Made by a program: the position numbers and the translations under genes. A stretch of 63,249 nt of DNA, counting the filler, from Hyphochytrium catenoides (taxonomy: Eukaryota; Protista; Hyphochytriomycota): NCBI GenBank assembly GCA_900088475.1. It is 6 parts of 6 records of this genome, joined end to end, with 100 filler letters (N's around TTAATTAATTAA, not from the genome) between each part and the next. Parts side by side here need not be neighbours in the genome. Positions count along the whole stretch, not along the records: positions 1 to 18,655 come from FLMG01000578.1; 5 more parts are not named here. One strand, 5' to 3'. Positions 1 through 63,249 of this stretch are shown in pieces; position 1 is the stretch's first letter; each line of letters begins with the position of its first letter. The notes beneath the pieces are model-generated. The model was given only the letters and a program-made list of their open reading frames with translations, was not told the origin of the DNA and searched no databases.

Positions 1-1887
1 TACGCCAGCCACAAAGGCCCGAGCCGGGCCAGCGAGCTGCTTGATAAAGCTCAGGAACTCCAACAGGCCGGAGCTCTCTTCATCCCGCGGTTTGTGGCAG
101 CCACAGCGCGATTTATGAGAAAGAATGGAACTCTGAAGAAGTTTCCCTTTCTCTGCGAGTCTCTCTCGTCCGACTTTGCCGCTTTCTCTAGTCCTGTGGC
201 ACAGCGCTGGTTGGCGCTCGGTTATCTCCTGGCGGGAGAGCCAGAGACAGCACACCAAGCCGCTGAGCTAGGAAAGAAGGCAGAAGAATGGGGAAAGGGA
301 GAAGGTTTGGACGCACTGGTAGACTATTATGTCCTAAGAAGAGATGCAAGCGGCCTTGAAGAACTGGAGGTCATTTGGCTAGAAGCGAGAGAGGGCCGAC
401 AAGTGGGAGAGAGCGTCTTCCTCTCTCTCCTTCGCGGCTATTTTCATTGTGAAAAAGAACAAGATGCATGGCGTCTCCTCTCTCTCCTGCGAGACAGACC
501 AGACATTGAGCGGACAACGAAGGCTATGGAGCGGCTGTGGAGCGAGCTCAAGAGAGGGGACCAAAGAGAAAGACTGCTATTGGAAGTTATGAGGCCGTGT
601 CACATCCCTCTGTCTCTCTCTATCATCCAGCAGCACGTTGAAGAGCTGATCCGTGTAAGAGACATGGACGGAGTCAGAGAGTTTGCGAGGCATCTAAGAG
701 AAGCGCCAAGCTGGAGACCAGGAAGAGGTGGCATCAGAAGGATTTTAGGGCTGTTCTCTCTCACAAATGCTGAATCTCTCGTCTCTATTATCGAGGCATA
801 CACAGAGCGAACAAGAGCTAACTTAGACAAAGAGGACTATCTCTTCCTGTTGAACCGCTGGGTGGCGAAGAGCCGTATAGACATAGCCGAACGCTTCTTG
901 GAGTGTCTGAGACAGCGCCACCTAGAGACGGTAGAATTGAAGGAAGGAGCTGAGCTCACGGATAAGCTCAAGATCTCTCTTTCGCCTCAGTTCTTTCTCC
1001 CTCTTCTTGACCATTACGCCCTAAGGTTAGAGCCAGACAAGGCCGCAAGGCTCATAGAAGTTTACCGGAAAGATCTCTGTGATTCTCGTTTGCTTCTCGT
1101 TGATCTGACTGCAGTGCTCAAAATCTATTGCCAAAGCTTCAGAATGAAGGACGCCAGAGCCTTGTTCTATAGAATCCGAGACAGTCATGGACTGGAACCA
1201 GACGTTGTCTGCCTTACTCTGCTTCTCCAGGCCTACGTGAGGGCAGGGATGGACGAAGAGGCGAAGACCTGCGAAGAAGAATTGAAGAGAGAGTTTTCTC
1301 TCGAGCCCGACGTCGTGACTTATACCGCCATTATTAAGGCCTACGCCGTCAGAGGAGAGTTGGATAAAGCGCTGAGAAGCCTAGAAGATATGCTCAGACA
1401 AGGGATCCCACCCTCTGTCTTTACCTTTGGCGTCCTGCTCAACGGCTGCGCAGAGAGAGGCAAAGGCGATTTGGCAGAGGAAATTCTTTCACAGGTGATG
1501 CCGCGGTGTAACGTACAGCCTTCTGCCCTCTGTCTTTCTCTCCTCTTGAAAGCGTATCTAACGGAAGGGAGAATAGATAAAGCAAAGGAAGTGATGCGGG
1601 AGCGCTTCGTTCAGTTTTCTCTCTCTCCCAATGAGCACGCCATTACCATTCTGCTTCGTGCCTTTGCAGAGAAGTTTGATATAGAAGGGGCGGAGTGGTT
1701 GGTGAGAGAGGTGATGGTGAAGCATGGCCTTTCTCTCTCTCCTGGCGTCCTCCAAGCGCTATTGAAGTTTCGACACCGGGTCGAAGGCCAGAAGAGAGTC
1801 GTCGAGTTGATCAAAGAGCTAAAAGAAGCAGAGGAAATGAGAGAAAAAGAGATGGACCAGGAAAGACCAAGCATAGGGAGCTCGTAG
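1..1887 (+). CDS. Pentatricopeptide repeat (PPR) protein, intronless, 5'-partial
   Basis: Frame is open from base 1 (YASHKGPSRASELL...). Tandem ~35-aa PPR motifs, e.g. PDVVCLTLLLQAYVRAG, PDVVTYTAIIKAYAVRGELDKALRSLEDMLRQGIPP, SVFTFGVLLNGCAERG. Stop TAG at 1885-1887. Confidence 0.9.
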   Translation, partial: YASHKGPSRASELLDKAQELQQAGALFIPRFVAATARFMRKNGTLKKFPFLCESLSSDFAAFSSPVAQRWLALGYLLAGEPETAHQAAELGKKAEEWGKGEGLDALVDYYVLRRDASGLEELEVIWLEAREGRQVGESVFLSLLRGYFHCEKEQDAWRLLSLLRDRPDIERTTKAMERLWSELKRGDQRERLLLEVMRPCHIPLSLSIIQQHVEELIRVRDMDGVREFARHLREAPSWRPGRGGIRRILGLFSLTNAESLVSIIEAYTERTRANLDKEDYLFLLNRWVAKSRIDIAERFLECLRQRHLETVELKEGAELTDKLKISLSPQFFLPLLDHYALRLEPDKAARLIEVYRKDLCDSRLLLVDLTAVLKIYCQSFRMKDARALFYRIRDSHGLEPDVVCLTLLLQAYVRAGMDEEAKTCEEELKREFSLEPDVVTYTAIIKAYAVRGELDKALRSLEDMLRQGIPPSVFTFGVLLNGCAERGKGDLAEEILSQVMPRCNVQPSALCLSLLLKAYLTEGRIDKAKEVMRERFVQFSLSPNEHAITILLRAFAEKFDIEGAEWLVREVMVKHGLSLSPGVLQALLKFRHRVEGQKRVVELIKELKEAEEMREKEMDQERPSIGSS

Positions 1888-1913
1888 GCTTTTATTAAGC
1901 ATAAGCTTTTCTA

Positions 1914-4900
1914 TTATCCGCTCTGTCCAGCTGGTAGCTTCTCCTTTATGCTCTTGTTTGGAACAGGAGGCGTTGGCGGCAGAGATAGAGAGGGAGAGAC
2001 ACACACATACACACAAGCAGAAGGAAGACAGGGACCGTAAGTTCATGACGGAGAGCCCCGTGGATCGTCAAAGCTAGATAATCTCTCTCTCTCCCCCTGT
2101 TTTTCTCTCTCATACTGATTCTCCCTCTCCCTGTCACTCTCCTCCCATTCTTCTCTCTGTGTCTCTCTTCTCGGTTATTTCTTTCTCTTCGTTCTCTTTC
2201 TTGGGCATTTACCTTGTAGCTCTGATAATCTTGCTCTACCGGTGCTCTATCAGCTTTGTACATGATCTGATACGTGAGTTAACGAAGGAAAACCGTGAGA
2301 AGGCGGGATAACGTGGCAGAAAACTATCCTTATTCCTTGCTTCTTGGTATCTCAGCATAGGGCCTGGACTCCTCTGTCATCTCCCTGTGCTCCTCTCCTC
2401 TTGGCGAGGCAGGCACCCAGACCTCTCGTACTCTTACCTTCCTATCCTTCTGCTCCTCAAAGGCGCTCTGGTACAGCGAGAGCTTGGTTTGAAGATTTCT
2501 CTTCTGTTTTCTAAGTTCACCCTCGCTATTTGAGGACCGCGCGCCCTCTCCTCCGCCTCCAGCTCGGGCGCTGAGCTGCTCCTTGATGGCATTATACTCC
2601 ACGTACAGCTCCTTTATCTCTTCCTTATCCTCCCGGGTTGGCTACAAAAGGAAAAAAAAAGGTGCCCGTGAGTATGACAGAGTGGGGGCGAAATGGAGGA
2701 AGTAAACAAGCGCTAGCTGTGACATAGTGCAGAGAAAATATACTGCCCAAGGACGAAGAGCACTTCCCAACAACTTGGAAAAAGGGAAGGGCGATAGCTA
2801 AGAACGCCAGACATGTAAGGAGCTAAGAGAGTGTCATCAGCTCACTACTGTCTGAGAGACAGTGATGTCCGTCGTAAAACCCCCGATTAGAGAACGGGCT
2901 CTGAGAAACGTGCCAGGTCCTGAGGAGAGAGATGAAAGGAGAGGAAGTGTGTGTACCTTTCTACCATGCCGGTTCTCGAAGTCTGTGTCAAACTTCTTCA
3001 GTTTACTCTTGATGTCCCTCTTCTTTTTCACTAAGAACTCTACAGTGACCTGTCCATTGTCATCTAGTGCTTTAACGCCTCGTCCTCCTGCCTCCACGCT
3101 CTCTTTGGAGCTTCCTCCAGAGGTTTTTGACCGGGAGAGCTGCAATGTGTCCTGGAACTGCAGATTGAAAAGAAGAGGTTACGCTTTAAAGCAGGTGTAG
3201 GAGAGACATACACGTCAAGTCCGCTCGAGGATGGAAAGGGAGGTGAAGGCGACGTTTGCACAGAGCAATAGAGAGAGCAAGGACCAAGAGAGATACTCTG
3301 ATCATGGACCAACTGTCTGCATAGACTGTTGATGAGCTAAGCTGATAGAGACAAATTTAAGGGCCAGCAGTAGGATAGGCCTAACAGAGACATTTGGCAC
3401 AGAGACTTGTCACAGATCCATCCTAGGGGAGAGAAGGAAAATGATAGCGTACCGCTGTGGTGAGAGACTCATGAGCATGTCCAGCTATGAAGAGGTTGAC
3501 AGTCCTTGAGATGAGATGATTCATGACCATCGAGTCTTCCCGCTTACGATTTGATATTGAAAGAATAGGAGGAGGCTCATGCGCCTGAGGCAAAGCAGTG
3601 CCCATCTTGGCTTAGTAAACAGCAGCGGACAAAGCTAGGGCTAGCGAACTATACAGCCGACACAAACTGAGCACGTCAATCATACCAGATAGCATGAGAA
3701 GAGAGCAGGGCAAAACGCAACCGGCAGAGAGAGAAGAGAGAGCGAGATTTAAACGATAGGGCGGCGCAGAATACGTCCATGCAAAAGTTCGGATGAAGAA
3801 CTATGGGCTAGCGAACTCAGTCTGTTAGGTGTGCCAACCCCTCCGTTTTATCAAGCTCACATGGAAGGTAAGCTGCTCTTGGTTGACTATTAGGGAATGG
3901 ACTACGGCCGTGATCTGAGGCAGAGCTTGTACATGCCTAAGTGATTTGTATGCCGTTCCTTCGGGCTTACATAATACCGGAGCGAATGCTTGAGCTAGAA
4001 CTAGAGCTGCAAGCAGAGTAAGAGGGCGAATAGCAGAGCCATTTGCCACGATACAAGGAGGAAAAAGAATTGAGCGCGATAATCGAAGAAGATCCAAAGA
4101 CAGCATCGCAGAGGTGAAAGCCAGGGAAGTTAGTATAGGGCAAGTATAGAAGAGAAAAGGAAAGCGTCATTCTCATAGAAGAGAGACGAAGACCTCGTTC
4201 ATAAAGAGCGTGACGACATACACTAGGATAAGCGATAAGAAAGGGTCAAGGACAGCGCTTTGTGCGGAAGAGAGGAGCTCTGGCGTCAAGGCAGGAAGGG
4301 AGGAGAAGACACTGAGCAGGTCAAGCATCTGCCAACGTACAAGTCAGCCGATTACTATCTTCGTGCTGCAAAAGATGGCGAATAAGCTTCAAGATGGCCT
4401 CTAAGATGGCCACCGAGTCGCCAGGGAGACTATTGAGCAGCTTCTGCAGAGCCGATAGTGGAGAGCTGTCTGCATTCTGCTGAATATTCTCTAGAGCATG
4501 AAACAGAGACAGGTGAGGCGAGAAAAGAAAGAACGCCGCCAGAGGAGGCTAGAAGACAAAAGAAAAAATCACGGTGTTTCTAGACATTGAGCCCTCTAAA
4601 AATTCTGGCAGCAATGACACTGCACTCAGGCACCCGCCATAACATTCTATCCTGATCGTGTTTCTTCGACTCTTGAACTCTCTCCCCCGTCTTTCTTGTA
4701 CACATCATACTGTCTAGGTGAGCGCGCCTTCCTTCGAAAGCTAACCCCTCCTCAATCTCTCTCTCTCTCTGTCTCATGCCCAGCCGCCCTGCGATCCGGC
4801 CGCAAGCTCTCTCTACCCCTTCCTTCCGTCTTCCTCTTCTGTGGCTCCGTCTTACCTCCCAGCTTGAGGACGTCTCCGTACAATTTGAAACCCAGAATGG

Positions 4901-5581
4901 GCTCAAAGCGCTCTCTTAGATAGAAGAGCAGAAGTTCAGCTACCACGTGTGGGTCACTCACGTCTGCAAGCTTAGGGATTCTCTCTTCAACAAGATATTG
5001 CCGTGGAAAGACAGAGGGGCAAAGAAGCGTCAGCTTGGATCCCAAGAGAAAGAGTAAGCTAGGGATAGAAAGAGAGAAGCACGGAACCTTGATGGTGTGC
5101 CAAGGAGCGCTGGCACTTGGATTTGTAGGCTTAAGGGTAAGCCGAGAGAGAGAGAACGACGGGTAAACGCGACTAAATGCCCTTACCTCCCATAAAGGAC
5201 TCATACAGCTCCTTAACTAACGTTAGGTTTGCCGGAACAGTGAACAAGCCAGGCGTGTTCAAGGCTGCGGAAGAGAGCACACCGAGTTCGGCAGAAATAG
5301 AGGTTGGTATATGTGTTAGGGCAAACCGAGGTAGGAAGCAGTCGCAGACGAACGTGGATAAAGGCAATTCGCTAGAAGGTCCATCAGATCATAGATGGAG
5401 GCAAAACAGCACGCCTTAGCCGCAGTCTCTTACCTCTCTCTTTTAGATAATCGGAACACTTTATAACCAGCGGGGCAACAGTAGGGCCCGCCGGTCCTCC
5501 CTGCAAGGGCCTGCAGCGCGGAGCCAGCACCGGGCTGGCGATCCCTAACAGAGGTGGAATTTCTGGCGAGCGGTGCTCCAT
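1914..5581 (-). CDS. RhoGAP-domain protein with FAM13-like C-terminal repeats (about 10 exons)
   Basis: GT-AG exons join in frame: PLVIKCSDYLKER|ALNTPGLFTVPAN..., DPHVVAELLLFYLRERFEPILGFKLY, LLNSLP...LIRHLLQHEDSNRLT, LAQAFAPVLCKP (RhoGAP fold). Followed by KKKRDIKSKLKKFDTDFENRHGRK|PTREDKEEIKELYVEYNAIK and a second similar repeat (FAM13 type). Last exon SIKEKLPAGQSG*. Start ATG at 5581 is tentative. Confidence 0.8.
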
Positions 5582-6388
5582 TATTCCCCTGTTCTGCCAC
5601 TCGCAGAGCTAACAGGTACGAGAACTTCGTTCATGCACTGTACTAGTAGAAGCGAGAAAGAAAACCCTGATGCACGCACGGAAGTTCTTAAATCTCCATA
5701 ATCAGCGCTGAAGAGGACGTGATAGGTGCGGGAGCATCGCCTTGACACTTGGAAGATGTTCTCCCAGCCAGATTTGCCAGAAGCCGGCGGCAGTAATGTT
5801 TCCAAACGATTCTCTCCTGCTTGCCTCGATGTCTTCGGCGTAATAGCTGCTCTGAGCGTTGGCAGTTTGCGCAGCCGTAGCCCTACGTGCCGCGTCCTAG
5901 AATAGCCAATCTTCTTAACTGCCGGTCTGTCCAGCTCTTCGCCCACCCTCTCTCTCTCTCCCTCTTCTCGAACTTCTAATTACTCCTTTTCGAGTCTCCG
6001 TGTCTTCCTTTCTCTTCCTGTGCTGCCTCTTCCCGAAGTCTGGTCTGTCGTTATCGCTAAATCTCCGTTGCTGTATCTATCGTCTCTCCTTTGCCCTTCT
6101 GCTCTGTCTCGCTCTGTTGGCCTCTTCCCACCACTTTTTCTGATCTGCGAGCGCTCTGGTGGTGTTGAGCCTCGCCTTCTTCATCCGCACATTCTGGAGT
6201 GACAATGCGCACTTTGGTAATGCAGTACACCCTTCAAACTGTATGGTGATGTTGCAAGCCCTTACTTCCTCATCTCATTCCCGGATGCGAGCGTACATAA
6301 TGCGTTCTACTTACAAGGTGTGCCAGGGATTGTTATGGTTACGCACAATTTGCAGGTTTTGTGAGTCCTCAGTCTTCCCCCTGGCGTA

Positions 6389-6423
<35 letters not shown>

Positions 6424-8449
6424 TCCTTTCTCTCTCTCTCTTTCTCTCTCTCTCTCTTTTTCTTTCTCTCTTTCTCTCTCTTCCCTTTCCTGCGAACTGT
6501 CAGCTCTCTATCTCCTGTTGTCTTCTTCAGAACATCATCTTCTTCAGCTGCCTCCGCCGGCCCTCATTATCTTTATGTCCCCCGTTGTTATTACCCTTTA
6601 GCAGCAAGGACTACGGACAAAGTTCTTGAAAGCAAGGCGATCCTGAAGCGGCATTTGACATGAAGCGAGGGAGGAGGACGTGAGAATTTGCCCTGGCGTC
6701 AATGCTAAGCTCTATTGACAGCCTCGCTGTTGTCTGGATACTAACTGCCTAGGTAAGGGTCGGAAGTCGTCTGTCAGGACCGGTGTGAAGAAGAAAAGAT
6801 AATTTTGTTTGCTTACGGAAGGAACGGAGCCCTGCTCAGCAACCCAGTTTGCATCTAAGATGGTCGCCATATATACTGCTGTACGAGCTAATTGCTGAAT
6901 ACACGTGCACCAAAAAGATTCCTTCTGCCACTCTACTCGCAGCTAGATTCTTCTTGTCTCTGCTCCACCTTCGGACTCCTTGGATAGAAGTAAACAGATG
7001 GGGCCCACGGATAAATCTCTGCAAAGTGCCTTGAAAGACAAGGACCCGTTGGCAACTTCCTTCTCTCTACTCCTCAAGAATGAGCGTGGACTGATGACAT
7101 ATGACAGCATGATAGGAAGCTCAGATTAGACGGGAAAGACAGAGCTGCGCCCACGAGAGGGAAGATAATATGCAGGAGGCCCCTTGTGGCGTAGTAAAGT
7201 AAAAAAAGTAGTAGTTTGCTAGGAGGTGGATGATTTAGAGAAAAGAAACCGCTGATGGTGCTGATGAAAACGAGAAGAAATAGAAGGAGCGCAGGCAAAC
7301 TCCAGCGATAGTTCATACATGTGACTAAGTCGCACTGATGTTTTCCAATGTAGCTTGTCTCATAATGAGTCACATCTTTGCTTGGTAGGTAGAGAGTAAA
7401 GTATTGAGCGGGATACTGCGAGAGGTTCTATCTTAGGACCAGTTGACTCGTGCTCGGGGAACGAGGGTTAGCTTCGGAAGACGGACCTGGTTCCAGGTAC
7501 TTTTGGAAACGGCATAAGTTTGAAACAGGATGGTATGGTGCGAAACGAATGATAGTTGGACAAGTGGCTGGCATGATGCTGCACTTCATGTCTCTTCTTG
7601 TCAGGTGTGGAAGAAGTTTCCAGATTATATCTAAGTCCTCAAGAGTCGGACAAGAAAGAGGGGTCGTGCAGGATCGCGGTAGCTATGTCTAATTGCCATT
7701 CGTTCTGCATCATACCTTCCCTCACTATCTTCCTCTGCCACTCTTGTCCCCACTTTCTATCTCTAGTGACACTGTTTGGACGAAGAATGGGAGTTCTCGT
7801 GCTGTTATCGAAAACGAGAAGAGCTGTTAGGGGCCAGGTGACAGGTGACTGAGCTCCAAGCACATCTCAGGGCCAACCCTTATGATCGTAAGACGAATGG
7901 TGTTCTGCTGCGTGAGTTGAGAAGCAAGGAGATGTCACATGCGTCTTCTGACGGGGACGGCAGGCCACGAATGATCGATGATAAGATGCACTTGCCGCTT
8001 GCCACTGATGGTCTCCCGCAGGGAGCTTTGGCTCTTCATAAACAGCCCACAGCATCCTGGGTATCGTGGGTAACTCATTTTTTAAAGAGTTGGAACAGTG
8101 CGCACCCAGGTTAGAAGTGAGCTAATTATATCCTAGACTTGTCGTATCCAAGCCGCACCCAGGTTATCTAAATGGGTTGGTGGCAAGATACTGTCCGGAT
8201 AGAGATTTTGTGACTTTCTCTTCAATCTTCATCAGTCTTCAGGATAAAGAGAAAGATCGAAGGGCGGCTATTCTTCGTGGGTTGACTGAAAGACTGCTCC
8301 CTTTCTCTCGCTCTCTTTCTCTCCTTCTACCCGGAGAAGATCGTCTCGGTCGTTCAAAGTACCAGCCGAGAAACAATTTTGCCGTACCCGACATCCTCTC
8401 TCCTTTATAATAGCCGTGGGCGAGTCTTTGCATCCAGGGAGCCATCACA

Positions 8450-8832
8450 ATGAGGCAAAGAGAGCTCTTTAAGACGATCACCAAAGCTGTCTCAGAAGCC
8501 ACGACCCGGAAGAAATTCACTTCTACCCATGTTCGCCTTACCATGGGAGCTCTCGCAGACGTAATGAAAGACTCTCTCGCCCAGAAGGTAAGTCTCAGCT
8601 GCTAGGCTTTGCAATGTGAGATAGTCTATCTCTAGTGCAAGTCTAATGGCTGTTCTCGTCTACTCAGGGCTCATTTACCATTCCGAAGGTTGGTAGATTC
8701 AAGATGAATAAGCGGTCTGGACAGATTACGTTCCTTCCGATGAAGAGCGTCCTAGAGAGCGAGTCCCTCGTAGAGACTTCATCAGACGAATCTGGTGGAG
8801 AGTCATCAGACGACTCGGATGGAGAGCATTGA
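8450..8832 (+). CDS. HU/IHF-fold (bacterial histone-like) small protein, 100 aa, 2 exons (8450-8587, 8668-8832)
   Basis: 80-nt phase-0 intron with GTAAGT donor, CTAAT branch point and CAG acceptor. Product: MRQRELFKTITKAVSEATTRKKFTSTHVRLTMGALADVMKDSLAQK|GSFTIPKVGRFKMNKRSGQITFLPMKSVLESESLVETSSDESGGESSDDSDGEH. This follows the HU pattern MxxxEL-helix, helix ending ...SL, strand GxFTIPxVGxF, strand ITFxP. Confidence 0.65.
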
Positions 8833-9559
8833 TGTGTCTCAGCAACACACTGACAACTACTTGGGGCCAGCCCCGACAGCCGGCGTTAGCAGAAGTCATT
8901 CTCTTTCCCCTTGTACTCTAGATCTTCCTCATCAAATCAAAAATCTCGCGAGATCTCTTCCGGGCCTACTTGGCAGTGTGTTTTGCATCTTTGTTATAGG
9001 TTTTTGGATGTGATGACAACTTTCTACATGTTTTTCCACATCCGCCAGGACCCAAGCACCGCCTCTGCCAGGCCTAAAAACTGGACGATCACCTCTGGTA
9101 GGAATAGGGAGGGTTTAGAAAGTGTCGGCAACGCAAAAAAGAGTGGCCGATTGTACGGCACTGACCTGGCATTATTCCGCCCTTGACAGACCAGTGTATG
9201 CAGTTGGGAAGGAAAAGGGCATCTCTAAGGATATTGTAATAGATCTCTCGCCGCCTGAAAGAGCAACGTATTGTGTTAAAGAAGCTGCATCATGGTGATA
9301 GGAGAGTGACAAGGTAGAAAGCGGTCAGGGAAGAGGCGAAAAGAGTTCATGAGAAGAGCCTCAGATGGAAGGAAAGGTGGAAGGGATACATGAAACAGTG
9401 ACAGATCGTAGAGTAGTTACCTAATGTTCAGCCCAGCAAGTTGTTCCGCTAGCTGTATGGACAAAGATTAGTCATCTGTCTTGGCTGCGAAGGCTGCAAT
9501 CAAGAGGCACCTACCTTAGCTGGATCTTTAGTGGTCTGCCGGTGGTCGGCCTCTATCTT

Positions 9560-11640
9560 GTCTAGCTCTTCCAACCTGGCACGCACAAAGCATCTTCGTG
9601 AATGGACTCACTCCATGATACATATAAGGCACGGCAACGAAGGTATAAATATGGCTTGAAGAGAAAGAGATGCAGTGCTTTCCCGAATGGCCGCACAGCT
9701 AGGGGATAAGAAGGACAAAGCTGCGCTATTGATGATGCATACGTTGCTGACCTCGATAGAGAGTAAACCACTTCATCGGCACAATAGGAAGAAGGGGCAA
9801 GGGCCAGTTGGAGAAAGGGCAATGAGTGGATACCTAATCTTCTGTGCATAGAAGTCCAAGACGATGTACAACGACCAAGCATAGCACGACACCCTAGTCC
9901 ATTTTCCAGCATCCATGTTGATCAACTTCGGCGCTCTGGTCGGAGGTGTAAGAATAATAAGCGTTAGGAGAGAAAGGGTGTTCGACATGGCTACATGCCC
10001 TACATATAGCCGATCCAGGAGAAGTGCTCGATAGGGTTATATAACACCATGGACCAGGCCTGAAGTCGTACTACCGCCCTTAGACGAGGATCCTACAGCG
10101 TTATTTAGGTCAACAAACTTGAGAAGGACCGTTATCATCTCATGAGTAGATACCTTCCAGCTGCCTAGCCAAGAATCATGCAGTGCTGCCTCCAGCGCAT
10201 CCGTAGCCCCAAAGAAACGGGTCACCATTCTTGCCATACTAATCTCCCCGCCTAGCTTACACAGACTCTCTGCGCGAGCAGTACGCTGGTCAACGCGGAG
10301 GCGATGTGTGTTCTCTCCTATACCTCCACTTACCTGATAGAGGAGTGTGCTTACCCCCGTTCCTTATCAGCATCGACTGCCCCGCGAGGCCAAGGCTGTA
10401 ACAGATTATCTTGTGCACCTTGTCCGCTCCAACACTGTCGTGGTGAAGCGGACATACTTTTGCAATGCATCCTCCTTCGACATTACGACTATCAAGGAGC
10501 CTCGAGGTCGAGGTAGCAATGGAGTTAAAGTAGCTTTAATCTGGACCCCGAGGAAGTGTTCAGCCTGACGTTGAGCCTTCCCAAGCTAAGGAAGCACTTG
10601 AAGCATGTGACAGACACCTTTCTACTCTAGTAGCTTATATTCCCCGACAACAGGATGACTTATCGTTCAGCTCTCTAAGTTACTGGGCTCCTGACAGAGG
10701 GCTTGACGACCGGCGTCTGGCAATGAGCAAGGCCTCAGTGCTAGCAACCTCGAGTCTATTGTCTGCTGCTGAAGATCATACCTTCAGGATCAACTATGAA
10801 GCCAATAAAAGCTTCGATAAAGCCGTTGTAAAATTCTGCGGGGGTTTTCTTGAAGCCTTGAGCTTGGCCCCATCATCCTCTTCCTCCTCCTCTTCTTTCT
10901 TATACTTTCTCTTGTCATGGACACTACTCCCCCAGGAGTTGGAAGGCACTATTGTGCATTCTGATACTCTACGTGCGGCAATATTGTGCGCTCCCGTGCG
11001 ATATGGTAATGCGCTTAAGGGAGCGGAATACAGCAACTCTTAACAAAACGAACGAGTCAATTGCCGATAAAGAAGTGAGGAAAGCGCACTTCAAGTGCCC
11101 CAAGATAAGACGATGCCATCATCTTATGCGACAGCTTTGGCCTGCAGACTGCAGACCCAACTTCGAGACTCGGCAAGCTCTTACATCTCGTCCCACCAGA
11201 CAAGATGGGTCCTTGCGGCTCCTTGTAGAGCTCTCGATAGAGGACGAGTCTCACCACGGTCCGATGTGGAGTCTAGTCGAGTTCTTGATAAAGGGAAGCC
11301 GCAGTTTTAGGGCACATGGTCCATACATTGACACTACCTTGTCTTGCCGGCCTGCGTGCAGCTCAGTGATTGTTCCAGAAGGAGCATTGTCTAGTAAGTA
11401 ACGTGGATGTCGCATAGGAGAGCAGCTTCTCATATGGGTGTCACTGTTATCACGGACATACTGGTACATCAGATGCTTGGCGATTGCTAAACCCCTTAGG
11501 GTGGCCTGGCGTCATATGACCGTTCTAATATGGTCTCTATGGGCAACTGAGGCAAAGGCCTTTCGTAGCACATGTTCACCTCTTATTCCTCTATTCAGCG
11601 ATACAGGCTTTGTGTTCCTTCCCTATCGCCCTCGCTAGCA
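9560..11640. mobile_element. Possible decayed DIRS/Ngaro-like (tyrosine-recombinase retrotransposon) RT/RNase H fragments
   Basis: + strand: RQDGSLRLLVEL and AWRHMTV...LFSDTGFVF (RT-like). - strand 10037-10237: ATDA...STHEMITVLL..VDLNNAVGSSSKGGS (DIRS RNase H-like). No intact ORF, and the orientations are inconsistent. Confidence 0.3.
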
Positions 11641-11669
11641 AGTGTATGACGTGGTAGACCATAATAGCC

Positions 11670-13882
11670 TTACCGGTCCCGCTCTTGAGCTTTCTCTAGG
11701 TTCTGTGGACCTTTATCCTTCTTAGCTACGGCTGGTCGTAGTGGGTACTTTGTATAGATGTACGTGCTGGTTAGGACCAGGACCAGTGCAACCCATACAT
11801 TGTTCCCTAGAGACTTCTTGAAGAAAACATATTCTGTGAATCCAGTGATCATGATCCCAAATATAATTGCATAGCCTAGCAGAGGAGAGAGCATGAGTTC
11901 AGAAAGCTGATGCAGCAATGGTGGAGCCTTTCCCCTATGTCCTCTTATTTTCCGCGTTGCTCTCCGTTGGCGCGGCGAGCGACCTGAACTATATTTGCTT
12001 GCTTTCAACCCTCCGGGATTGGCAGCTCACAACTATTCTCTCACACAAACTTCCATTATCTCCCCATACCTTTCGCCACACCGCCCGCGTACTTCGTAAC
12101 AAGCCCCACAAACAGCCCTCCTAAGGCGTTGCTCAGAATCGGGATGTACGCGTAAGAGTTGGATGACCCGAGCCCCCGGGTCCGGAGATCGTACAGCTGA
12201 GAGGGATGCGAAAGAAGACTGAGTGCACATATGCAAGGAGGGACCCCAGGGCAACCCGACATGATCCGTGGCCATTTTCTGGGTCTCTTTCTCAACTCTT
12301 CACTAAACACTCTCTTTGCGGGATCTTTCGGTCTATGACAGGCCCATCTTCCCGTACAAACGAAATCGAAACCGTATCTGGACATACCTCGTCAGGATTC
12401 TGTGCCAACAGGGCTAAGAGTCCAAGAGAGCCAATTCCAGCCAGCTCCATGCTGAAGACCATGCTATTTCGAGCGTGGGTCTGAAGCGTGCGCTGAGAGA
12501 GAGCAGCGGCTACTCCCGAAAGAACGGAGGCTCCCAAAACGCAGCTGAAGCCTGTCATCGTTGTGCTTCCATTCTTTTTCATCTTGCTAAAGTCAGCAAG
12601 AATAATGCTGCTTAGAGCGAGGAGTAGAAGCGCTCCTGCGAGAGTTACAGTCGACTCAANNNNNNNNNNNNNNNNNNNNNNNNNNNNNNNNNNNNNNNNN
12701 NNNNNNNNNNNNNNNNNNNNNGCTGCTGCCACGCAATGCTGCTAAAGAGTCCCGAGCTCTGATAGACTCCGGCTTGAGAGGTCTCAGAGGATATTGGTAC
12801 AATAACAGCTATATCCTTACTGACCTATTTGCGGCTTGGATTGTCCTTTTCCCAGCAGAATGTAGATGAAGACAGCGGTCCATATGATCTTTGTTTGGTT
12901 GACCAAGTTGAAGATTAGAGGGTCCGTCTGTTGGTAGGCGATCTGGGTGAGGATGTTTTGGCCCGCATAGATCAAAGAAGGCATCCCTGCAGCCACAAGA
13001 GCGCCTAAAAAAGGTATGTTAGACATGGAACCCGTAGCTCCATAAATATTGAAGAAAGGGACGTCGTGGTCGCACGGGAAGAGACAGAACGACCGCAGGA
13101 TGCGCAAAGAGGATTAAGGCTGAAGACTTGTTGAGCTGGGCATGGATTAACGCAGCAAGAGTGGGGCGTGAAATCCAACGCACAAGAGGAGCTCTTTGAA
13201 AGATGTAGATGGCTCTTGTTCCTCCATACTTGATACGGTCCAGCTGCTGATCGCCCTCTTGGCCTCGCCACTGGCTAGCAAGGTCACTCCTGCGATGAGT
13301 ATCTTAGCCAGCTCACAGAGCAGAACGAGGGCCTTCTTGTTTGCATCCGGACTGATATATTTCTGCGTCAAGATGGGCTGCAGGCCAAACTGGAGAGCTA
13401 GAAGCAAGATAAAGAGAAGGCCTACACATTTCGAAGCGATGAACTGTCAGGACTTCCTCGAGCACAAGTTTAAGGCTCTAGCAGAAGGAGGGAAGGGCAG
13501 TAGATCACGCCGAGGGCTAACTAAGAATGGAAGAGAAGAGAGGGAGGGCCCGACAGGAAGCATCACGACACGGACAACAGGGAAGACACAAGCACTGGTA
13601 CTGCGACTATGCAAGAGAGCACGAACTCCGATAGGAGAAAGAAGGCAGTTGGACGAGACTGTTATAGTAAGGAACGGACCTTTGGCCGCGTTTGAAGAGC
13701 CTTGCGCCTTCATCCTTTGAAGCCGCGGGAAAGTCTCTAGGGGACAGCGGCACAGACTCCTCGGGCGCGATGCGATGAGACCCTGGACTTACCCTTCTTC
13801 CCCACGGCGATTGCTCCCCTTTCGCCTCTACACGTATCAGTCTATGTGGGCCAACCCTCTTCTCCTCACGTCTGTCAACCAT
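11670..13882 (-). CDS. Nucleotide-sugar transporter, SLC35A family (UDP-Gal/CMP-sialic acid type), multi-exon, contains an N gap
   Basis: Motifs LLALQFGLQPIL, VLLCELAK, PSLIYAGQNIL...FNLVNQTKIIWTA, LSGVAAALSQ, NALGGLFVGLVTKYAGGVAKG|YAIIFGI. GT-AG junctions, e.g. TCA A|GTATGG...TTTTAG|GC. Confidence 0.9.
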
Positions 13883-14335
13883 GGACGCCGCCACTTCTCA
13901 AAAGGCACGGGAGGACAGCTGAATAAGCAGCTACTTCGCTCTTGAGTGTCGACTGTGAGCATCAGTAAGTGGCGACTCTACTATACGTGTTGAGAAGAGT
14001 ATGGGGATGCTAAAAGGGAACAGGAGTGGGAAGAGAGAGACAGGAGATGGAGAGAGACAGAGAGAGAGAGAGAGAAAGAACGAGAGAGAAGAACGAGAGA
14101 GAGGGAGAGAGAGAGAGAGAGAGAGACAGAGAAAGAGAGAGACAGAGAGAGAGANNNNNNNNNNNNNNNNNNNNNNNNNNNNNNNNNNNNNNNNNNNNNN
14201 NNNNNNNNNAGAGAGAGAGAGAGAGAGAAAAGGCCACAGGAAAGCCATTTGCGATCCTTCTTGCTCCAGAGAGAGACCTTGACCGACATATCGGAGCTAG
14301 CCGTTAGCCACCAACAAGTATATGGCAAGCATCCT

Positions 14336-14402
14336 ATTGGCTGACGGGAACCTACTCCACGCTAATGATTGGAGGGATGGTCAGGATCTGTCCTCCCATT
14401 GG
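14336..14402 (-). promoter_or_regulatory. Three CCAAT boxes (30-32 bp apart) upstream of the nucleotide-sugar transporter
   Basis: ATTGG on the + strand at 14336, 14368 and 14398, about 450-520 bp upstream of the transporter ATG. Confidence 0.3.
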
Positions 14403-14451
14403 CTAGCGACGGTTGTTCCACTCTCTAGTGTTTCTCTAACAATAAATAAAA

Positions 14452-14469
14452 CCCTAACCCTAACCCTAA
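14452..14469. repeat. Interstitial telomere-like (CCCTAA)3
   Basis: AAAA CCCTAA CCCTAA CCCTAA T. Confidence 0.6.
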
Positions 14470-15159
14470 TAAGCAGCACGGACAGCAGCGACCATCATCG
14501 GCCACCCCAGCAGGAGGATCAACCACAGCGTGAGCAGCCACCATCAAGGGCAGTCGGCAGCAGGCTATAAGGTCACCCGCAGCAGCAGCAGCGGCAGCAG
14601 CAGCAGCAGGAGCTGTCAGCATGCAACTCCATCAGACAGACATAGATCCAAGAGTGGCAGTTCTCTCTTACCCAACAATATGCCTTAGCATATGCCTGGA
14701 GTTCTCGACCAACTTGAAAGTTTTTTTTAAAGCGTTCTCTCTTGCTTGATCCGTCATGCCATCATCATGAACGATGGCTAACAATGGACCACCCTCTTAC
14801 CGCGGCGCTGCAACGTCCTGCGAAAGAATCCTCTAGACAACTAAAATGAGGTCAGCCCGCAGCCCTTTTACTTGTCATTACCTGGCCAGGTACCTTACCC
14901 TCCCTTTCCTACGATCTTCCTCATTCCAATGACCTTCACAAGCTGCAACAAACCTTACGCGTTAGTCTCCATCGTCTCTCCACACACAGTCCATTTAGCC
15001 ACCTGCGATATCTGAGTTACCCAGCTCTTCTCTAGTCACCCCAGATCCAACTCTTCGAGTCTCCATCCTTTCCTTCCCTCTTTGTCTACTCTTGCATCTT
15101 GCTCCACACACAATACCAGACAGAGCAGAGCAACCAACAGTGTTCGATGCATGAGAGAC

Positions 15160-15455
15160 CCACGCTATGGGAGAATGGTGATTATAACGGTTGGCCCCGT
15201 CTCCTCCACTGCTTAACGCTGTTTCCCTCCCATTATATGACTCTCTAGACATGAGGCTTGTAATCTAACGTTACCATGAAGGTGGAGAGGTGATAGTCAG
15301 CAGAGACATTATAGGGAAATGCAGCAACGAAAAGGACATAGCTTGTGCAGTAGCAGGACTGGACGATGATGACTGTACGCCATGACAATGCAGTATATAA
15401 CTTCATCCGTTTTGTTCCTAGTTCTATGATGATATGTAGGTCTATAGTCGAAGGT
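15160..15455 (+). mobile_element. Heavily decayed Ty3/gypsy-like reverse transcriptase relic
   Basis: Collinear frameshifted remnants: W/RMV..DY (~15168), FPLP..DSLD (~15222-15250), RFV.LV.FYDDM*VYS (~15408-15448). The last resembles gypsy RFVLVFFDDILVYS. Confidence 0.3.
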
Positions 15456-15532
15456 AACTCCACATTTCCATTTCCATTCACTCTATGCAGCAGTCGGAAT
15501 GTCTCAGTTTAAGATTCCTTGGCTCATTGCTC

Positions 15533-17273
15533 TTACAATTCCAGCGCCATGATCATCGCCGCCAGAAGGAAAGACACCACACCCGCAGCTCTTATTGGAT
15601 CAGACGCCGAAGAGGAGTCCTGCTTGTTTGTTGTAGGCGCAGAGGAGGAAGGAGTACCATCTGTAGAAGGTCCTGGAGATCCAGTAGGGTCACTCTGCTG
15701 AGCCCCTTGAGTGAATGTCTTGTTCCATCCTGCCTCACAAGGGTAATTGGGATCATCCTCGCAGAACGAGACAGCAGATGCTCCGTCTTGAAGGGGAAAT
15801 TGTCGCAGATAATCAACGAGTAGCGGCTTCTCTGGCTGGGAGAGTATCCTATCTTTCGTAAAGTTCTGTCTTCCCATATAAACATGCTGGGAAGAATTGA
15901 CAATGTAATGAAGGACATTGTCACTGTTATTCACAAAGTATCCGAGCACTTCGCCTGACTGCTCATAGAACACCTTATCCGTGATGGAGCCGACAGGGAA
16001 CACGAGGGAAAGAGACTGAGGAATGCTAAGGTTCACGGCGGGAATCTTGCCCAGGGCAGACATCAAGCTCAGCCCCGTATAGAAGAGCTCCTGAGTGCTG
16101 TCAAACTTGGACTGCACAGCGACAAACGGAGTGCCCTTGTACTTTTGATGGATCCTGCTCGCCACTGAGTTAAACCAAAGCTTTTCTTCCTTGCATACGG
16201 CAAGCTCTTGCTCTGTCAATAGCTTGATCTCCAGCATCGTCTCACAGATTCCCATCTGCTTTAGCGCTGTGCCTTGATTGTCAGGAAGTACTGCTAGGCC
16301 GTAGGAGTCCAGGATGACAGCTCTCTGGCTGTCTTTCAATTCTTTATATTGCGTGAAAATGTAGTCGGCCCAGAGATGTCCACCGAGAGCACCAGCACTC
16401 TGTCCTGCAACCACCAATTTCTTGGGCTTGGGCATATTCTTGAAAGTCCACTTCAAGGCTGCGAGAGCGTTGTTATAGCCAAATTGATAGGACTCATCCT
16501 CCACAGTAGCCTTCGTTGTCTCGTTCTTGCCACTATAATGTCTCGTCGTGTTGCCCACGTGCAAGTCACCGCTGCAAAATCAGAGGTTAGACAGCGCGTT
16601 CATGGAGGCGACAAGAAGCAAAAAGAAGAAGAGACTTGTGGCAGCGACAGAGGAAAGCGAAGCCAGGCGAAGAATTCACGGCTAGTGAAGAAGAGAACAC
16701 TCAATGGCAACAACCGAACGACTAATAGAATCTAAGATCAACAGTTCTCGTCCTCTTCTGTCTCTCTGATGGGGCACCTCACCTGCAGTAGAGCACGCTG
16801 ACCTTCGTCCATCCATCGTATGGATTCTTGGGATCCTCCGTGGCAAAGATTCCTAGTTCAACGTCTGGAGAGGCGTTCGTAGTGCACAGCACATTGCTCT
16901 TCGGGGCATTTCGACTGCAGGTGCCAGGGAACCCTCTCTCTTTATCCAAGAAGCACGCGCCTCCGCCTTGGAAGTTAATAAGAAGGTTCTGTTCGGTCTC
17001 TCCTCGGCCTGGATAATAAATGAAGGCATACGGTTGGCCCCAAAGGCAGCTAGTGGAGCCTCCGGGGTAGATGAGCGTCCGGTTAGACTCGGCCAAGTCT
17101 TCTACGTCGCAAGGCTCACTCTCTGTGATGTTGCAGGAGTGCGCTGCTTGTACCTCCAGCTTACTGAAGCGCGGCTGGATGTACGGCCGCAGATCTTCAA
17201 TCGCCTCTACTGAGCCCTGCAGTGCCAGGAGTAACGACCCCAGAGAAAGACTTGCGACGGAGACTCGGCCCAT
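15533..17273 (-). CDS. Secreted pectin acetylesterase (PAE/Notum family, CE13), probably GPI-anchored; exons 17273-16783 and 16571-15533
   Basis: Signal peptide MGRVSVASLSLGSLLLALQGSVEA. Family motifs LLINFQGGGAC, NPYDGW..VLYCS|GDLHVG, GQSAG, SKFDSTQ, SSQHVY. S/T/P-rich spacer and a hydrophobic C-terminus with no cytosolic tail. Confidence 0.9.
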
Positions 17274-17929
17274 GATGACGACGGCAGAGAAAGACGCGCC
17301 GAAGAGGGCGGGAGGCGAAGCACCGCTGTGGTGTGAAGCTTGGGGAAAGTAGTAAAGTGGCGTCTCTATTACTTTTCCAAGGAGATAAGAGTCTCTTTCC
17401 TTCCCACTTCTCTTATGCACGCGTGTCTCTCTTCCTAGTAGGATCCTCCTTCTCTCTCGTGCACTGGGTCTGGGTCTTCATTATCTTAGGACGGGCGATG
17501 GAAGGAGAAGAAGAATCGAAGGTGATGGAGAAACATTCTCTCCTTTATTGGCCTTTCCTTCTCGCTCATCAGCCCCGTCCGGCCCAAGAAGATGGTGGGG
17601 ACATTGTAAGGAGCGGAAGATAAGTGACGTGTCTGAGACCAAGAAGAAAGAGAGCAGGAAGCCAGTTGAAGGTATGAGGTACACGGCGCATGGGAGAGAA
17701 GGAAAGAAAAAGAGAGGACAGATCAAAAAACATTGAGTGGGGAAGAGAGAGAGAGAGGGAGAAGGAGGAGAGAAAGAGAGAGAGAAAGGAAATAGGAGGC
17801 TATACTCGTACTAGCAAGAAGGAAAGAACACGATAGTACGAAGGTCACTGAGCTGGTGATGCAGGGGCGGTAATGGCCAATCCAACTGCAACAAGGCAGT
17901 ATGGCGGCAAGTCTCTAGAGCCACAAGAG

Positions 17930-17973
<44 letters not shown>

Positions 17974-18345
17974 CAGAGAGAGGAGAGAGAATGAGAGCAG
18001 TAGACTTCGTATGTCCAAGAGAAGAGAACTAGAGAACTTATCAAAAGAAGGAAAGACGACGTGGAGAGGTAGTTCTACAAAGTGGTACATGATGATGAGA
18101 AAAGATGGAGCAGCGAGACGAGAGAGAGAGAGAAAGATAAAAATTCTACTACAAGTAGCAGCAAGGTACACTCGAGGGTAAAAGAGAGGGACAAGAGGCA
18201 GAGAGACAGAGAGAGAAGAAAGAATGAGAGAAAAGAGAGAGCGTACAGAGGAGAGAGGGAAAGAGAGAGAGAAAGAGTGAGCGAAAGAGAGAGAGAGAAA
18301 AACGGAGAGAGAAAGAAAGAGAGAGAGAAAGAAGAAGCAAGAGAA

Positions 18346-18376
<31 letters not shown>

Positions 18377-18655
18377 AGAAGAGTGAGAGAGAAAGAGAGA
18401 GAGAGAAAGAGAGAGCAAGAGCGTGCAAGAGAGAGAGACAGAGAGAAAAAAGGTAAAGAGCTGCTGCTCGGCCATTTCTAGCCGTTTCAGGAACGACAAC
18501 AACCATGTCGGAGACGGATGGGGGGCCACCCAGGACTCACACATTCACTCAGGAAATTGTTTCCCTAACATTATATTAGGGCGGCTCCCTTGCTAGGTTG
18601 ATAGATGATGTCCGCGTGGGCCCCAGCAGGCCAGAGGAAATATTCAGTCCACGTC

Positions 18656-18755
18656 NNNNNNNNNNNNNNNNNNNNNNNNNNNNNNNNNNNNNNNNNNNNT
18701 TAATTAATTAANNNNNNNNNNNNNNNNNNNNNNNNNNNNNNNNNNNNNNNNNNNN
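18656..18755. other. Artificial scaffold-joining linker
   Basis: N44-TTAATTAATTAA-N44 (a six-frame stop); the same linker occurs five times. Confidence 0.97.
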
Positions 18756-18992
18756 TCTCTCTCTCCCTCTCATTCTCTCTGTATTATCTACTTCTCTTAC
18801 GCCGTGTTCCTGTTTCTATCTCTCCCTTTCTCGCTCTTCCTGTGCATTCTTAAACCGTTTCGTCTGTCTTTCTCTCGCTCTCTCTCTCTTCCATTTCAAT
18901 CTCTACCTTTCTAACTTTGCTCTGCTCCTTTGCCTGACTCTCTCTTTTTTTTCTCTCTCTCTTTCTCTCTCTCTCTCGGGTGTTATTGATAG

Positions 18993-19129
18993 TCGACGGC
19001 TCGACACTGGAGCTTGACACGTTAGGGCTGACGGTGGAAGATATCAAGGAAAAACTTGGATGGAAGTGCAACAAGATCCAGGAAGAGCTGGAGGCCAAGG
19101 GCCAGGGAGTCGAGGATGACGAGGACTAA
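18993..19129 (+). CDS. Terminal exon of a probable mitochondrial ribosomal protein mL53-like gene (5' part off-scaffold)
   Basis: A CT-rich intron ending TAG precedes xDGSTLELDTLGLTVEDIKEKLGWKCNKIQEELEAKGQGVEDDED*, which resembles the mL53 C-terminal half. Confidence 0.5.
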
Positions 19130-19642
19130 GTGAAAAGAGAGAGAGATGAGAGAGAGAGAAAGGCTTCGAGAGTCCTCTTCGTTCAGGAACTCTCTCGCCG
19201 TGTCTCTCTCTCTCTCTCTCTCTCCGGACCCGATTGTACGTAGGTAAAGACACAGCCCGTATTGGCGCCTATATTGACTGGGCCTTTCACTATATCTAAC
19301 TCTGATCTTCCGCTGTGTGCCCGTCATTCCCTTCCATTTGCCTTCTCCTCCTTCTTCCTCTCTCTCCTTTCTCTCGCTGTCTCTTTCTCACTTCGCCCCT
19401 TTGTCTCTCTTCCCCCTTCTCTCCCTTCTTCCCCCTCTCTGCTGTCATTTGTGTCTCTCTCGATTGCAAACCTTTGTAGTAGCTCCTCGTCTCTTTCTCT
19501 CTTCCGTACCTGTTCTTCTTTGTCTCCTCTTCTTGAACATGCTTCCTTCTAATTTTTGAAGCTTATCTCTTTTCTTCTTTTCCCTGCTAATCACTCTTAT
19601 CTTATCTTTACAGAGAGGAGGACTTTGCACAAAAGGGAAAGG

Positions 19643-19685
<43 letters not shown>

Positions 19686-21446
19686 CCTAGGAAAAGACTA
19701 GAAAGCTTCTCTCAGTCTGTCAAGAAGACAGCGAAGGGAACAGACACACAGGGAGAGAAAGACAGAGAGAGAGAGAGACAGAGAGAAAGAGAGAGAGAGA
19801 GAGAGAAAGAGAGAGGTCTCTATGGCACACTTTGCAATCTCAGTCGAGGAAGGAGGACCACATGGTAGCGGGGAAGAGATGAACAGAGGCAAGAAGACAG
19901 ACTGTATGAACACTAAAGGGATGACTCCGCTCCCCCTGGGGATCCAGCGGCACCTGCGCTATTTCTATGGACTTAAATTTCGCCCTTGTCCGTAGGCTCC
20001 CTCTCCCTCCTCCGCTGTCCGGCGACTATCACCGACCTTTCTGGCGTGGCTCTCTTCTCTCTCTCTCTCTCTCACTCTCTCTCTCTCTCTCTGTCTTTGC
20101 GCACTCCTTTGCAGTGTGTGGACAGTCTCTCCGTCCTCCATTCAGCCTCGCGGTCACCAACTGGCCATCCAAAGGCCCTTTATTTTTCCGCAGCAGGCGG
20201 ACAAACAGAGAGAGAGAGAGAGAATGAGAAGAAAATGGACAGCTCGATAGAACGACGAGACTGCGGAAGAGAGAAGCAAACAGCAGGCGGAAGAGAGGGA
20301 GAGAGAGCGAACATCCTGCACGAAAAATAAGAGATGGACGCTATCTAGGAAGGGAGACAAGCGAGAAGAAGAGGCTATCGGCAAGGGAAGGGAGAGAGAG
20401 AAAGGGGAAACAATAGGGGAGAAATAGATGACAGGGAGAGAAGACCTGACGCTGTAGCAGGGAAAGAGAAGCAGAAATTGGGAGAGAGAAGAAGCTTCTT
20501 CTTTCTTCTCTTCTCTCAATGTAGAGGCTGAGGTATAGCTGCCCTCCCCTAGGGCTCTCAAGGCAAATCCAGGTTGAGAAGAGAGGAGATGTAGAATGCT
20601 GGGGGCAGAGAGAGAGATAAGGAGAAGAGCATCGATAGAAGGAGAGAGAAAAGGATAGTTAGAACGACATTACAAATATGCAGAGAGAGAGAGAGCAAGA
20701 GAGAAGGGCACCGAGGAAAAGAGAGAAGAGGGTGTCTCTCTCTTCAAAATGAACGCAACTCAATGTAACTATCGTTTAAGACAGTCATTTAGAAAAACAA
20801 GAAGCGATTTCTAGCCTCCTTCTCTCTCTCTCTCTCTCATCTAATTCTTTCCTCTCTCTCCCTTCTCTCCCGCTGGTCATACCTAATTCAGGACGTCCCT
20901 TTCATGGGTGTTAAGGTCAAGAAGGAGCCAACGAAAGGGAAAGCGGAATGTAAAAAAGAAGGGAGAACAGAGGAAAAGAGAAAGGGAGGGTAAGAGTCTA
21001 GCTTAGAGAGAGACGAACAATGAGAGAGAGAGAGAGAAAGAAGCATGCATCCACTTTCCTTGTGTTAAGAGGCGTTCCTTCCTCGCAGTTTGGTCAATGC
21101 TCTTTCTCTCTCTCTCTTCTCTGAACCCAGTCTGCCCAATTTCTCCACTACCAATAGACAAAGAAAAGCGTGGAAGAGGAAGAATTGTACTTGCCATTCA
21201 GCTGCTTAATCCATCCATTCCTGGACACTTCTCTCTCTCTCTCTCTCTCTGTCTTTCCTCCTCCTTCTCTCTCTCTCCCTCCACCACAGGGTCTCTTCCC
21301 TCAGCCACTATTCCTGCTGTCGGAAGAACGATCCTGGCATTCTTTCTTCATTCCTCCCGCCTCTTTCTCATCGTCTCTTTCCTTCAACTGAAGGAGTGAT
21401 ATCAACGTGCATCTCGGGCGCGTACACAGAGAACTGCAGCATCGTT

Positions 21447-21482
<36 letters not shown>

Positions 21483-21515
21483 TCTTTCCGTGTCCAGCCT
21501 ACACGTTCGGCTGGC

Positions 21516-21923
21516 TTACTGTCCAGACTTGGCCATGCGAGACATGACGAACATGCTAGAGAGAGAGACACAGAAAGAGTGTGAGACCAGTCGGAAACAG
21601 AGAGAGAAAGAGAGAGAGAGAGTGAGCAACGCGGGGAGAGAAAGGGAATCAGACTATCGTGTCAAATGCTTGTTCAACCAAGAAAGAGTAGAGAAGACAG
21701 AATAGCAGTAAATTGACGACAAAAAGGAAGAGACGACAACAGAAAGCTAGAGGAAAAAAAAGAGAGAGAAAGTGGGACATTGTCCTCCTTTTCTCCAATG
21801 AAGCAGAAAAGGAAAGACGAAGACAATGGAATAGGCAGAGATAGAAAGAAAGGATAGAGCCAGGTCAAGAGAAACCGAAAAAGTAAGAGGAAGAGAGAGA
21901 GAGAGAGAGAGACAAACAGACAG

Positions 21924-21954
<31 letters not shown>

Positions 21955-22108
21955 AAGAGGTACCTTGTGTCCAGATATCTCTCGGTGACCTTGGTCATGC
22001 AGTCTCTCTCTCTGCTGGAGAGAGATGCCCCAGGGGTGCCCACACACTTATCAAAGGCTAACTCGGTAAGCTTCGCAATAGCAGCCTGGGGAGGGAAGGA
22101 TGAGAGGG

Positions 22109-22145
<37 letters not shown>

Positions 22146-22910
22146 GAGAGAGAAAGAGACAGAGGAAACAAACGGGGAGAGGGAGACAACACGCAGAGAG
22201 AGAGAGAGAGAGAGAGACAAAAGAGAGAGAGGGGGAAGAGAGAGGGAGAATAACAGTGAGGAAGAGGCAAATGAGAGAGAGAGAGAGGACGCCAGAGCAG
22301 AGAGAGGACGCCAGAGCAGAAAGATAGACACCTGCACGATAGCCCTTTGCTGTTCCTGCGCAACCAGCTCCTGAATGCGGCTGCCAAAAGGGGAGAAAGA
22401 AAGGCAGAGAGAGAGAAAGAGAAAAAGACAGAGAGAGAGAGAGAGAGAGAGAAGAGAACAAAAGAAAGAACAAGAGGCCACCAACCAGAAAAAGAGTAAT
22501 CATATCAGCAGCGGCACGATGGAGCAGTGATTGTATGTAGGCGAAACGAGGGGGAAAGAAGAGCAAAAAAGAGAGAGAGAGAAATCGAGGACGAGGGAGA
22601 GGAGACTCGAGAGAGAGAGGGAGAGAAACACACCATCGCAAGAGAGACAGGTCCAAAGAGGGAGAGAGGAAAAGACCAAGAAAGAGAAAGTTCGGGCTTA
22701 TATAGCAGAAGGAGACCGATGAACCAAGGCCGAGTGCCCTCAACGGGCAGAAATAAAAACAAGAGCTTGAAGAGAGAGAGCGTTTGGAAGAGAGGTAGAG
22801 AGAGAGAAACAGAGAGAAAGAGAGAGAGAGAACCAGCCTCGCGGGTAAAGATTGAAGAAGCCATGGTCCGCCTACCTTGAAGATCCAAAATTATCGTCGT
22901 AGCCAGACAT
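21516..22910 (-). CDS. TIM8: Mitochondrial intermembrane-space small Tim chaperone, Tim8-like, 81 aa; exons 22910-22876, 22380-22332, 22085-21964, 21555-21516
   Basis: All introns are GT-AG with consistent phases. Product: MSGYDDNFGSSSRIQELVAQEQQRAIVQAAIAKLTELAFDKCVGTPGASLSSRERDCMTKVTERYLDTSMFVMSRMAKSGQ. Confidence 0.85.
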
Positions 22911-22962
22911 TGTTCTCTCTTGAAAAATCGTGGGACGGATCTCTCTCTTCTGCTTTCAAAGT

Positions 22963-23062
22963 NNNNNNNNNNNNNNNNNNNNNNNNNNNNNNNNNNNNNN
23001 NNNNNNTTAATTAATTAANNNNNNNNNNNNNNNNNNNNNNNNNNNNNNNNNNNNNNNNNNNN
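22963..23062. other. Artificial scaffold-joining linker
   Basis: N44-TTAATTAATTAA-N44. Confidence 0.97.
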
Positions 23063-23596
23063 GCTGGTAGTTAGGAATGGAATGTACATCAAAGTGTGGC
23101 ATCATCCCGAGACCGACAGATACTACTGGTCCGGAGCCAGGGTAGAGGATATCAGGTACGAGCACATTCAAGCGGAGGTAGTGAAAGACTGCAGGCAATC
23201 TAGCAAGAGTAATAGAGAAAAGACCTAAAAAGAGGTCTGACGGTGGGAATGACTTTTCTTCCTTTGCTGCTCACTGCTATCCAGGAGGAGAGAACAAGAA
23301 GATGCAAAGAAGGATATTCCAGAGCTGAATGGAGCTTGGGGCACTGAAGAGCAAGCTCAGACGGATGCAGGTATGAGGGAGACCCCACGTCTTTACCTAC
23401 ACCTTACCTCTCTGGACTCACCCTTCACAAGATGCCAATGATGTGTCTACTTTGACAACCGTCAGCCTTCCTCCACCTGTATATGATTTCTTCTTCCTGG
23501 AACGTCCTAAATTCACAGCCCATGGCCCGAGCCTTAAACGGCCTTGTCTATGTCTACTCGTTTGCTTCTACTCATGTCTTCTCCCTATAATAACAG

Positions 23597-26500
23597 AGAA
23601 GCAGACAAGTTTCAGACGTATCCTTCTCAACAAGTGCCAAGAGGTGTTTGAAGACGAGGACGCCTACCGCGAAGTGGGAGAGCTGGAGGAGAAGCTAAAG
23701 GAGGAAGGACTTACAGATCAACAAAAGGCAGAGCTGAACGTTATGATAGAACAGAAGAGGGGAAAGATCAAGCGGAGAATGCTTGGTGAGCTGACCGTCT
23801 TTCATTCTTCTTGTTCTTTTACGCTTGCTTTAGCTTTATGAAAGCTCTAGCGCATCTCCTCCTCTCAACAGTCTACTGCCTCCCTCATCACTGCATTGAC
23901 TCTTTGGTGAGAGGTACAAATTGATTGCAGTTGGTATCTTCTTCCACAGGACTGCTGCTGCTGCTTGACACTGTTCCTCCCAGATCTTCTCTTGCCGTCT
24001 TATTGTTTCTCCTGGTCTTTTTTCCCGAGGTTCAATTCGCTTGCCACCGCACCTTCTCTCGGATCGGCTACTGTCCTGTCACTGCGTCCTGCGGTGGTCC
24101 ACTCAATCCCTGTTCCGGCTCCTTGTCCGTTCGATACTCTTTTAGGCAATATCCGCTTCATAGGCGAGCTGTATAAGAAGGGGATGCTAACTAAGAACAT
24201 TATGGGGCGGTGCATCTTCAGACTTCTCAATGCCAACGTTGACTCAGAGTCAGGGGAGATAGTGTTTGACAACAGTCCACCCGATGAGGTCAGGCCCAAG
24301 AGGAAAGAGAGAGAGAGAGAGAGAGAGAGAGGAGACACATCTTGGCTTCATGATTTCTTGTTTCTGTTCCCATTTTGTCTGAATCTACCTGTTTTTCTTT
24401 CTTTCTGTCTCTCTCTCTTTCTCTCCTCTCACCCATGCAGCGGAATGAGGACTTCTCTGCTTCCTTTGTCTACTTCTCCTATTCCTCGCATCTCTAGACA
24501 CACAAAGTAGCGTTCGTGTCGAGCCCTCGTTCCATCTCTCTTAGAAGTCTCACGAATTTGACGTCCTGGCTCGTGTCATTCTTCATTTCTCTCGTCTCTC
24601 CCTCTAGGAATCCATTGAGTCGCTCTGCAAACTGCTGACTACGATGGGTAAGAAGTATGACCAGGAGCGACGCGACAGCGTGGACCTGTTCTTTAGTCGC
24701 ATCCAGACACTAGTTAAGGATAAGAGACTGGTAAGGAGTCCCCTGCCTCCCCGCATTTGTGTCCTACCTTCCATGACGAACAGGACTTCGCGCTCCTCCA
24801 TATCCTCAGCTGCTATTCTTCTTCTTGGATCCAGAAGGCTATGTTTCTCTGTTGTTTGTCTCCGACACCTCAATCTGTGCCTTATGTCCACTCTTCGCGA
24901 TGGATTGTGATCGTCTCTACCCTCTTCAGCGGCCCTTAGCAACGTCCTGGAGCGTTGCCTGCCTCTGTCACTAGCTCTCACGCCTCTTCTCTCGCGTGGC
25001 TCCTCCGTAATCCTTCTATTTCCAGGGCTCTCGTATCCGGTTTATGTGCCAGGATATTATTGATCTCAGAGCCAACCGCTGGGAACCAAGGCGAAAGGAA
25101 CTCAAAGCCAAGACTCTGGAGGAGATCCACCAAGATATCAAGAAAGAAGAGATGGAACAGGCAGCCAAGTAAGATCCTAACATCACCACGGAAGCAGCTG
25201 CAGTGTCTAACAGACTCACTCTTCTGTCTTTTCTGCTAGGTCCTTAGCAGCTCAGAAGGGCTCTATGGACAGAGACTACTACCGGCAGCCACGGAAAGAT
25301 CTGCCGCCACCCGCAGCTACCCGACATGTCACCACGATGAGAGATCCTAGAGCTTCAGAGGATACACTAGGCAGACCCACTACGACAGGATCAGGAGGTA
25401 AGTACGACAAGGCAGGATAGAGAGAGACATGAAGTGAAGAGAGAGAGAGAAACTGGAAGGATGAGGACACTCCGTCTAGCCCTGGCAGCTCAAGGGGAAC
25501 AAGTATAAACCATCGTGATGTTTCACAATAGAATTTGGAGGATGCTCAGTAGGGCTGTCGATTCCATGTCATCCCCTGCTTTCTCTCCCTTTCTAACGAT
25601 ATTTCTCCTCTCTTTCTCTATTCATAGGCCGCATGCCTTATAATGACTTCGGCAGGGGCAGCATGAGCTCATCTAGACCGTCAGGCGATGTCAGGAAGGA
25701 TAGGGACTGTACGTCGCCTGCACCCACCTTCTCAACATTTCTCTAATCTTCCCAGTGTATGAGAGCCTTCGACTCTTTTCGGCTTACTTGGAGAAGTTTG
25801 CTCCTTAAACCTGACACCCGCTATACATCTTTAACCTCCATGGAACTCTTCCCTGTCGCACATCTCTCTTTGGGCCTTTATGTTTTGTCTCTCTTACCCT
25901 GCTTTGCCTTCAGCTTCTATGAGACTGGGCCCAGCGCGTGGAGGTCTAGGGCTTGGTCGCGGTGCTGGACTAGGTAAGCAGCCTCTTCTTCCTGATGGTC
26001 ACCGCTTTTGAGTGTTGGACATCTCCTCCTCATTCTGCAGCAGGCGTTTTGTCTCGCCTCGAAGACAAACACTGTCATGCTTTCAATCAATATTAGCTCG
26101 TTGACTTCTCTGTCTTGCTCTCTCTCTCTCTCTCTTCTTTTTAGTTTGCTTGCTATTCTAACATTTCCTCTTTGTCATTATTCTCTGCTTAACCAGGTCG
26201 GCCAGATGGCAGGCCGGGAATGGGTGGCTCTAGAGACTCCTCTCCCGGTGAGGAGCGGGTTAAGCACCATCGTAGATACCCTGTTATTTTCTGGGATTAA
26301 ATTTTCACGCTCGTCTCCCTTATTGACAGTTCGTCCTCTGATTGCATGATATCTGCTCCTGTGCATTGCGCACCTGTGCTCTCCCCAAGCATAACGTTTC
26401 TCGCTTTTCCATCCGACAGCTCCTTCTAGAGGCGGCGGACTTGGTGCCGGCTTCCGTCCTGGTGGAATTCTTACGAAGAGAGAGAGCAAAACGGCGCCCG

Positions 26501-28967
26501 CAGCAGCTCCTCCAGCAGCAGCCAAACCAGCACCGCCAGCAGAGAAGACTATGCCCCAGGACCAGGTGCGTCTAGTTCCTTGTGGGTACCATAGGTGTCT
26601 CCTTTGCCTTTACGCACCTCGATGTTTGCTTCCAGCGCTTCTCTCTGACATTGGCTCCATTTGTATCTCTGGTATCAGGTGGACAACGCCCTTAAGGGTA
26701 TGCTCCGAGAGTACATTGGCGTAGGGCTGCCTGAGGAAGTTGAGGCAAATCTAAAGGAGCTCCCTGCCTCTAAGAGGCCAGAGATTGTGGATCATCTTTA
26801 TCAGATCGTCGTAGATGGTGAGCCAGCTTACCGCCTACCGAACCTATATGTTCTTTTACTCTTGCAACCGCATCATGATGGGTAGCTAGCCTTAGTTTGA
26901 CTTCCATTTGCGGTCCTTGATGCCTAAACGTCCCTCACAGGCAAGGATAAAGATCGCGAGATGCTGAACGGTCTGATCCCTCAGCTGCTGCAACGGAAAG
27001 TATTGACAGCCAAGAATGTGCGAGACAGACTGGCGGACCCTATAGCAAACCTCAGTGATACTGCGGTGGATGCACCGAAGGTGAGACTCTAGCCGTCCAC
27101 CCTTGCCTTGTTAGAGGGTTTCGATCTTTCTTACTCTTTGACTCTTTATCCTACTCTGTCCTCTTACAAGCTGGGGCCCCTTCAGTTCTCTAGCCCTATA
27201 CCTGCCATCAATTCCCGTCTCTCTTCTCTTCATTCTGGCCCCTCTGTCCGTCCTGAGTTAATAGGGCCAACCTCTCTCCACATCTGTAGGTGCTAGACTA
27301 CATGGCAGCACTGCTTGCTCCTCTCTTCACTTCGTCGGCGGTATCTCTCGAGTGGTTCTTAGAGGGTTGTCCGCCTGCCGATCGGGAAGCTTTCGATTTT
27401 ATGGCGGAGGACGGAGGTATTCAGGACCTGCTGGCCAAGACATTCAAGATCATCGCCAAGGATGAGAAGGCTGCAGGTGAATCACGAGTTGATCCTCCCT
27501 CTTCTTGCCCGCTTTTCCTTCTTTCTTCCCTCGCTCTTCGAGGCGTTGAAGCCCTTTCTTCCGCGTGCTTGTTTACCACTCAATCTTGTAAGTCAGATCA
27601 CCTCGCTGAAAGCAGCTCGCTGATGAAGCAATGCCCCCTGTTCCTCTTCCACTAGGTAAATTGCTGGCCACCCTGGAAAGCGCAAACCTGGAGCCCATCC
27701 TGCGTAAACCCCTGGAGGACAACGCGAAAGTGTCTTTCGTTGAGGACATTTTCCCTGAAACTGCGGCCGTTCGGTGGGTAACACGGCTCTCTCTCTCTCT
27801 CTCTCTCTCTTCCTCTCTCTCTCTCTTCCTCTCTCTCTCTCTTCCTCTCTCTCTCTCTTCCTCTCTCTTTTCCGTCCCTTAGCCGACGCACTCTCTCCCT
27901 ACCCTCTACCTCTTCGTGCTTTTGGTCTTTCTATCCTCTATCAGATGTTCTTGCATTATCGGAACTTGTGTTGACCTCCTGTTTCTGCCCCAGTCTGGTA
28001 AGCTTTACAGCCACTCATGGTTTCTACTCTATCGCTGTTGTCGTTCTGCCATGTGCCCTGGCATCTCATCTACACTTTTTGCCTGCGATAGACGGCTAGA
28101 AGATGTCATGGCTCAGGACGGTCCCGTCGATGAGGCCCTCAATATTATAACAGAGCTGCCATCATCTCTGCTAGAGAGTCCATACTTTGCAAACCAGGTT
28201 AATGGCTCACTTTCCTTTCTTTCTGTAGACTCTGTCTTGCTCTTCTCTGTTGCTTTCTTCTTACCTGTTAAGAATTTTGGCTCTTGTCCTCGTACGAGGA
28301 GTCATCTTCCTTTCATAGACTGCCTTTTTTATGGATTTATCTTGTCTTACCAGCCACTGACCTTTCATCTCTTGCTCTCAGGTGTGTCGCATCGTCTACC
28401 AGTCTCCTCACGCCTCCGACGGGAAAGTTCCAGATGATTTCTTGCGCCTTTTAAAGCGTGTCGCCACATCTCCTGAAAGTCAAGTCGCTTGCCTGGATGC
28501 AGTCATGGAGATAGCGAGCCAGCAAGGCTTTGCTTCTGGTACCGCGCATTCTATTCTCTCTTCTATAGTGGAGTCTCTCAATCTACGCCGCCCTCTTCTC
28601 CTCGTTAAAGGCTTTTTGCCTGTGTATTCTCCTGTCTTCAAATATGATAAGTGATAGCTGTTTGTCTGCACGGCTGTTAGAAGTGCTCACGCGTTTGGCT
28701 TATTTGCTTTGACGATCTAGTTATTCTTTATCTTTGTTGGTGTTACCTCTTCTTCCTCTGACCTTCTCTGTTTTCCAAGATGATATCAAGCATTCGTTCC
28801 AGCAGCTGTACCGCGGCGATGTCGTTGAGGACTCTGCCTTTGTCAAGTGGAAGGAGGAGGAAGACTCCTCTGGCATCAAGCTGAAGGCAATCACTAAAGT
28901 CTCAGAGTTCCTCCACTGGGTAGAAAATGCGGAAGAAGACTCAGGAGAGGAAGGCACTTCAGCTTAA
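23597..28967 (+). CDS. eIF4G: Translation initiation factor eIF4G (MIF4G-MA3-W2), many exons, 5'-partial
   Basis: MIF4G: [19 protein letters not shown]|[50 protein letters not shown]3: LREY..., DTAVDAPK. W2: [27 protein letters not shown]. Confidence 0.92.
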
Positions 28968-29838
28968 GAGTATGAACTCGGAGGTTGAGAGTATGGCACC
29001 TTCCAACTTCCCGCTTATTTAGTTAGGACCAAGCTAGGCATTAAAAGAGCTGCGAAGGGAGCTTCTAATATTGAAAAGTTAGGATTGACCTCTGCAGACT
29101 CACTCTCCCTCCCCGTCCGCGTTGCTCATGCCTTATGCTGCTTGGTTATCGCCCTCTGCAAAGCAATCGGCAGCAGAACATTCTGCCTGCTTTGACGCGG
29201 CCTGACCCCTACCCGGCAGCTTGCTCCCACCTGCTCTCAGTCAGTCCGGAGCTCCAACTGAGCCCCCTCTGGCTTCTTGTCTGGTCCTCTCAAAGAGCGC
29301 CATCATTCTCTGGCATCTGCTGATAGAGTTTTCATTCAGAGCTTTGCCGATGAAGCTGCACAGCGCACTGAGACGGAGCTTGGGCTGTGAAGAAGCGTTA
29401 GCGGCTACTTGCGCTGCTTCTTGGGTTAAGGGTTTATATTGAGTCTACATGTAAAGTATAGGAAACTCTATCTGGGTTCCAGTTATCCGGGTAACCTTGG
29501 TTTTCTGTATTCCCCCTGGTGTTCTGGCGCCGACTTCGCTGCTTTGTGTTTTTGGTTCTGCGCTTTTTCCCTTCATCACTAAAAAGCTTCACAGTGAGCA
29601 ACGGAGATTCATTGCCATTGGCTCTCTATCATTGCTTGTGGAAGGATTGCCTCAGAACCGCAGATCTGCCTGCTATAGGGCTTTCTATCTATTGAGTTGA
29701 GCTTAGCTCCCAACGACTGGCCTAGCTGCCTTGAGCAATATTGTCCGTCATTCTCGGCTAATCGAGGCTGCTTGGCAGACCCGAAGGTTCAGATCGGTGT
29801 ATAGGGTGTCGCAAGTATTTCAGTTATAAGGGTCAGTC

Positions 29839-32800
29839 ATGGCGTCTGCTGGTGAGCGGCTTTCGGCTGCCGACTTCAAAAAGAAGAAAGCGGAGAATGA
29901 AGCTCGACAAGCTGGGACTCTGCCCCCTGAGCAAGATGAGGAGGGTAACATGATCAACCCTCACAACCCCGAGTATATCACCAAGCGACCCTGGTATCTG
30001 GGTGACTCAGGGCCATCACTTAAGCATCAAGGCATACAAAAAGAGAAGGCAAGAATGGATTCCTTACCATACTATTATGCTAACCCTTGTCTTTCAACTT
30101 TCTTAGCTCTTGCTCTTGCTTGTCTCTTGCTTTACTTCAGTGGCTCTTCCACCGCTTGGTCGGCTTCTATCCATGATAGTTCACCTGAATGTCACACGCT
30201 TTGAAGCTCTTTCATTTGCTATTGCGCTGTACACAAATTGCAACGTCAGAAGCCATGTCTACACTTTCCGTCTCCTGTCCCTGTTTCCGTGGGCTTACCT
30301 TATGACCTCGTCTTTGTCTTTAGGTCTTCCTCTCGCTTGCGGAGGCGGACGTGCTACACAGAAAGGGACGCCTCAAGCAAGCAGCGACAAAGTTCCGTAA
30401 AGGTGCCTGCAAGAACTGCGGCGCAATGACACACAAAGATACAGAATGCGTAGAGAGACCAAGAAGCAGAGGTAAGACGCCTTCTTGGCTTCTAGAGGTG
30501 TCTTCTGTTGTTGTTCTCCGGGCCACCTCTCTGTCTCTCTTCCTCTCTCTGTCTCTCATTCTCCTGCATTTGCGGTTCTCTCTCTCTGCCCTTGTCTTCC
30601 TGCACTGTCTCTCTTCGTTTCCCCCTTCTCTCTCATTCCCTAGGGCCCGTCTACCGCGCCATAGTTTATGTTCTCTACAAGTCCAACTCGTGTCTCGTCA
30701 GTACGCTGGCTACCTTATTCGTGCTAACATTATTCATAGGCGCTTGGAAAACCAGCCGGGACATCAAAGCTGATGAGATCGTTGAGGATGTGCGGTCAGG
30801 AAAGCTTGGAAACTTGGCGTTCGATGCAAAGAGAGACCAGTGGCTGGGAGTTAACCCTGATGATCATATGAAGACAGTCATGAAGAGATATGAACAGATC
30901 GAGCATGTACGTTGATTGATCTGTCCATTGAGTATCTTCTTTTTGGTGCAAAGGTCCATCTTCCTTTAGTTTTCCTCACTCCCTTCGTGCTTTGCGCGGA
31001 CCTTTCCTAACAGTTCTTACCATCAGGAGAGAAGGCGACAAAAACTGGACCAGCTGCAGAAGAAGCTGCAGGAAAGCGAGGAGAAGAAGAAGAAGAAAAA
31101 GAAAGCGAAGCAAGACGAGGGAGAAGGGGAGGATGGTACAGACAGTCCGACGGGGACAGGAAGCGATAGTGACAGTGACTATGACAGTGACGAAGGGGGA
31201 CTGAGCGAGGATGAAGAGTTTATTGATAAGGAAGGAGGAAAGGTCATCACTACTACTGCTCAAAGGCAAGGTGGACTAGGAGGAGCCCAGATGAAAGTCA
31301 CAGTTAGAAATCTGAGGATTAGAGAAGGTGAGAGGTAGTGAAGCAATAACTCTATCACCCCAGCTTTTTGTTGGCTATGGCCGCCGCTTTACTGACGTAA
31401 AGACTCTGCTGTTTGGGTTGCCTCACACATATCTGAAGAAGAGTGATAGTCTTTCGCGCTCTCTCTTTCTCCCTACCTATCTGACCTCGTCTGAAGCACC
31501 TTTCCTACGGATCGATTTCTTGGCCTTTAATTGGCTTTCGCTTATCACTCACTCCGCCTTCTCATTACGCTCTTTGTGCTTATTCTCTCAATAATTTTCC
31601 ATCGCAGACACCGCCAAGTATCTCCGAAACCTTAATCCCAACTCTGCGTACTACGACCCCAAATCGCGCTCGATGAGAGACAACCCGACTCCTCACGTCA
31701 ACCCAGAAGACTTAGTCTTTGCTGGTGATAACTTTGTGAGACAGAGTGGAGACGCGGTAAAGCTGGCCAAGACCCAAGTCTTTGCATGGGAAGCCCATGA
31801 GAAGGGGCAAGAAGTTCATCCGCTGGCAACGCCCTCCCAGACAGAGCTTATGCAGAAACAGGTAAATTCTAATGCGATAGGCTCCTGGCACTTTAAAAAG
31901 ATTTCCTGTCCTCGGTCGCCTCACTTACTCGAGCGTCTCTCTCTCTTACCCACACTTCTGTACACTTCCGTGGACCTGTCATCCCTGCGCCTGAATCTGA
32001 TGCGTTTTGCCGTCTCTTGCAATTTCTAAAGTTTCAGAAGCGCCTACTCCATCACTGGATGGCGTTTCTGTACCCATCGTACCTTATCTTCCATCCCTAT
32101 AGTTGAGGAGGGAGCTTCGCTTTGTTTGGTTTTGCCGCATACTCTAGGCCTAGCTCTTTTGCTTGCTTCTCACATTGAGACCTACCTGATTCTCCTTAAG
32201 AGCACTGAACTCACAAACGTCCTCTGCCAATCTTCCGGGGCCTCTCTCATTGTCAACCTGTCTAGTTTGAGGAGAGAAAGCAGAAGCTAAAGGAGAGTCA
32301 GCGTCAAGCCATTCTCAATAAATATGGTGGAGAGAAACATTTGGATGCGCCCCCGCCAGAGCTTCTCCTTGCACAGACAGAGGAATACTTGGAGTACGGG
32401 AGAGATGGAAGGTTGCTCAAGAACAAAGAGAAGGGTGTCGCCAAGAGCAAGTATGAAGAGGATGTTTTCCTAAATAACCACACCTCGGTCTGGGGCAGCT
32501 GGTTCGATAGAAAGAACATGTGCTGGGGTTATGCCTGCTGTCATTCTTCGGTAAGCATACTTTCCCTCGTCTCTCTTTCTCATCGTCCTCTCGCCTTCAG
32601 TCCTTTACTTCCGCCTGAACTCTATCTGTATGTTGCTGTTACTGCCTAGTGCAAGGCATGCCTTACCTTGCTGCAGCCGCTTATCGTGTTGAGCGTGCTT
32701 AGTTCTTTTGGCTCCCTTTCCGTCTTTGCAAACTCTCAGGTCAAGAACAGCTACTGCACCGGAGAAGCTGGCAAGGCAGCGAATGAAGCTGCCGAGATCG

Positions 32801-33123
32801 ACGCGTTGCAGAGAGCAATGCTTCCTCCCCGAACCGCCTCGAACATGGATTCAGATAAGAGAGTCAGCCGCTCAGATCTGTATGGAGAAGCCTCCAACCC
32901 TGTGTTAGACCAAGAAAAGCTCAAGGAAGCGTTGAAACGAGAAGAAGAGTTTCAGAAGAAAGCTAAGAAAGAGAAGGAGCTGGATGATAGGAAGAGGAGG
33001 TACAACTCTATGGCCAGTACGGATGTAACCGCTGAGGATATGGAGGCCTACAGACTGAAAAAGCAGCGCGGGGATGACCCGATGGCCAAGTTCTTGGACA
33101 ATCCAGATGAGGAGGATATGTAA
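29839..33123 (+). CDS. SLU7: Pre-mRNA splicing factor Slu7, 7 exons
   Basis: Motifs [16 protein letters not shown], zinc knuckle [35 protein letters not shown]|[42 protein letters not shown]. Confidence 0.96.
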
Positions 33124-34870
33124 AAGACTGCTTAAGTCTTCTCAAGAACAAACATGAGTGCTCCCTCGGCCTGTCTTTCTTCTATCGTTCTCCTTTGTCA
33201 CATCTGTTCTCTTAGTCCCTTACCTTCTTTTTCTCCATCTTCCCTTGTTTCTCTTTTCGGTAAGGAAAGTGGTCTTTTCCTTGCATAATGCTTGATTTTG
33301 AATGCTGCTGCCTTTCGATTAAGGTGTGTGAATGCTATGGACTTCATAATAAGAATGTGGTTCGCGCTCTAGCTCTCCACCGGCCCTACTAGAGAGAATC
33401 TTTTCCGTAAGCCAAACTATCTGCTGGCCAGACGACCAGGAAGGCTGCTCTTCGCTATCCATCACTTGAAGGGACGTCTTAGACTCTGCATTCTTGAATG
33501 ATATAGTGAAAGAATGAGTGACCATTCTCACGACAAGGGGACACTGTTTGACTGCTATTACGGCAGCGTTAAATTGTAACGTAGGCTTCGCCTTCTGCGA
33601 CTACCAGTTTCAAGCCTGGCCTCCACAACGCTCCCCTAGCATGAAGCGCAAGGAACGTCGCCTTTACCTTAGTCCGTCTCTGCTCCCTATACTCATCAAA
33701 AGATCTTGAGCCACAGCCTAGAACCCTTCACCTATCAACCGAAACCATCCGCTGGTGGTACGAGTACTTAGTTCCTGTCTATATTCTTCACTTTCTTGTC
33801 CACTAGCGTCCCAGCCTCTAGATGATAGACGTGACAAACGGGACCTCAGCCTCTAGTTCTTTAGCCAATAACAGGGGCTGGGTTCCAGGTGACTGACACT
33901 CTAAATACCGGTCTGGTACTGCCGAAGCTGCTCTCATCAGTACTTTCCCGATACCTGGAACTCTACCTTCAGGCCCCTGCTGCCGTTCAACCAAGCGACT
34001 CGGCCTGCCAGTGCTTGGCTGGTCCGCTGAAAGAAGTAGTTCTGATGTTATCAAGGGAAGGAGTCTGACATGAGATCATCCGTTTCATCACTTGGCGCCA
34101 AGTAGTCAGTGAAAGGTCATGAAAGGCAATGATGGATCAGAGTCCTGATAATCACTCTTCCGATCTGCTAATCAGTAACTGATAAAGGATTTTTGAAGGG
34201 TTACTGCTGAAACAAAGAAAGAGGAGAGAGAACAGAGGGGGGGGGAGGAGAGAGAGATACAGAGAGGACGAGAGAAAGAGAGAGAAGAGAGAGAGACAGA
34301 GGAGGAAGTGGGGAACAGAAGAAGAGTTACAAAAATGTTAGGCGAAAGGAAGGAAGAAGGTACACTGTTGATTGCTCGTCGTGACGCTTCGTCTTCTCCT
34401 AGTACAGCTCCCGGTGTACGTTGAGTCTGTCGCCCTCCCTCCCACGCTGCGCCAAGCTGGGCTCTGGCATCTGGCATCTGGCGGCTTCAAGCTCGCTCTG
34501 TGCGCTTCAGCTTGGTTTTGCTGCGTCAACAGCGCTTCTTCGCTTGTTCCTCCTCTCTGTCGGCAACGCTTAGCCAAGGTACGCTCTGTTCTTCTCTTTG
34601 TGCTGCTCCAGTCGATCCTCGTCTTCCTCCTGCTTTTTTCTCCGAGATTGCAGAGAGAGGAGAGGAGAGAAGAGAGAGAGGGATGAGAGAGATGGAAAGA
34701 GAGTTAGGAAGACAAAGTGGCGATGAGAGGAGAAAGAAATTGGGACAGAGCTGTATTGTTGAGCGGAAAAGACGGAAGAGACAGGGCAAGATGTCGCTCT
34801 CCTCGTAAAATAATAAAGGTTGGGGGAGAGAGGAAGAGAGAGAGAAAGGGAAGGAGAGAGAGAGAGAGAA

Positions 34871-37800
34871 ATGGAAGAGGCAGAAGGGTTGAGCGAGGAA
34901 GAGCTAGCCAGGCGAGCCACACAGATCGCTGTGTGCGTCTTCCAGGCGGAAGAAGAGCAAGGAGAGACGTTGAAGGCCAATGAAGGCCCAGAGAAGGAAG
35001 AAGCAAGGGACAAGGGAGAAGGAGAGACAAGGCCAGCCACTCAAATTGATCGCTCTCTTCCGCCTGTGCAAGAAAGAGAGAGCGAAGTGGCAGAAGAGAG
35101 AGAGACAGCTAGAGAGAAAGCCGAGTCCACGGAAGAAGAACTGGCAAGACGAGCAACGCAAATCGCGGTCTGTGTACTTCAGACTGACGGAGAGAGAGAA
35201 GAAGAGCAGATAGCGACCGTGGAAGAACAGAGAGAGACAGAACAAGAGGAGGAGACTGATGCCGGGGTTTTGGGTAGACAGGGAGAGGAGGAGACGAATA
35301 AAGAAACAGCGAATGTGTTCAATGAAGAAATCGAAGAAGAGAGAGGCCTTGAAGAGGAAAGAGAGGAAGAAAGGCCAGCGCCAAGAGAAGGTGGAGAGAT
35401 AGAGGAAGAGGACTTTACTCTTTTCATGCAAGGGGCGGAGGAGATGGAGAGAGAAGAGACACGTAAACGGGAAGACACGGCCGAAAGTCAGAAGAAGAGA
35501 GAGGAGGATGTGGACACCTCTCTCGCTCTCTTCCCTCCCGAAGAAGAAGAGGAGCATGTGGGGGACCTTACCTCTCGAAGACAGAGCGGGAGAGAGGAAG
35601 ATGATATTAAGGAAGAGAGAGACTGGCAGGAAGAGACAGAGTACACTCCTCCCGGTAGCCCAACCATAGAGGTAACCTCCGAAGGCTCTTCTCTTCCCCT
35701 CCGGCCGGTATCGGAAGGATTCTTCTTCGCAGAGGAAACAGGCAGGCCCAAAGATGGGAAAGAAAAAGAGAGAGGTAGAGAGACGCAGGAAGAGCAGAGA
35801 CAAGAACAAGGAGAGAAAGCAGAGCAGGGAGTAGAAGACGAGAAAGGCATAGGACAAGGGGAGAGACACACCAGCGGAGAAATTGAAGAGCAGATTAGGG
35901 CCTCCTCTGCCAAGCTAGAGAGTGAGCTCCTGGCAGATGACAAATATGATGAGATGCTGAGAGGGCAAGGAGAGAGAAGAGAAGGAGAGGTTCCTTCTCT
36001 CTCTTCGTCATCTCCTTCTCAAGACTATGACAAACTGCAAGAGGCGATCAGGAGATCAATCACAAATGTTATAGCCGCAGGTAGGTTGAGCCAAGTAAAC
36101 AAGGACGACAAGAGAGAGACAAAGATAGCAAGGGAGAGAAAGAGATGAAAGGGAAAGAGAGAAGCTGCTGGTTACGGTTTTCCTTCTCTCTCACTCCTGT
36201 CTACCGCGCTATTTCTGCTCTTTCCTTCCTCTACCTCATCCTGTATATAAGAGTGTGTTGGCTCCTTCACATCTCTCTCTTCTTTCCCTCTCACACGTGC
36301 TCTCTACCTCTTCCAACACATGCAGCTCACTTTTTTCTCTGCTTTAGCGTTCAACCTAATGAGTCCTCCCTTTTCTCCCCCAATGTCTCTCTCGCGGACG
36401 TCTATGTCTCTCTTCCCTTCTCTCTCTCTCTCTCTCTTCCCCCGCTATTGATCTAGACCCTCCTACTGGGAAGGATCAGGACGATCTTCAGCAGGTGCTG
36501 ATGGTGTACAAGCTTTCAACAGAAGCTGAACCTAAAGCAGAGAAGCATGAGAAAGGAGGCAGTGATTCGTCCTCAAAGTTGAAGAGAGGGAGAGATAAAG
36601 GGTAATATTTCTTGCTTTTTTCCATCTTTGGCTAGGGCTACATTTTCTACGTCACTCTGACATCCTACTCCAGTTATCCCGCCCGCCCCCACCCCCCCTT
36701 CTTCTCTCTCTTTCTCTCTCTCTCTCACTCTCTCTCTCTGTCTCTCTTTCTCTTCCCTCTCTCTCTCTTAGTTTCCTGTCTCCCTCTCTCTTCTCTTTGT
36801 TCTCTCTTCTTCCTGTACCAGCTCCCCTTTCTGCCTTACTTCACCTTGTTTTCCTGCTCCCCTTGCTGTCTCTTTGTTCTCTCCTGGGCCTGTTGCTTGT
36901 CTGCATTTATCAATCAGCTCCGATTCTGCGTGTCCGTCAGCTAACTCCCATTCTGTCTATCTATCTGTCTCTCTCTCTCTCTCTCATGAATAGGGATTTA
37001 GCACTAGTTTCCGCTGGAGGACCGGAGGACAATAGGAGAGGGAGGAAAGCCGAGAATGTGGAAGTAAGGGGTAAAAGACAGGGTGAAAGTCCAGCAAAGG
37101 CGATCAGCCAGAAGAGACCAACAGATAAGAGAGAGCCGTCTTCTCTTTCCTCCGTAACCGCTCCGCCCCAAAGTAAGCTTAGCAACCCGCGGTCTCCCAC
37201 TGCTAAAAAGGCAGCGACGTCAGACAAGGACCTCATAGGGAAGAGATCTGGACTCTCTCCTTCCCCAGTCTCTCCCTCTCGACTTCAAACCTCTTCACCT
37301 CCAGAGAGAGGGAAAGCACCCCGAACGAAGGCTCCTCAGACAAGAGAGAAAACATCACCTCCTTCTCCCGGAACATCAAATGCCATAGAAAAGAGCCCTT
37401 TAGCGCAAAGAGAAGAGAATCGCTCTGGCGTTCTCTCTCTCTCAGAAGAGCCCTCCATAGGGCAAGAAGCTACACCCCCAGAGCAACAAGCGAAGAATTC
37501 CTCAGCATCTTCTCTCTCTATCGCTCTCGTTGCCTCTCCCTCTGGAAGTTCCAACACCGAGAAGATTGCAGAAGAGAAGATCTCTCCCTCTTCTTCTCCT
37601 TCTCCTTCTAGCAGTAAGCGAACCACTGTCAACACAGAGTCTAAAAAGACAGAGGAGAAGCCTTCCCCATCAGCGTCTCCTTCCCCTTCCCTCGCTTCTA
37701 CCACTCACTCGAAAGAAAGGAGCCACAAGGAAATTAGGTCTACTCTCGGTCTATCGACTGCCTCCAGGGAAGCGCCTGCTGCTAAGCAAAACTCTATAGG

Positions 37801-40800
37801 GAAGGGGAGACAACCATCTTCTTCTTCATCCTCTTCTTCTCCATCGCCACCTCCTCCATCCGGTGGGAGAGGAAAGGCAAGGAAGAAGCAAACGCCGCAA
37901 AATAAGGAAAGGAAGCCTCTTTCAGCGGCCCCTGCATCCTCGTCCTCGAAGAAAATATCCATCGAGAGAGAAATCAGCCCAGTGACGAGTCTCCAGGAAA
38001 GACCAACAGGCCAAGATACAGCGGATGTTGAGGCAACGGGAGAGACCGATAGAGGAGAGGCACAGCAGCTTCTTCTTACCAGGGAGGAGCACAATCAAAT
38101 CCCTCTTCCTGAGAAAGAGACGGAACCAAGTCCACATGTTCCAGCTTCCACTTCCATAGCAAAGAACGGCGCTGAGAGGACGAAAACTCCGTTGACTCTG
38201 GGACAATCAGGAGTATTTGGGAGAGCTGAAGACGAGGGGAAGAGAGGTGGAGACAAAGAAGATGAAGAAGGAGCCCTCTCTCTTCGGGAAGAAGAGAAGA
38301 AGGAGTTGCAACATAGCGTGATGCTGGCTGGTGATCGAGGAGAAGAACCCTTGCCACCAACGGAAGCAAACATAGCGAAAGAGGGTGAAGACGTGTTGAT
38401 GGGTAGGGAGAAAGAAAGGCCCAGTCAAGAGGCAGANNNNNNNNNNNNNNNNNNNNNNNNNNNNNNNNNNNNNNNNNNNNNNNNNNAAGGAAAGAACGTT
38501 ACAATTGATGGAGAAGACGAGAGAGAGAAACAGAGTCGTCAAGCAGATTCACAATCCATTCTTCTTCCTCTGTCAGCAACAAAGGAGGAGAAAGACAGTG
38601 AGGATGTACAAGGAAAGAGAAAAGACAGGGCAAAGGAAGAAACGGTCAGTGTCAAAGAGGAAGATGGTGAGGAGGAGGCTCTCCTGGAGATGGAGGAGAA
38701 ACATCACCTCACTGAAAGAGAAGAAGCGCTTGGCGATTCCTTGGACAATCGGAGCGGAAGAGAGAGGACAGAGCCAGAAGAGAACATAAGCAGGGAGACA
38801 AAGGTTGCTGTCCCAGACCCGCCTCTTCTTCTTCCTCCTCTCCACGATGACGAAAGTATGAAGAAAGATTCACTAACAAGTCAGGAAGACGTGAGGCCTG
38901 AAGGTGAGAGAGAAGAGATGGCAAATGCGAGAGAGAAAACTTTGAGTCAGGCCCTCTCTTGGAGAGAAGAGGATGAGGCAGAATATATAGGAAATGAAGA
39001 GGAAGATGAAAGAGGAGGCGCCAGCGCTAGGCAACTGCCCCTAAGTTCGAGAGAGGCAGGGAGAGAGACACTATTGGATAGAGAAGGAGATGATGTAAGA
39101 GCACCAAGAGAGCAAAAGGAAGACGATACAGAGGGTTGGGAGGACGGAGAAGGAGCTACGGCAGAGGAAAGAGAAGCAGAAATACCAGGTTATTCTTCTC
39201 TTGAAGAGGAAATACCGGGAGAGTCCTCCTTTCTCTCCTCTCCTGACGCTGAAGAGCGCCAAGAGGAAGAGAGCCAACACAATGCGCCTACTCTCTCAAA
39301 GGCAGACGAGAGTAGACAGGAGATAAGCTTGGGCTTCGGCACAACAGCGAAGAAAACAGAGGACAAGAACATTGGAGGAGGAGTAGAGACGAAGAGGATA
39401 GAGGAAGAACAGTCTCCGAAGCGCAAGGTTTCAGGTTAGCTACAAGCTTTACTCTTACTCTGTCCGGTCTCTCCACTCCTGCTCTCTTCTCTGCTCTCTC
39501 TCCCTCTCTTTTCTTGGTTCTCAGCTTGTTCCGGCTCTTGTCTGAGTCTCTCGCTCTGCCTTTCTTTGTCACTCTCTCTGCTATCCCTATCTCTCCCTCG
39601 GTATGGCTGTCCATTGAGGACGTGAAGTTCACCGTCGCACTGGTACTCTCACCTTGTCATTATAGGGATTCGGCCTCCTAAGCGCTATCCAGTGATCTAT
39701 CAAACTTCACCTTCCAAAAGGAAAGAGGAACTCCCAGAAAGGGCTGAGATGAAGGCAGAGACAGCGAAAGAGGTGCCAGAGCAAAAGAGGAACAAAAGGA
39801 GAACAAGAGCAGAAGGCAAAGCGACACTAGGAGAAGAGACAGAGCACGAAAACTATGACGGAGGTGTTATTGCCAAAAGGAGCAAGAGAGATGAGAGTGC
39901 CGTGAACGAACAGTCTCTCGTTTCTGAGGAGGAGCTCCAACGAGTCTTGGATGAGAGCCCGGAAGACTTCAGCAGAAGGCTAGAACTGGAGAGACAGCAG
40001 GTAAATGAAGAAACGGAGAGAGAGAGAGACACACACACACAGAGAGNNNNNNNNNNNNNNNNNNNNNNNNNNNNNNNNNNNGAGAGAGAGAGAGAGAGAG
40101 AGAGACTTGGCGGTAGGAAGTGGGGTGGGAGTGGGTGAGAGAGAGGGGAAAACCCAGGAAGAGAGCATGATGGGAAAGAGTGCTCAAGAAGTGTGAGGAT
40201 ACCTTCCTTCTCGTCTCTGTCAATATCTTTTCCCGCGAATCTTCGTAGCTCTCGCATCTATAGAGATTCCGTCCTTGTCTCTCAGTCATCAATTGTATTT
40301 ACTGTCCTGTCACTCTGTTACCAACATTTTCCCTCTCTCCCTCTCCCCCCATATATCTGTCCTCTGCTCTTTCACTGTTCTTTCTCCTGTCCTGGCTGTA
40401 GCGGGAGAAGAAGTATCTCCGATCAAAGGCAGAGACATTGAGAGCGGTGGAGCAACATCTGAGCGGGGACATTGAGCAAAGGCAGCACGGCGTAAGAAAT
40501 GTTTGTGCTTGTTTGTCTTCATCTAGCGCCACCGGCATCCCGTCTATCTCTTCTCTTTCTCTCTCTCTCCATCGAAAGTATCATTTCTCGTTTCGTTCTT
40601 AGTCAATCTCTCTCTATATATATCACGCTCCACGCATATGAAGTCTTTTCATTTTATGGGACAATGTCTTGGCTCGATGCTACTGCCAGTGTCAAGTATG
40701 GAGCCCACTGCTGCCTGCGTCTCTCTTTCGCTTCTTCCCTCTTTCTCTCTCTCTCTCTCTCCTTCCTTGGTCTCGTTCCGGCGCTCGTGTCCACTAATTA

Positions 40801-40966
40801 ATACCTTCAATTTGCGTAGGGACAACAGGCAAAGGAGAAGCGGAAAGTGGAGATTAGAAAGAAGATAGATCAACGGCTTGTAGCGATAGAAATAGCAAAG
40901 CTGAAAGCGGTAGGCCCTCTCGTCTATTTTCCTCTTCTTTCCCGTCTTGTTCTCAGCTCCTCCTGC

Positions 40967-41004
<38 letters not shown>

Positions 41005-43981
41005 GCCTGGTGTCCTCCTTGTCTCCATCTCTTTGTCCTCATTCGCTCACCTGTTCTCTCCGCTTAAAGGAACACGCCCAACACAAGGAGAAGGCAGAAG
41101 TGAGGGCTAAAGATTATAAGCCCTCCTCTCTCCCGTCTCCTTCTCGTCCAAGGCAGGCAGGGGACACATTCCACATCATCTCGCCGGAGTTGGAGAGAAG
41201 GAAAGAGGAGGTGGCGCGCATGCAGGCAGTATTCAAGAGCCCTACCAGAGTTGCGATAGAGAAACATGAGGATCATTACAGGTGAGAAAGGAAAGACAGA
41301 CGCCGAGAGTGCTGACGAGCCCACGTTAAGAGGAGAGGGAGAGAGAGAGAGAGAGGGAGAGAGAGAGATTGTAAGGGTACATTCTCTTCCCATCCCTTCC
41401 CCAAGTACGTCCTAGCTCCATATATATTGTGAAAAGGTGCTTGCCTTGCTAATTTTCTTTCTTTCTCTCTCTCGCTCACTGCGTGAAATGTCTCTCTGCT
41501 CTCTATAGATCACTGAGAGCTCACCAGGAAGTCCTAAGACAAAGGAGACAAGAGGACGTAGAAATGAACTGGAAGAACTACAGTCCTCCAAGAGAATCGA
41601 AGTAAGAACATCAGAGAGGCAAAGAGAGATAACAGAGAGAGAGAAGATAGCGACACAGAGAGACACTAGAGGAAGAGAGACGGAGGGAGAGGGAGGGAGA
41701 GGGAGTGACTTAGCAAACGTACATTAAGTAAGGAATGTAAGGGAGAGAGCACCTGTCAAGTCAGCCTCACCAAGATCAGTTGAGATCCCATTTGGAATCG
41801 AACCTGGGGAAGTCGGGCGGGCGAAGAGAGACAAAGGAGAGGCAGGGATAGAGAGAAAAGCTTACTCGGCAGGATGCTTTTGGGCACATTGCGAGCTGTC
41901 TTTTTCTTGGCTCGTCGCAATCGTGAACGGCATTCTCTTTCTCTCTTTTCCTGATCTTCATCTCACTTTCCTTGATTTAGGAACGTATGGACGAGGCTCA
42001 GGGAGAGAGACGAGCTGAAGCAGCGAACTGAAGAAGACTTGAAGAAGCTTGAAAGGTAAGCCCTGCTAATCCCTAATTTCCTATCTCTCTTCCTTTCTAT
42101 CGGTATCATGCGAGCTCTCTTTTGCTCCTCCTATCTCAGTCGTGACATTGGTGCTCATTTTTGCTATCCCGTCCCTGAGACCATTGCAGGCGTCAGCTGA
42201 TGGCTCTCCGTCTTCGTCTATCTTTCTCCGTCACTCTCTATCGTGCTATTTGTCTTTAATCCATTTCTCTCTTCATTTTGCTTTATTTTGCCTCTCTTGT
42301 CTTTTATATTCTCTCTCTCTCTTTCTCAGAGTGGAGAGGCTTTTGGCTGCCGAACACTATGCCCAGATAGTCAGAGAGATGTACGCTCCGCCAGTAAGTA
42401 TCCTCTCTCCCCCGCCTGTGACAACCCTCTTCTGTATATACTGCTCTGTTCTGCGGAAAGACGCAGAGAGGCTCTCCTACCATAGAAAGATGTTCTTCCT
42501 GTCTCCTGTCAGAGACCTTTCAGTCTTTTCCTCCCGCATCCCTCTGTCTTGCGATCCACGCAAAGCCACGCTTCTCTACCTATCCATCGTGAACCCTTTC
42601 TCTCTCTCCTACTCTCTGAGTTTCTCTCTCCTCCTTTCTGAGCTTCTCTCTCCTCCTTCTCGGACCCTCTCTCTTTAGCTCTCTTAAACGTGTGTCCGTC
42701 TCTATCGCCGTCAGTTAATCGTTCCTTTCTTCGATATATTCACTTTTTTGAGCTACTCTTTCTTCTCCCTTCTCAATAGACCTCTCTGTTGCCTACCTGA
42801 TCGTTCTCTCTCCTTTCAGAATGCTTCGTCTCCCCCGAAAGCACAGCTTCCCAGTAAACTGCCCGTACCACTTCGGAGTCCGAAGAGAGTTGAGAATTAT
42901 GAGGCGAGAAACAACGCTTCTCGCTATCATTCGTCTGTTCTCCTTTCTCTTTCTTCTCTAGAGCTCCTTCCTCTATCAATAGGCCAAACACCTTAATGAC
43001 CACTTCCCTTACCGGGAGAAAACTCTCTGGCAATGGCTTCTTATATTCCTCACCTACTGACCTCTCCTGCCTCCTTTTTCATCTGTTCCCTTTCCCATTT
43101 CCTTTGTCGCTGAACAGCAGACCACTATGTTACCGGTTCAATGTAGGTGCCTAAACGTTGGCGCTGTTCTCTTCTTCATCGCCTATGTCCTTCGGTCACT
43201 CTGCTGACATACAACATCTCCTTTATCATCAGTCTTAAGGGTTTCCTTGCGCTCTTCACTGTTACCGGCATCAGTCCCTCGATTGACTCTTCTCTATGGC
43301 GATGTAACAGTCATCCGCCCCTCCCTCTCGCCGTTGTCTTTTTGTGCACTCTGTTATATGTCATCAACCGTGTGACTTCCTCCATCCACTGGTCCAGCTT
43401 CAAGAGAGGAGAGAGATAGGGAGTTGAGGAAGCATCAGGTGAGAAAAAGAATAGCAGAGGAAGAACTCAAGTATGGCGAAGAAAGGAGCGGCGGGAAGGC
43501 GCTCACAGAGGAAAGGAAGAGACAACTGGTCTCTGAGTATGATTTTCCTACGACCGTGGTGGCGGCTGTCAAGGATGAAGGTGTTATTACTAAGCTCTAT
43601 ATAGGTGAGGACCGCGCCCTCTCTCTCTCTCTCCTCCATCTATCTCACCCTCACACAATTTCACCATCTTCTCTCTCCCCGTCCTTCTTCCTCCTCTGTT
43701 CTTCTCTCTTGCTGCCCGCGTTTGCTTTTCGTTCACCCTCGGCTGTTAACTGTTAGCTGTTTGACCTTCAGCTCTGTGATTGTCACTTGGTATGGATCGG
43801 GACAACGATACTGGCTTGTGTCCAAGCACAGAAGTTTTCTCTCTCTCTCTCATTTGACCATCAAGAAGCATCCTTTTATGTTTGGTGGTCTTACATTGTA
43901 CTCTCTGCTCTCCATCTTCTGCCAGAGGCGACAAGCCAGCGAATCGCTAGGTTAGAGAAGGAAGCGAGGAAGAAAGGTTGA
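34871..43981 (+). CDS. Large Glu/Ser-rich low-complexity protein with a coiled-coil C-terminus; function unknown (about 14 exons)
   Basis: Long ORFs (34871-36080, 36993-39436, ~39667-40000) plus small exons splice in frame with consistent phases (...EIAKLKA|EHAQHK..., ERLLAAEHYAQIVREMYAPP, ...EATSQRIARLEKEARKKG*). N gaps are present. Confidence 0.65.
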
Positions 43982-44681
43982 TGGGCTGTCTCCCTTGCGT
44001 CACACCTCCTCCACTCCAAGAACAGCCATGTCTTTAGGCGCACGAACATGCCGCTGCTCGGATATAGAGCTACTCTGAAGATCGGAGTGCCAGGGAAGGA
44101 ACAGATAAAGGATTGCTCTCTTTTTTGGGGGATCAGGGGGGATGCCCTACGTCCTCTGCTTTCTCTCCTCCCAAGGGCTGGTAAGACGCCCTACCCTGCT
44201 CGTTCATGAGGGGCTACAAGCGTCACCCTCTGTACTCTGCCCACTCTGTGCTCTGCTTCCAGACACCGAGGCTGAAAGTGCTGCTTTCAGTCCAGTCTTA
44301 GGTGTGTTTCTTTCTCTCTCTCATGCGACGCGTATACGCTCTTCGTTGCTTACGATGTAGGCCTTCCTCAACAGTTGCATGTTCTCCCCAATTAGACTAG
44401 GGAGACAGAAACAGAGAGAGGCGAGACAGAGAGAGGAGAGAGACACGCGGAGAGAAACAGAAAGAGAGGGAGCAAAAGACGGGGAGAGAGAGAGAAAGAG
44501 AGACGACACGTCCACTTCTTCAATGTAGATAGCGAGTCAGCAGTTCCCAACTTTCGCTGTACGAGATCGTCTTGTGTTTCTTTTGTAAAGCCTCAAAGAT
44601 ATTTATAGTGAAAAAGCAACGCTCTATGACAATCTGCGCCGTTAGAGATTGCTTAGTCTCTTCTTCTTTTGTTTGGGCCTT

Positions 44682-47600
44682 TCATCCTCTCAAAGGTAGA
44701 AGGTCTTCTTCTACAGAGACGGAAGACAGGCGAGTTCTCGAGAGCCTTCGCAACTCTGTCTCTCTATCTAACAGAGAAGTGATCGAGCCACTCTCTTTCA
44801 CCCTGCCTTTCTCTATGACTATGGCTCGGTCATAGGACACAATGCTCTCTAACCGATGGGAAATAGAGAGAACTGTGTACTGTTCCAAAGTTTCTCTGAC
44901 ACTTCTATACAGAGCTCGGCAAGTCTGATCGTCCACATGGGCAACGGCTTCATCCCTAGTCGAGAAAGAGAGATGAAAAGAGTGAGCGAAAGACCTTCTT
45001 CGACAACAACCGGCGAGAAATGACCACATTTGCTTTCGAGAGCTACGGCGGCCAGCGACAACGAAACGTCATTAGAGAAGCAGAAGAGAGGGAGAGAGAG
45101 GGGGAGAAGTAGTTCACAGCGCAGGAGTCCTTACAGGAAAATAAGTTTAGGCCTTTTGAGCAGTGCGCGGGCTAGTGCAATGAATTGCTGCTGTCCCTGG
45201 CTGAGATTTCGCCCTCTTGCTTGAATGGAAGAGTCCAGCCCCAAAGGGAATGTTATTGACAAATCGGGTATCGCGAGGAGGGAGACAATCCGTAAAACTT
45301 CTTCCCTAGAATGCCTAAGGCCAGGGTCCAGATTACGCAGGAGAGAGCCCTCGAAAAGGACTGGGTCTGGGAGTAGGAGACAGAAGGATCAGAAGAGCGC
45401 GAGAGAGCCTGAGTGACCGGGCAATCAATGCAAGACAAGGCTTTTTGGATGCCATGAATGGATAAAGAGAAAGGAGTAACGAACGGAAAGCAACGTACTA
45501 AACACTTCTAGGGCCGCGGCAGGAAGGAGACAGTGAGCGTAAGAAAGGAAGAGGGATGGCTCTTATTAGACTCAGAGGGACGCCTAAGTAATTGACATGC
45601 ATTTCCATCACCTTTACCCAGATCCACTGTAGATGAACAACTTGCTTTGTCTTTCTTTCTAACCCACACTATCACAGCCCTAAACCACCTCCCGTTCCTT
45701 CCTATCCTCCTCCTCCTCCATACTTTCTTCTTCCTCTCTCCAACCTCCAAGGTACCTTGAGGAACCACGGCGATTATGGAGTGAAGCTCTTCCTCTGTGA
45801 AGGCACGGATATTCCGTCCATTAACCTTGATCGTCCCCGACTGACATTAGAAGAATGTTAGCTAGTTATACAGGGTGGAAAGCAGAGCGGACGCAAGCAA
45901 GATGGGCTCGACAGCAACCGGCAAGGAACGGAGGAGGTCACACATGGGCTAGCTCCAAGAAGTGTTATATTGTAAGAGGAACCCGCGAAGAGAAAGACTT
46001 ACTCGAGAAAACGTTGTACTGGAGAGAAAGAGAACTCTCATGTTTCCTTACCTTGGGAGAGAGTACTCTTAGCGCTGCCAGAATTAGAGTTGACTTGCCT
46101 GAGCCTGACCGCCCAAAAATGCCTACCTTCTCTCCTGGCCTTATTGAGAGAGAAAGATTGTCCAACGCTGGGACCGATGAGCCAGGATAGAACAGAGAGA
46201 CGGCCTGAAAAGACAGGGCGGCGATCTTCTTCTCTTCAGCGACCTCTTCTTTCAATGAAGATCGTTGACGCTGAAAGTTCTCTTCTCTCTCTTTACACAG
46301 GAAAAGAGTCTCCGCCACTTTCCTTGCTTCCGTCCTAATGTTGTTTGTCACTGTCTTCTCCTTTCCGTCGCCTCTCCTTTCTTGATGCGCTTTACCGGCT
46401 TCTAAGGCACGAGCGACTGAGTCTAGAGATTGACTGAGAAGAGTGAATGTCCTGGTAACCCACTGCAGTAACCCACTGAACTGGAGAGCGTGGGACAGAA
46501 GGAGTGTGGGACCACTTGCCCCTCTCTCCTCTCCCTCTCTACTTAGAGCAAAGATAGCCACTGAGAAGAGTAGTATGGAGGAGAGGACGTTGAGCCTAAA
46601 AGAGAGCCACCGGTTGCCCTCCCAATGCAGCCGTAGAGAGCGAGAAAGAGCTAGAAGAGCGTTGTTGAACTTGTCATACATGTCTCTCTCCTTTCTAAAA
46701 GCAGCAATCACATCCTGCCCAGCTACCGTCTCTCTAATCAAGGTAGAGCATCTCACCATCGCATCGTTCTCTCTTTGCTTCAGTGATCCTGAGAACTCTC
46801 TATACTCTTTCTCAATGCGGAGAAAGAGAGCTATAAATACAGGAAACGCGCAAAAGACTGGGGAGAAAAGTAGGAGAGAGTAGCCTAGAATCCCACAGAG
46901 AACCAGGGCACCTTGTAAGCCCTGCAATAAATAGTCATCCAGATAGTAATCAATCTGATCAAAATCAGAGGAGAAGAGCGAGGAGAGAGCGCTATTCTCC
47001 TCTGTGTCATAGATGGCCTTCACTGCCCCATCTCCTGACAGAAAGGAAGAGACACAGCTGGTGTGGAGCTCTTCCCCCGCCCGAAGGGACAAAACGGAGA
47101 TCGAGAACGATCTAAAGAAAGAGGCCATGAGCACCGCCAAAACAGAAAGAAGGATGTGCGGGGAGAGAATACCCCTACCAGACGCTGCTCTGTCGTAGAT
47201 GCTCCTGGAGAGAGAGAACACACCCCGGTCAGTGGGCACGCCAAGTTATCAGTCTCGGGCGTTTCTTCTCTCCCTCACAGTGCCCAAGTCCCCTCCCTCT
47301 TTTCTCTCTTTGTAGGGGCTAATTGTATAAAACGCGATGGATAACCTTAGCGCGTGACCGTCATTCTCCATCTCCTTACAGTTTTCCCTCCTCTTCCTGC
47401 CATTCGGATCTTGCGTCGCACTTATGTTTCACTTAACATCTGTCCCTTCATGCGCTGTCTCAGTCCCCAACACCTCTCCTCTAATCACAGCCCTAGGAGA
47501 AGAAGAGACTAGTAAAAAGTTCATACTAAGACTTACCCCTCTACTTGCTGCTTCAGGAAGAGATTCAGGACGAAGAGGCCAACAGAGAGCAGAAGCCAAA

Positions 47601-50600
47601 TTATTCCTTCTTTACCCGCGAGGAGGAAGTAATGAAAGATTGTGGCCACCATTGACCACCTATGTCCCTTCTTTTCCCGTGTATCTCTTCCTTTGGTGGA
47701 AAACTGAGGGTCCACTTCTTGGATGCTAGTTGTTGAGGTGGCCTTGCCTGCAGCCTCATCTACTTCCACAGTGGGCGATGAATCGGAACTGGCTTCCTCC
47801 CGCTCTCGACTGAATAAATGAGGAAAGTTCTGTTGAATGTCTGTGGGTCTTCCTTGGCCAATAATCTTACCCTTATCCATCACAAGTATAATGTCAGCCC
47901 GAGAGAGAAAGAGCGAATGACTGGTCAGGGTGATGACTTTGGTTTTGCCTTTCATTCTCTCTCCTTCAAGCACTTCCGCCATTAGTAGGTCTGCCAGAGG
48001 CTCATCGAGACCTCGGAGAAGGTCATCAAGAAGAAAGAGCTCACATTCTTCGTCTCTATAGAGCGCTCGAGCTACGGACAGACGGGTTTGCTGTCCTCCT
48101 GACAGGTTAGACCCATTGTTCTGCACTGGGCTGTCACCTCCAAGTGAGTAAAAAGAATCCAGGTCTTCTCTTATGCCCACTCTTTCCATCACTCTGTCGA
48201 ATCTCTGCCCGTCATACGAAGAGAAAAAGCAAACATTGTCCTTCACAGTCCCTGACAGTAGCCAGGTACTCTGAGGGACGTAAGAAAGTAAGGAGAGCGG
48301 AGGAAGAGCGCAAGTACCGCCTGTGAGATGAAGGCGGCCCATTATTGCCCTTAAAAGGCTAGACTTTCCTGCTCCAGTGGGGCCAACAATCATGACGGTT
48401 GCACCCCGAGGGACTTTGAGGGTAACCTGGGAGAGAACTTCATCCATCTCTAAGGGTGAGAATGTACCAGTACCAGAAGGAGAAGGAGAAGAGAGTGAGC
48501 ACCTCGCTCCTCGCTGTGGGCGCCACGGACTGAAGCTTGCGTTCTCCATCAGGAGTATGGTGGAAGAGTCTGTCGCGAGGTCAACGAGGACAGAGCAGGA
48601 AAGAGTGTGAGAAGTCGAAGAGAGACCAATGTGAAGCAGTTGACTCATGAGCGCTCAAGAGAAGGAATAGAAAGGAGTCCAAAGCTCCACAGAGCGCAAC
48701 TGCTGCATCATTATATATGGACAACTCTGCTGCAATGCAGGTAAAATGGATACTAAGAAGGGTGGCGATGACTAACCTTTCGCTTGTTTCCCGGGCAAGA
48801 ATCTGCTTCTAAGTTCACCGTCTGCTGAACCGGAGTTTGTTGATGAGGAATTCGACAAAGTGAAGGAGAGACTAACTGCAGGGGAGGACGAGGAGAGAAA
48901 GTGTGTCATTCTCTTGCACGCCTGCACTCCTTCCAGCAACGCGGTCACAGCCTGAGGTAAGACAGTCAAAGGTCCTTTCATGACGTTCAGATAGGCCGTA
49001 ACCGCGAAGACTAGGTCTGAGGAGAGAGACCCTCCACAGAGTGAGAAGCAGGAGAGGGTGAGAGCGGCAATCAGTAGCTGTGCCACGAACTGCGTAGCTA
49101 GATTTATATTACGGAGGAGAAAGATGCGCGTTAGTAACTGCCTCTCCCCGGTTCTGCTGTGCTTTATCTTCTCTTCAAAGAATCCTTCCTACAAGCGGAA
49201 AGAGGAGCGAAGTGGTGAGAAACATCGAAAGGAGAAGAGCGCCAAGTAGGAAAAGGTCCTCTCTTTCCCACGACCTTCAGAGAGAGGAGGGAGAATTGAG
49301 AGGAGAGACGAGAAATGACGCGAAGGGAGAGAGGCGGAGTGGAAAGAAAGAGAGATTGGTCGCAGTGCGGAGCAGAGCTGAAAAGTCCTCGTAGAGACGT
49401 ACCAGTCCTGAGAGCTTGATAGACTTTAGCTGAGCCAGAGCTTCCTCAATAACGTCAATTCGCTGGCGCGTGCTATCGGAGAAGGAGGCTCGTAGATGAA
49501 CGATTCCTCTCACTAGGAAGTATTGGACCTGAAAATGGTGAAGAAGAAGAGTTAACACACCTATCGACCGCAAGCTACGACCCGTTGAAGCTGGCCAAGA
49601 GATAGACCAAGCAAGCGGCGGGCTGAAAGGAGGGAAAGAAATATCTGACAGTTTGTAGGCAAAGCGAAAATGAGTTGCCAGAGTGGTAGCACTAAAATAT
49701 AGAGCGATACCGCGCCAATAGGGCGCGAGTGCAAGGAAGAATGACGAGTGATCTAGGCACCGCCAAGAAATGGAGAGAGGAAGGGGACGAGAGAGAGAGA
49801 GAGAAAGAAAGGGAGAGAGAAAGAGAGTGTGAAAGAGAGAATTTAAGGAGACCTGGAAGAGGATGACCATCCCTATAATCCCGGCCAAAGCAGACCAGCC
49901 AACTGCCGTGATGAGCTTGTATGAGGCCAGAAGAAGGAGCAAAGGACCTGCCCAGATCCAGTGCAAAAGAAGAAAGAGCTGGAAGACTCGCTGGCTCTCC
50001 ACTGTCATTAGCGCCACCACCTGGCCCTCCGACACCGGGGTTGGTGGCGAGAGAAAAGATTGGTCGGGAGACAGAGTCGAGATAGATAGAGAGGAAGAGT
50101 CGAGAGAGAGAATGTGGCGGTAGATAAGCCGAGAAGTATACTCTCGAGCTCTTATCCCAGCAGTGCTCATCATCGCAAAGCCATAGCTAATGATGGTGTT
50201 AGCCAAGAGAGAGACGAGGAGAAGAAGAAGTGCAGTAGAGTAGTCTCTCCAGATGCCCTCAAGGAGCACCAGGAAGGGCGAGAAAATGGAAAGAGGGAGG
50301 AGAGAGGGAAGAGAGAGAGAAGATGAAGCCAAACAAATGGGGTCTAGCATATCTTCTTTCTTCCCATCGCTTTCTCCTTGCTCAAGCACCTTGATAACCT
50401 CTTGCAGCTGCTGGGGAATGAGGAGCTGCAATGCCAAGTGCAGAGCAAAAGCCGCTCCACCTTGGACAATGTCAGGGGAGAGATGAGAGAAGAGAGAGAA
50501 GAAGAGAGGATCATATCCACCAATAAACCTCCAGAACAGGGAGGACAGAGGAGAGCTTTCTCTTTCTTTCTTCCCTCCACTGTCATGTTCCACTTCCGGG

Positions 50601-50913
50601 GCACTCTTTTCCGCTTTTCTTTGCAAAATTCTAGCCTGAAAGACTTTGTTGAAGGCTTGGAAGTCGAGTGCCTCCCATGTGGACAAACGGCATACTCTGT
50701 CCCGCTTGGACTTCAGGAGAGCACCATCGCCTTGCTTATGTTGCTCTTCCCTCTCGCTCAGCTCTTTCTCTTCACTCTTGCTGTCCTCTTCATTGAGCTC
50801 CAAAGCCCTTTGTCTAAAGCCGCTAGCCGAGGCGAGCAGCCACACTTGCTGCAAGGCTGGGCCCAGGCTAAGCCGTAGGAGAGACCCGGCAGCCATCGAT
50901 CTAGCCAATATCC
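44682..50913 (-). CDS. ABC transporter, C family (MRP-like), TMD-NBD-TMD-NBD, multi-exon; start at ATG 50896 or off-scaffold
   Basis: NBD1: GPTGAGKS, YVPQ, LSGGQQTRLSVARALY, LLDD. NBD2: GEKVGIFGRSGSGKS, VVPQ|DPVLFEG, NLSQGQQQFIALARALL, L|DEAVAHVD, ISHRL. TMD motifs LHWIWAGP and NRWLSFRL. Confidence 0.93.
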
Positions 50914-51013
50914 NNNNNNNNNNNNNNNNNNNNNNNNNNNNNNNNNNNNNNNNNNNNTTAATTAATTAANNNNNNNNNNNNNNNNNNNNNNNNNNNNNNN
51001 NNNNNNNNNNNNN
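50914..51013. other. Artificial scaffold-joining linker
   Basis: N44-TTAATTAATTAA-N44. Confidence 0.97.
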
Positions 51014-51017
51014 AGAG

Positions 51018-51060
<43 letters not shown>

Positions 51061-51310
51061 CAAAGACAAAGGGAGCAGAGACAGAAGATAGAGAGAAGGA
51101 AAGTGGAGAATGAAAGACAAAGAGAGAGGGAAGACGGGGAGACAGGGGAGAGACGCAGTGAGACAGAGAGAGAGAGACAAAGAGAGAGACAAAGACAAAG
51201 ACAAAGGGAGCAAAGACAGAAGATAGAGAGAAGAAAAGTGGGCAAGGAAAGACAAAGAGAGAGGGAAGACGGGGAGACAGAGGAGAGACGCAGTGAAACA
51301 CAGAGAGAGA
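51061..51310. repeat. Imperfect tandem duplication, 135-bp period, purine-rich
   Basis: CAAAGGGAGC...GAAGACGGGGAGACAG...GAGAGACGCAGTGA occurs starting at 51067 and at 51202. Confidence 0.8.
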
Positions 51311-51339
51311 GAAAGAGAGAAAGAAGAAAAAGAGAAAAA

Positions 51340-51380
<41 letters not shown>

Positions 51381-52429
51381 AGAGAGAGACGAGCGAAGGA
51401 AGACGAAGACCTAAAGGAGCGTTCTGTCTGTATAAGTTTAAGTAAATGTATGGACTCAAGGCCGAGGACGACCTTCTCAAATCTGATTCCTTCTCGGTGA
51501 ATCCGTCACAAGACAGAGCAAGGGATGGGTGTCCTTAGTCTGAAACCTTTTTCTCTATAAAAGTACTAAGATGGGTGGGAGATGCCACACATGAAAGAGA
51601 TAGGATGGAGCTCATCGGTTGCCGCTTCGAAAGGGCAGATAGAGTAACGCCCGTGACCCATTTGGGAAGCTTATCCAGCTATTATCTGTAGGTATGTAGT
51701 CGGGGTGACCCCAAGAGGCAGCCCTGTAGTCCATATCTGATTGCTATTCTCCTGTTCGGTACATCCCAGCGTTGTACACACAGCAAAAGTCTAAGTCTGA
51801 CCACTACTGTTGTAGTTGTTAGTGATCTTACCTTACTACTGCGTCAAGTACAAGTACCGTTTTACAGGTTTCACCTGTTTAATACTTAGGAATTGTGGAA
51901 CTGTTGCCTAGTTTTCTTCCGTCTTCCCCTACCCTAGTCCATACAGTTAGGCAGGCACCATCATCAGGTGAGTCCATGGCTTCAGGGCTTCAGAGCTCAC
52001 GCATCACGGAAGCTTGCACCACCGTCCTCTCAGTTAGCGCTCACAGTCACACCTGCAACGTGTCACTATTCTTGAGATCTGTCTTGTCTTGATCATTGCA
52101 TAATCTCTGTTCTCTCGGGATCTCTTGAATCTTATGGCATGAGATGGAGGACCCTGCGTCGCGCTCCTCTTTGTGATACTTTGGTCATCAGCCGCTGATG
52201 ATGCGTCATAGAGAGATGGGCTGTCAGAACGCTAGCATGGCCATCCGATCCGACTAGATAATAACCCTTCTCATCACAGGTATGGTACCGTGCGTCGCGA
52301 GTGGCAGCGCCAGAGCTTGGGGCCTTTAAGGATGCTGAGCTCTCGCGCTCCTTAGGGTTTATCCTATGTACGCGGTACACTAACGCTGTCAAAGCTGCAT
52401 GCTAATGGTTCAGCAACTCCGCATGGCTA

Positions 52430-52521
52430 AACAGCACTACTGGCGGTCTTGCTTATCCTCTTGACCGACGCTGCTACTTCCTTTGCTTCGTTTCGTTGGC
52501 AAGACCGCCAGTAGTGCTGTT
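52430..52521. repeat. Perfect 23-bp inverted repeat with a 46-nt spacer
   Basis: AACAGCACTACTGGCGGTCTTGC (52430-52452) and its exact reverse complement GCAAGACCGCCAGTAGTGCTGTT (52499-52521). Confidence 0.9.
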
Positions 52522-53134
52522 CGTTTCGTAGAAGCCAGATCGCAGAGGCCTTTCTTCGTTTCGTAGAAGCAAGCCACTAGGGGATACAACGGTGTAGATG
52601 AACTAGAAGGCTCAACAGCCTGTGCACCGGATGGGACTGAATCCCCTGAGTAAGACTGAGTAAGAATAGAAAGACAGGCCCGGAAACACCTCCAGCAGTA
52701 TTATCGGACGTATAGGACCAGCATAAAGAAAGAGGGCTTTGGAATAGGCCGCAGACGGAGAAGAGGACACCGGTTAGTAGAGGTAGGAGACTCTGCCACC
52801 TGCAGGATTTATTCTTGTTTCCGCTAATCCTAAGCCTCGTTCTCTCTCTGGAGTGAGAGTACCCTCCATGAGGAAGATAATAGGTATAGGAGGTGAGAAA
52901 GCTCTCTCCCTATCAACTTTAGGACAACGCAGGTGGTGGCGGTCCGCTACATACAGCTGAAGATCTGGGACACATATTCAAAAAGAAGTGACTAGCTGGG
53001 TTAGATTGATACTATTTATGAGAAATAGGAACTCAAGCAACTGTGGCACAGGCAGGAAGGGAGCCGATGCCTAAGTCTAAGCTATTCTCAGCCCTTATCG
53101 GTCTTTCTGTTCCCCGTCATACTCCTGCTGCCGC

Positions 53135-54103
53135 CTAAGCTCGCAGCCCGCGCTTGGGCATCGTGAAGCCCTTGAACCCACAGTCCACCTCATTGGACCA
53201 GGGACACTTTCCGTCGCTGCCATAAGCAAAGCAGCTAAAGTACCCGTTCTGCTGGATCCAGCAAGGAGGCGCATGAGGCGCGGTGGCCCAGCCATAAGGC
53301 TGATAGTTGGCGATCAGGCATGACCCAGAGCACACGCCAGAGGGTGGCGCCGTGGTAGGTGCAGCGGTGGTAGGATGGACTGGCGTCACTACCGTCCCAG
53401 ACGTCAGACCCGCAGCGCTCTTCTTCTGTCCTTGCCCACTCTTCAGCCAGCATGTCCCTCCATTGTAGCTGCTCCAAGTCCAGGCGGAGCAGCCTGAGAG
53501 CCCCTGGCACGGCTTGCAGCAGTCTTCAGGTGTCTTACCAGGGACATTGCTAAGGTCATCGCCATAGAAGTCCGTGTTTGGCTGGACGAGGCCGCACTGG
53601 CCGCCAGGAGATGACGTCGTTGGAGTGGGAGGCAACAGGGAGCCGGACACTTTGCCTTGAGAGGTCGTGGCAGAGCCGCTNNNNNNNNNNNNNNNNNNNN
53701 NNNNNNNNNNNNNNNNNNNNNNNNNNNNNNNNNNNNNNNNNNNNNNCATGAGGTCATTGCCATAGTAATCCGTGTTCTGCTGCACAAGACCGCACACAGT
53801 GTCGGCTCGTGCCACGGTGCCTGAGGTCTTTCCCGTGGCTGGTGTGATTGTGCCTGTGGAAGCCTTAAGCCAGCAAGTGCCGCCGTTATAGTCACTCCAT
53901 GTCCGTGCGGCGCAGTTGTCTTGTTGGATGCAGAGGTCACAGCACTGGTCCAGCTTTCCTGGCTTGTTGGTGATATCTGCGCCATAGAAGTCTGTGTCTG
54001 CGAGTGACGGATTGCAAGTGGCGGCGGCTGCAAGTTGCATGGCTGCTGCTGCAGCAGTTAGGGTGAGAGTCGCCACCCAGGGGACGGATCGTCTTGCGAC
54101 CAT
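53135..54103 (-). CDS. Secreted PAN/Apple-domain protein (CBEL-like): 3 PAN repeats, a T/P linker and a Cys-rich C-terminal module; contains an N gap
   Basis: Signal peptide; repeats of the form C...DTDFYGxD...CCxxC....CxAWTWSxYNGGTCWLKS; intronless. Confidence 0.9.
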   Translation of the reverse strand: MVARRSVPWVATLTLTAAAAAMQLAAAATCNPSLADTDFYGADITNKPGKLDQCCDLCIQQDNCAARTWSDYNGGTCWLKASTGTITPATGKTSGTVARADTVCGLVQQNTDYYGNDLMXXXXXXXXXXXXXXXXXXXXXXSGSATTSQGKVSGSLLPPTPTTSSPGGQCGLVQPNTDFYGDDLSNVPGKTPEDCCKPCQGLSGCSAWTWSSYNGGTCWLKSGQGQKKSAAGLTSGTVVTPVHPTTAAPTTAPPSGVCSGSCLIANYQPYGWATAPHAPPCWIQQNGYFSCFAYGSDGKCPWSNEVDCGFKGFTMPKRGLRA

Positions 54104-54834
54104 GATTGGCGTGGGGAGATAAAGACTGGTTGGGTTTCGGCGTGGGCTCTTCCCCGTCTGGGTTGTCCTCCAGCTGAGGAGGATAAGCGGTTGGTTCGGA
54201 GGGTTGTCGTTGGCTTGCTCTTGAGCTCGGAAGTTTAAGAATGAAGTCGTTCTTGGAGCTCATCCAGCGGCATAGCTCACCCTGCAGCAGGCCCGCCTTC
54301 CCTCTTTTCCTCCGTCTGTCCTTCTGATGCTTGGTATAGAGCCACACTGCGCCTGCAATATTAAAGCTGCTTGGAGTCACGACTCAGTCGAGGAGGCAGT
54401 AGATCTGACCTCTTGCAGGAGTCCCTTTGCCCGTCTCATGCAGTGGCGTCGTGTCACTGGTGGCAGTGCTCCTCTCGCTGATAAGTTCAGACTCAAGAGA
54501 GCTGCCCTGAAGTGATCTATGAGGAGCCTGTGCTGCTGACCATTGGATTCCTGTCGGCCTCAGCACCGCGGTCACTGGCAGCCAAGGCATCCTTGTGAGC
54601 AAGCCGAGGTGACGTCCCTTGGTGATACCAGAGAATATCAGCGCAGGATCAAGTCTTTGACGCTTGTGATGATTCGAGAGGGAAGGAAGAGGACGAGCCG
54701 TATCCTCTAGAGCTAGGAGAAGAGATGCGCGGAGGCCGAGATTAGCCTCCGCCCACATCCACCAGCAGAGGCCAAGCGAGAGACGGAGAATAACACAGAG
54801 AAAGGGGAAGACGGAAAGGGGAAGAAGAAGACAC

Positions 54835-54868
<34 letters not shown>

Positions 54869-55893
54869 GGAGAGGGNNNNNNNNNNNNNNNNNNNNNNNN
54901 NNNNNNNNNNNNNNNNNNNNNNNNNNNNNNNNNNNNNNNNNNNNNNNNNNNNNAGAGAGAGAGAGAGAGAGAGAGAGAGACAAGGCAGGGGCGGAGTCCA
55001 TCACAAGCCTAATGACAGGATTTCCTTCCCTGATGAAATAATTTCAAATAGCGCCTGGGGTTCCGGCGCCCCTCACCCCATACATATAGGGCTTTACTAT
55101 GGCTATTTAGACAGTGAAGGATGCCTCTCACCTAGGTACATGCCCCCTTAATGATCTGGTCAGCCAATGGCAGGCGACCTACAGCCCCTCACTGGACTCT
55201 GATTGGCTGTTGAGGATGGCCTAAGACCCCGCTCGTCATGTGGCCCTCCCTCTAATATAAAGACTGGCTAACGAGTCTCAAGAGTCCGCCCTCAGTCCTC
55301 CCCCAGGCCACATCACTATCGCTGTGATATTATTCCCAGGGCTAATAAAGGGACCAGGATAATCGCAATGCCCGGGTGACGGCCTCCCGATGCGGAGACG
55401 CAGACAGCGCTGGATACCGCGGGATCCCCGGCATCGCTGACACTGGCACCAGGCCGCCGCCTCCATGGCACCAGCCCCACCTGCAGCCATCGTCCAAATG
55501 CACTTCCGTCCTCCCACTCACAGTGAAGAGATATCCGTCCCTAGATGGTCGACCGCCATGACTAGGAAGGATAGAAGCTGCCTCCGTGGTAGCGATACAT
55601 AGCTATGAAAGGCACAAGGTCTGTCCTGCCAATGATCAAGCCCGAGGTCATGGTTCTCACCAAGGGAAGAGCTACTACCTCCTGGCAGCGGTTATGGAGC
55701 AGGAGGTTGCTCTGGTCGAAAGGACCATGAGGGAGCTAGCGATACGAGTCCTCCTGTCTGCCTCATTATCAAGTTTACGAAGAGTCAGACAAGTCAACTA
55801 AGACAACAACTCAGAACAGACAGACCTTCTACCGCGGCACTTAGGACCGGCCCATACTTCTTCATAAGAGGGAACACCGACGTCTGAGGCAAC

Positions 55894-56355
55894 ATGAATA
55901 TGAAGTTATCCGACATCCTCCTTTCCCTTGCCGTGCTCGGAGCTGCAGCCACCAGCCAGGCAGCCGCCGCCACTTGCAATCCGTCACTCGCAGACACTGA
56001 CTTCTATGGCGCAGATATCACCAACAAGCCAGGAAAGCTGGACCAGTGCTGTGACCTCTGCATCCAACAGGACAACTGCGCCGCATGGACATGGAGTGAC
56101 TATAACGGCGGCACTTGCTGGCTTAAGGCTTCCACAGGCACAGTCACACCAGCCACGGGAAAGACCTCAGGCACCGTGGCACGGGCCGACACTGTGTGCG
56201 GTCTTGTGCAGCAGAACACGGATTACTATGCCAATGACCTCATGAATGTCCCCAGTCAGAAGCCAAACTGCTGTGAGAAGTGTCAGCAAACTACTGGGTG
56301 CAAGGCCTGGACCTGGAGCGACTACAACGGCGGCACATGCTGGCTGAAGAGCGGC
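55894..56355 (+). CDS. Secreted PAN/Apple-domain protein, paralogue of 53135-54103, 3'-truncated by the scaffold end
   Basis: Signal peptide MKLSDILLSLAVLGAAATSQAAA followed by two PAN repeats ending GGTCWLKSG. Confidence 0.9.
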
Positions 56356-56455
56356 NNNNNNNNNNNNNNNNNNNNNNNNNNNNNNNNNNNNNNNNNNNNT
56401 TAATTAATTAANNNNNNNNNNNNNNNNNNNNNNNNNNNNNNNNNNNNNNNNNNNN
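56356..56455. other. Artificial scaffold-joining linker
   Basis: N44-TTAATTAATTAA-N44. Confidence 0.97.
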
Positions 56456-57299
56456 GAGAGAGAGAGAGAGTAGCTGGAGAGAGAGAGAATGTTGCTAACG
56501 AGAGACGGAGAAAGAGGAGTGAAAGAAATTTAGGGAGATGACTACGAGTCAATTGTTCCGAAGATCCCAAGCAACAGAGTAGGAGAAACGACCAAGGAGT
56601 GTCCTGACATCGGCCCCAAAAGGCACCAGGAAGAGAGTATTTTGGTCTGAGATCTTTCTCTCCTTTTACCTGTTTGGTGCCACGGCGTTCCTATTGACGA
56701 CAGCGTTGGGGTAGAATCTGTGTGGGCTAAAGGCCCGAGTGGCCTGTGGCTGTCTGAAGCTTCCCGGGTTATTCATGTTTAGACCCATTGACCTTCCCTG
56801 GAGTTCCTTCTTCGATGCCCGCTTGGCATCCAGTCGGCCTCTCCCTTCTCATTGCTGCTTCATTCCAGGAGGAGCCTTGAGGAGTCACTCTACGTACTCA
56901 TGCCTAACTAGTCCGCTCCCTTCATTACCTAGCAGTGGAGCTGAAGTATGGAGTCAAAAAAGCCGATAACGAAGCTTCAGAATGTGGAGTCTCCATCTGA
57001 ACCAAGAAAACGCTTCAGAGTGGCGGGAACGGCTGAAAACTTCAACCTTTGGCGGGAAAGCCACCTCCACAGGGACGTTAGCGGCTATACCAGATGTGTC
57101 TTCCAAATATAGCACAGCTTATTTCACAATTTATTGAGACTTTTGAAGGTCTATTTGGAATGCACTTATATTATTGCAGAGTTTTGACTCTGGTTCTGAA
57201 AGCTTTGCTGAGCTCCTGCTGCAGCTTTTTTGAAAGACAACAGATCGATCGAGAGGGCAATGGCTGCTTGGAGCTTCGGCTGAGGAAGCTCTTCTCTTT

Positions 57300-57800
57300 A
57301 ACTTGGAATGTGCATGAGGATGCTCGACTACTTGGCAGGTAGCCCCAGCAGTACAGTGGCCCTAGAAGTCAACAATCGTCAGATAGATAGGCATCGTCTT
57401 TCGATGCTGCTGAGACATCAACGTGATCTTGCCGTGGTGGGAACATCACTTGCCAGACGAGCAGCTCGTCCGCAAGAAGCAGTTGATGATCGTCGTGCCA
57501 CTGGGCGTGATCAACCTGGCTCAAGGCTTTCTAGGGCAATGTCATCAACGAACATTGACTTAGCGAGGAGTACTATCTTGATAATACGTCAGCCCGCGGA
57601 GTGCAGGCGATCCCCTAATGTATTCAACTGAACAGTTGCCCTCATGATAGGCTGCCCCTGCAGACTCTCTTTGCGCTTGATTACAGGCAAGCAGGCGACG
57701 TCATAACAGACGGCCTGAAGCGCTTGTATGGGGACCGGGCTGTGCCGTACTCTCCTAACGCTTGTCTTTGAGGCTGGTAGGCACTCAGCAGTGAGATCCT
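57300..57800 (-). mobile_element. Possible decayed non-LTR (LINE) reverse transcriptase relic
   Basis: MFVDDIAL (57532-57555, resembling LFADDIAL) is preceded by RVCRGSLS*GQLFS, resembling GVRQGCPLSPLLFN. Stops and frameshifts are present. Confidence 0.3.
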
Positions 57801-59348
57801 CAAGGAGCTGGGTAAACCTCTTGTCCGCTTCATAGTCTCAACTCAATTGAAACTCTATGTCTACTCGTCTCTGATGGGTTCCAACTCTCCCGTCTTCTTC
57901 TGCTTCGTTATGTAAAGGCTACTTACTCTCTGCTGTCTCCCATTTGTGGGTCTATCTGCAAAGTCCTGGTACAAGTTACTCCGGAGAATTACTCTGCCAA
58001 GAAACTTCTGGGCAATGAGTGCTCTCTCTCTTGGTCTCTTCCTCCCTCTCTTTCTCTGTCTCTCTCTCTCTCTTTCTTTCTCACCCTCTCTTTCTCCCTT
58101 TTTCTGATGCTCTCTTTCTTCCCCTCTTTCTCTTTCTCCCTCTTTCTCTCTTTTTCACTTGGTCTCTTCTTGCTCTCTCTCATGTCTCTCGCTGTCTCCT
58201 GTCTGTTCCTCTGTGTCTCTCTGGCTTACAATCTGACTGACCTGGCGAATAACTCCAATGGCAATTATTCTAAATACGGCTTATAGGATTCCTTAGAATG
58301 GCCAAATGACCTTCAACGGCTAGATAGTCTTTTGAGGGTATTACTATCTGATTCAGTAAGAATTAGGCACAATATCCAATATTACTATCCTCAAGTTGCA
58401 GTGCTGGCCTTCAGGGTGCTTCTGTCTTGTCTATCTAATTGGAATAGAGACGTGGGTCACACATACGTCCTGGCTCCTAAATAACGCAGTCATTTATATA
58501 AGGCCAAAGCAGGCACAAGTATAGCTTCCCAAACCCAGACTCTATCCGGATGATCATGTGTTTAAGGCAACAGCGCGGGCAGAACCTTTCCGCTCAGCTT
58601 CTCATTCCTACACCTTTTCATCTCTCGCCGTCACTCTGTCTAGTAGGATAAAAGATTAGCTATACGAGGAATATATATCTCGCGGATCATCTGTGTCTCC
58701 TCTTCCTGCCTACAGCTGTTTATCTTGTATTTCCTCGGCTGTTATTCTCATCGGATCATTTGCTTCAGGTGGATTCTCCTCTCTTCTCTCTCTCNNNNNN
58801 NNNNNNNNNNNNNNNCTCTCTCTCTCTCTCTCTTTCTCTTTATTTCTCTCTCTCCCGCTGTCTTTTTCTCTCTCTCGCTTTCCCCTGCCTCCTTCTCCTC
58901 CTCTCTGCTACTTACATCCTATCTTCCATCGCATTTGGCATGCATCTCTCTCTCTTGTGTCTGTTCTGTGTCAATATCTTCGTCGCTCTCTCCCTTTGGA
59001 AGCGCAAGTCATTTTGCCTCAGACTTCAGAATCCCAGATCCTACCGAGCCTCTCTATAAGCAATAATCTCTCTCTCTCTTTCTCTTTCCACTTCCCGGAG
59101 CTTTTCTTCTCTACCTCACTCCGGCCGGAAGCTGTGGGAGGAAGAAGATGATCGCAAGCATCTCTCCTCAAGGGCAAGCGCCGGAGAGACGCCTTCAGTA
59201 GGCAAACCTTTCCCAGATGAGCCCACGATAGCGCTCTTGACTGTCTGCCAGCAGTCTCTCTTCCTTCCCTCACTCTCTACCTCTCTCTTTCGGTCTCTCT
59301 CTCTCTTGGATTTACAGCCGCGTCTCCCTCTTCTCTTCCTCTCTTGCC

Positions 59349-60853
59349 ATGAATCTGTTCAAGGCTGTATTGCCACAGAGAAAGAAGAAGACTGCCCGGG
59401 CTTCCAGCGACGTCCGAGTAAAGCAAGTCAAGTTCCGTAAGTCTCTCTCTTTCTCTCTCGCTCTCTCGCTCTGTCTCTCTCTTTCTTTTCCTCCCTCTCC
59501 GTCTGTCTCTCTCTCTCTCTTCTCACTTTCTCTCTCTCTTTCTCTCTCCGTCTGTCTCTCTCTCTCCTTACCCTCACATTATCCTTCTTGGTCGTCTATG
59601 TTCTCCCTCCTTTCGTTGTCTTCCTATTGTTGCTCTTCCGGCCAAGCTTCTTCTCACCTTCTCCCCGTTCGAACCCGTAGAAGAGCAGCGTCAAGGAGAG
59701 GCTGAGGAAGAGGATGAGCCAGGAAGAGAGCAGGAGACATCTCGCGCTCACCGCCGAGAGAAAGAGAGGGAGAGAGAGAGAGACGATCGCTCTCTCTCTC
59801 GGAGCAAAGTCCGGACCTTCCAGCCGACGCATGAGGCTCACTACACCCCCAGGATTGACCACGCCACTGTTATTAAGTATAGGAAGCCCGAGGATCGGAG
59901 CCACCTGACGCACAGCATCGCTCCTAAGGGATCCATTATTAGGCCAAACTATGACGATGCCCTTAGAAGGTCTCTCTCCTTGTTCTTCTCTCTCTCTCTC
60001 TTCTCACTCTTTCACGTTAATTCCCCGCCTCTTCAACCCTCCGCCTCTTACGCTTTGCTGTCTCTCTCTATGTTTGTCTCTTCAGCTTGAATTATCTCCT
60101 TTTCCAGTCATTTCTCCCTCTACTTTCTCTCTTTCCTTTCTCTCTCTCTTTCTCTTGCTCCTTGAGTCCTCTCTTCGGTGGGCAATCTCGTACGCTTTCT
60201 CTCTCTCTCTCTCTCTTCCCCTTGCTCTCTCTTTCTCCCTCCGTCTCTTCTTTCATCGTCCACCCGCCTGCCATCCACGTTCTCTCACTCTCGCCCTTGC
60301 TTTTGGCTCCCTCCTAGGGTCAGCGTCGTTATTTATCAGCACATTAACATGTGCGAGAGAAGACTAAAGACGAGACACGACTCTCTAATCGGCTCGGCTG
60401 GTCTCTCTCCTAAAGAAAACACCGGAACTGCGAAAGAGACAAGCGGACTGGCAATTGGAAGAGGTAAGAAGAGACAAAAGAGGTCGGGACCAAAGACGGA
60501 AGAAGGAGAGACCTAGGATCGAAGGGTGACGGAGAGGAGGGAAAAGGGAGATAAGAGGAAGGAAGAGACAGAGAAAGAGGGAGATCCCCTAGCTGAGAGA
60601 GAGTGAGAAGAGAGAGAGAGAGAGAGAAGTACGACCGTAGCGGAGTACCTTCGTTCACGCTCACTGGCGTATGTGTGTCTCTCTCTCTTCTTGCCAACAA
60701 TTTCTTCCCTGACTCAACCTTCTCTCTTTCTTTGTCTCATGGCCCTTATTCTCTCTCTCCTTTGTCCCTGCTCTCTTTCTCTGCTCTGCTTCTCTCTCTC
60801 TCTCTCTCTCTCTNNNNNNNNNNNNNNNNNNNNNNNNNNNNNNNNNNNNNNNN

Positions 60854-60888
<35 letters not shown>

Positions 60889-61418
60889 CTTTCTCTCTTC
60901 TTTCCTCTTCTGCAGCGTTGCTGGAGGGCGAGGACACGACTCACATGTTTCACGAGGATAACTTCGTGGTCCCTCAGTTCCAATACACGTTCGTCAGGCC
61001 ACCAGCAATGACAGTAGTCACCTATTATAGTATGAAGGTAAGGAGAGCAGTCCAGGATGAGAGAGAAAGAGAGAGAGAGAGAGACGGAGACGGAGAGAGA
61101 GCCAAGGAGAGAGAGAGAGACAGAGGCAGAGAGGGTTAGCATAGGACGGCTTAAAGCTCTAGCAGCGACAAATATGTTCAATAGAGACTGGAGAAAGAGA
61201 GAGAGAGAGGAAAAAGCCTAGGGGAAGAGAGAGAGAGAACGGCGGCGCGAGAGAGAAAGGGACAAGAGGGTGGCAAGAGTGACGGTTGGAGGAAAGATGA
61301 GGAAGCCTCTTTCCGACTGACACTGGTGTCCTTTCATTAGAGAATTCAGCGGGAGTATAAAATCCCTTCCGTGGACGAGATCTACCGCTTTTGTAAACAT
61401 TTGTTCACTAGTGCGCAG
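59349..61418 (+). CDS. Cyclin Y-like protein, first 5 exons, 3'-truncated by the scaffold end
   Basis: Exons splice in frame: ...PNYDDALR|RVSVVIYQHINMCE..., MFHEDNF..., RIQREYKIPSVDEIYRFCKHLFTSAQ. These match cyclin Y VALAIYYHI / IFDE / IYRFVRTLFSAAQL. Confidence 0.8.
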
Positions 61419-61438
61419 GTAGGCGCCCCGCTCTATAC

Positions 61439-61538
61439 NNNNNNNNNNNNNNNNNNNNNNNNNNNNNNNNNNNNNNNNNNNNTTAATTAATTAANNNNNN
61501 NNNNNNNNNNNNNNNNNNNNNNNNNNNNNNNNNNNNNN
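61439..61538. other. Artificial scaffold-joining linker
   Basis: N44-TTAATTAATTAA-N44. Confidence 0.97.
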
Positions 61539-62710
61539 GACGAGGCAGCACTATAGACAAACTTTGATGACACCACTAAAGCGCTAGTTGTTGTCGCTGC
61601 GTCTTCTGTTAAGGAGGAGCACCTCTATCTGCTTCAATCAGTCAACCCTTCACCAGCGCACTCGCCTATCATCATGAGTAGCTGTGCCACTGTGCCACCG
61701 AGGCAGTTGGCTCTCTTGTTCTCATCGTGGTGCTGTTACTGCTCTGCCCGTCCTCCGGGACTGCTTACCTTCTGAGCGCAACACGGGGCCCAGAGCAGGA
61801 GAAACGGCGTAGTGCCACCATGCGGACTGGCTCCTTCTCCTCCTGGTGGAAAGTAAGACCATGGATGATAAGAAGAGGAGGCAGAAGCAGAAGCAATAGG
61901 AAGTGCGAGCTTCCCAAGGCCGCAAAGGATCGTCCTAGCGGCAGTGTCACTGCACTTCCCCTCCCTCTGCCCCCCTGCTCACTGTCCAGCGCACATCGCC
62001 GGTAACGGCCAACATTCAGATGAACGCCTGGAGTAAGATTGGCCCATATAGGTAACCATAAAGGACGATTTAGGGATGGTCAATGGTCAACCCATAGAGT
62101 AGAATGGTACATGGTCTTTATGGTTATTTGGGTTAGCTTGATTGGTTGGTCCTGACACGCCTCCAGAAGATTTCCCCTCCTCCGATCATCAGAACAACTC
62201 CTGCAGTGCACTTGTTGCCTCCTCTCTCTCTCTCTCTCTCTTCCTCTCCCTCTCTCTCTCTGTCCTCCCTCCTCCCTCCTGGTCCGTTGTGTCTTGAACT
62301 CCCTTGGTGTTGTCTGTCTCTCTTGCTCTGCGGCCTTAACGCCTTTTTCAGCCGATCTCCTACATTCTCGCGGCCTCTCGTCTGGCTTGTCTCCGTTAAC
62401 TCATCATCATTTGCCTAAGCAAACTCAGAGCAGCCGGCCGAGAGAGAGAGAGAAAAAGAGAGAGAGAGAGAGAGAGAGAGAGGAAGAGAGCTTCCATCTG
62501 TCTGGACCACTTCTTCCAAGGCAGATTCCCTCTAGCCGTGATGGCCTCTGTACTCATGAGGTGAGCACCTTCACATGCCAACCTCTTCTCACCATCGTAC
62601 ACTTCCCTCCTCGTCCAGTCTTATGGCAACTTGGGGCAGCTACGAATGTCTTCCTCCTTTCTCTCCCCTATGCCTTGCCTCCTCCATCATCGCATTCTCC
62701 TCTGCCGACG

Positions 62711-62764
<54 letters not shown>

Positions 62765-63249
62765 CCTCTCTCTCTCCCTCCCCTCCCACCTCCGCGCTTT
62801 CTCTCTCTGTCTCTGCCTCAATACCTCTCTTTTCAAGGGTGTTCGGAAGGCCCTCGTGCTCCTCTTAGTTGTCTCCTCTCCTTCGCGCTGATCTAACGAC
62901 GAACTCCCCATCCTCCCTTCCTTCTCTGTCTCTTATTTTCTCGGCCAAAATCCATGTCCATCAGACCTGCCGCTCGTCGGCTACTTGGTGGAGCGCACTC
63001 TCTCTCGCGGCAGCTCTCCGGCCGACCAGGGCTGTCGGCCCTGGCTTGTCCCTCTCACAACGCAATCATTAGGGAGAGTAGAAAGAGAGTGAGAAGTCTC
63101 AGGAGCTTCAGCTCCAGGTCAGCCTGCATGCAAGCCTCAGCCTCGCTATATAGCGATGTAGAACAATTATCGTCTTCTTCCACTTCTTCTCCTTCTCTCT
63201 CTTCAACACCTTTCCGCACGCACTACTGCGGGGAGCTTACTTTGAAAGA

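What the first reader, a model, noticed from the sequence alone, without database searches (positions are those of the whole stretch)
8450..8832. Nuclear, spliced gene for an armless HU/IHF-like protein with an acidic tail
Seen in sequence: a clean 80-nt GTAAGT/CTAAT/CAG intron joins a 100-aa ORF that is absent from the ORF track. It follows the HU fold (MxxxEL helix, second helix, GSFTIPKVGRF strands, ITFLP strand). The roughly 25-aa DNA-embracing beta-arm with the intercalating proline (RNPxTG) is replaced by NKRSG, and a Ser/Asp/Glu-rich tail follows. There is no targeting presequence after this ATG. Established: eukaryotic HU-fold proteins include plastid/apicoplast HU, dinoflagellate HLPs (which share GxFTIP) and HU-CCDC81. 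Inference: a domesticated bacterial- or virus-derived chromatin or dimerisation module in a stramenopile, possibly auto-inhibited by or chaperoning through its DNA-mimic tail. This is the best candidate for a new system in the window.
Basis: partly seen in the sequence, partly recalled or inferred. Interest (0 to 1): 0.75.

Follow-up and report, generated by a model that had tools for sequence, protein, structure and literature searches.

The report
Armless HU-fold protein gene, stramenopile family
This is a real two-exon nuclear gene for a 100-residue protein with the bacterial HU "histone-like" fold whose DNA-clasping arm is cut back to a short basic turn and which carries an acidic tail; it belongs to a small family, for which I found no description, seen in oomycetes and the alga Triparma, and its function has not been tested.

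Summary
Joining 8450-8587 to 8668-8832 across an 80-nt GTAAGT/CTAAT/CAG intron gives an intact 100-aa protein.

- **Family:** about 30 database clusters of 83-133 aa proteins align with it end to end. The named ones are oomycetes (Pythium, Globisporangium, Lagenidium, Nothophytophthora) and Triparma. Start, stop and the gap-free spacing across the splice junction match these homologues.
- **Synteny:** the gene has the same convergent PEX11 neighbour as four homologous loci.
- **Fold:** it passes Pfam's Bac_DNA_binding cut-off (24.3 vs 22.4 bits). A family profile hits solved Hbb and HU structures (1e-6 and 2e-5). An AlphaFold model (core pLDDT 84-90) matches almost only HU/IHF chains (Z 6.9).
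- **Arm:** HU residues about 56-77, including the intercalating proline, are replaced by a 4-6 residue basic turn. This holds in every family member.
- **Charge:** the core is strongly basic (pI about 11). The tail is Ser/Asp/Glu-rich and disordered.
- **Targeting:** no presequence in the window or the oomycete loci.

Function is inferred, not shown. The most likely reading is an HU-type dimer that binds nucleic acid through its basic body without wrapping or kinking it, modulated by the acidic tail. No RNA evidence, viral relative or identifiable donor lineage was found. I rate it a new variant of a known superfamily.

The parts
8404..8412 (+). TATA-like TTTATAATA, 38-46 nt upstream of the ATG. 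Possible core promoter element, which would imply a very short 5' UTR and no upstream coding exon.
   Evidence: Read directly from the sequence; inference only. An in-frame stop lies at 8411-8413, with no ATG before 8450.
8450..8587 (+). Exon 1: codons 1-46, encoding helix 1 (res 3-17), the family-specific basic loop TTRKK (codons 18-22, 8501-8515) and helix 2 (res 21-45).
   Evidence: Translation. M1 aligns with the start of the homologues. Helices come from the AlphaFold model. Pfam PF00216 covers residues 10-66.
8588..8667 (+). Phase-0 spliceosomal intron, 80 nt: GTAAGT donor, CTAAT branch-like motif at 8643-8647, CAG acceptor.
   Evidence: Removing it restores the conserved, gap-free L43-x3-G47 spacing. 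Similar introns occur in the neighbouring genes. No RNA reads were available.
8668..8757 (+). Exon 2, HU core part: strands 48-51, 55-59 and 66-70, the stub turn N60-Q65 (8707-8724) that replaces the arm, and the start of the C-terminal helix (res 72-81).
   Evidence: G55, F57 and F68 are invariant and G64 is near-invariant.
8758..8832 (+). Exon 2, acidic Ser/Asp/Glu tail (S77-H100) plus the TGA stop (8830-8832). It contains a 24-nt (8-codon) tandem duplication at 8779-8826.
   Evidence: Composition. pLDDT is below 50 for residues 78-93. Tandem repeat. Tails are net acidic in 15 of 18 aligned members.

Best explanation
**Shown.** 8450-8832 is an intact two-exon nuclear gene. It encodes a 100-aa member of a small family found in stramenopiles that has the HU/IHF (DNABII) fold. 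In this family the extended DNA-clasping beta-hairpin, with its intercalating proline, has been cut back to a 4-6 residue basic turn. About 7 residues carrying a conserved basic motif (T-x-R-K-K) are inserted between helices 1 and 2. A disordered Ser/Asp/Glu tail is appended. The protein is a stand-alone single domain, with no N-terminal targeting sequence in the window or in the oomycete loci.

**Inferred.** It forms an HU-type homodimer through the conserved helical stalk and aromatic core (F57, F68). It sits in the nucleus or cytosol. It binds nucleic acid through its strongly basic body and stub hairpins, without wrapping or kinking the DNA. The acidic tail has six casein-kinase-2-type sites. 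It may compete with nucleic acid for the basic surface, as the HMGB1, HMGA and SSB tails do, or it may tether basic partners such as histones.
For: **Gene reality and orthology**
- End-to-end homologues in an exhaustive scan and in profile searches.
- Alignments A1 and A2 show conserved start, stop region and invariant residues.
- A PEX11 gene lies convergent and downstream in the window (9845-10342 minus strand), as in loci L001, L005, L006 and L007.

**HU fold**
- PF00216 scores 24.3 bits, above its 22.4 cut-off. All 9 members of A1 match PF00216 at E <= 0.1, best 4e-7.
- The family profile against solved structures gives Hbb 1e-6 and HU 2e-5, with HU 56-77 missing.
- The AlphaFold model has core pLDDT of 84-90.
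- The Foldseek top 20 are all HU/IHF/Hbb-type entries at probability 0.91-1.00, and most of the top 50 are as well.
- VIA-align gives Z 6.9, rmsd 3.2 over 72 residues, and the top 39 rows are all in this superfamily.
- Atlas neighbours of homologue P0052 are all HU clusters.

**Basic character retained**
- Core pI is 10-11 and net charge +5 to +11.
- The stub region has 3-6 K/R per 22 residues across the family (4-6 in 17 of 18 members) and 5 in this protein, or 2.3 per 10. PMC5499826 reports 2.6 per 10 for classical HU and 1.3 per 10 for HU-CCDC81.
- Lysines equivalent to HU K80/K83 and the basic residues at the base of the arm align.

**No presequence**
-.
Against: - There is no expression or splicing data: none was listed.
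- Dimerisation, localisation and nucleic-acid binding were not tested and cannot be tested with these tools.
- The arm supplies most of HU's DNA affinity, so a body-only protein may bind DNA poorly or not at all.
- The other known short-clasp clade, HU-CCDC81, is proposed to bind proteins rather than DNA (PMC5499826). Three of 11 family members score slightly higher on Pfam HU-CCDC81_bac_2 than on PF00216.
- Three members lack an acidic tail, so the tail is not essential to the family.
- Both Triparma genes have an in-frame 24-residue N-terminal extension that looks like a mitochondrial presequence.
Confidence: 0.55

Rival explanations
1. A protein-binding adaptor, not a nucleic-acid binder. 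As proposed for HU-CCDC81, the shortened clasp of the dimer would grip a protein partner, for example a cytoskeletal or flagellar one. The acidic tail would be a second interaction surface.
For: - The hairpin length matches the Pfam HU-CCDC81_bac_2 model, which aligns contiguously through the stub. Eight of 9 members hit it, best E 1.9e-5.
- PMC5499826 reports several HU-CCDC81 paralogues in oomycetes and argues that they bind protein cargo.
- A sea-urchin sperm doublet-microtubule chain appears among the weaker structural matches (8snb_1K, Z 3.6). I did not verify what that chain is.
Against: - All HU-CCDC81 Pfam scores (15-25 bits) are below the 35-bit cut-off. HU-CCDC81_euk_1 is hit by only 2 of the 9 members of A1, at E 0.026 or weaker, and no eukaryotic domain-2 model appeared in the tables.
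- Basic density in the stub is like classical HU, not reduced as in CCDC81.
- It is a single ~100-aa domain with no coiled coil, EF-hand or dynein fusion.
- Classical HU chains match the model better (Z 6.9 vs 3.6).
Confidence: 0.25
2. A mitochondrial nucleoid protein: an HU-derived packaging factor for mtDNA in stramenopiles, analogous to the horizontally acquired HupA proposed for Acanthamoeba mitochondria.
For: - Both Triparma genes carry an in-frame upstream ATG that adds 24 residues rich in R, S and A and free of acidic residues, which looks like a presequence.
- There is a precedent for an HU in a mitochondrion (PMC13632651).
- The core is very basic.
Against: - In the window and in loci L001, L005 and L007 an in-frame stop with no ATG lies just upstream of M1. 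L006 has only a 13-residue extension.
- From general knowledge, oomycete genes are intron-poor, so a hidden upstream exon is unlikely there.
- The Acanthamoeba HupA keeps the DNA-binding residues of bacterial HupA, whereas this family has lost the arm that carries most of them.
- In my judgement, a long acidic phospho-type tail is unusual for a matrix nucleoid protein.
Confidence: 0.1
3. Not a functional stand-alone gene. It would be a chance ORF, a pseudogene, or one exon set of a larger gene such as a plastid-targeted HU or a CCDC81-type protein.
For: - No transcript evidence is available.
- The protein itself is absent from the 15-billion-protein collection: there is no self-hit.
- AG dinucleotides at 8413 and 8437 could in principle serve as acceptors for an upstream exon.
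Against: - The frame is intact and every invariant family residue is present.
- Start and stop sit where they do in the intronless oomycete orthologues of 96-103 aa.
- PEX11 synteny is conserved.
- The antisense and upstream ORFs have no family match.
- Oomycetes, as far as I know, have no plastid.
Confidence: 0.05

Closest known systems
Classical bacterial HU / IHF / Hbb (Pfam PF00216, DNABII)
   Same: - Same fold order: helix, helix, three strands, C-terminal helix.
- Passes the PF00216 cut-off.
- Keeps the G-x-F turn and the aromatic core (F57, F68).
- Keeps the basic residues at the arm base and the K-F-K-P-x-K segment.
- About 90-100 aa and single-domain.
   Different: - The distal beta-arm (HU about 56-77), with R58/R61-type residues and the intercalating proline, is deleted.
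- About 7 residues are inserted in the helix 1-helix 2 loop, carrying a conserved TxRKK...H motif.
- An acidic Ser/Asp/Glu tail is added, where some bacterial HUs have basic tails.
- The gene is eukaryotic, nuclear and contains an intron.
HU-CCDC81 clade (Burroughs et al. 2017, PMC5499826)
   Same: - An HU fold with a truncated hairpin tip. Its C-terminal copy averages about 76 residues, similar to the core here.
- Present in eukaryotes, including oomycetes.
- Weak Pfam similarity to HU-CCDC81_bac_2, contiguous through the stub.
   Different: - Eukaryotic CCDC81 has two tandem HU domains fused to long coiled coils, EF-hands or dynein, and has lost positive charge in the clasp (1.3 basic per 10 residues).
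- This family is a single ~100-aa domain with 2.3 basic per 10 residues, an acidic tail, and sub-threshold Pfam scores.
Organellar eukaryotic HUs (red-algal and apicoplast HU; Acanthamoeba mitochondrial HupA, PMC13632651)
   Same: HU-superfamily proteins encoded or used by eukaryotes.
   Different: - The Acanthamoeba HupA is reported to retain the conserved DNA-binding residues of bacterial HupA and to be mitochondrial. The red-algal HU localises to chloroplasts.
- This family lacks the arm. It has no presequence in the window or in the oomycete loci.
- It occurs in oomycetes, which lack plastids.
Architectural DNA-binding proteins with acidic tails (HMGB1/2, HMGA, bacterial and phage SSB); a functional analogy from general knowledge only
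   Same: A small basic nucleic-acid-binding module followed by a disordered acidic tail, often phosphorylated by casein kinase 2, which in those proteins modulates binding or recruits partners.
   Different: The folds are unrelated. The analogy was not tested here.

Membership tests
HU/IHF (DNABII) superfamily | Bihelical stalk, three-stranded sheet and C-terminal helix | tested here: met
   AlphaFold elements are H3-17, H21-45, E48-51, E55-59, E66-70 and H72-81. Foldseek's top hits are HU/IHF at probability about 1.0. VIA-align gives Z 6.9, rmsd 3.2 over 72 aligned residues.
HU/IHF (DNABII) superfamily | Sequence match to Pfam PF00216 at the curated cut-off | tested here: met
   The query scores 24.3 bits against a 22.4 cut-off, E 3.8e-5. 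All 9 members of A1 match at E <= 0.1. Of the 11 proteins scored individually, 7 reach the cut-off. The family profile hits solved Hbb and HU structures at 1e-6 and 2e-5.
HU/IHF (DNABII) superfamily | Extended beta-hairpin 'clasp' with an intercalating proline | tested here: not met
   HU 56-77 is replaced by about 4 residues in the HMMER alignment. The model has a 6-residue turn, N60-Q65. There is no RNPxTG motif.
HU/IHF (DNABII) superfamily | Obligate dimer that binds DNA | not testable with these tools
   Only indirect support: the stalk hydrophobics and F57/F68 are conserved, and the core pI is about 11.
HU-CCDC81 clade | Truncated hairpin tip | tested here: met
   The HU-CCDC81_bac_2 model aligns through the stub: residues 38-74 match profile positions 28-63 of 70.
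HU-CCDC81 clade | Pfam HU-CCDC81 models at their curated cut-offs | tested here: not met
   HU-CCDC81_bac_2 scores 14.9-24.9 bits against a cut-off of 35. HU-CCDC81_euk_1 scores at most 14.5 against 26.1. No eukaryotic domain-2 model was listed.
HU-CCDC81 clade | Loss of positive charge in the clasp region (about 1.3 basic residues per 10) | tested here: not met
   The query has 5 K/R in 22 residues (2.3 per 10), and the family range is 3-6. The reference values come from PMC5499826. My segment boundaries may differ from theirs.
HU-CCDC81 clade | Tandem HU domains within larger architectures (eukaryotic versions) | tested here: not met
   It is a single domain, and members are 83-133 aa. In the exhaustive search the only long hits were repeat adhesins unrelated to HU.
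HU-HIG clade | Pfam PF18291 at its cut-off; extra N-terminal hairpin and C-terminal strand | tested here: not met
   It scores 19.9 bits against a 26.2 cut-off. The model has no extra strands.
Plastid- or apicoplast-targeted HU | N-terminal targeting sequence and a full-length arm | tested here: not met
   An in-frame stop with no ATG lies upstream in the window and the oomycete loci. The arm is deleted. The family occurs in oomycetes, which lack plastids.
   No hit named by a source was a dinoflagellate protein at E <= 1e-3.

The most novel reading that the evidence does not exclude
A bacterial-type HU was recruited to the stramenopile nucleus and remodelled into a non-bending, body-only chromatin or RNA binder. 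The changes are loss of the arm, a new basic loop, and a phospho-regulated acidic tail. It would have been conserved since before oomycetes and ochrophytes diverged. That would make it a second case of an HU-fold nuclear protein in eukaryotes, unrelated in origin to the dinoflagellate HLPs, and one with a new way of engaging DNA.
Probability: 0.25. Interest if true: 0.8.

Novelty: new variant of a known kind. Interest (0 to 1): 0.6.

Why it matters
As far as I know, HU-fold proteins in eukaryotes have been described in three settings: organellar nucleoid proteins, dinoflagellate nuclear HLPs, and the centrosomal or ciliary HU-CCDC81.

This family is a fourth kind. It is stand-alone, lacks a presequence, lacks the arm and carries an acidic tail. 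It is conserved in both plastid-bearing and plastid-less stramenopiles, including genera that contain important plant and animal pathogens (Pythium and its relatives).

It also works as a natural experiment on what the HU body does without its arms. If the protein is nuclear, it bears on how bacterial chromatin proteins get re-used in eukaryotic nuclei.

In practical terms, the gene is missed by annotation here, and its homologues are labelled 'hypothetical'.

Tried and rejected
- **RNA evidence:** The look-up of sequencing runs listed no run, so read laying could not be used.
- **Word-index protein search with the single query:** blank.
- **Single-sequence search of solved structures:** only chance RRM-like ribosomal hits at E of about 0.1. 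These were superseded by the profile search.
- **Giant proteins at the top of the exhaustive search (P0001 and others, E down to 4.5e-25):** these are summed weak matches of a strand-turn-strand plus Ser/Asp pattern to tandem repeat units in giant proteins. They look like bacterial cadherin- or VCBS-type adhesin repeats, though that identification is mine and was not checked. I rejected them as homologues. The sub-threshold Pfam CshA_repeat hit has the same cause.
- **Viral origin:** the IMG/VR scan found nothing. BFVD gave only ordinary phage HUs, all with E above 1e-3.
- **Two metagenome-contig scans:** both found nothing.
- **Antisense ORF 8239-8544 and upstream ORFs 8177-8410 and 7845-8114:** no family match.
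- **Paralogues in the window:** none found.
- **Literature:** no paper describes this family. The supplement of PMC5499826 is not held.
- **Triparma extension:** comparing the two Triparma loci to test it for coding constraint was uninformative, because they are about 99% identical.
- **Source organism:** it could not be named. The protein tree only places the window's protein outside the Pythium/Globisporangium/Nothophytophthora clade.

Full report
**1. What is in the sequence**

- On the + strand, ATG 8450 opens a frame that runs 46 codons to 8587.
- It is followed by GTAAGT. A CTAAT motif lies at 8643-8647, and a CAG ends at 8667.
- The frame resumes in phase 0 at 8668 and runs 54 codons to the TGA at 8830-8832.
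- Unspliced, the frame stops five codons into the intron (ORF 8450..8605).
- The window is clearly eukaryotic nuclear DNA. It carries these other genes:
  - a PPR-repeat gene (94-1887);
  - a RhoGAP fragment;
  - a two-exon pectin-acetylesterase/Notum-like gene;
  - a multi-exon PEX11 gene.
- Introns in the PAE and PEX11 genes are about 60-210 nt, with GT, a CTAAC-type motif and AG. The proposed 80-nt intron is therefore typical of this genome.

**2. The gene is real**

- The word-index search was blank.
- The exhaustive HMMER scan of 1.84 billion representatives found seven small proteins of 83-133 aa that align over essentially the whole 100 residues. Examples are P0014 at E 2.6e-9, P0030 at 2.9e-7 and P0057 over 1-100 to 1-100.
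- Profile searches with their alignment raised this to about 30 clusters.
- Every member that carries a name is a stramenopile:
  - Pythium insidiosum and P. oligandrum;
  - Globisporangium splendens and G. polare;
  - Lagenidium giganteum;
  - Nothophytophthora;
  - Triparma verrucosa and T. strigata.
- In alignment A2, M1, L43, G55, F57 and F68 are invariant, and H27, G47 and G64 are nearly so. The window's protein has all of them.
- The splice junction (K46|G47) falls inside the gap-free L43-x3-G47 spacing. The oomycete loci examined encode this stretch without an intron, so homology validates both the donor and the acceptor.
- Start and stop also coincide with those of the homologues.
- Synteny is an independent line of evidence. 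A PEX11 gene lies immediately downstream on the opposite strand in Nothophytophthora (L005), P. oligandrum (L006), G. splendens (L007) and the environmental contig of P0030 (L001). tblastn finds PEX11 exons at 9845-10342 on the minus strand of the window.
- No RNA run could be listed, so the splice is supported by comparison, not by reads.

**3. The fold is HU**

- The protein passes Pfam's curated cut-off for Bac_DNA_binding: 24.3 against 22.4 bits, residues 10-66 on profile positions 6-59 of 90.
- All nine members of A1 match that family at E <= 0.1, best E 4e-7.
- A profile of the family hits solved structures of Borrelia Hbb (1e-6), Thermus HU (2.4e-5), Thermotoga HU (4.3e-5) and E. coli HU and IHF.
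- An AlphaFold2 model built with the family alignment has pLDDT 84-90 over the core. Its elements, in HU order, are helix 3-17, helix 21-45, strands 48-51, 55-59 and 66-70, and helix 72-81. The tail is disordered.
- Foldseek's 20 best PDB matches are all HU/IHF/Hbb-type entries, with probability 0.91-1.00 and target-normalised TM up to 0.7. Most of the top 50 are too. The best matches are to chains whose arms are not resolved.
- VIA-align gives Z 6.9, rmsd 3.2 Å over all 72 residues of E. coli HU beta2. Its first 39 rows all belong to this superfamily.
- Atlas neighbours of homologue P0052 are HU clusters as well.

**4. The arm is gone, and this holds across the family**

- HMMER aligns the family in two blocks, to HU 1-55 and to HU 78-89. 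About four residues stand in place of HU 56-77.
- The model shows a six-residue turn, N60-Q65.
- The RNPxTG-type motif with the intercalating proline is absent from all members.
- The basic residues at the base of the arm are kept (K61 and R62 here), as is the K-F-K-P-x-K segment that leads into the last helix.
- Relative to Thermotoga HU there is also a 7-residue insertion between helices 1 and 2. It carries a conserved T-x-R-K-K ... H27 motif.

**5. Charge architecture**

- The core (residues 1-76) has 16 K/R against 5 D/E, pI 11.1. Family cores have pI 9.8-11.1.
- The stub region holds 3-6 K/R in 22 residues across the family, 4-6 in 17 of 18 members, and 5 here.
- Burroughs et al. report 2.6 basic residues per 10 in the clasp region of classical HU and 1.3 per 10 in HU-CCDC81 (PMC5499826). 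This family resembles the classical, DNA-binding type. My segment boundaries may not be identical to theirs.
- The tail (S77-H100) has 9 D/E, 8 S and no K/R. Tails are net acidic in 15 of 18 members but differ in sequence.
- In the window, part of the tail arose by a 24-nt (8-codon) tandem duplication at 8779-8826. This fits selection on composition rather than on sequence.
- Six Ser/Thr residues fit the S/T-x-x-D/E consensus for casein kinase 2 (S79, T83, S84, S88, S92, S96). This is read from the sequence using the established consensus.

**6. Targeting**

- An in-frame stop with no intervening ATG lies 12 codons upstream of M1 in the window. The same situation holds in L001, L005 and L007, and L006 has only 13 extra residues.
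- The family therefore generally lacks an N-terminal presequence. As far as I know, oomycetes have no plastid, which rules out the 'ordinary plastid HU' reading.
- The exception is Triparma. Both species have an in-frame upstream ATG that adds 24 residues rich in R, S and A. This looks like a mitochondrial presequence. The two loci are about 99% identical, so coding constraint could not be tested.
- Intron positions differ between lineages:
  - window: after codon 46;
  - Triparma: a 119-nt intron after codon 15 of the short form;
  - the oomycete loci examined: no intron.

**7. Relationships**

- No viral relative was found in IMG/VR, and BFVD gave only generic phage HUs.
- No bacterial HU reached E 1e-3 with the single sequence, so no donor can be named.
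- Pfam scores straddle classical HU and HU-CCDC81_bac_2. Eight of 11 proteins favour PF00216 and three favour the CCDC81 model, but none reaches the CCDC81 cut-off.
- The family is therefore a distinct short-clasp lineage of the superfamily. Its origin is unresolved. It may come from an independent bacterial acquisition, or from an excised CCDC81-type domain that regained charge.
- In a core-only tree the window's protein lies outside the well-supported Pythium/Globisporangium/Lagenidium/Nothophytophthora clade, alongside environmental sequences and Triparma.
- The shared PEX11 neighbour hints at an oomycete-like or related lineage. This is inference.

**8. Mechanism (inferred)**

- The conserved stalk and aromatic core predict an HU-type intertwined homodimer.
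- Without arms it cannot encircle or kink DNA.
- It does keep a very basic body, basic stubs, the lateral lysines, and a new basic loop.
- The likeliest activity is therefore low-specificity nucleic-acid binding through the body.
- The acidic, probably phosphorylated tail would either compete for that surface or bind basic partners.
- I put about 0.9 on the identity claims (a real gene, the HU fold, no arm, a stramenopile family). I put about 0.35-0.4 on the nucleic-acid-binding mechanism.
- The rivals are:
  - a CCDC81-like protein-binding role;
  - a mitochondrial nucleoid role;
  - at low probability, a non-functional or mis-modelled gene.

**9. Novelty**

- Full-text searches found no description of this family.
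- The nearest literature is the HU-CCDC81/HU-HIG survey (PMC5499826) and the Acanthamoeba mitochondrial HupA (PMC13632651).
- Members already exist in databases as 'hypothetical protein', or auto-labelled 'nucleoid DNA-binding protein'.
- I rate it a new variant of a known kind, of moderate to high interest. Experimental localisation and binding tests are the obvious next steps.

Noticed in passing
window 9830-10483 (minus strand): A multi-exon PEX11 gene lies convergent with the HU-like gene, with the two stop codons about 1 kb apart. The same HU-like/PEX11 tail-to-tail pair occurs in Nothophytophthora, Pythium oligandrum, Globisporangium splendens and an environmental eukaryotic contig. In Triparma the neighbour is BolA instead. 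This microsynteny is unusually durable given only 30-38% protein identity.
   Followed up: partly
L003 3929-4000 / L004 4001 region (Triparma strigata and T. verrucosa): The two annotations of the same gene differ only in the choice of start. The in-frame upstream ATG adds a 24-residue extension rich in R, S and A, which looks like a mitochondrial presequence. This hints at lineage-specific retargeting.
   Followed up: partly
window 8779-8826: A 24-nt tandem duplication (2 copies, 87% match) encodes the SSD[ED]S[GD]GE units of the acidic tail. The tail grows by repeat expansion.
   Followed up: yes
search result (P0001-P0013 and others): Giant repeat proteins, probably bacterial adhesins, outrank the true homologues in the exhaustive search. 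Many weak matches to residues about 36-93 are summed across their tandem repeat units. This is a trap for automated annotation of this family.
   Followed up: yes
window 94-1887 (+): A long open frame encodes a PPR-repeat protein (PPR_2 E 3e-29). Such proteins are usually organellar RNA-binding factors. The frame may continue upstream of the contig edge.
   Followed up: no
window 15533-17420 (minus strand): A pectin-acetylesterase/Notum-like esterase gene in at least two exons, with an intron of about 210 nt (GTGAGG...CTAAC...TTTGCAG) at roughly 16573-16782.
   Followed up: partly
window 4752-5204 (minus strand): An ORF with a sub-threshold RhoGAP match (20.7 bits against a 24.5 cut-off). It is probably one exon of a larger RhoGAP gene.
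   Followed up: no
window 6393-6481, 14032-14154, 17926-17997, 18200-18446; N runs 12660-12721 and 14155-14209: Long (TC)n and (AG)n microsatellites produce the spurious 'SLSLSL' and 'RERERE' ORFs. Two assembly gaps are present, and one of them abuts a microsatellite.
   Followed up: partly
P0071 (Pythium insidiosum) and P0083 (Triparma-like, ENA): Two database members are artefacts. P0071 has an internal duplicated segment. P0083 reads through the Triparma intron. Both should be left out of family alignments.
   Followed up: yes
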